From positions 1 through 34,924 of the IMG/VR virus record IMGVR_UViG_3300043443_000016: a DNA stretch of 34,924 nucleotides; one strand, written 5' to 3'. This stretch comes from a virus (Duplodnaviria; Caudoviricetes). Within the stretch, counting starts at the first letter, position 1. Each line of letters starts with the position of its first letter. The notes under the pieces were generated by a model. The model did no database searches, was not told where the DNA came from, and was given only the letters and a program-made list of their open reading frames with translations. The translations under genes and the position numbers were made by a program. This document shows positions 1 through 34,924 of the stretch, one piece after another.

Positions 1-127
1 TACAAGACCTAAATCTGGTAGACTGCATGGAAGTTGCATACGATCAGATTAAGAATCGGAAAGGCATACTATTGCCTAACGGATTGTTTGTTAAAGACTC
101 TACTTAGCAAGTAAGTAAAGACCCACA
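1..127. repeat. Terminal direct repeat, copy 1 (identical to 34798-34924)
   Basis: tacaagacctaaatctgg...aaagacccaca appears at both ends. The 127-nt length matches a common assembler k-mer and the repeat cuts through the MazG ORF, so this is a circular-assembly overlap. Confidence 0.95.
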
Positions 128-243
128 TTACTAAAGGCGTAGCCTGTATATACGATTGCCATATACATGTTACCCTTTAGCGCTTGTTCACCAGCTATAT
201 AAGCGTAGATCAAGCCTGTGATAATGATTAAAGGCGCACTCAA
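100..243 (-). CDS. Small two-helix membrane protein, 47 aa (not in ORF track)
   Basis: Hand translation from TTG: MSAPLIIITGLIYAYIAGEQALKGNMYMAIVYTGYAFSNVGLYLLAK*. The start overlaps the stop of the upstream gene (TTGA) and the ORF fills the gap exactly. Confidence 0.7.
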   Translation of the reverse strand: MSAPLIIITGLIYAYIAGEQALKGNMYMAIVYTGYAFSNVGLYLLAK

Positions 244-1226
244 AATGCACCTACATCAATAACTTCACCACGGAATTCAATCTGGTTTTCGTCAAACTTA
301 TGGACAAGCTCAGGCCACAATAGCTTGCCATTAAAGAAGTTCAATACTGCAAAACCTGATCTGTGGTTACTTGGGTTTAGCTCTCCATAGGTGAACTGTG
401 GGCCATCAGTCTCAGCAAGAGTGCCTGTATCCACGCCATACCTACATCCGTTGTAATCGCTAAATGGCGTAACTTTAAGGCTATGCAAGTGTCCAGTAAC
501 GATTGACACACCAGCGTTTACAGTATTGTTGTGCGTTGCGTGAATACCACCTTTGTATCGGTGTTTAATAACGCACTCAGGAGTAGCCCAGACTGACCAA
601 CAGAACTCCCAATCAGGAATATGGTCTGTCAACTTAAAGCCTTGAACATCTTTAAATTGTGGTGCGTGTTGGGCAAGTCTATTGGCAAACCTTACATCGT
701 GATTGCCAAATGTAAATATCAACTTTACATTGTGTCTCTCAGCTTTAGCTACTTCCTCAATCTCACCAAGCATTGCCTGACAAGCCTTTAACTCTTGGAT
801 AACAGAAGCCTGTGGTAGATCAGTTACATCATGCCTTGATATAGTCGCTCCATCGAAAGCGTCACCATTACATATTACCGCCTTGGGTTTAAGCTCTTGG
901 ATAGCCCATAAAAGCCCTTTAAAGGCTGTTGTTCTTTGGTTGGGTATGAAGTGGGCATCAGAGAAAACAATGACAGTACCATCTAGGATACCAAGGTCTA
1001 TTTGTTTTAAGGGAGAGAAGGACTTTGGCTTCTTAGCATCGTAAGCTAGACCACGATGATCTGCTGCGCCTAGAGTAATCTTGTAGTGTTGCTCAATCCA
1101 CCTTCTACGCAAATGAACAGCTCTAATGTTTATCTTGAGATGTTCTGCCATTCTTGCAGCAGATTCGAGTTGTCCCCACAGTTTAATAAACTCTGTATCT
1201 GAGCAAGTTTCATTATGTGCGCCCAT
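240..1226 (-). CDS. Calcineurin-like metallophosphoesterase with possible N-terminal HTH
   Basis: Motifs FSDAH, NGDAFD, FGNHD, IKH and GHLH occur in canonical order. Confidence 0.9.
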   Translation of the reverse strand: MGAHNETCSDTEFIKLWGQLESAARMAEHLKINIRAVHLRRRWIEQHYKITLGAADHRGLAYDAKKPKSFSPLKQIDLGILDGTVIVFSDAHFIPNQRTTAFKGLLWAIQELKPKAVICNGDAFDGATISRHDVTDLPQASVIQELKACQAMLGEIEEVAKAERHNVKLIFTFGNHDVRFANRLAQHAPQFKDVQGFKLTDHIPDWEFCWSVWATPECVIKHRYKGGIHATHNNTVNAGVSIVTGHLHSLKVTPFSDYNGCRYGVDTGTLAETDGPQFTYGELNPSNHRSGFAVLNFFNGKLLWPELVHKFDENQIEFRGEVIDVGAF

Positions 1227-1587
1227 GAAAGTCCTTAAAGATTAAGTTTTCAAGCAGATTGATGACCCTATGCTCTTGCATTTCAATATCCTCATCTGAG
1301 GACTTTGGGTCTGTAGCAACCATCATTAAATCATGTAGGAATATGTGCAAAAGTTCATGCAAGGCAGTCTTGTCAAGTGACTCAGGCGTAATCTTTTCAG
1401 CACCAAAGTCACCTAACCGATAAACAGCTAATCTAGCAGATTCATTGAACTCCACAGAAGCCATTGCCTGTTTAGCTGGCTTTGTTCCTTTTTCAATTCT
1501 CCAATCCCCCAAACTCAACACTTGTTGCCACTTTTTAACACTCTGTGAGAATAGCTCTGCATCTTGTTGAGTTGGTATGTTAGCCAT
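1213..1587 (-). CDS. HEXXH zincin-like metallopeptidase-domain protein
   Basis: ALHELLHIFLH motif with a downstream EH; overlaps neighbouring genes. Confidence 0.6.
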   Translation of the reverse strand: MANIPTQQDAELFSQSVKKWQQVLSLGDWRIEKGTKPAKQAMASVEFNESARLAVYRLGDFGAEKITPESLDKTALHELLHIFLHDLMMVATDPKSSDEDIEMQEHRVINLLENLIFKDFHGRT

Positions 1588-2179
1588 TTAATATGTCCAA
1601 GGCATGATTGATATGTTTGATTCGGTCATCCAATCCTATCGTGCCTCCGTTAATCTTTTTTGTCATCATCAAAAAATCTGTTCTGTCAGCGTACTGGTTT
1701 AACTTGTGTGTATTCCAGAACCATCCCGCAGTCATAGCAGCATACTTAGGCGTAGCTACTAAATCTGGATTCATAACAAAATCCTCACCGCAAGCCTGAC
1801 CAGCATGAAAATAATTAGCATGACCAGTAAGTTGAATACAGCCACGACCACGAAAACGAAAGCCATCTCCAGACGATTCATCTCTGTTTCCCATTCTGTT
1901 TGCGTAGACTTTATTAGCAATCTTTTTAGGATTCCTAGCGTATTCGTTAGCAATCTCAATTGTTGGAAAACGAGTCTTCCACAATTTCATTAAAGTTTCA
2001 GCTTTATAGTTAAGATTTTCTTCAAGTGTCTTAAAATTACCACACTCATGGCTACATTGACCAATAAATGATGCTTGTTGGATTGGTGTAAGGATATTGA
2101 AACGCTGAAAAGTCTCATTCAATGCGTCAACCCATTGCTCGCCAATGTGCATCTTTTTGAGTTGTTGACTATTGACCAT
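1580..2179 (-). CDS. Endolysin, glycoside hydrolase family 19 (chitinase-like)
   Basis: FIGQCSHECG, ENLNY, FRGRGCIQLTG and TKKINGG motifs; adjacent to spanins. Confidence 0.93.
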   Translation of the reverse strand: MVNSQQLKKMHIGEQWVDALNETFQRFNILTPIQQASFIGQCSHECGNFKTLEENLNYKAETLMKLWKTRFPTIEIANEYARNPKKIANKVYANRMGNRDESSGDGFRFRGRGCIQLTGHANYFHAGQACGEDFVMNPDLVATPKYAAMTAGWFWNTHKLNQYADRTDFLMMTKKINGGTIGLDDRIKHINHALDILNG

Positions 2180-2639
2180 TTATTAGATTCCTTACTTCGT
2201 TGTAGGCTGCGACACAGGCGTTGAGTTTTGTGATTGCTTTGTCTCCTTCGGCTGCGATGTCGATAAGAGTTGCAATAGTCTGTCGCTCAAGTTCGCTTGC
2301 ATCGGGTTGCTCGGGTCTGCTATCTCCAGAGGCAGGGGTGGCACTTGGGCTGGCTTGTGGACAACTTGTGGTTGGGAGGCGCAACCTACCAGTACGAGCA
2401 AGCTCGTGCATAGCAGACTGTTTTTTAGCAATGTCATCTTGTGCCTTTCTCAGTTTAGTCTCTTGTTCTGATAGCTTGGAAGTCATGTTCTTTTCTAACT
2501 CCCTAGCCTCCTCATTCTTTTTAGCAATGGCAATCTTCATGTCGTTATCACGCTCTAGCCATCCATAATGATGACCCACTCGGTATGTACCAAAGAGGGA
2601 TACTAAAACACCAACAATTAACCAAGGCATAGGAATCAT
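2169..2639 (-). CDS. Rz: Inner-membrane spanin (Rz-like)
   Basis: N-terminal TM helix, coiled coil, C-terminal 'AEGDKAITKLNAC'; contains a nested lipoprotein ORF. Confidence 0.85.
   Translation of the reverse strand: MIPMPWLIVGVLVSLFGTYRVGHHYGWLERDNDMKIAIAKKNEEARELEKNMTSKLSEQETKLRKAQDDIAKKQSAMHELARTGRLRLPTTSCPQASPSATPASGDSRPEQPDASELERQTIATLIDIAAEGDKAITKLNACVAAYNEVRNLINGQ
2192..2437 (-). CDS. Rz1: Outer-membrane spanin lipoprotein (Rz1-like), fully nested in Rz
   Basis: Signal peptide with lipobox LVGC followed by a Pro-rich region (PAQVPPLP), in an alternate frame inside Rz. Confidence 0.85.
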   Translation of the reverse strand: MTLLKNSLLCTSLLVLVGCASQPQVVHKPAQVPPLPLEIADPSNPMQANLSDRLLQLLSTSQPKETKQSQNSTPVSQPTTK

Positions 2640-3172
2640 TAGTCAGCCTCTTTTCTTGCTTGTGCAATTTCCTCACGCTCATTGTCATCCTCAAGATGCT
2701 CTGGAGGCGTAGTAGGTGGTGGTGGTGGAGTCCATGACTCATCTAGCTCTGGATTCTTCCAAACTGGCATTGCACCAAATGGCTGACTAGGCAAACCATA
2801 AGACGATTGTGGTGGCGCATAAGATGAGCCATAGGACGCATTATTTCCATAGCAACTAGGTTGCATCATCTGGGGTGGTGTTTGAGGCTTAAAAGCGTTT
2901 GCAGCAGCCCCTACAGCCCTTTTACTCATCACGCCACCAATGCCACCAACAATCAACAAAACAATGTCGTTGAGCATCTTGGTGTAGGCTTGATCTATCG
3001 GGGCCATACTCTTAATAGGCTGAGTCACAAAAGTAACCGAGTAGAGCAAAGCCACAACAATAAAGCAAAGAATCAAAGTAACTGCAACAACTACAAAGCC
3101 CCAGATACGGACTTCAATGTCTTCAGTTGTTAGGCTTGTTTTCTGGTTGGACATCATTGACCTTTTTCTCAA
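2639..3172 (-). CDS. Two-TM membrane protein with Pro-rich acidic tail (holin/lysis-accessory candidate); true start probably 3154-3157
   Basis: Two hydrophobic helices (IWGFVVVAVTLILCFIVVALLYSV; IVLLIVGGIGGVM); lies in the lysis module. Confidence 0.6.
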   Translation of the reverse strand: MRKRSMMSNQKTSLTTEDIEVRIWGFVVVAVTLILCFIVVALLYSVTFVTQPIKSMAPIDQAYTKMLNDIVLLIVGGIGGVMSKRAVGAAANAFKPQTPPQMMQPSCYGNNASYGSSYAPPQSSYGLPSQPFGAMPVWKNPELDESWTPPPPPTTPPEHLEDDNEREEIAQARKEAD

Positions 3173-3338
3173 GAATTGGTGCTACCAAGTATTCTGGGCA
3201 TTGCTGAGTAAACAAGCACTTAGGCTTTTGACATTCTTCTGCATGGAAGTAGTCTGGGTTTTGGCATTTATATCTGTATCTGTCTTCAAAGCATCCAGAC
3301 AAAGTAGTTAACAGCAATAACAAAAGCAAATATCTCAT
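3123..3338 (-). CDS. Small Cys-rich lipoprotein
   Basis: MRYLLLLLLLTTLSG|C lipobox plus four further Cys residues. Confidence 0.8.
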   Translation of the reverse strand: MRYLLLLLLLTTLSGCFEDRYRYKCQNPDYFHAEECQKPKCLFTQQCPEYLVAPILEKKVNDVQPENKPNN

Positions 3339-3511
3339 ACCATTACATCCACTTGTGAAGCCTTAACCCAATGGGTTTTGATCTCTTGGGCTTTCTGTTG
3401 TTGGTCTGCTTGTCTGTTCAACTCCGCTAACCTTGCCATATTCTGTTGGTGGATCACCCGATGAGCCTCCCAAAGCATCCTTGCATTTTGTTGGTAAGTT
3501 GTTATTTTCAT
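3335..3511 (-). CDS. Hypothetical protein, 58 aa (not in ORF track)
   Basis: MKITTYQQNARMLWEAHRVIHQQNMARLAELNRQADQQQKAQEIKTHWVKASQVDVMV*; ATGA overlaps at both ends. Confidence 0.7.
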   Translation of the reverse strand: MKITTYQQNARMLWEAHRVIHQQNMARLAELNRQADQQQKAQEIKTHWVKASQVDVMV

Positions 3512-3657
3512 AACCCAATCTTCCCCAATAGAAGTGCCACAATTTTGTTTGATAAGTCATCAGGTAAAAACTTCAGAAAACCTAAAAACCACCAAGCAAC
3601 ACACCCATAAATGAACACCTTTAGAAACATATCAAACTGTTTCTGGTACTCGTTCAT
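3508..3657 (-). CDS. Small membrane protein, 49 aa (not in ORF track)
   Basis: MNEYQKQFDMFLKVFIYGCVAWWFLGFLKFLPDDLSNKIVALLLGKIGL*; ATGA overlaps at both ends. Confidence 0.7.
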   Translation of the reverse strand: MNEYQKQFDMFLKVFIYGCVAWWFLGFLKFLPDDLSNKIVALLLGKIGL

Positions 3658-4148
3658 CTTCCGCACCCACCTTTAGGACACAGGCTTGTTAATTCGTTGA
3701 TGCCGATAAACACCAAAAGGATTACAAAAGCAACGCCACCAATGATGATTGCCCACTCTTGCATTTCCTCTTCTTTTTGCTTGGCTTTCTTTTCAGCGGC
3801 TCTCAAAGCAGCCATCTCTTTAGCATCATCCCTATCCATCTCGGCTTGACGCTCTTTGATCTTGTTCCAGACATCAATCTTTCCTGTCTGCATGAACAAC
3901 ATCTTGAGTTCTTCCTCAAACGCTCTGGCTTGCTCTAGCGCCATCTCGATCTGTAGAGCCGCACCCATGTTTGAACCACGCTTTTCACGCTTGGCTTCAA
4001 TCATCGCTTTAGTAGCAGCACTCTTGGCATCAAACATCTTGCCAATCATCGGGGCAAGACCGCCTAAATCATTGGCTACCTTACTAGCCTTTTTAACCAT
4101 TGAGATGGCGTTCTGTAAGCCATTTAATGCCGAGATGGGGTCGATCAT
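3654..4148 (-). CDS. Coiled-coil protein with C-terminal TM anchor
   Basis: Charged helical body followed by WAIIIGGVAFVILLVFIGI. Confidence 0.75.
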   Translation of the reverse strand: MIDPISALNGLQNAISMVKKASKVANDLGGLAPMIGKMFDAKSAATKAMIEAKREKRGSNMGAALQIEMALEQARAFEEELKMLFMQTGKIDVWNKIKERQAEMDRDDAKEMAALRAAEKKAKQKEEEMQEWAIIIGGVAFVILLVFIGINELTSLCPKGGCGR

Positions 4149-4267
4149 TTTTTATCTACCTTTTTCCATTCAATACAGTAGACCTTTCTGTTGAAAGCGT
4201 GTCCAACCCAAGCCCACTTTACACACCTGTATTCAATAGATACAGCCAATAAAAACTCTAGTACCAT
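4145..4267 (-). CDS. Hypothetical 40-aa protein with two Cys (not in ORF track)
   Basis: MVLEFLLAVSIEYRCVKWAWVGHAFNRKVYCIEWKKVDKK*; stop overlaps the next ATG. Confidence 0.55.
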   Translation of the reverse strand: MVLEFLLAVSIEYRCVKWAWVGHAFNRKVYCIEWKKVDKK

Positions 4268-4350
4268 GCCCACACAATTGTGTAAACACACCAAACAATA
4301 GTTATGCAAAAAAGGACTGCGCTAGTAAAAGCTAACAGCCAATCTTTCAT
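4258..4350 (-). CDS. Single-TM peptide, 30 aa (not in ORF track)
   Basis: MKDWLLAFTSAVLFCITIVWCVYTIVWAWY*; ATGA overlap with the upstream gene. Confidence 0.55.
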   Translation of the reverse strand: MKDWLLAFTSAVLFCITIVWCVYTIVWAWY

Positions 4351-4574
4351 TTTTTAATCCATGTCTGCCAGATAGCGCCAGCAGCAACAATTAACCCACC
4401 AATCCACAAAACTGGTTGTGCAATAGAAGCAACCCAGTTAAGAACCTTTACAGCACCCTTGGCAGCATTGATAGCGTCTACTAGGTCTTTGGTGTTCTTA
4501 TCTATTTCGTCAACTTTAGCCTCTACTGCTAAAAGCCTGCTATAGATTTGCTCATGGGTTACTTGATCTGTCAT
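4347..4574 (-). CDS. Small coiled-coil plus C-terminal TM protein (holin/antiholin-like candidate)
   Basis: RLLAVEAKVDEID coiled coil, then a hydrophobic C-terminus; first gene after the tail module. Confidence 0.6.
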   Translation of the reverse strand: MTDQVTHEQIYSRLLAVEAKVDEIDKNTKDLVDAINAAKGAVKVLNWVASIAQPVLWIGGLIVAAGAIWQTWIKK

Positions 4575-4867
4575 GGCATACCACCAATAGAGTCAGCACC
4601 ATTTCCGTAGTCAATGGTAATTGTTTCAATAGGCTCTGGACGAGTCTCAACAGTAACTGTGTAGACAACACCATTCTCTTGATAAGCAGAGCAACCTACG
4701 AGCATTTGAGTAGCTCTGTCATGCTCTTTGAATGTGCTGACCTTTAGACAACCATTCTCAGTAAAGAAGTCATCATTGGGGCCACTCACAGGGAATGATG
4801 TATTAGGAAACAAATCACGATAGTGTCCTACTGTAATAGTTCCATTTTCTAGTTTAGCAATGTTCAT
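4571..4867 (-). CDS. Tail-fibre-associated protein (chaperone/assembly candidate)
   Basis: Directly downstream of the LamG fibre; LFPNTSFP motif; 98 aa. Confidence 0.5.
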   Translation of the reverse strand: MNIAKLENGTITVGHYRDLFPNTSFPVSGPNDDFFTENGCLKVSTFKEHDRATQMLVGCSAYQENGVVYTVTVETRPEPIETITIDYGNGADSIGGMP

Positions 4868-4869
4868 GT

Positions 4870-6873
4870 TTATCCTTTATCTGGGAAAGCTGCTGTAGGA
4901 ACACTAAAGTTAGCCGTGTACCGAGCCACGCCTTTGGTGATGCGTAGGTCGTCTATGTAGCCGTTGAGGTAGCCGTTTGCTATGGCATCAAAAGCAGTTC
5001 CAATACACCAACTTGGGCCAACACCGTTTAATGCGCCAGAAAATGAGTATGTGCCGTTAGCCACGCCATTTACATAAAGTGTAATTACTCCGCCATTACG
5101 AACAACAGCAAGATGCACCCAAGTGTTATACACAATTGAGTCTGTGCTCTGAATTACTGGGAAGCTAGCGCCATTTACACCAACCTGATATTTAGAAGTA
5201 TCTCCAGAGCTGTGTCCAGCAAACAATGATAAAGCGCTAGTTGTGTAGCTATTGTAATTACCCCAAACACACGGATACGCTGAAACTCTAGAAACTAAAT
5301 TTGTCCAACATTCAACAGTAAAATTACCAGTTCCAAATTGCAAATTAGGTGTTAATGGTGTTGTCAGATAATCACCACTTCCATCAAAATACAATGAGCC
5401 AGTACCATACTTCTTAACGCTTGTAGAAATCTGTGCGTTACCCACAGTTTCTAAGTCGTTCATCATGGCGTTGTCTAAGATGCCAGCGTTGGTGAAGTTG
5501 GTCAGCAGTTGAGTATTTGTTACTGCTGTCAGAGGAGTTGTTGGTACTGTCAAGGTTGATGCTGTTGGGTCATACACAGCAGTACCCTTTACCACTCTTG
5601 CATTTGAAATATAACCATTTAAATTAGATTCGGCAAATCTGACTGTGTTACCACCTAAACCAACACTACAGTTTGAGGCGGGAAGTAATGAACTGGTTGT
5701 AGTTGCAACTCTTGTTCCATTAAGAAATAACGATCTATTTGTTCCATTTGAAACTAAACAAATATGCAACCATTGATTATCTTTTCCAGCTAATACTCCT
5801 GAGCCAACTAATATAGACCCTGTTCCAAACAAATTAACATCTAAATCATTATTACCAGTTCCAGTAGCAACAATGCCAACTGTTGTAGAAGTTCCTTCAA
5901 AAACTATTGTTCTAGTTCCAGCAACCCGTGAAATAAAATATACATATAACTCGACAGTATAGCTACCACCTTCTAAATTGAAGTTTGCGCTTGATGGGGC
6001 TTGAAGGTTATCCCCACTACCATCAAAGTACCCAGAGCCACCAATCACGCTTGTGGAGTAGGCGGATGTAGGGCTAAACGGACTGAAGCGTTGGACGCTT
6101 GGTGTGCCACCAATACTAAGTGTGTATGCGTTGGTGCTGTTGTCAATAAATCGGTTTGATTGCAAAGTTAACAGTTGTGTCCCTGTTATAGCAGTTAAGT
6201 TTGTTATGCTTGGTGTAAATGTAGTTGTGTAAACAGCAGTATTTGTAACACGCAAGTTACTTGCATAACCTATGTAATATGATGTTGAGTTATATCCATC
6301 ATTAAAAAACAAAGTAGTAATTGCTGTAGGAGTTCCAAATCCAGTAAATGTAGCTTCATTAACTCCATTTACATAAGCCTTAACAGTACCACTACTTAAA
6401 ACAAATGCTACATGATTCCATTGACCATTACATATATTTGTAGTTCCACTCTGCAATGTTCCACCTTGGAAAATAGCTATCGTACCTGTACTACTATTTA
6501 TACCTAATACTGTTCTTGCTGAAAAACCACCTCCAGTATTTATGTATTGAGCGGCTAAGGTAACAAACTGCGCTGTATTTGTGGTATTAATCCACATCTC
6601 TACAGTCCATGCAGAAGCGTCTAAGAATCTAGTAGAACCTACATTAAAATATGAAGACCCATTTAAATATGAACTCCAATTACTACCATAAGGACTGAAT
6701 GTTCCTTGTGTTGTATTTCCGTTACGAGTAATCGTAAAGTTATTTGTGGATGAGTCTACAAATGTATTGTTCTGTGCGCCATTAGTCCCATCACCATGCA
6801 ACAACATAGTGACATAGTTAAATTGTGCGTCAGTTGGTGTTGCGCCTGAGACTGCTTTTCCTGCTGCAAACAT
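4870..6873 (-). CDS. Tail fibre/receptor-binding protein with three concanavalin-A-like (LamG) domains
   Basis: Three repeats of (W/Y/F)TVE..W.H...V......(Y/F).NG...GY(A/I)(S/D)(N/D).R(V/I); two YFDGSGD motifs. Confidence 0.88.
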   Translation of the reverse strand: MFAAGKAVSGATPTDAQFNYVTMLLHGDGTNGAQNNTFVDSSTNNFTITRNGNTTQGTFSPYGSNWSSYLNGSSYFNVGSTRFLDASAWTVEMWINTTNTAQFVTLAAQYINTGGGFSARTVLGINSSTGTIAIFQGGTLQSGTTNICNGQWNHVAFVLSSGTVKAYVNGVNEATFTGFGTPTAITTLFFNDGYNSTSYYIGYASNLRVTNTAVYTTTFTPSITNLTAITGTQLLTLQSNRFIDNSTNAYTLSIGGTPSVQRFSPFSPTSAYSTSVIGGSGYFDGSGDNLQAPSSANFNLEGGSYTVELYVYFISRVAGTRTIVFEGTSTTVGIVATGTGNNDLDVNLFGTGSILVGSGVLAGKDNQWLHICLVSNGTNRSLFLNGTRVATTTSSLLPASNCSVGLGGNTVRFAESNLNGYISNARVVKGTAVYDPTASTLTVPTTPLTAVTNTQLLTNFTNAGILDNAMMNDLETVGNAQISTSVKKYGTGSLYFDGSGDYLTTPLTPNLQFGTGNFTVECWTNLVSRVSAYPCVWGNYNSYTTSALSLFAGHSSGDTSKYQVGVNGASFPVIQSTDSIVYNTWVHLAVVRNGGVITLYVNGVANGTYSFSGALNGVGPSWCIGTAFDAIANGYLNGYIDDLRITKGVARYTANFSVPTAAFPDKG

Positions 6874-6883
6874 AAATCAGTCC

Positions 6884-7546
6884 TTAAGGTGTGAAGTTCT
6901 GTCCGACTACTGTGCCATACCAATTTGTACCATCAGCAAAGAAGCTGAAAATATCTTGCCTAGATGCTGTGCCTGTAATTGTAGGTGCTGTACCACCAGC
7001 CCACTTAACTGTAGACCAAGTAACTGTGCGTGAGCCTGTTGCATCTTGCTTCAAAAGCAGAATGAAAGACTTGCCAGCAGTTGCTGTTGGCATTGTCACA
7101 GTCGCATTGCCTGTCAATGTAATGATCTGAACAGTACCATTAGCTAAGTCAAGAGTAATAGCTGTACTTGAGTTAGCTGTGTAGGCAGTCTCAACATAGT
7201 TAGTTACTGTTGGGTTTGTCAGAACAGGAGTTGTCAAAGTCTTGTTTGTCAGAGTCTGAGTATCTGTAGTTCCAACAATATTACCGCTAGGTGCAGTCAC
7301 AGCACTAAACGCTGATGTGCCGTTACCCTTAACAATGCCTGTCAGAGTACCTACACCAGTACCACCAGCAGAAACTGCTGTGTAGTCGCCAGATGTACCT
7401 GCTTGCCAGTCTTTAATCTGGCTCATCATCTCACGGATAGCATCGTTAATGCCAGAAGGCGCACAGCCCTCTGCGATATTGATACCATCAATGTCTGTGT
7501 TGTTTGCTGGAGTTGCACTCCACTCCGAGATTTTCGTCTTTGCCAT
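6884..7546 (-). CDS. Tail fibre/spike proximal protein
   Basis: N-terminal INIAEGCAPSGINDAIRE anchor-like segment, TQTLTNKTL motif, and C-terminal beta domain (QDATGSRTVTW). Confidence 0.75.
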   Translation of the reverse strand: MAKTKISEWSATPANNTDIDGINIAEGCAPSGINDAIREMMSQIKDWQAGTSGDYTAVSAGGTGVGTLTGIVKGNGTSAFSAVTAPSGNIVGTTDTQTLTNKTLTTPVLTNPTVTNYVETAYTANSSTAITLDLANGTVQIITLTGNATVTMPTATAGKSFILLLKQDATGSRTVTWSTVKWAGGTAPTITGTASRQDIFSFFADGTNWYGTVVGQNFTP

Positions 7547-7549
7547 GTT

Positions 7550-9463
7550 TTACTCCGTTAATCCAAATGCAGCACCATAACCCAAAGCAAGTGCCTTACG
7601 CTGTAACTCTCTACTGAGAGGCTCTACTGTCATAACTGATGCTTTTTTCATCAGACTAGAAGCAAGTTTAGGGTCTAGCATTGCATTGACCAATAACTCA
7701 CGAATCGCATCATCTGTGCCGTTATATAACCAGTTCATTGGTGCAGATACCTTCTGCAAAACAGGAGGAACATCACCAAACATTTGCTTACCAATCATGC
7801 CACCAATCACATTAGCGGTACTCATGTTTTTAAATGTATCTGAACCCATTGGCTTGGTAGCACGAGCTAACACACCACTATCTAAGTCTTCAGCAACACG
7901 CTTCAAAACAGCTAACTGAGTATTGGAAAGTTTAGTTTCTTTCTCAGCAGAACGAATAGCATTTAAGAACTTAGGCTGTGAGATCAAATAGTCGTTAGCT
8001 CTTGATGGGTCTGGTGTAGTTGAAAGCACTTTGCCTTTAAACTGTTGTGCAGCCTCAAGACGCTCAATGCCTTTGCTAGAAGCAGCATACTTAGCCAAGT
8101 AGTCTTTGTAGCCAGTAGCACCTGCCTCAATAGCATCATCGACAGCACGAATGACTGCATTAAGTGGCTCTTTTGCTGCTTTGTAAGCACCCGCAGTTGG
8201 GCCACCTCTGTCAGACTTATCCAACAAACCTTGAGCAGCAGCCCTTAAATCTTTACGAATCTCATAAAGTTCAGCAGGGGTAGATGCTCTAGCAATATCG
8301 TCTTTAGCGTCTTTCATAACAGACATAACAGTCTGACGCTTTCCTACTGGTGAAGCAAGAATGTCATCAATCGTCTTATTGACTGTTAAAGCAATTCCAG
8401 ATTGGAATGTCTCTGGCGTAACAGTTGAGTTAGCAAATGCTTGCTCACGCAAAGGTGCTGTTACTTCATCACGCTTCTTAATCGCTGCTGTAAGCGCATC
8501 GTCATCTTTAGCAAGACGATTCAAAATAGCCATCTGTGCTTGGTTAGCTTCTAAAGCCTGAGTAGCAAATCTACCTTTTGTTGCATCTAAACCTTTAAGC
8601 GCAGTCTCAGCGTTAATCAAACCAATGTCACGAGTCGCTTGTGCAGTAGTAGGCGTGTATCCACCAATCTTAGGTACATAAGTCTCACCAGTCTTAATTG
8701 CTTGTTCAGCATCAGATGCTAAGTTACGCAACACATTGCCTGTGATAACTTCACGACCTGCTTGTGTGAATGGGCGAACAATCTCTTTACTTGTACGAGC
8801 AATAACAGGGGCAGAGCCTACAGCGCCACCTGCTGTTATAGACCCTGCCAATGCGCCAAGTGTTTGACCAACAGGGCCAACATCACTCTCACGAGCAGCA
8901 CCAGATGCCAATGCACCTGCTGTAGCCGCAGCACCCTGAGTTCCTAAACTCTTAGTAAAGAATTCCTGTGCTTGTGTAGGCAAGTTTCTAGCAATGGAGG
9001 CAGGGCCAGCAACACCAAAACCTGCGCTTGTTACATCTTGAACGACACGCTCTTGTGATGTTCTAGGTGTAGGCACACCAGCTTGTGTCATCAAGTTCTG
9101 TAATGCTTGGCTAGTAGGTTGCATGACTTGTCTACCTGCAAGCAAATTAACCAATCCTGTTAGCGCATCAGCACCCATTGTAGGGATAGATAAAGCACCA
9201 GTTAATGCTGCTCTGCCTGTCAATCCTAACTGTCTGCCAAAATCACTAACACTTCCTAATTGCATTTGCTCAGCACGAGGAGGAGTAGTAATATCTTTAA
9301 TTGCTTCCTCTCTCGTCATTTTCCTAGGTGGCGCACTAGGAACTTCATTCTTTGATTGCTCAAGAGCATACTGGTACGCTTGTGCGTCAGTCAGTTCTTT
9401 GTCAGAAATGACTTCGTATGTTCCTTTGCCTTCAATAGTTACTTCATAGGTTGCCATAATCAA
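7550..9463 (-). CDS. Putative internal virion/DNA ejection protein (large)
   Basis: Ala/Gly-rich hydrophobic segments plus a helical body; third of three genes between nozzle and fibres, as in podoviruses. Confidence 0.6.
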   Translation of the reverse strand: MIMATYEVTIEGKGTYEVISDKELTDAQAYQYALEQSKNEVPSAPPRKMTREEAIKDITTPPRAEQMQLGSVSDFGRQLGLTGRAALTGALSIPTMGADALTGLVNLLAGRQVMQPTSQALQNLMTQAGVPTPRTSQERVVQDVTSAGFGVAGPASIARNLPTQAQEFFTKSLGTQGAAATAGALASGAARESDVGPVGQTLGALAGSITAGGAVGSAPVIARTSKEIVRPFTQAGREVITGNVLRNLASDAEQAIKTGETYVPKIGGYTPTTAQATRDIGLINAETALKGLDATKGRFATQALEANQAQMAILNRLAKDDDALTAAIKKRDEVTAPLREQAFANSTVTPETFQSGIALTVNKTIDDILASPVGKRQTVMSVMKDAKDDIARASTPAELYEIRKDLRAAAQGLLDKSDRGGPTAGAYKAAKEPLNAVIRAVDDAIEAGATGYKDYLAKYAASSKGIERLEAAQQFKGKVLSTTPDPSRANDYLISQPKFLNAIRSAEKETKLSNTQLAVLKRVAEDLDSGVLARATKPMGSDTFKNMSTANVIGGMIGKQMFGDVPPVLQKVSAPMNWLYNGTDDAIRELLVNAMLDPKLASSLMKKASVMTVEPLSRELQRKALALGYGAAFGLTE

Positions 9464-10686
9464 CCTTTCTTTCTAACAGTAACACCAGATGGTAATGACT
9501 CAGGAACTCTTAGAGTATCGTAAGGGTTAATGATTGCTTCTGGTTTACCGCCTAACTCAGAATTGAGATTACGATAAACATTAAGTGTTGGCTCAAGTGC
9601 TTTCTTTCTTTCGCTGACAATACCATCAACAATCGCCTTTAAGTCATCTCGCTCTTTTGGTGTAAATGTTCCACCTTTTTGTAGCTTTTGAGCAGCTAAT
9701 TGAATGTTTGTTGGGATAGAACGATTGCCAATAATTGTGTTTACATCACCCTGCTGAACAGCGCCAGTTTGGTCATACACTTTTGCAATGTTGTAAATCA
9801 ATGCGCCATCAGCACTTGTGTTGCCTGATTTTGCTTTTCCATAAGCATCGTAGAAAGCAGATGCACGACCAGCGACAGTAGTGTCACCAGTATCTTTTAG
9901 TGTGCTTTGCCATTGGTTTACTGTAGCAAGTTGCTGTTTATTAACTGCTGTTTTATCATTTAAATCAATAGCAAATTTAGGTGCGCCTTCTCTTTTTAGG
10001 TCTTTCTGATACTGCATGAAGTTACCTGTGTAACCTTCTTTTACAGCTTGCTGAAAGTCTCTGTATGTTGATGTTAGATTTTCTTTAGGTGCGCCAGAAG
10101 CAACAGCCATTGGCTTACCATCAGCACCAATCTCATAACGAATCTGACCTTCACCAAGCGTATAACCTTCTGGACGCAATGATTTCTCTACACCAGATGC
10201 AGTTTGCAATGCAGCCATACCAGCAGGGCCAAGTCCCATCAATTCACGAGTTACTGAACGCAAACCACCACCACCTGCCTGTGGTTGGTTTGGCCCTGCA
10301 ATCTCTTGACCCATCATGTTTGTCAATGGAGTATCAGCAAAGATTTCTGGACGATATGCTTTAGCCAAAACTTGCTGTGCTTGTGCTTGTTGTTGTTTTG
10401 CAAGTTCTTCCTCTTTACGCTTACGCAACATCTCTTGCAGTTGAGCATTTTGTAGTTGATCTTGCAAAGCCCCTTGCATACCGCCTTTGTAGGCTCTCTG
10501 ACCAAGTTGTAAGCCTTCAGCAATAGATTGCCCTGTGTTACCGCCTTGGAATAAACGACCCGCTAGGGCATACAAGGCTTGTGCTTGTGCGTCTTCACGA
10601 TTTCGCTGAATGTCAGCAGGAGACATACCGAGCAAACCCATTGTGTCTGCACCGCTAGTTCCAAAAATGTCTAATAGTCCAGCCAT
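9460..10686 (-). CDS. Putative internal virion/ejection protein
   Basis: Gln/Gly/Ala-rich, MAGLLD N-terminus, genomic position. Confidence 0.6.
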   Translation of the reverse strand: MAGLLDIFGTSGADTMGLLGMSPADIQRNREDAQAQALYALAGRLFQGGNTGQSIAEGLQLGQRAYKGGMQGALQDQLQNAQLQEMLRKRKEEELAKQQQAQAQQVLAKAYRPEIFADTPLTNMMGQEIAGPNQPQAGGGGLRSVTRELMGLGPAGMAALQTASGVEKSLRPEGYTLGEGQIRYEIGADGKPMAVASGAPKENLTSTYRDFQQAVKEGYTGNFMQYQKDLKREGAPKFAIDLNDKTAVNKQQLATVNQWQSTLKDTGDTTVAGRASAFYDAYGKAKSGNTSADGALIYNIAKVYDQTGAVQQGDVNTIIGNRSIPTNIQLAAQKLQKGGTFTPKERDDLKAIVDGIVSERKKALEPTLNVYRNLNSELGGKPEAIINPYDTLRVPESLPSGVTVRKKG

Positions 10687-10688
10687 GA

Positions 10689-11543
10689 TTATCCAATCGT
10701 TTGGAAAAATGGGTTGATTGCAATATCAGCGTTTGATGAACCCCAACTACTCAACCAATTACCTATATTAGGTCTTCCAAGATTCTGGTACAAACCACCA
10801 CCAACAGCAGCCAAACCTAACAAGTTCTGGAAGGTTGAAGGGCCAGAAGTCTGTTGATTAGTAATTCTGCCCATTGGGTTGCCATAAACCATTGACAGAT
10901 AGTTAGAAAGATTCTGCTGTGGCTGATTCTGCAAGAAGTTGAATTTAGCAATGTCAGCTTGTTGCTGTGCGCCTGTGTAACCCTCACGCATTTGACCAGC
11001 ATTTAGCATTTGCTGAATGTCTTGGTAGTCAGCGCCAGCCATTGCAGGTGCAGCCATCGTAGCCGCTTGCTGTCTTGCTCTCTCATCAGCATAGTTCTGA
11101 TAAGCCAAAGTTCCTGCTGTGTTAGCCAAAGTCTGACCAAAAGCACCTGCTGCCCTGTCTTGCAATTGACCCATAGCACCAGAACCATAACGACCTGCCA
11201 AACTAGCCTTAGATGAAATATCACCTAAAGTTTGCTTAAACTGTGTCTCAGCAGCCTGTGCAGCAGGTTTAAATGCGCCTTGGAAGAATGGATTGCCACC
11301 CAAATAGTCACCAGAGATTGTTCCCTGCAATTGCTGTTGAGCAGAGCCTAACAATGGATTGCCCTGTGAAGCACGAGCCTCAAGAGCTTGGATGCCAGTT
11401 TGAGTAGATGTAGAAGGACTTACATAAGTCTGACCACCATAGTACTGTGGGCCACCGCCTTGGTACAGTCTTTGTGCCTCTGAAAGCCCATAGCTTAGAA
11501 AGGGTTGAATTGTTGGGTCAATTGAAGTGGTAGTAGTCGCCAT
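10689..11543 (-). CDS. Putative DNA pilot/ejection protein
   Basis: Gln/Ala/Gly-rich (GRYGSG), hydrophobic C-terminus, strong SD AGGAG. Confidence 0.6.
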   Translation of the reverse strand: MATTTTSIDPTIQPFLSYGLSEAQRLYQGGGPQYYGGQTYVSPSTSTQTGIQALEARASQGNPLLGSAQQQLQGTISGDYLGGNPFFQGAFKPAAQAAETQFKQTLGDISSKASLAGRYGSGAMGQLQDRAAGAFGQTLANTAGTLAYQNYADERARQQAATMAAPAMAGADYQDIQQMLNAGQMREGYTGAQQQADIAKFNFLQNQPQQNLSNYLSMVYGNPMGRITNQQTSGPSTFQNLLGLAAVGGGLYQNLGRPNIGNWLSSWGSSNADIAINPFFQTIG

Positions 11544-11562
11544 GTTTTACTCCTAGAGTTTC

Positions 11563-11621
11563 GGATTCCATAGCGGGTCATCCACGGAATCCATTATACA
11601 TAAATTATGAAAATCAACCAA
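11563..11621 (-). promoter_or_regulatory. Internal promoter (TATAAT at 11593-11598) followed by an 11-bp hairpin
   Basis: Minus strand reads TTGGTT-N17-TATAAT, then GGATTCCGTGG-ATGACCCG-CTATGGAATCC. Confidence 0.55.
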
Positions 11622-11922
11622 TAACTGCATACGCAAATAGCATTTCGTGCATGTGATTGCCATGAGTTATTGTCGCTGTGCCTTGCCCTCTAACAGATAC
11701 ATACATATGCCCATGAGCCAATTCATCTGCTGCATTGTCATTTAGTGGCATAAATAATATAACGCTATTAGGGCCAATCCTTCTGTCAGTCAAAGTGGTA
11801 CTTGTTGCACCTTGATTAAGACTGATTTCGCCTGTGTTATTGGTCTTGCCATCCATGATGCCACGGACAACCTCTGCAACAGCCCTCTGATCTCCACCAA
11901 AAGCAGGTAGACTTCTAAACAT
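11614..11922 (-). CDS. Virion tail-associated protein
   Basis: Beta-rich 102-aa protein, TAATG-coupled to the nozzle gene. Confidence 0.6.
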   Translation of the reverse strand: MFRSLPAFGGDQRAVAEVVRGIMDGKTNNTGEISLNQGATSTTLTDRRIGPNSVILFMPLNDNAADELAHGHMYVSVRGQGTATITHGNHMHEMLFAYAVIG

Positions 11923-13361
11923 TATCTAGTCCCCTGTGGAACAATATCAATGTCAACAGCCACAGCAGTTTTCCAATTGCTACCAGTAGGCGCAACCTTT
12001 AGCCTGTGATACCGCCCTGCACTACGCAATGAAACCCTGTTTTCAGAATCAGCAGAAGTTGCTGTCCCGAATGTGACAGACTGATTCAAAAGCCTTCTTG
12101 AGGCAATAGAAACATCAGCAGAGCCATTATCAACCAATGGTTTCGCCAATGTAACCACAGAATTAGCGCCAATATCTATGTCGTTTGTAGCAATGTATCC
12201 AGACAGACTTGCACCTGTGTAAGTCATTACTCTGGTTGCCAATGTTCCGCCAAGGAAGTATTTACCACCAACAAACAGCAATGAGTCTAAACTTGTTGTC
12301 AAAGCGTCAATGCTTGCAGATACAGAATCTAGGTCTTCTAAAGTCAATGCACTAGACGATGCTTCACCAAGATAATCTGTGCCAGCGTCTGCATAAGTCC
12401 ACTTCTTTGTAGCAAAGTTGTAGATCATTAACTTACGATTTGCGTCAACAGACTTATAGTTCCAAATAACTAACTTGCGTACAGGGTCAATGGCTGCTGA
12501 CATAGAACCATAATCAGCCTCTGAAACATCAGACAAGAAGAATCGGTCTACTTTCTCTGAGCCAATTGGAATGACATTTTGTCCATCACACATATAAAAA
12601 CCATCGTCTGACAAGAAGAATGTCAAACCTTGATACTGTGCAATAGAGCCAGAAACCATACATCCCTTATTACGAGAGATATTGTCAAACTGGAATATAA
12701 AAGGTGTGCCAACATAGCTCATTCGGTGGATTGAACGCTCTAGTAGAACAAGTCCAAACTCACCACCACGGATGCCCATAATCTGACCACCATCAGGAAT
12801 ATCCTGATAGTCAGACTGAGTGTTTACATTTTCTGTCCAATCTGTTTCATCATTGATGGCAGACCATCTAACACGATACTGTTGTTGAACAGTAGATTCG
12901 TAAGTATTAGCCACAACAACAAAGTCACGGACAACAGTAATGTATTTAGCTACTGGTGCTGTTGCAGACAAATCAGCAAAAGATGTAGATGTGCCAAGAG
13001 TCCACTTTTGTAGCTTTTCAGCATTGTTTGTCGTAATAACTACATTGCCAAACTGAGCAAACCTTACTCGATTGCCACCAGATGTAGTGTAGCCAGTACC
13101 TACCTGAGTCAAAGTACCAGAGCCACCTACTGTATAAATCTTAGAGTCGCCAGCCGCAAACAAAGTAGTCAAACCACTAGGAGACTTGGCAGCATATAAA
13201 GATGTTAAGTTTTCAGCAGCAGCCGCACTAAGCGTAACTGGCGAGGGGAATGGGCCGTAACCAATGGCTTGAGATACAACATTCTTTGCATCAGTCAATG
13301 CACCAGAAATGCCAGATTGGTCAGGCATCCATTCGCCAAAGTTTATCCTTGTCTCAGCCAT
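11922..13361 (-). CDS. Tail tubular protein B/nozzle (P22 gp10-like packaged-DNA stabilisation protein)
   Basis: Beta-propeller-like pattern (RVRWSAIND, FFLSDDGFY, IGSEKVDRFF), size and position. Confidence 0.75.
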   Translation of the reverse strand: MAETRINFGEWMPDQSGISGALTDAKNVVSQAIGYGPFPSPVTLSAAAAENLTSLYAAKSPSGLTTLFAAGDSKIYTVGGSGTLTQVGTGYTTSGGNRVRFAQFGNVVITTNNAEKLQKWTLGTSTSFADLSATAPVAKYITVVRDFVVVANTYESTVQQQYRVRWSAINDETDWTENVNTQSDYQDIPDGGQIMGIRGGEFGLVLLERSIHRMSYVGTPFIFQFDNISRNKGCMVSGSIAQYQGLTFFLSDDGFYMCDGQNVIPIGSEKVDRFFLSDVSEADYGSMSAAIDPVRKLVIWNYKSVDANRKLMIYNFATKKWTYADAGTDYLGEASSSALTLEDLDSVSASIDALTTSLDSLLFVGGKYFLGGTLATRVMTYTGASLSGYIATNDIDIGANSVVTLAKPLVDNGSADVSIASRRLLNQSVTFGTATSADSENRVSLRSAGRYHRLKVAPTGSNWKTAVAVDIDIVPQGTR

Positions 13362-13933
13362 ACATTAGTTCCTTGAGCCTGTTCAGTCCATGTATTGTCG
13401 TTAGCAGATACTGGAGTCCATGTATTTGTGTCTCCTGTTACTGGAGTCCAATTTTCACCAAGAATAACGCCATTAGCAGTCACAGTAGCAAAGCAAGTTA
13501 TAGACGGACTTACATTGTTAACGATTGAACCCAATACAGTTAATGTTGCCGTTCCTTCTATGCTTGCAGAACCTTCTGCTATCAATCCACCATTTGCTGT
13601 GAATACTGCATCAGCAGTTATAGACGCATTGCCAAACTTAACAATTTGACCGCTTGCAGAAACTGTTGCACTAGCAGTTATGCTTGCACTTGCAGACCTA
13701 ACGATATTTGCACTAGCAGATACAGTCGCACTACAAGTTATTGATGCACTAGCAGATTGAACCCTAGAAGCACTAGCAGTTACAGTTGCTGTTGCGTTAA
13801 CAGAACCATAAGCATCCCACCGAGTAACAGAAGTTGTATATAGAGGACTGTCTAAAGTTAGAGTCAGGTCATCTATGCTTGACTTTAAATTGTCAAGCGA
13901 ATCAATCGTCCATGGTGGGAGTAAATCAGCCAT
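13343..13933 (-). CDS. Ala/Ser/Thr-repeat virion structural protein
   Basis: About 21-aa repeats such as ASASITASATVSASGQIV; C-terminal NTWT repeats. Confidence 0.65.
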   Translation of the reverse strand: MADLLPPWTIDSLDNLKSSIDDLTLTLDSPLYTTSVTRWDAYGSVNATATVTASASRVQSASASITCSATVSASANIVRSASASITASATVSASGQIVKFGNASITADAVFTANGGLIAEGSASIEGTATLTVLGSIVNNVSPSITCFATVTANGVILGENWTPVTGDTNTWTPVSANDNTWTEQAQGTNVWLRQG

Positions 13934-13934
13934 C

Positions 13935-14321
13935 TTATGCCAATGTTACAGACAAAGAACCTGTAGCAATACGGAACACATCACCAGTTTCAATAGTCTT
14001 AGCAGCATCCAAGGCTGTGTGATACAACAAGTTACCTGATGTAGAAGCATCACGCAAGCCAATGTAACTAACTGTTCCCCATGAGCCACCAGCTTGAGGG
14101 AACTCAACAGCAGCAGAGTTAGTTGTTACACCATTGCTAGGCGCACCAAAAGTCACAGCTTGACGAGCATAAGAAGTACCAGAAACCTCTGTGCCTGTAT
14201 CTGCATCAGTTGGGTCAGATGTATAAAGAGCCACATACACAGTTGTTGGTGCTGTGTAGTTAGTTGCTCGTAATGTGCCGTTAATCAGCGCATTTTCTAG
14301 GTAGTTTGACATTTCAGCCAT
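13935..14321 (-). CDS. Virion structural protein (phage tail/fibre-base-like)
   Basis: YVALYTSDP, EVSGTSYARQ, WGTVSYIGLRDA and GNLL motifs. Confidence 0.7.
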   Translation of the reverse strand: MAEMSNYLENALINGTLRATNYTAPTTVYVALYTSDPTDADTGTEVSGTSYARQAVTFGAPSNGVTTNSAAVEFPQAGGSWGTVSYIGLRDASTSGNLLYHTALDAAKTIETGDVFRIATGSLSVTLA

Positions 14322-14325
14322 AGTT

Positions 14326-14946
14326 TCACCTTGGAGTTAATTTCATTGCCAATGGAACACCAGAGTATTGACTTTCTTCATCAGACTTGGTGAGGGAGGA
14401 GATCGCTCTGTCGTACATAGTTCCCCATGTGTTTATACGAGCATCATTCATAAGATATGGCTCTGCCTCAATCAAAGAAGCATAGAGCAAAGCATCTGGG
14501 GCTTTTGTCAAGAACACATTAGATGTATTACTGCTAGACAAGTAAGGAGGCGAAGCAAAATACAGAAGTTTTACTGTGTAAACGCCATCAGGTGCAGGTG
14601 AGACTTGGAACTCACTAGCAAGGATTGTGTAAGACATAGGAACACCAACTTCTGATGCTCTTGGGTCATTAGACAATGCTGATGGGCTAGAGTAGCTAAG
14701 TGGTTGAATTGGATTTGTCATTACGACAAAATCACGCACTTGCAAAAAGTCGCTAGGCAATTCAACAGTATTGTCACCACTTACAGTTGCTGTTGTGACA
14801 GACTTAAGCATCTGACGAATACGCAATTCTCTGCGGAGTCGATTCTCAGCAAATGTAATGAAATCTGGAATCTGGCTTGTTAAGTCAGACCTAGCCAAAT
14901 AGTTGGCTATTGATGTTTGTAAATCAGAGTAAGTTGCGAAACTCAT
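14326..14946 (-). CDS. Head-tail adaptor/tail tubular protein A
   Basis: IPDFITFAENRLRRELR, LPSDFL and PDALLYASLIEAEPYL motifs; downstream of the capsid gene. Confidence 0.75.
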   Translation of the reverse strand: MSFATYSDLQTSIANYLARSDLTSQIPDFITFAENRLRRELRIRQMLKSVTTATVSGDNTVELPSDFLQVRDFVVMTNPIQPLSYSSPSALSNDPRASEVGVPMSYTILASEFQVSPAPDGVYTVKLLYFASPPYLSSSNTSNVFLTKAPDALLYASLIEAEPYLMNDARINTWGTMYDRAISSLTKSDEESQYSGVPLAMKLTPR

Positions 14947-15248
14947 ACCACTCCTGTCCTAGTGCGCCATGCACGATTCATTGGGTCATTTAACCATGCA
15001 GCAAAACGCTTGTCATCAAGCACAGCGAATCCACGCATAATGCCTTGTTTATTTAGGTCATCAATCACAGTCAATGGAATAGACGCAACCTTATTGCCAA
15101 ACAAATTGTCAGACCATCTTGCTCTCTCATCAAAGGAGTTATATTCCTTTTTATTCTGCTCAACAATAGCAGAAACATCTTGACGAGTTTGAATAATGAT
15201 GCCACCTTCACCATCGGCATGAACAGCAGTTTGTCTAATGTTTTCCAT
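14943..15248 (-). CDS. Conserved phage protein downstream of the capsid gene
   Basis: QDVSAIVEQNK, VASIP and WLNDP motifs; apparently leaderless. Confidence 0.7.
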   Translation of the reverse strand: MENIRQTAVHADGEGGIIIQTRQDVSAIVEQNKKEYNSFDERARWSDNLFGNKVASIPLTVIDDLNKQGIMRGFAVLDDKRFAAWLNDPMNRAWRTRTGVV

Positions 15249-15271
15249 AACCTAATTCTATCAGTTTGAGT

Positions 15272-15314
15272 AGAAAAGAAAATGCCCCAGATGGTTAAGT
15301 CTGAGGCATTTTTC
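15272..15314 (-). terminator. Rho-independent terminator after the major capsid gene
   Basis: Stem-loop ATGCCTCAGA-CTTAACCA-TCTGGGGCAT followed by TTTCTTTTCT. Confidence 0.85.
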
Positions 15315-15328
15315 TGGGTTACCTTAGA

Positions 15329-16279
15329 TTAAGGTGTCAAGTCAGCAATAATGCCGTGAGCAGCTTCGTTCTTAACTTCCAAAGTGTACTCAGCCAACAG
15401 TTGTGTAGACTCATTGTCGCCAGTCACAGCCAACTCGTTGGTCTGGAAAGGACGCAAGTAAGCAACAGCAGCCATGTCGGGGTCAAGCACATAAGCCACT
15501 TCATCGCAAGTGTTGGTAGATGTCATAAAGCGGTTAGGCACAACAGAAACTGTACCGAAATCGCTCAAATAAACATCAGCAGCAGCCACAATGGTGGTAG
15601 GTGCGTTAGATGGGGCCATGAAACGCTGAGCAGCGATACCAGCAAAAGCAGATACCAATTGCTTGTGTGCAGGGTTGACCATCAACACTTTAGGATTGCC
15701 ACCAGAAGCGTAAACTTCTTTGATAACAGTCTTCAACAGGTCTTCTGTAAATGTGCGGTTTGTGCCGTTTGTACGAGCAGTAGTACCACCAGAACCAGCC
15801 ACGCCATTAGTGCCAAAGTCGCCATTGGTAGCCAACCATGCTTGCAGACCGCCCAATTTACGAGCATTAGAAGAATCACCATTGGTAGCAACTTGGTTGC
15901 TCAACAAAGATGTTTCCATGTCACGCTTGATTTCAGCAGAGGCTTTAGCCAATTGGTAAGCCTTCTCAGACTTACGACCAGCTTTGTCAACAGACTGCAA
16001 AGTGCCAGAAATCTTCACAGTTTTCTGTGCAATCTGAGTGCGGTTGCCAACACGGGTTGTTGGAGACATAGTAGCGTCAGATGCTGTTGCACCCTCGACT
16101 GCAAAGTTAGACAAAGTTGCAGCAGCCAAGCTGTCAGTCTGCCACTCGTGATAAACAGCAGTAGCCTTTGTCTTGCCAATAGATGACATGAAAGGTGTGT
16201 CTGTGGGGCTGATGTTATAGATAACATCGGAAAGGTCTTCACGCTGACCAATAGCGGTATAGGTTTGATATGTAGCCAT
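15329..16279 (-). CDS. Major capsid protein (DUF5309/SU10-like family)
   Basis: REDLSDVIYNISPTDTPF, HEWQTDSL, NRTQI, EIKRDME, SDFG and EYTLEV motifs; follows the scaffold gene and precedes a terminator. Confidence 0.9.
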   Translation of the reverse strand: MATYQTYTAIGQREDLSDVIYNISPTDTPFMSSIGKTKATAVYHEWQTDSLAAATLSNFAVEGATASDATMSPTTRVGNRTQIAQKTVKISGTLQSVDKAGRKSEKAYQLAKASAEIKRDMETSLLSNQVATNGDSSNARKLGGLQAWLATNGDFGTNGVAGSGGTTARTNGTNRTFTEDLLKTVIKEVYASGGNPKVLMVNPAHKQLVSAFAGIAAQRFMAPSNAPTTIVAAADVYLSDFGTVSVVPNRFMTSTNTCDEVAYVLDPDMAAVAYLRPFQTNELAVTGDNESTQLLAEYTLEVKNEAAHGIIADLTP

Positions 16280-16294
16280 TTTAAAACTCCAAAA

Positions 16295-17230
16295 TTAAAA
16301 GAATCGTTCAAATGCTCGAGCAGCGTCTTGGACTTTGCCAGTTTCACGCAACCTTTGCATTACCTGTTTGTCTTGTGACGATTTTGTAGGAGGCGCTGAA
16401 GTCCCAGAACGCATCATCTTAGGAGCAGCTTGAAGTTTCTTGGTTACTTCTGGCTTACTCTTTTGAAGTTGCTCATACTTCATTGCTTTATACAAACTCA
16501 CCACAGCACGAGAGTCATATACGGAACTGAGTTCTTGGTCAGTCCATCCAACAGATTTCGCATAATCACGGATTTGTTTCCGAATCGCATCACCCTGTGG
16601 AGTGGCTAACTCAGGAATAAGACCAACTAGCTTCTCAGATTCTTGACGGAGATGGTTTTGCAGAGAGGCTTGTTGCTCGGCTTGTTGCTGTTGGGCAATG
16701 CGTTGCTGTTCGGCTCTAACTACTGCTAACTGCTTCTCACGCTGATTCTGTTCAGCTACCGCCACGGCATAGCCAATGGGGTCTGTTTCCTTTAGAACAT
16801 CTAAGTCCACACCCTGATTTTGCTGACTTAGGAAGCTATCCAAAGCCTTCAATTTCTGGGCATAAGCCTGTCGCTCTTGTTTTACCTGCTCTAAATGAAT
16901 ACGCTCTGCTTCTACAGCTTTGCGTTGTTCAGCTAAAGCCTGAGACTTTTTGGTGTAATCCACACCTTGCTGATAACCTTTGATGAGTTCATCTTCGTCA
17001 ACCTCGATTTCCTCACCAGCAGCCTTAACTCTATATCTAGGCTTTGGTTGTTGTTCTTCCTCGGATTGCTCCTCAGAATACTCAGCTTCATCAGATGCTT
17101 GTTGTTCCTCTGGTTGATTATCAGGTTGGCTGTTTTCAGCTCCGTCATCATCGCCCATCAGTCCCTCAAACGCTGAAGCGGCTTGCATTACATTTAGGTT
17201 TTCACTCCCTTGTGGGTTGGTGTTTTCCAT
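16295..17230 (-). CDS. Capsid scaffolding protein
   Basis: Acidic N-terminus, ELIKGYQQGVDYTKKSQALAEQRK, long coiled coil, immediately upstream of the capsid gene. Confidence 0.85.
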   Translation of the reverse strand: MENTNPQGSENLNVMQAASAFEGLMGDDDGAENSQPDNQPEEQQASDEAEYSEEQSEEEQQPKPRYRVKAAGEEIEVDEDELIKGYQQGVDYTKKSQALAEQRKAVEAERIHLEQVKQERQAYAQKLKALDSFLSQQNQGVDLDVLKETDPIGYAVAVAEQNQREKQLAVVRAEQQRIAQQQQAEQQASLQNHLRQESEKLVGLIPELATPQGDAIRKQIRDYAKSVGWTDQELSSVYDSRAVVSLYKAMKYEQLQKSKPEVTKKLQAAPKMMRSGTSAPPTKSSQDKQVMQRLRETGKVQDAARAFERFF

Positions 17231-17282
17231 GTGTCATCTCAAAAATCGCCAGACACCTTCTGGACGGAGGGTAGGGTAAACC

Positions 17283-17522
17283 CTACAGAATCTTCCACTT
17301 CTTATCTCTAATCACAGTTTCCGAGGCCAAGCCTTCTAGGTGTCCTGTAATCAATTCGATAGACTTAATGTGCCTATAAGCGTCTTCACGCCTATCACAT
17401 TCTTCTGCACTTGTGTTAATTATTACACTAATCTGCTCTTTTTTCAAATTATCTATTACTTCTTTGAAAAAGTCATCATTTAATAGGTTTTTAGCCCATT
17501 GTGCGAGAAGGTACTTGTCCAT
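17283..17522 (-). CDS. Small conserved head-module protein
   Basis: AKNLLNDDFF and RREDAY motifs; located just before the scaffold gene. Confidence 0.7.
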   Translation of the reverse strand: MDKYLLAQWAKNLLNDDFFKEVIDNLKKEQISVIINTSAEECDRREDAYRHIKSIELITGHLEGLASETVIRDKKWKIL

Positions 17523-20500
17523 ACTGATTTTGGATTCCAGAGATTATGTCGTTAATTGTTAGATTACTTGCTGATGGCATACCTTGTCTGTTACCCAAGA
17601 TACCCATTAGATCGTTATAACTCAAGTTTGATGGTTGTCCATACTGTACTGGCTCTGGGATTTTCCCATAGTTGGGGTCAAGCAATTTCTCCCATTGAGT
17701 GCCAACTAGCAAATTACGATTGCCAAAATCAATAGGTGGCAATGTTGTTGGAGTTCCACCTGTCGTTGTTGGAGTCGTTGGGCTTGTCCAGCTTTCTGGA
17801 ACAGGAACAATATCGTACTGATTAGTTCCACCACCTGCGTTAGAAGCAGCGTTCAATGCTGCAACAGTTGTACCAATTTGAGCCAATCTAATAACATCAG
17901 AAACACCTAAAGATTTGTCTTTTTCTTTTGTTGTTTCAGTTGTAGTTTTCGGAGTGGTTGGGGTAGTTGTAGGTGTAACAGCAGAAACAATAGTATTTAT
18001 TACATCACTAATTGTTTTTGGTTTGTCAGCAGTAACAACTTGTTCTGGAACAACAGGAGTAGTTACTGGTGTAGTTGCTACAGGAGTTGTTGTTGGTAGT
18101 ATTGAAGTAATCGCATTGATTACATCTTGAGTAATTGTAGTAGGTGCTTTTGCAGTAATTACTTGCTCTGGGACTACAGTACTTGTTGGTGTAACTGTTG
18201 TAGTTGTAGTAGGAATAGTCGCAGCAATGGTGTTAATTACATCCGCTACATTTGTAGTAGGAGATTGACCAGTAATAACCTGCTCAGCGATAACAGATGG
18301 AGTTGTAACTGGTGTAGTGGTTGTAGGTGTAGTTACTGGTGCTACTGAAGTTATAGAGTTAATAATGTCTGCAACTGTTGCAGGTCTATCAGCAGTAACT
18401 ACTTGTTCTGTAGCAGCAGGAGTAGTAACTTGCGTAGGTGTTGTAGTTGGAGTTACAGAAGTAACAGCGTTAATTACATCTTGAACACTTGTTGGTCTAT
18501 CAGATGTAATAGTCTGTTCTGCAACAGGTGTAGTTGTAGGAGTTGTTACAGTTGACGCTCCTTGGGTTGCTGTAATGCTTGGGATTGTTGCAGCAGCACC
18601 AAGCAAACTGTTCAATGCTGGCGTAGTTGATGAGCCAACAACAGAGACAGTATCCAACAAACTTGGAACAGAACTAGGGACAGTTGTAGCTGCTGATGTT
18701 GAAGATGCTAATACATTGGCAGCGTCTTTCAAAGACTCAACAACAACAGTTGGACTAAATCCACTATTTGTTAGTGCGGCTTCAATCTCTGGCAATGTAG
18801 CGCCAGCGTCTGCCATTTGCATAGCAATGTCACTAGCATCCCCTAATACCGCACCATCAGCACCTTTTAAGTAACCACCTAAAGCGCCACCTGCGCCACC
18901 AAGCAATGCGCCTTGTAGGACGCTATCTCCAGTAATAGCGGCTGTACCACCACCGACCATAGCGCCAGTTAACGCATTAGTAGCCAATGTAGATGCTGAT
19001 GGGCCAAGCAAAGAGGAAGCAGCAGGGCCAAGCACAGGGGTTAATGCAGCAGCAATAATTGGTGCAAATGCACTAATGTCATCACGGCTTGAAGCGCCAG
19101 TAGTGTAAAAAACTGGTTTGCCATCAGCGCCTATATCTACTCTGTAAGCTGTATTTCCATCGCCTAGATAAGTTCCACCAAAAGCGTTTCCTGTTTGTCG
19201 CTCTGCATAAGTGTTTGGAACTACTTGACCAGTTTCCTTGTTTCCGTAAGTCTCTTGTGTACCAGTTGGAGCAAAATATCCAACCACATTACCATCCATC
19301 TCAAGAGGGACAACAAGTGCAGGGTCTACTGGTTGACCTTTTAAGTTAACAAAGCCACCACGACCATCTGGTCTTACATCCTCATTCAAACCTGTTTGTG
19401 TAACCTTACCAAACTGGCTGATGTCTGTGATACCAATGCCAGCCATGATCTTAGCCATGTCTTTGGCAGCAGTTTCAGCATCTACACCACCTTGCCAGTT
19501 AGCTGTGTTTCCTCTTGCAAGAATCTGTTTTGTAAGATTATCTACAGGAGAATTTGTAGAACTTGCGCTAGTAGGAGCTATTGCTGATGGCGCAGTTGTC
19601 ATAGCAGTTGGTTCTGCGGCTTTAGTCTCTGGCTGTTTAAAAGTCCCACCAGAACTAATCTGACTAGCAATGTAGTCATTCAATGAAGCGCCATATTCTG
19701 CACTTGGATGCACACCATCAAGCAAAGCGCCTTTAGGAACAGGAACTTGCCTAACATCAATAAATTGTGCGTTGTATTTACTAGCTAAGTCTTTGATACC
19801 TTGGTTAATTGCATCAGCAGAAGCAATCATGCTATCTGTAATACCTGCATCAATGTTACCTGCGTTAAAGTCACCCATCTTTGCAAATGGAGTTACACCT
19901 ACCAAAATAGGCTTAGTTCCATTTTCTTGGGATAACTTAATCATGCTCTCAATGTTTCTGAGAGTTGTAGCAGGGTCATTGAGCCTGATAGCATCAGCAG
20001 CACCAAACCTTAACAATGCTGTTTCTGGCTTGTTGCTAGTGATGTAGCTTGCAAAATCACCATACTCAATTGGCAGAACACTACCTGCGTAAGGGATGCC
20101 AGTACCAGTTAACGAGTCACTAGATGTAGTTCCACCCATTGAGTTGTTAACAGCATTAACCTTTAGTGATTGGCCAAGATACTGAGCTAAATTATTACCA
20201 TAGGTAGTATCAGAATATCCACCACCTTTGCCATCTAAAGCGTAGCCTACAGAAGAACTAATTGAGTCACCAAATACAGCAAGTTGTGGTTTTGATGCTT
20301 TTTGGATTCCATAGTTGTTCAAACTGGTGGTGTAATCATCTGCTGTAAATTTTGTACCAAACGCATCGTTCCATAGTTTTGCTGCTTCTGATGGTGCATA
20401 TCCTGCGTCATACAGCAACTTCAAACCAGATTCAGTAGCTTGATTGGCTGAAGCATTACTGGCGTTAATCAAACTAAGGAATTCATCAGGACTAAATCTT

Positions 20501-20571
20501 TTTACTGAATCCATGCTACCAGAGCCACCATCAGCATCAAGATAGTTACTTGCAAGGTCTAATAAAGCCAT
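17491..20571 (-). CDS. Large mosaic protein: SGNH/GDSL hydrolase domain, Gly/Ala hydrophobic segment and Thr/Pro-rich repeats
   Basis: Block I FGDS, block II NNSMGG, block III FGAAD (atypical) and block V DGVHP; five ~39-aa repeats. Confidence 0.8.
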   Translation of the reverse strand: MALLDLASNYLDADGGSGSMDSVKRFSPDEFLSLINASNASANQATESGLKLLYDAGYAPSEAAKLWNDAFGTKFTADDYTTSLNNYGIQKASKPQLAVFGDSISSSVGYALDGKGGGYSDTTYGNNLAQYLGQSLKVNAVNNSMGGTTSSDSLTGTGIPYAGSVLPIEYGDFASYITSNKPETALLRFGAADAIRLNDPATTLRNIESMIKLSQENGTKPILVGVTPFAKMGDFNAGNIDAGITDSMIASADAINQGIKDLASKYNAQFIDVRQVPVPKGALLDGVHPSAEYGASLNDYIASQISSGGTFKQPETKAAEPTAMTTAPSAIAPTSASSTNSPVDNLTKQILARGNTANWQGGVDAETAAKDMAKIMAGIGITDISQFGKVTQTGLNEDVRPDGRGGFVNLKGQPVDPALVVPLEMDGNVVGYFAPTGTQETYGNKETGQVVPNTYAERQTGNAFGGTYLGDGNTAYRVDIGADGKPVFYTTGASSRDDISAFAPIIAAALTPVLGPAASSLLGPSASTLATNALTGAMVGGGTAAITGDSVLQGALLGGAGGALGGYLKGADGAVLGDASDIAMQMADAGATLPEIEAALTNSGFSPTVVVESLKDAANVLASSTSAATTVPSSVPSLLDTVSVVGSSTTPALNSLLGAAATIPSITATQGASTVTTPTTTPVAEQTITSDRPTSVQDVINAVTSVTPTTTPTQVTTPAATEQVVTADRPATVADIINSITSVAPVTTPTTTTPVTTPSVIAEQVITGQSPTTNVADVINTIAATIPTTTTTVTPTSTVVPEQVITAKAPTTITQDVINAITSILPTTTPVATTPVTTPVVPEQVVTADKPKTISDVINTIVSAVTPTTTPTTPKTTTETTKEKDKSLGVSDVIRLAQIGTTVAALNAASNAGGGTNQYDIVPVPESWTSPTTPTTTGGTPTTLPPIDFGNRNLLVGTQWEKLLDPNYGKIPEPVQYGQPSNLSYNDLMGILGNRQGMPSASNLTINDIISGIQNQYGQVPSRTMG

Positions 20572-20573
20572 GA

Positions 20574-22706
20574 TTAACCTTTGATTTCTACATTGGAAGT
20601 AATGCCAGCACCAATCTTCATTGCTTTCAATTGTGCCTCTGCTTCAAACTCTTGTTGCTTCATAGCAAAGTAAGCCTGTTGTTTCTCACGCTCAAGCATC
20701 AACTTGGCAGCCTCTTTTTCACGCATCATTTGCATTTCAAGAGCAGCCTTTTGCTGTGCCATCTCCATGTCAATCTGCTGTTGCTGTTGCTTTAACTGAA
20801 TGTCAGCTTGTGCTTTAGCTTGGTTAGATTGAATCTCAGCCTGAGTTCTAGCCATCATTGCCTCAACTTCTGGAGGCATTTGCTGTTGCTGTGGAGGAGG
20901 ATTGCTTAAGGCTTGGTCTTGCTCTGGTGTAATAGGCTTGTAAAACTCGCCAGAATCCTTAAAACCTGCAATCTCAACCATGCGTCCTAATGTAGAACGA
21001 TATTGAGCAGGTGAAACATAAGGATTGGCAGGGCCATACTGAGCAATCAGTTGCTCTTGTTTAGCAAGAACCATTGACAGCATAGCCATTTGTTCTTGTC
21101 TGTTACCTGCACCTAAACCAACATTGATAGCAACATCGTATTGGTTAGCCCATGTGCGAGGGTCAAACTCTACAAACTCGCCACGCATACGCACTAAACG
21201 AGGCTTGTCTTGATACTTACAGAGCAAGTGCAAGATGCCTTGGAACAAAGACTTAACGCCTGTCTCAGCAAAGATTCTAGCCATCAGTTCAATCTTACCT
21301 GCGCCAGCTTGTTGCATGGAAGCTACTGCTGCTGCTGTGACATTTTGCAAGATAGAAGGGTCTAAGCCCTGTGAGGCATCAGATACGCCAGTACGCTTAG
21401 ATTGGACTGTATCCAAGTACTGAAGCATTGGGAAAGCCTGAGATGCCACATTCTGCACAACCAATTGTTGAACAGCGTTAGGAGACTTGGCACGAATAAC
21501 ACCACCTGCGGTAGATGTAAGCAAGTCATCAAGGTTTACTTGACCTTCAACAGCAACCACTCGTGCATTGTTTGTCAGATATAAGTTATCTAACATCTGA
21601 CGAGTGATAGTAGTCTTGATTAACTGAAGGTCTGTTGTTCTGTCAGCTAGTGAATTGCCAAAGAACTTGTGTGGGATTGGGATTGGGCAAATTGAGTGGA
21701 ATGGCACATAGTCCACTTCCTCAATCATTTCCTTGCCATTCTCGTCTTGCAGAATCTCGTTTGAGGCATAAAAAACCTGAGTCAGGGCAGCAATACCTTT
21801 GCCATTCATGTCAGTTTTGACATAGCACTCAAAGACCTCAATCTCTTGCATGGATGGGTCATCAGTCTGAACTTGGTAGGGTTGCTCACCAGCAGAGAAG
21901 CGAACCACACGCTCTGGTGTGTACGCTAGTGCATCGTCCATCTGCAAGGATTCAATTTGCTTCTTGTTAAAACCCATAGCAATCAAGTCACTACGAGTCA
22001 ACATCTGACGATGGGCTACGAATGGGCTGTCAGCAATAGTACGAGCCTTTTTGCTAATCAAGAACTCCTCTGGAGGAACATTCTCAATCGTTACTTTGCC
22101 TGATTTCTTACGCTTTTGGACTACGACATTGTGTGTCGCACCCATAACTTGCATACCAGTTGGGTCAATTACTGGCTGACCCATTGGGTCATAGATTGGA
22201 AACTCTGTTGTATCTTGCTCGACAATCTCCATGCTTTCATCGCTCATCAGCATGGCTAACTCGTCATCAGACAAGTCAAAGTAACGCTCTTTAGTAATGT
22301 CTTCTTTATCTTCCCAATAGGCTTTGACTATGCCGTTCTTTTGCAATAAGGCATCTTTAAACCAATCATGCAGAATGGCTACACCTTCGTTATCACGCAA
22401 GAAAACCCAATTACAGTAATCGGTAGCTTGCTTGGCAGATGCTTCGTCTTGTGGGCCTTGTGGCTCAAAGATAACGATATTGTCTGAGCCTGTGAAAATA
22501 CGGACTAGAGAGGGTAATGCACCATCAATGGCTTCTGCTACTTCTCCAGTAACAATCTGAGACTTGCCTTCAATTTCTGTGCCGTAAGGTTGCCGTAAGT
22601 ATGCTTGTAATGCTTGCTTTCTTTGCTCTACAGTCTCACTCTCGATAAACCCGATAGCATCGTCAATTTCCGCTTGCAGAATAGATTTAAGTTCAGTTTG
22701 TCTCAT
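20574..22706 (-). CDS. Portal protein (P22-like, with C-terminal coiled-coil barrel)
   Basis: 710 aa; WFKDALLQKNGIVK, IENVPPEEF, PIPHKFFG and DNLYLTNN motifs; Gln-rich tail; follows terL. Confidence 0.9.
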   Translation of the reverse strand: MRQTELKSILQAEIDDAIGFIESETVEQRKQALQAYLRQPYGTEIEGKSQIVTGEVAEAIDGALPSLVRIFTGSDNIVIFEPQGPQDEASAKQATDYCNWVFLRDNEGVAILHDWFKDALLQKNGIVKAYWEDKEDITKERYFDLSDDELAMLMSDESMEIVEQDTTEFPIYDPMGQPVIDPTGMQVMGATHNVVVQKRKKSGKVTIENVPPEEFLISKKARTIADSPFVAHRQMLTRSDLIAMGFNKKQIESLQMDDALAYTPERVVRFSAGEQPYQVQTDDPSMQEIEVFECYVKTDMNGKGIAALTQVFYASNEILQDENGKEMIEEVDYVPFHSICPIPIPHKFFGNSLADRTTDLQLIKTTITRQMLDNLYLTNNARVVAVEGQVNLDDLLTSTAGGVIRAKSPNAVQQLVVQNVASQAFPMLQYLDTVQSKRTGVSDASQGLDPSILQNVTAAAVASMQQAGAGKIELMARIFAETGVKSLFQGILHLLCKYQDKPRLVRMRGEFVEFDPRTWANQYDVAINVGLGAGNRQEQMAMLSMVLAKQEQLIAQYGPANPYVSPAQYRSTLGRMVEIAGFKDSGEFYKPITPEQDQALSNPPPQQQQMPPEVEAMMARTQAEIQSNQAKAQADIQLKQQQQQIDMEMAQQKAALEMQMMREKEAAKLMLEREKQQAYFAMKQQEFEAEAQLKAMKIGAGITSNVEIKG

Positions 22707-23296
22707 AAAGCATTAACCCACTCATAAGGTTTAGTAAAAGTCATAGTGTTACGCTTTCTTACATTTAACGCTTCAGGAATGACTTGGATATTTGCAGCAC
22801 AATGAAATCCAGACGCAGTTTTAGATTGCAATGGAATCATGTGGTCTATGTGCCATTTTACATTAGTTACAGCACTTCTGTATCTAGAAAGTAATGCTGC
22901 CTCGTGCATTACAAAAGCATCAAATTCACCATACCACTTTGGAGTGGCGTTTATTTGTGAGGCTCTACGCTTATGAAAGTCAGCCAAAATCTTATCTGGA
23001 TTGTCTTTTTTCCATCTTTTAAGATTTGCTCTTTGCTTTTCTCTATTCTTTTCTTGCCAGTCTTTTTTATATTGAGCCATCTTTTCAGGATTAGCTTCTT
23101 TCCAAGCCTTACTTTTATCCTTGTTCTCAATATTCCATTTAGTTTTAATTTGCTTAGTAAAGTCAAGGCAAGCGTCACAAAGACAGTCACCATTTAGCCT
23201 ACGATCAGCAATGCCACCACGCTTACATGGCTTACCAGTAAAGTAAGTTTTAAGCCCTAAGGCTTTAGCTTCCTTCCTGTTTGATGGCTTGCTCAT
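22703..23296 (-). CDS. HNH homing endonuclease
   Basis: YFTGKPCKRGG...CLCDAC zinc-binding N-terminus and HIDHMIPL...GFHCAANIQVIPEALN nuclease motif; AT-rich. Confidence 0.85.
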   Translation of the reverse strand: MSKPSNRKEAKALGLKTYFTGKPCKRGGIADRRLNGDCLCDACLDFTKQIKTKWNIENKDKSKAWKEANPEKMAQYKKDWQEKNREKQRANLKRWKKDNPDKILADFHKRRASQINATPKWYGEFDAFVMHEAALLSRYRSAVTNVKWHIDHMIPLQSKTASGFHCAANIQVIPEALNVRKRNTMTFTKPYEWVNAL

Positions 23297-23432
23297 TCTT
23301 CTCCTTTGGAGGGCGACCCATTCGGGGTTTATCCGATTTTAACTCTTTTATCACATTTTCCAATACTTCGATGCGGTTTTCAAGTTCTTTTATCTTTGGG
23401 GCTAAATTAACGCCCTGACGCTCTACATACAT
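23265..23432 (-). CDS. Small coiled-coil protein with AT-hook-like motif, 55 aa (not in ORF track)
   Basis: MYVERQGVNLAPKIKELENRIEVLENVIKELKSDKPRMGRPPKEKNEQAIKQEGS*; TAATG-coupled to terL. Confidence 0.7.
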   Translation of the reverse strand: MYVERQGVNLAPKIKELENRIEVLENVIKELKSDKPRMGRPPKEKNEQAIKQEGS

Positions 23433-24694
23433 TAGACAATCCATTTCGGTGTTTGGTTGATAGGCTTAGACCATGTGCTGTGACCTTCGTCAAGTCCAAG
23501 GGCTAAGTAACGGAACGAGTCACTTCCATGACTTGACCAATCGTGAAGTGGTCTTTCATAGAATATCTTACGCTTTTCATCGTAATCTCTGCGGTAGTTT
23601 CTCAGGCAGTTCAGTCCTGTTTGGACTTTAGGAACATTGAACCAACACCTTGGAAGCAATCTTCTGACAGCTTGGATGCCATCATCTAACCCCATTCTGG
23701 GTGCAATCTTTATCTCTAGCCCTGCTTCCTCAAGCATTTCCATTCTGCTTTTGCCAGAGCCTAACTCCCTTACCCTGACATCATGGGGCAAGATATGCTC
23801 TGCTTTGATGTAGTCATTGTCCCTAATCCACTTCACATAGTGGTCTAGTCCAACACCATGATTCTCATAATAGTCAATTAGACGCACCTCTGAGCCTACC
23901 AATTGAGCTACCCAGATACTCGTTGAGTCACCCATTCCCAAATCCCAAGCGGTAAAGGTACGACTTAGTTCCTCTCTGGGAATTTCTTGCATGTGCTTTT
24001 TGTCTTCTAGCTCATTGAGGATTTGACCATAGTAAGAGCCTTCTACAGCAGCGTCAAAGCTACATTCAAACTCTTGACGATACTTGTCCTCACCCATTTC
24101 ATTACGAGCAGCCTTCAGTTCTACATCGTCCACTACCCCTGTTTCAGAGGCTTTGAACTCCAGTAAACCCCATCCATCCTCTTTTTCTGCCCTGTCTCGC
24201 AGTTCTTTGAAGTGGTTATGACCTTTAGGTGTACCAATGAATAAGCACCAGCCTTTTCTGTCAGCTAGTGCAGGTCTAACAATGTCTGTCCATATCTTAG
24301 GATTCTGGTCGCCAATCTCGTCTAGGATTACCCCATCAAAGTATTGACCACGCAATGCTTCTGGGTTGTCAGAGCCATATAGCTGAATACGCCTACCCCA
24401 GAAGTCAACTCGCAACTCAGAGATATTGTTAGTACCGCCTAGTGGCTCTGCATACTTGACTAGATAGTCCCATGCCACCCTCTTGGCTTGTCCATAGGTA
24501 GGAGCAATGTAAGCGTATCTAGGTGCTTCCTTTTGGTTAAGGATAGCGTCCTTGATTAGATGGTTGATTGCAGAGACAGTCTTGCCCATACGCCTATGAG
24601 CAACAACAACACCAAAACGCTTACTGTCCATCAGATCATGGATAGCAAGTTGTTGGTCTCTGGGTGAGTAAGGAATCTCTATTACTTCTGCCAT
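23432..24694 (-). CDS. terL: Terminase large subunit
   Basis: Walker A HRRMGKT, Walker B VILDE, coupling motif IGTP, nuclease WDLG...D and HDWSSHGSDSFRY. Confidence 0.96.
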   Translation of the reverse strand: MAEVIEIPYSPRDQQLAIHDLMDSKRFGVVVAHRRMGKTVSAINHLIKDAILNQKEAPRYAYIAPTYGQAKRVAWDYLVKYAEPLGGTNNISELRVDFWGRRIQLYGSDNPEALRGQYFDGVILDEIGDQNPKIWTDIVRPALADRKGWCLFIGTPKGHNHFKELRDRAEKEDGWGLLEFKASETGVVDDVELKAARNEMGEDKYRQEFECSFDAAVEGSYYGQILNELEDKKHMQEIPREELSRTFTAWDLGMGDSTSIWVAQLVGSEVRLIDYYENHGVGLDHYVKWIRDNDYIKAEHILPHDVRVRELGSGKSRMEMLEEAGLEIKIAPRMGLDDGIQAVRRLLPRCWFNVPKVQTGLNCLRNYRRDYDEKRKIFYERPLHDWSSHGSDSFRYLALGLDEGHSTWSKPINQTPKWIV

Positions 24695-24915
24695 GTGACC
24701 TTCATCTCTACTGGAGCATCAGCGTTACCTGATAGCTGTATAGAGGATAAATCACTTAGAGATTTACGCAATAGTATTTCAATTGCCTTCATGCGAGTAG
24801 GACTTAATTCTTCACTTAATCCAAGTGCATGATTTTGCAAGACATTTACAAGCTGACTGGCTTGGATTTTTGCCCTTATTTCGTCCTGATGATAGGCTTT
24901 AATTCTTGATGCCAT
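24682..24915 (-). CDS. Probable terminase small subunit
   Basis: Immediately upstream of and overlapping terL; C-terminal LSGNADAPVEMKVTW strand; SD GAGGAG. Confidence 0.6.
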   Translation of the reverse strand: MASRIKAYHQDEIRAKIQASQLVNVLQNHALGLSEELSPTRMKAIEILLRKSLSDLSSIQLSGNADAPVEMKVTWQK

Positions 24916-24962
24916 TTTGTTTGACTCCTCTAGGGTTGGTCAAGGTTAGTTAGTGATTACTT

Positions 24963-26573
24963 TTATTCTAGCAGACTTTGAATTTCTTTACGCTTTTCTT
25001 CGTCCAATAATCCTGTTGCACCTAACGGCAAAGCTGGCATAGCAAACATTTTGTCGCCAAACTTCTTAAACAATTCTGCTCGTTCTTTAGGTGTTTCATA
25101 GAAATAAATCTTATCAATTCCTTGGCTCTTTAGGTAATCAATAGATTGCTGTGGAACATCTTTAGGAACAATAGCACCTTCAAACTCGCTTACTTGGACT
25201 GCTCTTTGAGGCTTAATTTCAAAGTATTCAGTAGGCATTGCTTTGACTTTGTTCATAAATATCTGAACATCAGCCTTCAATTCTTGTGGAACATCTTTAT
25301 AAATCTTATCCAAATGATTTACATTTTTGATTTGACCAATCTCATACAAGGCATTTTGAGGGTCATATCTGTAACCATCTTGACCTTCTAGCTTACCAAG
25401 TCTATCTGACAAGTCATCAAAAGCATCATTGATTTTTTTCTTGATTGGCTCAAACTCTTTAGACGAAACAATGTTTTCTCGTGCTGCTTTTACTTGGTCA
25501 AAGTTTTTAAACTTAGGTGTAGCCACAGCACGAATGTTTCCAACTCCATAGTAGAAACCTTCTTCTCCAGCACCACCTTTCATTTCTCTTACAAGATTTT
25601 CAAGTGTCGCAGGAGCATAGCGTCTATTGCCAGAGTCTGTATATCCTCTGAAAATTCTTTCTTCTGGAACTACACCAACTTCAGCTAGTGTGTTATCCAT
25701 GTTTGCAGACCAGTTTTCAAATTGTGGCTTTAAGTCTCTTACTCGTTGATTTACTTCTTGAGTAAATTTCCAAGTATCTTTTGCATAGTCTTCACGATTA
25801 GGCAATAGTCCTTGTTCATCAAGAAACTTTGCTTTATAAATGTCAGATTCGCCTCTCCACTTCCAATCATTCTTTAGTCTATCTACTAAATAATCACCAG
25901 ATGGAACTTTTTTAGCAACATCAGCAAAATAATTGTCTATATTTTTAGTACTCTTTGAGTCAAATTTAAAGTCAATCTCAGGTGTTCTAGCTGTGTATGC
26001 GTCAAATCCATAGACAGGATTTTTAGCAGACGGAATTGCCATTGACTTATCGCCAATCAATGAGATATTGCCAAAACTACTCAATGGATTCTCTACATTT
26101 GAAACAGCAATAGAAGGTACTGGCATACCACCTACTTTTTCAACTCGTGCCAACTTTTCTGGCGAAAGATTGTGGTGGACAATCATCTCCTTGCCAGCTT
26201 CAACATTAGGCACAAATTGAGATGGAATTTTTTTGCCTAAAAGTCCACCAACATCCTCAATGCTTGCCCCTACTGGCATACCTTTGGTAGCCTTTGCTAA
26301 ACCAGCAGATGCAGGTAACAGGGTCATAGCAGCCTCAATCGCTTCTGGACGAGGCTTAGTAGTCATTCCACTACCAGTAGTCAATGGCTCACCATAAGCC
26401 ATTCTTTCCATTGTCTGCTGAACAGCAGGAACTCCCAAGAGATTCATCAACATCTCAACAGGAGGATTCTCATAACCAAATGGCTTTGCGCCAAATTGTT
26501 GGACTTTCTTTAGGCGGTCAGCAAGTAAACCCATAATTGGGTTTGACATTGGAGTAGCCCTTAGTTCAGCCAT
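24963..26573 (-). CDS. Polyvalent-protein-like domain protein, possible ADP-ribosyltransferase fold
   Basis: VHHNLS...GGMPVPSIAV...FGNISL...DAYTAR...YFEIKPQRAV core flanked by low-complexity GLL-containing termini. The function is inferred. Confidence 0.5.
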   Translation of the reverse strand: MAELRATPMSNPIMGLLADRLKKVQQFGAKPFGYENPPVEMLMNLLGVPAVQQTMERMAYGEPLTTGSGMTTKPRPEAIEAAMTLLPASAGLAKATKGMPVGASIEDVGGLLGKKIPSQFVPNVEAGKEMIVHHNLSPEKLARVEKVGGMPVPSIAVSNVENPLSSFGNISLIGDKSMAIPSAKNPVYGFDAYTARTPEIDFKFDSKSTKNIDNYFADVAKKVPSGDYLVDRLKNDWKWRGESDIYKAKFLDEQGLLPNREDYAKDTWKFTQEVNQRVRDLKPQFENWSANMDNTLAEVGVVPEERIFRGYTDSGNRRYAPATLENLVREMKGGAGEEGFYYGVGNIRAVATPKFKNFDQVKAARENIVSSKEFEPIKKKINDAFDDLSDRLGKLEGQDGYRYDPQNALYEIGQIKNVNHLDKIYKDVPQELKADVQIFMNKVKAMPTEYFEIKPQRAVQVSEFEGAIVPKDVPQQSIDYLKSQGIDKIYFYETPKERAELFKKFGDKMFAMPALPLGATGLLDEEKRKEIQSLLE

Positions 26574-26737
26574 TATTTCATCCTGCCCATCTTTTTGGCA
26601 GCTTCGCTCATAGCAATGGCAATCGCTTGGTCACGGCTCTTGACAACCTTGCCACCTTTGCCAGAATGGAGAGTGCCTTCTTTGTACTCACCCATTACCT
26701 TGCCAACTTTTTTCTGACCAGCTTTTGTCATTTTCAT
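26573..26737 (-). CDS. DUF6496-like small basic protein, 54 aa (not in ORF track)
   Basis: MKMTKAGQKKVGKVMGEYKEGTLHSGKGGKVVKSRDQAIAIAMSEAAKKMGRMK*; KV.KVM.E.K.G.L.SG...QAIAIA.SEA signature. Confidence 0.8.
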   Translation of the reverse strand: MKMTKAGQKKVGKVMGEYKEGTLHSGKGGKVVKSRDQAIAIAMSEAAKKMGRMK

Positions 26738-26856
26738 TTTTTAGGCTTTTTCTGTGCGTTTTTAGCAGTACGCTCACCCCTGATAGGCATGGGTTTAGTC
26801 TTCTTCTGCATAAGCTTCTGCATCATCTCCAGAGCTTGCTGATTCGTTGTTCCCAT
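26734..26856 (-). CDS. Small basic protein, 40 aa
   Basis: SD GAGGAG, then MGTTNQQALEMMQKLMQKKTKPMPIRGERTAKNAQKKPKK*. Confidence 0.6.
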   Translation of the reverse strand: MGTTNQQALEMMQKLMQKKTKPMPIRGERTAKNAQKKPKK

Positions 26857-27301
26857 TGTCTTTCTCCTCGGTAATTGGCCCACCACTAATCCATGCTTCG
26901 CAGGTACGCTTAGAAGCACACTTAAAGTCAAACATCTCGCAATAGCCTAAGTCACCAGCGTCAATGACTTCCCATGCGTCCATCTCGTTGTCGCCAGCCT
27001 CAAGACCTGACTCAATGCAAGAAAGCATCTTAGGGGTTTGAATGAAAGCAGCACAATTGCCACAGCGAGACTTTTTAGCTTGTGCAGGAGCAATTCGCCA
27101 TGCACGAGAGATTTCACGCCAGTAGTCCATGCTTGCATCGTTAGGATTCATCGGGCCATAATTAGCCTTTTCGATAGCCTTCTCACGATTCTCAAGATTG
27201 ACAGCTACATCACCTGTCGCTACTGGACAAGCTTCACCACTTTTTTCTTGGTTTTGTATCTCAATCTCAATTTTTACGGATGGCTCAAGTAGTCCAGACA
27301 T
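26795..27301 (-). CDS. Cys-rich protein with HiPIP-like Fe-S motif
   Basis: RCGNCAAF...GYCEMF...RTCEAW; start MSGLL follows SD GAGGA. Confidence 0.6.
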   Translation of the reverse strand: MSGLLEPSVKIEIEIQNQEKSGEACPVATGDVAVNLENREKAIEKANYGPMNPNDASMDYWREISRAWRIAPAQAKKSRCGNCAAFIQTPKMLSCIESGLEAGDNEMDAWEVIDAGDLGYCEMFDFKCASKRTCEAWISGGPITEEKDNGNNESASSGDDAEAYAEED

Positions 27302-27337
27302 GGTAGTCCTCATGGAGTTTTAACCATTATCTCACAT

Positions 27338-27362
27338 AAAAAAAGAGGGAACAAGTCCCTCT
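27338..27362 (-). terminator. Rho-independent terminator ending the early/middle arm
   Basis: AGAGGGA-CTTGT-TCCCTCT followed by a T run. Confidence 0.85.
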
Positions 27363-27377
27363 AAGTACCTTGGCAAC

Positions 27378-27698
27378 TCAATAAGGCATTGGTACATCTT
27401 GAGGCCATAGACCCAAAGATTTAAGCTTATTGTAGGTGCGTTTGTGTGCTTCTGTCCACATATCCTGACGCTCTTGCTTAGATAGTTTATTCCCTGCGTC
27501 TAGCTGATGGTGGCAAGTTTGGCAGAGTGCTGCTGTGTATTCGTCACTTGCCTTGATGCCTCTCCCTTTGCCATGTTGAGCCATATTTGAATGAGCTGCT
27601 TGGCATCCATCGTCTACACCACACCATTGGCATGGAAGTGAGGCTACATTTCTCAGATGGGTTGTGCTACGGAAATATGGGAATTTAGGATATTTCAA
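27378..27698 (-). CDS. DUF1364/Ref-like zinc-binding HNH-type nuclease
   Basis: CQWC...AAHSN...GKGRGIKASD...LCQTCH. Confidence 0.8.
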   Translation of the reverse strand: MKYPKFPYFRSTTHLRNVASLPCQWCGVDDGCQAAHSNMAQHGKGRGIKASDEYTAALCQTCHHQLDAGNKLSKQERQDMWTEAHKRTYNKLKSLGLWPQDVPMPY

Positions 27699-28143
27699 CT
27701 ACTTTATCTCCATGTGATCTGATGTAATCTTTGGTTTTTTTGATGTATCTCTCAAATTCTGACCTAGAAATGCTTGATTGCTGAAGGTCTGCAAATGCTA
27801 TCAAATCACGGATTGCTTGAATACCCTCACCACTTAACCCAAGTTTCTTAGTCTTTTCAAACCTAAGTGCTGCCTCATGTAGTGCTTTTTGAGCTTTCTC
27901 GCATACTGGCAATACTTCTGGGCCTATCCCCCCACGCCCAAGCATCTCACTTAGGTTAAGCACATCAACAAGCGTCCTCCAGTCTTGGACTGTTCCTTGA
28001 CCCTTTGTAATAGCCTCAAGAGCTGAATACTCAAGTAGCCTGAGTTTGTCCAGCTTTTCCCTGTGCGTTATCGCTGCCCCTACTATCGCATGAGTTATCG
28101 GGTCTATCAGATTCCAGACTTTTCTCTTCGTTCTTTTTCTCAT
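27685..28143 (-). CDS. Hypothetical phage protein
   Basis: Likely ATG start MRKRTKRKVW; helical, 152 aa. Confidence 0.7.
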   Translation of the reverse strand: MRKRTKRKVWNLIDPITHAIVGAAITHREKLDKLRLLEYSALEAITKGQGTVQDWRTLVDVLNLSEMLGRGGIGPEVLPVCEKAQKALHEAALRFEKTKKLGLSGEGIQAIRDLIAFADLQQSSISRSEFERYIKKTKDYIRSHGDKVVEIS

Positions 28144-28228
28144 TATCTTTTCCAAAGATGGCATCCCATCTATTTGCATATTCTTGATTGCTTACTTGAA
28201 ACGGACGAGGAATTGACCCCTTGCTCAT
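28031..28228 (-). CDS. Small hypothetical protein
   Basis: SD GGGGAAG, ATGA coupling; MSKGSIPRP...NRWDAIFG. Confidence 0.6.
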   Translation of the reverse strand: MSKGSIPRPFQVSNQEYANRWDAIFGKDNEKKNEEKSLESDRPDNSCDSRGSDNAQGKAGQTQAT

Positions 28229-28635
28229 GCTTCCCCCTTAATGCCGTGTGCGGCTTCGATGGCTCGGGCAACTCGCAAGTCGTCTTGCCAATTCCTTTTT
28301 AAATCAGACCCAAGAAACTCAGCCTCCAGCGCATCTTGAATTTCATCATCCGTCAGCGGCTTGCGCTGTGCATCACGGCGACCAATGAACTTTCCGCGAG
28401 GAGTACAGGCTCGCCAACAGGTTTCATATTGACCACAGCAAGGTTGTGCGTCCTTCAGGCTTTCGATCAAACCCACAGGCTCATCCTTCGCTTCTAGTGC
28501 GGCTTTAATGGCGGCAATAGCTCGATGGTTCTTTACCAATTGATAGTCATTAGGGCTTGCTAAGTGTCGGTGTAATTCACCAGTTGATGACACTAACACC
28601 TCCAATGCTAATTCAAGGACTTCGTCTTTACTCAT
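28225..28635 (-). CDS. Mosaic hypothetical early protein
   Basis: LELALEVL, AIKAALEAKDEPV, PLTDDEI and ARAIEAAHGI modules typical of accessory phage genes. Confidence 0.7.
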   Translation of the reverse strand: MSKDEVLELALEVLVSSTGELHRHLASPNDYQLVKNHRAIAAIKAALEAKDEPVGLIESLKDAQPCCGQYETCWRACTPRGKFIGRRDAQRKPLTDDEIQDALEAEFLGSDLKRNWQDDLRVARAIEAAHGIKGEA

Positions 28636-28840
28636 CTTTTAGCTCCCTGACATAAATAGCAAAACTTGCAGCAGTATCACCAAATGGCAATCTCTCAATA
28701 CTGGTTGCTATTCTTTCTTTCTCATGCTGTGCTACTAGCTTGGCAAAATCTTTAACTTCTTGATGGCACATGAATCTAGCATCAAGCAAAAAACCTAATC
28801 CAGCTTGTTTAGCCATCTTAATGATTTCATCTTGTGTCAT
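28628..28840 (-). CDS. Hypothetical protein (MTQDEII family)
   Basis: IIKMAKQAG...FAKLVAQHEKE. Confidence 0.7.
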   Translation of the reverse strand: MTQDEIIKMAKQAGLGFLLDARFMCHQEVKDFAKLVAQHEKERIATSIERLPFGDTAASFAIYVRELKDE

Positions 28841-29115
28841 AGTTCAACCTTTACTAATCGAATTTCACCGCCTTCGTTTCTCATAGTTTTTCGAGCCTCT
28901 GCTATAGCTTCTTCTCTTGATTCAAACAAAGGAGGTGGGCATTTGAAAAAGTCCCTCTTCGAGTAATCAAAGTTTCCATAAACCTGTGAAAAGTATGCTT
29001 GAGGAGACATCCTATACCAAGCCATCCAACCGCTTGGCTTTGGTTGATTTACGATAACTTCTACTGAAGTTTGTGAAGTACCTTCTTTAATCTCAATGAT
29101 TTCATCTTGTGTCAT
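28837..29115 (-). CDS. Hypothetical protein (MTQDEII start)
   Basis: Coupled ORF; its first 21 nt are identical to those of the next gene. Confidence 0.65.
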   Translation of the reverse strand: MTQDEIIEIKEGTSQTSVEVIVNQPKPSGWMAWYRMSPQAYFSQVYGNFDYSKRDFFKCPPPLFESREEAIAEARKTMRNEGGEIRLVKVEL

Positions 29116-29378
29116 TACACACCTCTCATGTCGTAGTCAACACTTGCGGAATGGTCAGATTCTTCAATCAAATGGCTTGCCAACATCATCGTGCCACGCA
29201 TCTCAATCTCGATAAACTGCTCATCAGACAGCAATGAGAAAACATCTACACCTTGGTAGTGAATTGACTTTAGATTCTCAGCATAAGTGCCCTCCTCATC
29301 TATCGAGTATTCCAAGACGCATTGCACAGTCTCGTCACCAGCACCAGTAGTTGTTTCAAACTTGAATTCGTATTCCAT
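29115..29378 (-). CDS. Small, very acidic early protein
   Basis: Rich in D/E with very few K/R; first gene behind a promoter cassette; SD AAGGA. Confidence 0.75.
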   Translation of the reverse strand: MEYEFKFETTTGAGDETVQCVLEYSIDEEGTYAENLKSIHYQGVDVFSLLSDEQFIEIEMRGTMMLASHLIEESDHSASVDYDMRGV

Positions 29379-29385
29379 GACTTAA

Positions 29386-29467
29386 TCCTTAAAAGTACCC
29401 TTGCGAATTGCTTGGGCTGAGTGAAGTATAGCAAACTAAACACAATATATGCTAGGTACTTTCCCTA
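29386..29467 (-). promoter_or_regulatory. Early promoter/operator/leader cassette, copy A
   Basis: TAGGGAAAGTACCTAG...TGTTTAGTTTGCTATACTT...TCAGCCCA...GGGTACTTTTAAGGA; extended -10 TGcTATACT. Confidence 0.75.
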
Positions 29468-29468
29468 A

Positions 29469-29870
29469 TTACAAATCAATTCCGTTGTTTGCCGACCACG
29501 AATAAAGCCACTCAATAAACTCGTTTGCCATTTCTTTGGTGAAATTTCTAGTCTGAAAGCCTAGTTGGACAATGCCAGAGCCATCAAGGTTTGGGACTAC
29601 CTTACCTTGAATGTTCTCTACCTCTCGCAAATATTGGTCAACCAGTAAGCGCTTCCAATCCTCGGCAGACCACTTAGCACCCATGTGCTGTGCTTGTTTG
29701 GCAATGTCGCCAATCATGGCGTGATACTTTTCCTCTTGCTCACGAGTTTTGCTAACTAACTTAATTTCCATTGTTAAATGTTTGCCAGCATCCAAGGCTT
29801 TGGTTATCTTGTCCCAATGAAGACGAATACTAGTTTTCGCCTGTTCTGTGCTTGTCAAGTGAATAATCAT
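29469..29870 (-). CDS. ninB: NinB-like recombination protein
   Basis: KTREQEEKYHAMIGDIAKQ...WSAEDWKRLL...TRNFTKEMANEFIEWL. Confidence 0.85.
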   Translation of the reverse strand: MIIHLTSTEQAKTSIRLHWDKITKALDAGKHLTMEIKLVSKTREQEEKYHAMIGDIAKQAQHMGAKWSAEDWKRLLVDQYLREVENIQGKVVPNLDGSGIVQLGFQTRNFTKEMANEFIEWLYSWSANNGIDL

Positions 29871-30133
29871 TTAACAACTCCAATCATTCTTAAAGCCGCT
29901 TCTGGGCTATCTATTCTTGCCAAGGTACTCCCAGACCAATTCTCGAAAAAGTCGGCTTGTAGCTTCGTTAAACGCTTTTTAGAGTCTGTTTTGATCTCCA
30001 CCAAGAAAGTGTGATTCTTGTACCCAACCAAAAGGTCAACAGGCAAGCCAATAATCCATACATAAGCGCCAGCACCTCGTAAGGCTGAGACTATCTGTTC
30101 TTGGTTAGCGTCCACTCTAGCTGCTCGTCTCAT
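29867..30133 (-). CDS. VRR-NUC-like PD-(D/E)xK nuclease/resolvase
   Basis: VDANQEQIVSALR, PVDLLVGY, LVEIK and LTKLQ motifs. Confidence 0.8.
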   Translation of the reverse strand: MRRAARVDANQEQIVSALRGAGAYVWIIGLPVDLLVGYKNHTFLVEIKTDSKKRLTKLQADFFENWSGSTLARIDSPEAALRMIGVVK

Positions 30134-30714
30134 ACTGCACCCCATTGGTTTGCCATTGCTAAAGCTATTCCTTCAAAGGTTTTTGCTCTGTTTTTTTGTC
30201 TATCTTTGCCACCAGCATTAAACCAATTGCCCACAACCTTAGTGCTTTCTTGTTTTTGCACATACATTGTTGCCATCAATGGGGGTAAGTTTTTTAACCA
30301 AAGACAAGTTTTCTTTTGATAAGGATGTCCAAATTCATAAGGCTGAATTACTTGATGATATTTAGGCAATCCAAAGATTGATGATGGAACTGGATTCTCG
30401 ACACAGATTTTTTTGATGTTGCAAGTTAACAACTTCATAAAGAATTGTTTTGCTTCTAATCCTTGTTCATAACGCTGTTGATTTAAAAACTTTTTAGGAT
30501 AAAGATGTCTTGCGCCAGCATTTGAAAGATAAGTGCATGGAGGATGTGCAACCATTAAATCCCAACCATCGTCAAGAACATCAAAAATATCGCCCTGATA
30601 GTGAGGGCCTTGAACATCTGTTGGCAGCAAGTCACATGACATTGCATCATGTCCTAAAGCAATAAAAGCATCTCTTACTGTTCCAGAGTATTCACAAGCA
30701 ACTAAAACTCTCAT
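30130..30714 (-). CDS. Compact DNA cytosine methyltransferase-like protein
   Basis: VLVACEYSG (motif I variant), AHPPCT (catalytic PC), VENP and KKTCLW. Confidence 0.8.
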   Translation of the reverse strand: MRVLVACEYSGTVRDAFIALGHDAMSCDLLPTDVQGPHYQGDIFDVLDDGWDLMVAHPPCTYLSNAGARHLYPKKFLNQQRYEQGLEAKQFFMKLLTCNIKKICVENPVPSSIFGLPKYHQVIQPYEFGHPYQKKTCLWLKNLPPLMATMYVQKQESTKVVGNWFNAGGKDRQKNRAKTFEGIALAMANQWGAV

Positions 30715-30923
30715 TCAAGTGTCCCATCTTTAATTCTGTTCATGTAAGTGCGGATACGATCTCTAGCACCAGAGCCATAGATTCGTTCTGCTCGCTCTAG
30801 CCGACCACGCACAAAGTCTCTATCTTTATTTGTCTCCCAAGTGCGATAAAGTTCTCTGGCCTCTGCTTGCTCCAGTTGAACCCTATCGCTTGGGTTTTCT
30901 ACATTACGCCTGCTCCAAGTCAC
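30711..30923 (-). CDS. Hypothetical protein
   Basis: Coupled ORF with GTG start; charged and helical. Confidence 0.6.
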   Translation of the reverse strand: MTWSRRNVENPSDRVQLEQAEARELYRTWETNKDRDFVRGRLERAERIYGSGARDRIRTYMNRIKDGTLE

Positions 30924-31017
30924 CTGTCAATTCCAATGCTTTGTTTATCAGATGAAGAGGGTAAGGTACGCCTTCACGAACCTTGTCTAGCAGTCTCATG
31001 GCTTCGTAGTAAGACAA
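30904..31017 (-). CDS. Hypothetical 37-aa protein (not in ORF track)
   Basis: SD AAGGAG with TTG start: MSYYEAMRLLDKVREGVPYPLHLINKALELTGDLEQA*. Confidence 0.6.
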   Translation of the reverse strand: MSYYEAMRLLDKVREGVPYPLHLINKALELTGDLEQA

Positions 31018-31028
31018 AATTTTCTCCT

Positions 31029-31484
31029 TTACTCAAATAATTGCCATCTTTTTTTGCGTTTTATGTCGCTAACAGCAACTTGAGATATGCAAAATTTTTC
31101 AGCAATAATTCTTTGTTTTATTTTTTCATCCAACATTGCTCTTATTTGTCTAACTTGTTCAAGTGTTAATTTAGATGCTCTATTTTTTTCACCACCTAAA
31201 TTTATTCTTGGATGCCTACATTTTTTCCACATATCTAAAACATTTTCTTTTTGAGTTCCAAGAAATAAATGCTCTGGATTTATACATTGTGGAACATCGC
31301 ACTTATGGCAAACATTTAAGCCAATAGGAATTTCACCATTTGCTTCAATCCACGATGCTCTATGAGCGTTCATTTGAGTTCCTTTGTAAGCAACCCAACC
31401 ATAAGGATGACCAATTTTTTTTAATGCACCTTGATATAACCAACAACCATTGGCATCAATAACAATTCGTTTAAGAAATTTCAT
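31029..31484 (-). CDS. HNH homing endonuclease with C-terminal HTH
   Basis: GCWLYQG...AHRASW...VCHKCDVPQCINPEHLFLGTQKEN; AT-rich. Confidence 0.9.
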   Translation of the reverse strand: MKFLKRIVIDANGCWLYQGALKKIGHPYGWVAYKGTQMNAHRASWIEANGEIPIGLNVCHKCDVPQCINPEHLFLGTQKENVLDMWKKCRHPRINLGGEKNRASKLTLEQVRQIRAMLDEKIKQRIIAEKFCISQVAVSDIKRKKRWQLFE

Positions 31485-32254
31485 ACTTTCCTCACTACTT
31501 CTGCAATGTATTTGCGAACATGGTCTGGAATGGGTGCAGCCTTCTTTTCATCAGCTTTAATCTTTTCCAATGCAGGGTCAGGCTCATTCTTTGATGGAAC
31601 TGTGAGCCTCACAATGTCAGCAGGGTTTGGTTTAGGTGCGTAAGTATTTCTAACCCAATTACGCCAAGTTGCATCCCAATCCAACTTCACACCTTTTTGA
31701 CCAGATTGAGCAATCCAATGATCTTTAAAATTATCAAATGTTTTCTGTGGATTCAGTTCTGGCCTATGGTCAACACAAAACTTTTCCCATTCTTTTGACA
31801 AACAAGAATTTTGAGGGAGGCGTGAGCCTCTCTTGTTCTTATCTATTGGTTTATGGTTATTGGTTATTGGTTCTTGGTTAGGGTTATGTTTGGAAACCAC
31901 TTGGGTTTCTTGTGGGATAGCATCTGGGTTTGATTTGGGTCTACCACCTAGCTTTCCAACAGTACGATTACGCTCTGCTTTAGCTTGATAGTCAGCTATT
32001 GCTTTGTCGCATCGTTTGTGAAACCAACAATCATTCTCCATGTCAAACATAAAGAATTCTTCAAGTACTGTTTGCACTGCATTGATTTGATCTGTCATCC
32101 GTATCCGTCTGGAAACCTCTTGGGTTTTGTTTGGGATAGGTTTTTCGCTTGTGTAGTACAAGTCTAGCAATCGTCTAAATGCCAAATCCTCATAGATTGA
32201 CAAATGAGCCGTGTCGTGAATGTAGTCACTCACATGAAAAGAGTAGTAGTGCAT
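31481..32254 (-). CDS. Replication initiator (DUF1376/YdaU-like N-terminus, lambda O-like layout)
   Basis: YYSFHVSDY..DTAHLS..E..AFRRLLDLYY, GKLGGRP, and C-terminal KLDWDATWRNW. Confidence 0.85.
   Translation of the reverse strand: MHYYSFHVSDYIHDTAHLSIYEDLAFRRLLDLYYTSEKPIPNKTQEVSRRIRMTDQINAVQTVLEEFFMFDMENDCWFHKRCDKAIADYQAKAERNRTVGKLGGRPKSNPDAIPQETQVVSKHNPNQEPITNNHKPIDKNKRGSRLPQNSCLSKEWEKFCVDHRPELNPQKTFDNFKDHWIAQSGQKGVKLDWDATWRNWVRNTYAPKPNPADIVRLTVPSKNEPDPALEKIKADEKKAAPIPDHVRKYIAEVVRKV
31846..31893. repeat. Tandem 7-bp iteron-like repeats (TGGTTAT variants), putative origin
   Basis: ttggtttatggttattggttattggttcttggttagggttatgtttgg lies inside the initiator linker. Confidence 0.6.
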
Positions 32255-32272
32255 ATCTCTCGCCTTTTACAA

Positions 32273-32352
32273 CTCCCTAGAAAGAAACAGTCGGCAGGAG
32301 AGGGAGGAACTCTTTTCGGTACGCTCATGACTTCGTACCTAGCCGTTGTTTC
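32273..32352 (-). ncRNA. Structured 5' leader RNA of the initiator gene (three-way junction, possible pseudoknot)
   Basis: Helices GAAACA/UGUUUC, CGGC/GCCG and GGUACG/CGUACC; CUCCCU is complementary to a downstream AGGGAG. Confidence 0.65.
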
Positions 32353-32357
32353 AAAAC

Positions 32358-32392
32358 ATTGTAAACTTAAAAAAGCCTACTGTAAACTTAAA
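32358..32392 (-). promoter_or_regulatory. Sigma70 promoter of the initiator operon with overlapping 12-bp direct repeats
   Basis: TTTACA-N17-TACAAT; TTTAAGTTTACA occurs twice, 21 bp apart. Confidence 0.75.
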
Positions 32393-32756
32393 TTCTTTGA
32401 TTATTTGTAATCTGCTTTGTGAAATCAGGATTGCCCTTGTACAACCTCTTAGCTTGAGCGTTCATTACTCGGTACTCAGCAGGGGTAAAAATACCCTTGG
32501 CATTACGAATGTCAAACGGATTCAATAAGCAGCGCTTCTCTTCTGGCTTCTTAGCCTCAATCAAATCGTCTGACAAAGTGTATTTGGCAATCCAATGCTT
32601 CCCAACCTTGACCAACTCTGTTGTTAATTCACCCTTATGGCGAAGTTTCTTGGCTGTTGACAGGACAGTAGCCTGTGGCATACCAGTTAGGTTGGCCAGC
32701 TCATGTGAGGTTAGTGGGCCATTCTGGAGGGCTTTAATAATTCTTGCTTGTGTCAT
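32388..32756 (-). CDS. Winged-helix DNA-binding protein
   Basis: IIKALQNGPLTSHELANLTGMPQATVLSTAKKL; start MTQ by ATGA coupling to cro. Confidence 0.8.
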   Translation of the reverse strand: MTQARIIKALQNGPLTSHELANLTGMPQATVLSTAKKLRHKGELTTELVKVGKHWIAKYTLSDDLIEAKKPEEKRCLLNPFDIRNAKGIFTPAEYRVMNAQAKRLYKGNPDFTKQITNNQRI

Positions 32757-32905
32757 TTGAACCACTCTGGTCTGAGTTCTTTAAGTTGATAAATTCGTAA
32801 TAAAGGAATTGACTTCCATTGAAAAACAGCTCCTCTTGAAATGCCCAATATACGAGCAAGTTTGCTTTGAGAGCCAGCGAGTTTAATTGCAGTTTGTTTG
32901 TCCAT
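32753..32905 (-). CDS. cro: Cro-like HTH repressor, 50 aa (not in ORF track)
   Basis: MDKQTAIKLAGSQSKLARILGISRGAVFQWKSIPLLRIYQLKELRPEWFK*; first gene of the leftward arm at the divergence point. Confidence 0.85.
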   Translation of the reverse strand: MDKQTAIKLAGSQSKLARILGISRGAVFQWKSIPLLRIYQLKELRPEWFK

Positions 32906-32940
32906 CCTGTCAGTGTAGCAAAGTCAACAAAATACAACAC

Positions 32941-33036
32941 TAGGGAAAATACTTAGTAAATAATTGTTGATCTGTATGTTTAGATTGCTATACTTACATC
33001 AGCCCACAACAAATCGTAAGTGGGTACTTTTAAGGA
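32941..33036 (+). promoter_or_regulatory. Early promoter/operator/leader cassette, copy B
   Basis: TAGGGAAAATACTTAG, TTGATC-N16-TATACT with extended -10, TCAGCCCA...GGGTACTTTTAAGGA. Confidence 0.8.
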
Positions 33037-33043
33037 AAATCAA

Positions 33044-33136
33044 ATGAAAAGCAAGATTATTCAAACTCTAGTTGAGTGGACATTGGCAATCATCATCTTT
33101 GGTGGTTGGGGTGTTTTGTTAGCTTGGAGAGGCTAA
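33044..33136 (+). CDS. Single-TM early peptide, 30 aa (not in ORF track)
   Basis: SD AAGGA; MKSKIIQTLVEWTLAIIIFGGWGVLLAWRG*; TAATG coupling to the next gene. Confidence 0.7.
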   Translation: MKSKIIQTLVEWTLAIIIFGGWGVLLAWRG

Positions 33137-33294
33137 TGCAAACAGAACAACTAAGACGCAAAGCAAGACAGCTTTACAACAACAAGTTAGTCCCAACAGA
33201 AGTCAATCAATACAATCAGCGCAAGTGGGTTAGATCAGTTCTCAGACTTGGTGATAAATGGTTGGTTGCTAAACAAGTTCAAAGAATTCAATAA
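33136..33294 (+). CDS. Small basic hypothetical protein, 52 aa
   Basis: MQTEQLRRKARQLY...NQRKWVRSVLRLGDKWLVA. Confidence 0.7.
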   Translation: MQTEQLRRKARQLYNNKLVPTEVNQYNQRKWVRSVLRLGDKWLVAKQVQRIQ

Positions 33295-33304
33295 GGAAAT
33301 CAAA

Positions 33305-33901
33305 ATGGTACACAAGAAGTTAATGCAAGCAAGAATCATCTTGCAAGAAATGTCACTCAAAAAGTCTGGCAAAAATACTTATGCGGGCTACCAGTATTTT
33401 GAGTTAGGCGATTTCCTTCCTCAAATCAATGCAATCTTTAATGAAGTTGGTCTATGTGGCATAGTCTCATACGATGCTGAGATTGCAAGCCTTACCATCA
33501 CAGATACAGACGATGGCACTAACATCATCATTACCTCACCAATGGCAGATGCTAACCTTAAGGGTTGCCATCCTATCCAAAACCTTGGGGCTGTAGAAAC
33601 ATACACTAGACGCTACCTTTGGGTTACAGCAATGGAAATCGTTGAGCATGATGCTCTGGATTCGTCTGCACCACTCAAGGAAGAAAAAGTAGTTATTACG
33701 CCAACACAAGGCATTGCAGACAGTTTGCCTCCAGAGGAGATGGAATATCTGCGTGAGTTGGCAATGGAACTCATGGCTCTTGATGGAAAGCAAGGACTTG
33801 AGAAAATGGAGGCAGAGAACCTAGAGGCTGACCAGAAGGTTGCCTTGTGGGGATTACTGCCAAGCAAAGTAAGATCAGCTATTAAGAAAGCAAAAGAATA
33901 A
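33305..33901 (+). CDS. erf: ERF-family single-strand annealing recombinase
   Basis: KSGKN..AGYQYFEL...QNLGAVETYTRRYL...D.LD; SD AAGGA before the ATG at 33305. Confidence 0.85.
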   Translation: MVHKKLMQARIILQEMSLKKSGKNTYAGYQYFELGDFLPQINAIFNEVGLCGIVSYDAEIASLTITDTDDGTNIIITSPMADANLKGCHPIQNLGAVETYTRRYLWVTAMEIVEHDALDSSAPLKEEKVVITPTQGIADSLPPEEMEYLRELAMELMALDGKQGLEKMEAENLEADQKVALWGLLPSKVRSAIKKAKE

Positions 33902-34146
33902 TGGAATATAACAATGAAAATCGTGGTGCGTTATTTAAGAATGAACGCAGAGATGACGAGAAGTTTCCTCACTACAAAGGGTCACTCAATGTAGAAGGTG
34001 TAGATTTCTGGATTAGTGCATGGCTAAAAGAAAGCAAAGATGGCACTAAGTTCATGTCTTTGTCAATCAAAGCAAAAGATCAGAAAGAAGCTAAAGCACC
34101 AACAAAGCGTTCTGTAAGAGACGATTTTGACGATGCGCCTTTTTAA
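33901..34146 (+). CDS. ssb: Small single-stranded DNA-binding protein
   Basis: GALFKN..PHYKG..FWISAW..KFMSLS; acidic tail DDFDDAPF; follows erf. Confidence 0.75.
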   Translation: MEYNNENRGALFKNERRDDEKFPHYKGSLNVEGVDFWISAWLKESKDGTKFMSLSIKAKDQKEAKAPTKRSVRDDFDDAPF

Positions 34147-34160
34147 AATTTAATGTTAAC

Positions 34161-34249
34161 GAACCCCAAAGCGGATGCTTGTGGAATATTCTCAGCCAAG
34201 TGATTTAGTTCATGAGGTGCAGTACCACAAGACGCAGCGAGTAGGGTTC
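34161..34249 (+). ncRNA. Structured intergenic RNA candidate (long interrupted hairpin)
   Basis: Nested helices GAACCC/GGGUUC, GC/GC, UGC/GCA, UUGUGG/CCACAA and CUCA/UGAG. Confidence 0.6.
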
Positions 34250-34266
34250 ACCTCAAGGAGAAGATA

Positions 34267-34599
34267 ATGAAAGACATTTTTGAGAATATGAAAGATTCGA
34301 TGGACAGATTCTTTGGTACGCCAGCATTTAAGTTGGCTAGAAAAGATAGTCCAGAAACCTCTAAAGAAGCAGCGCAAGCAGTTGATAGCACCAAGCTAGA
34401 ACAAATCGTCTACGAGGTTATTAAAGGCTTTCCTGATGGATGTATCTCAGACGAGATACTAGACGCACTCCCAGATTATCGTTACTCATCAATTACGCCA
34501 CGCTATCGTGCTTTATTGGATAAAGGCTTGATTGAGATTACTGGAACGAAAGAAGGTAAATCTGGCAAGAAACAAAGACTTATGAAAGCAAAATTATGA
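34267..34599 (+). CDS. Winged-helix-like hypothetical protein
   Basis: ARKDSPETSKEAA...SSITPRYRALLDKGLI...SGKKQ; SD AAGGAG. Confidence 0.7.
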   Translation: MKDIFENMKDSMDRFFGTPAFKLARKDSPETSKEAAQAVDSTKLEQIVYEVIKGFPDGCISDEILDALPDYRYSSITPRYRALLDKGLIEITGTKEGKSGKKQRLMKAKL

Positions 34600-34904
34600 G
34601 CTATGCAGCAGTAGAAATTAAGATCATTCAATGGTCGGAAGCTAGGAAAATTATTCCTAACAGCACCCCAGAGACTCAGCTTCTTAAGGCTATGTCTGAA
34701 CTTGGAGAATTAGCAGATGCAACAATTAAAAAAGATCGTGACGCTATTGTTGATAGTGTGGGCGATGTTATGGTATGCCTTGTTAATTACTGCGCTTTAC
34801 AAGACCTAAATCTGGTAGACTGCATGGAAGTTGCATACGATCAGATTAAGAATCGGAAAGGCATACTATTGCCTAACGGATTGTTTGTTAAAGACTCTAC
34901 TTAG
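34596..34904 (+). CDS. mazG: MazG-like nucleotide pyrophosphohydrolase
   Basis: QLLKAMSELGELADA...DSVGDVMVCL...AYDQIKNRKG. Confidence 0.88.
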   Translation: MSYAAVEIKIIQWSEARKIIPNSTPETQLLKAMSELGELADATIKKDRDAIVDSVGDVMVCLVNYCALQDLNLVDCMEVAYDQIKNRKGILLPNGLFVKDST

Positions 34905-34924
34905 CAAGTAAGTAAAGACCCACA
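34798..34924. repeat. Terminal direct repeat, copy 2
   Basis: Identical to 1-127. Confidence 0.95.

Follow-up and report, generated by a model that had tools for sequence, protein, structure and literature searches.

The putative initiator gene and its surroundings

The window analysed here, 34,924 bases long, is a complete virus record with direct terminal repeats at its ends. On its minus strand, at 31481–32254, lies a gene for a 257-residue protein with a DUF1376 domain (Pfam PF07120, E 1.8e-22). The protein matches PHROG families labelled primosomal protein (E 4e-34) and replication initiation protein (E 4e-10); searches with it of NCBIfam and of PDB sequences gave no match, and tblastn returned 157 records, every one less than 60% identical. 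The gene occupies the O position, after a cro-like gene and a gene for a helix-turn-helix (HTH) protein. Inside it, at 31846–31941 (minus strand), iteron-like repeats spaced 11–12 nt apart are followed by 7-nt repeats of the AACCAAT type, with eight AACC[AC] motifs in 110 nt against a strand average of 2.5 per kb; these repeats form a putative origin. On the basis of the PHROG labels, the gene order and the repeats, we take the DUF1376 protein to be a putative replication initiator. The stretch 31844–31882 is also common to otherwise unrelated contigs from four public runs.

Directly 3' of the putative initiator gene, and overlapping its stop codon, is a gene for an HNH endonuclease (31029–31484); the genes scanned in the window included no recognisable helicase or loader. 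On the other side, the HTH gene (125 residues, 32388–32765, minus strand) precedes the leader described below. The cro-like gene (minus strand) and an Erf/SSB operon (plus strand) diverge at 32753–33045, and the gap between them is crossed by an imperfect inverted repeat of 22 nt (32908–32929 and 32977–32998); in this gap, no cI-like open reading frame of at least 40 residues was found. At 24963–26573, upstream of the terminase genes, a 536-residue protein with a PBECR5 nuclease-like domain is encoded (Pfam E 5e-23).

Promoter and predicted transcription start

The promoter quoted in the first-pass annotation is present on the minus strand, with the -35-like hexamer TTTACA at 32386–32381, a spacer of 17 nt and the -10 hexamer TACAAT at 32363–32358, the latter also flagged, at 10/12, in a promoter scan. 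In the scan, six promoter-like sites were found, compared with 9.0 in shuffled sequences. Among 139 distinct instances of the leader, TAnnnT occurs 10–16 nt before the junction in 113, against 11–31 in four equally wide control windows, and in 69 it lies exactly 13 nt before. A -35 box with at least five of six matches was found in 13 of 77 homologues, and an extended TG -10 box in 39 of the 77. Transcription is predicted to start at 32352 or 32351. The HTH gene's stop codon lies directly against the promoter, and transcripts reading through from upstream may therefore include the leader as well; no terminator was flagged at the leader or at the end of the HTH gene, and no plus-strand promoter between 31109 and 32967.

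The -35 box is supplied by the upstream copy of an exact 12-nt direct repeat, TTTAAGTTTACA (minus strand, 32360–32371 and 32381–32392, with a spacing of 21 nt). The repeat recurs in nine of the 77 homologues and resembles a duplication of the -10 region; it might be an operator. In public RNA runs, a fraction of at most 0.10 of the words was present in eight runs, four of which were examined as assembled contigs, mostly of relatives. One assembled contig crosses the -10 box into upstream sequence, for which DNA and read-through are equally good explanations.

Fold of the leader

The 69-nt fold proposed earlier is present at 32352–32284 on the minus strand, and its minimum free energy structure (−18.6 kcal/mol) is a three-way junction. 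As a single sequence it folds near chance (z −1.85; among 200 shuffles, 12 are at least as stable), the opposite, plus strand folds better (−25.8 kcal/mol), and the fold with its tail (32352–32252) has a z of +0.70, giving no thermodynamic support. It is therefore comparison with relatives, through covariation, that leads us to accept the leader as real. The alignment contained 66 sequences, the window and 65 distinct leaders from the 139 instances, with a P2 arm of 22 nt and a P3 stem of 3 bp. Pairing was found in 93.2% of 1759 cells, compared with 38–53% in slid controls, and 20 of the 27 pairs show two-sided changes.

The 5' strand of P1 (32342–32352) consists of P1a, GAAAC (32352–32348), and P1b, CGGC (32345–32342); their partners, GUUUC (32288–32284) and GCCG (32295–32292), lie together with the junction bases CU at 32284–32297. 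P1a is paired in 93.3% of cells, with two-sided changes at four of its five pairs, and P1b in 99.6%, with such changes at two of four. These two helices of the originally proposed base are thus borne out, while the AG/CU pairs placed at the junction cannot be confirmed, since the Rfam model leaves U-A and C-U unpaired and the alignment shows no variation at them. The junction UA (32340–32341) is likewise invariant, as is the AAAA of the junction GAAAA (32313–32317; CGAAAAG in the Rfam consensus). Between these junctions rises the long P2 arm (32318–32339, 22 nt), with the stem GGUACG/CGUACC, which is 96.5% paired with two-sided changes at five of six pairs. G-U combinations far outnumber A-C combinations in the P2 stems (40 against 2), which fixes the strand of the RNA as the minus strand.

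For P3 (32298–32312), the small hairpin around UUCCUCC of the first-pass annotation corresponds to the minimum free energy register and is one step off; covariation sets a GAG/CUC stem around the 9-nt loop UUCCUCCCU (32309–32301). This stem is paired in 100% of cells, with its middle pair changed on both sides in 31 of the 66 sequences, and its register leaves the whole of CUCCCU free.

One loop and two target sites

As had been noted, CUCCCU (32306–32301) is complementary to AGGGAG at 32278–32273, 18 nt before the ATG at 32254. This partner, site 1, would form a pseudoknot of 6 bp with the P3 loop (−9.8 kcal/mol), and over the 66 leaders the pairing is found in 87.1% of cells, with two-sided changes at all six pairs. 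Covariation and position therefore uphold the proposal of a structured RNA leader with a loop-to-AGGGAG pseudoknot at a conserved place behind a promoter. A reading of AGGGAG as a Shine-Dalgarno sequence was rejected: 18 nt before a start codon is too far for one, and site 1 is often not Shine-Dalgarno-like in relatives. In the window, the anti-Shine-Dalgarno pairing value is −8.3 for site 1 against −4.7 for site 2.

This second match to the P3 loop, site 2, is the bulged AGG(C)GAG at 32259–32265 (minus strand, −7.3 kcal/mol), 4 nt before the ATG, where it overlaps a weak Shine-Dalgarno sequence, the likely ribosome-binding site. The earlier reading had seen the pseudoknot site and missed both site 2 and the self-complementary P2 loop discussed below. 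Whether loops fit the two regions specifically was assessed on the 128 of 139 instances that had an ATG frame and whose loop measured 6 nt or more, representing 62 distinct loops. At site 1, the mean duplex energy of a loop with its own site is −7.68, compared with −3.60 for permuted combinations; in the pre-ATG region, that of site 2, it is −6.63 compared with −3.94, and in neither case did any of 10000 permutations reach the observed value. The own site ranks in the top tenth for 45 of the 62 loops at site 1 and for 31 at site 2, meaning that site 2 is common, not universal. Taken alone, the window's site 2 is weakly specific, as 16% of the regions of other loci and 20% of shuffles pair equally well with its loop (L007 has the same loop and region). 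Within the window's sub-clade (38 pairs, 12 loops), the observed fit of site 2 to the loop was matched by 60 of 10000 label permutations, and the bulge is kept at one place, for instance in L487, where the loop TTCACCCTTT faces AAAG(C)GGTGAA.

The end of site 2 lies at a median of 5–7.5 nt from the ATG and that of site 1 at 17–23 nt, and the ATG follows the core at a median of 39–42 nt in all sets. As site 1 is both the stronger site and the nearer to the loop, a state in which the loop covers site 2 would need energy from outside.

A self-complementary loop on the P2 arm

The loop of P2 contains the palindromic hexamer UCAUGA (32325–32330, minus strand), a predicted homodimer, or kissing, site. 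In relatives, other hexamers stand at the same place (UAGCUA, UAAUUA, UGAUCN), so that self-complementarity is kept by covariation, as expected of a kissing loop. Palindromes of at least 4 nt occur in 29 of 46 distinct P2 loops (13.0 in shuffles, maximum 22) and in 4 of 62 P3 loops. A self-complementary centre lies 10 nt from the 3' end in 78 of 86 long arms, and 5 or 6 nt from it in 59 of 59 short arms (32.7 in shuffles, maximum 44), a two-position rule for the short arms that was picked after the data had been seen; these shuffle controls are inflated by related sequences. The palindrome is not perfect everywhere: its outer pair is broken in 19 of 66 long arms, the loops UUGCUC and UUGCUA retain just two self-pairs, and 20 of the 59 short arms have no 4-nt palindrome. 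In seven distinct short arms of 12 nt, a GACG tetraloop replaces it (L585, L610, L619, L325, L332, L378, L397 and L416 carry such arms).

A partner for the P2 loop in cis was considered and rejected, the fit to its own downstream 150 nt being 4.46 against 4.48 when permuted. More than one P2 hexamer is seen with 14 of 47 P3 loops, indicating that the two loops vary independently. By folding estimate, the dimer minus two monomers amounts to −8.0 kcal/mol, compared with −5.7 kcal/mol for shuffled loops, a modest gain.

Arm length was surveyed by scanning IMG/VR with one strict pattern over four bins of P2 length, followed by a structure filter. Arms of 10–14 nt occur in an estimated 2200 or so stretches, with 105 of 120 loci passing the filter, and arms of 21–24 nt in about 1700, with 116 of 119 passing. 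Between them, arms of 15–20 nt number 38 in all, of which eight pass (six distinct); arms of 25–41 nt number 82, and six distinct long arms pass (25, 25, 25, 33, 36 and 36 nt). The modes are 11 and 22 nt. A turn of an A-form helix is 11 bp. Within one hairpin, a step of 11 nt is half a turn, by which contacts in cis would be flipped; in a symmetric P2:P2 dimer it is a whole turn, and the two junctions would keep the same relative orientation. A P1 of the GAAAC type is common to 91 of 105 long arms, the other 14 and those of L337, L380 and L390, from bacterial genomes, being different; the long class is thus mostly one lineage, and a small number of events may lie behind the length gap. Three distinct arms of 33–36 nt (L299, L245 and L287) have no clear palindrome and were not counted; the 33- and 36-nt arms might represent a three-turn class.

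Relation to int-alpA and occurrence

At gathering thresholds, no Rfam family was found in the whole window. Below them, 32349–32275 matches positions 1–71 of the int-alpA model (RF02996) with 30.1 bits and an E-value of 1.7e-4 over 4227 families, where the gathering threshold is 35.8 bits. The score of the window copy is low because its P2 arm is long: P2 has about 13 nt and P3 5 bp in the int-alpA model, compared with 22 nt and 3 bp here. The two share the three-way junction, with the same junction bases (CUA, GAAAAG and CCUG), and a tail that ends in the complement of the loop; the model ends at site 1 and lacks site 2. None of 14 control genomes gave a match to int-alpA. L007, whose core is identical to that of the window, scores 32.8 bits, and in a scan of 20 of the 80 homologous loci, 14 initiator leaders match int-alpA at E ≤ 0.5. 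Short-armed leaders of the same DUF1376 gene exceed the int-alpA cut-off (L022, L057, L066 and L068). In L045, a second, short-armed int-alpA copy (2207–2274, 41.9 bits) lies downstream of the initiator, with a P2 loop unlike that of the first copy; no second copy was found in the window's genome. Judged by sequence comparison, the leader is real and conserved and is a long-armed variant of int-alpA, no formal member by score. By E-value, the Rfam search places it with this family, and the suggestion of a possibly undescribed motif is to be withdrawn.

The int-alpA motif, which Rfam types as 'Gene; sRNA', reportedly originates from Weinberg et al. 2017, the supplement of which may already contain the pseudoknot or the palindrome. 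The main text of PMC5737381 does not mention int-alpA. In the literature searched, no function for int-alpA was found and 'RF02996' did not occur; 'int-alpA-pri' in PMC13612085 denotes a gene module, int-alpA is only a table entry, not investigated, in PMC12370729, and PMC5795418, bioRxiv 2025.11.23.689978 and PMC10724649 (in its reference list only) have no bearing on its function.

The expectation that lambdoid initiator genes usually have no structured leader does not hold for this gene family: of 80 IMG/VR loci that carry a gene related to the DUF1376 gene, 77 have the motif within 130 nt of the start, and of the three exceptions two have a variant, recognised by eye (L062, L072), and one has the motif further upstream (L073). 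The motif is not specific to initiators either. By eye, from translations, it also precedes HNH nucleases, other replication proteins and unknown genes, long arms standing mostly before DUF1376-like and other putative replication proteins and short arms also before HNH-like nucleases and unknown genes. Filtered copies come from genomes labelled Planctomycetota, Acidobacteriota, Chloroflexota, Bacillota and several proteobacterial groups; a blastn search with the window's leader against 50,697 annotated phage records gave no match. With about 3900 IMG/VR stretches in two main arm classes, as counted with one strict pattern, the int-alpA-type family is common.

A proposed dimer-triggered switch and its alternatives

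From these sequence features, we propose that the leader is a cis-acting translational switch on the message of the putative initiator, triggered by dimerisation, a reading to which we give a probability of about 40%. Its parts differ in strength. That translation is controlled in cis through the two sites we consider likely; if it is, the odds that dimerisation is the trigger are slightly better than even. In a lone message, the P3 loop would sit on the nearer and stronger site 1, leaving 18 nt free for the ribosome, and translation would be on. When transcripts are abundant, their P2 loops would kiss and the junction would rearrange, upon which the P3 loop would shift to site 2 and cover the ribosome-binding site, turning translation off. 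Which site corresponds to which state, here site 1 to on and site 2 to off, is inferred and is the least certain step. The outcome would be negative feedback on genes that need a capped dose. Extended, tentatively, to the whole family, int-alpA-type leaders may be protein-free transcript counters, in which copies of an mRNA dock on each other and the loop moves from a decoy site to the ribosome-binding site, with arms of 11 or 22 nt holding the docked mRNAs in helical phase.

The same two-site switch might respond to another trigger, be it a host or phage protein, a ligand bound at the invariant UA/AAAAG/CU junction or read-through from upstream, with the palindrome secondary. Junction bases that stay invariant while helices vary are the pattern of riboswitches, expected of a binding pocket or a tertiary dock, and both sites covary with the P3 loop under this explanation too; the HTH gene that ends at the promoter with no flagged terminator would suit the read-through form of it. 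However, another trigger leaves unexplained why a palindrome of changing sequence keeps a fixed position and why arm lengths show a gap, and the downstream genes have, by eye, no common metabolic theme. We regard this alternative as somewhat unlikely. Unlikely, too, is a self-targeting RNA acting in trans in the manner of C4 or CI, by which a shortened RNA terminating in the U-rich linker, and hence without site 1, would dock on the message through the palindrome and place its P3 loop on the message's site 2; the message's own loop would meanwhile be silenced by site 1. Such an RNA would account jointly for a docking loop that is self-complementary and for the two targets of the other loop, it agrees with the sRNA type given in Rfam, and a U-rich linker does follow P1. 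Yet the linker has no flagged terminator, the longest U run being 3–5 in 100 of 105 long-arm leaders, and no C4-type Rfam match was obtained; moreover, the spacing from core to ATG is flat with arm length (median 39 for long and 40 for short arms), although the loop of a docked partner would lie about 11 bp further away.

It is also conceivable, if quite improbable, that nothing switches and that the leader is a constitutive one for add-on genes, a 5' stabiliser or a ribosome standby site, with site 2 a relic of a short duplication. The fold does begin at the predicted 5' end and site 2, weak in the window, is frequently imperfect; but site 2 follows unrelated loop sequences across 62 loops and, in the sub-clade of the window, has its bulge at one constant place, and a constitutive leader explains neither the palindrome nor the pattern of arm lengths. 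An element acting at the DNA level, either a bipartite operator with halves one or two turns apart or a hairpin of single-stranded DNA, is hardly credible. It would fit the better folding of the plus strand and the arm lengths, one turn of B-DNA being near 11 nt and two near 22, but not the 40 G-U against 2 A-C combinations, helices that covary instead of keeping their sequence, or the fixed place between the -10 box and the ATG.

If the dimer model is true, it would represent gene control by mRNA self-pairing, with neither a repressor nor a separate antisense gene, and could explain how initiator is limited in a phage that lacks a cI-like gene next to cro; it would also provide negative feedback in a compact part. 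The dose of initiators, homing nucleases and other genes would then be capped by one portable RNA, about 100 nt long, at thousands of loci of phages and mobile elements in different phyla. In the literature searched, which covers few subscription journals, no case of control by mRNA self-pairing was found in bacteria or phages. If the pseudoknot alone matters, the leader would be a new but ordinary variant within an orphan family.

Comparison with known systems

In phages P1 and P7 (C4) and in P4 (CI), an operon begins with a small folded RNA, a loop of which matches downstream sites in the same message. The leader in the window shares with these the folded RNA, its place at the operon head and the loop-to-downstream matches; unlike them, it has a different junction sequence and no C4-type match in Rfam.

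For contacts between RNA molecules, the closest parallels are retroviral. According to PMC5874298, hexamer palindromes (HIV-1 SL1) and GACG tetraloops (MuLV) are dimer contacts of retroviral RNA, the loop-loop contacts of MuLV are heterologous, SL-C with SL-D, and these loops pair genomes for packaging. The leader in the window resembles HIV-1 SL1 in its six-base palindrome at the tip of a hairpin, with unpaired purines on the 5' side (AAG-UCAUGA-G), and the GACG-tetraloop class among the int-alpA short arms resembles MuLV; both are analogies with no homology, and the dimer is a predicted one here. The RNA dimers described in the available part of PMC7357161 are those of retroviral RNA, oskar, bicoid, pRNA and riboswitches, with no phage mRNA leader among them.

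The analogy to the replication genes of IncB/IncI plasmids, drawn in the first-pass annotation, amounts to a loose resemblance. In ColIb-P9 repZ, as described in PMC4705826, a pseudoknot opens a masked GUG start after translation of a leader peptide, and a separate Inc antisense RNA blocks this. The window has neither a leader peptide nor a GUG start: the only start codon beside site 1 is a TTG, immediately followed by TAA, and the Rfam rep pseudoknot and RNAI families have no match in the window. What repZ and IncB rep have in common with the window is a replication gene with a pseudoknot from a loop to a downstream stretch close to its ribosome-binding site, and a candidate role in copy-number feedback; the window differs in having an ATG start, one loop with two targets and a second loop that is palindromic.
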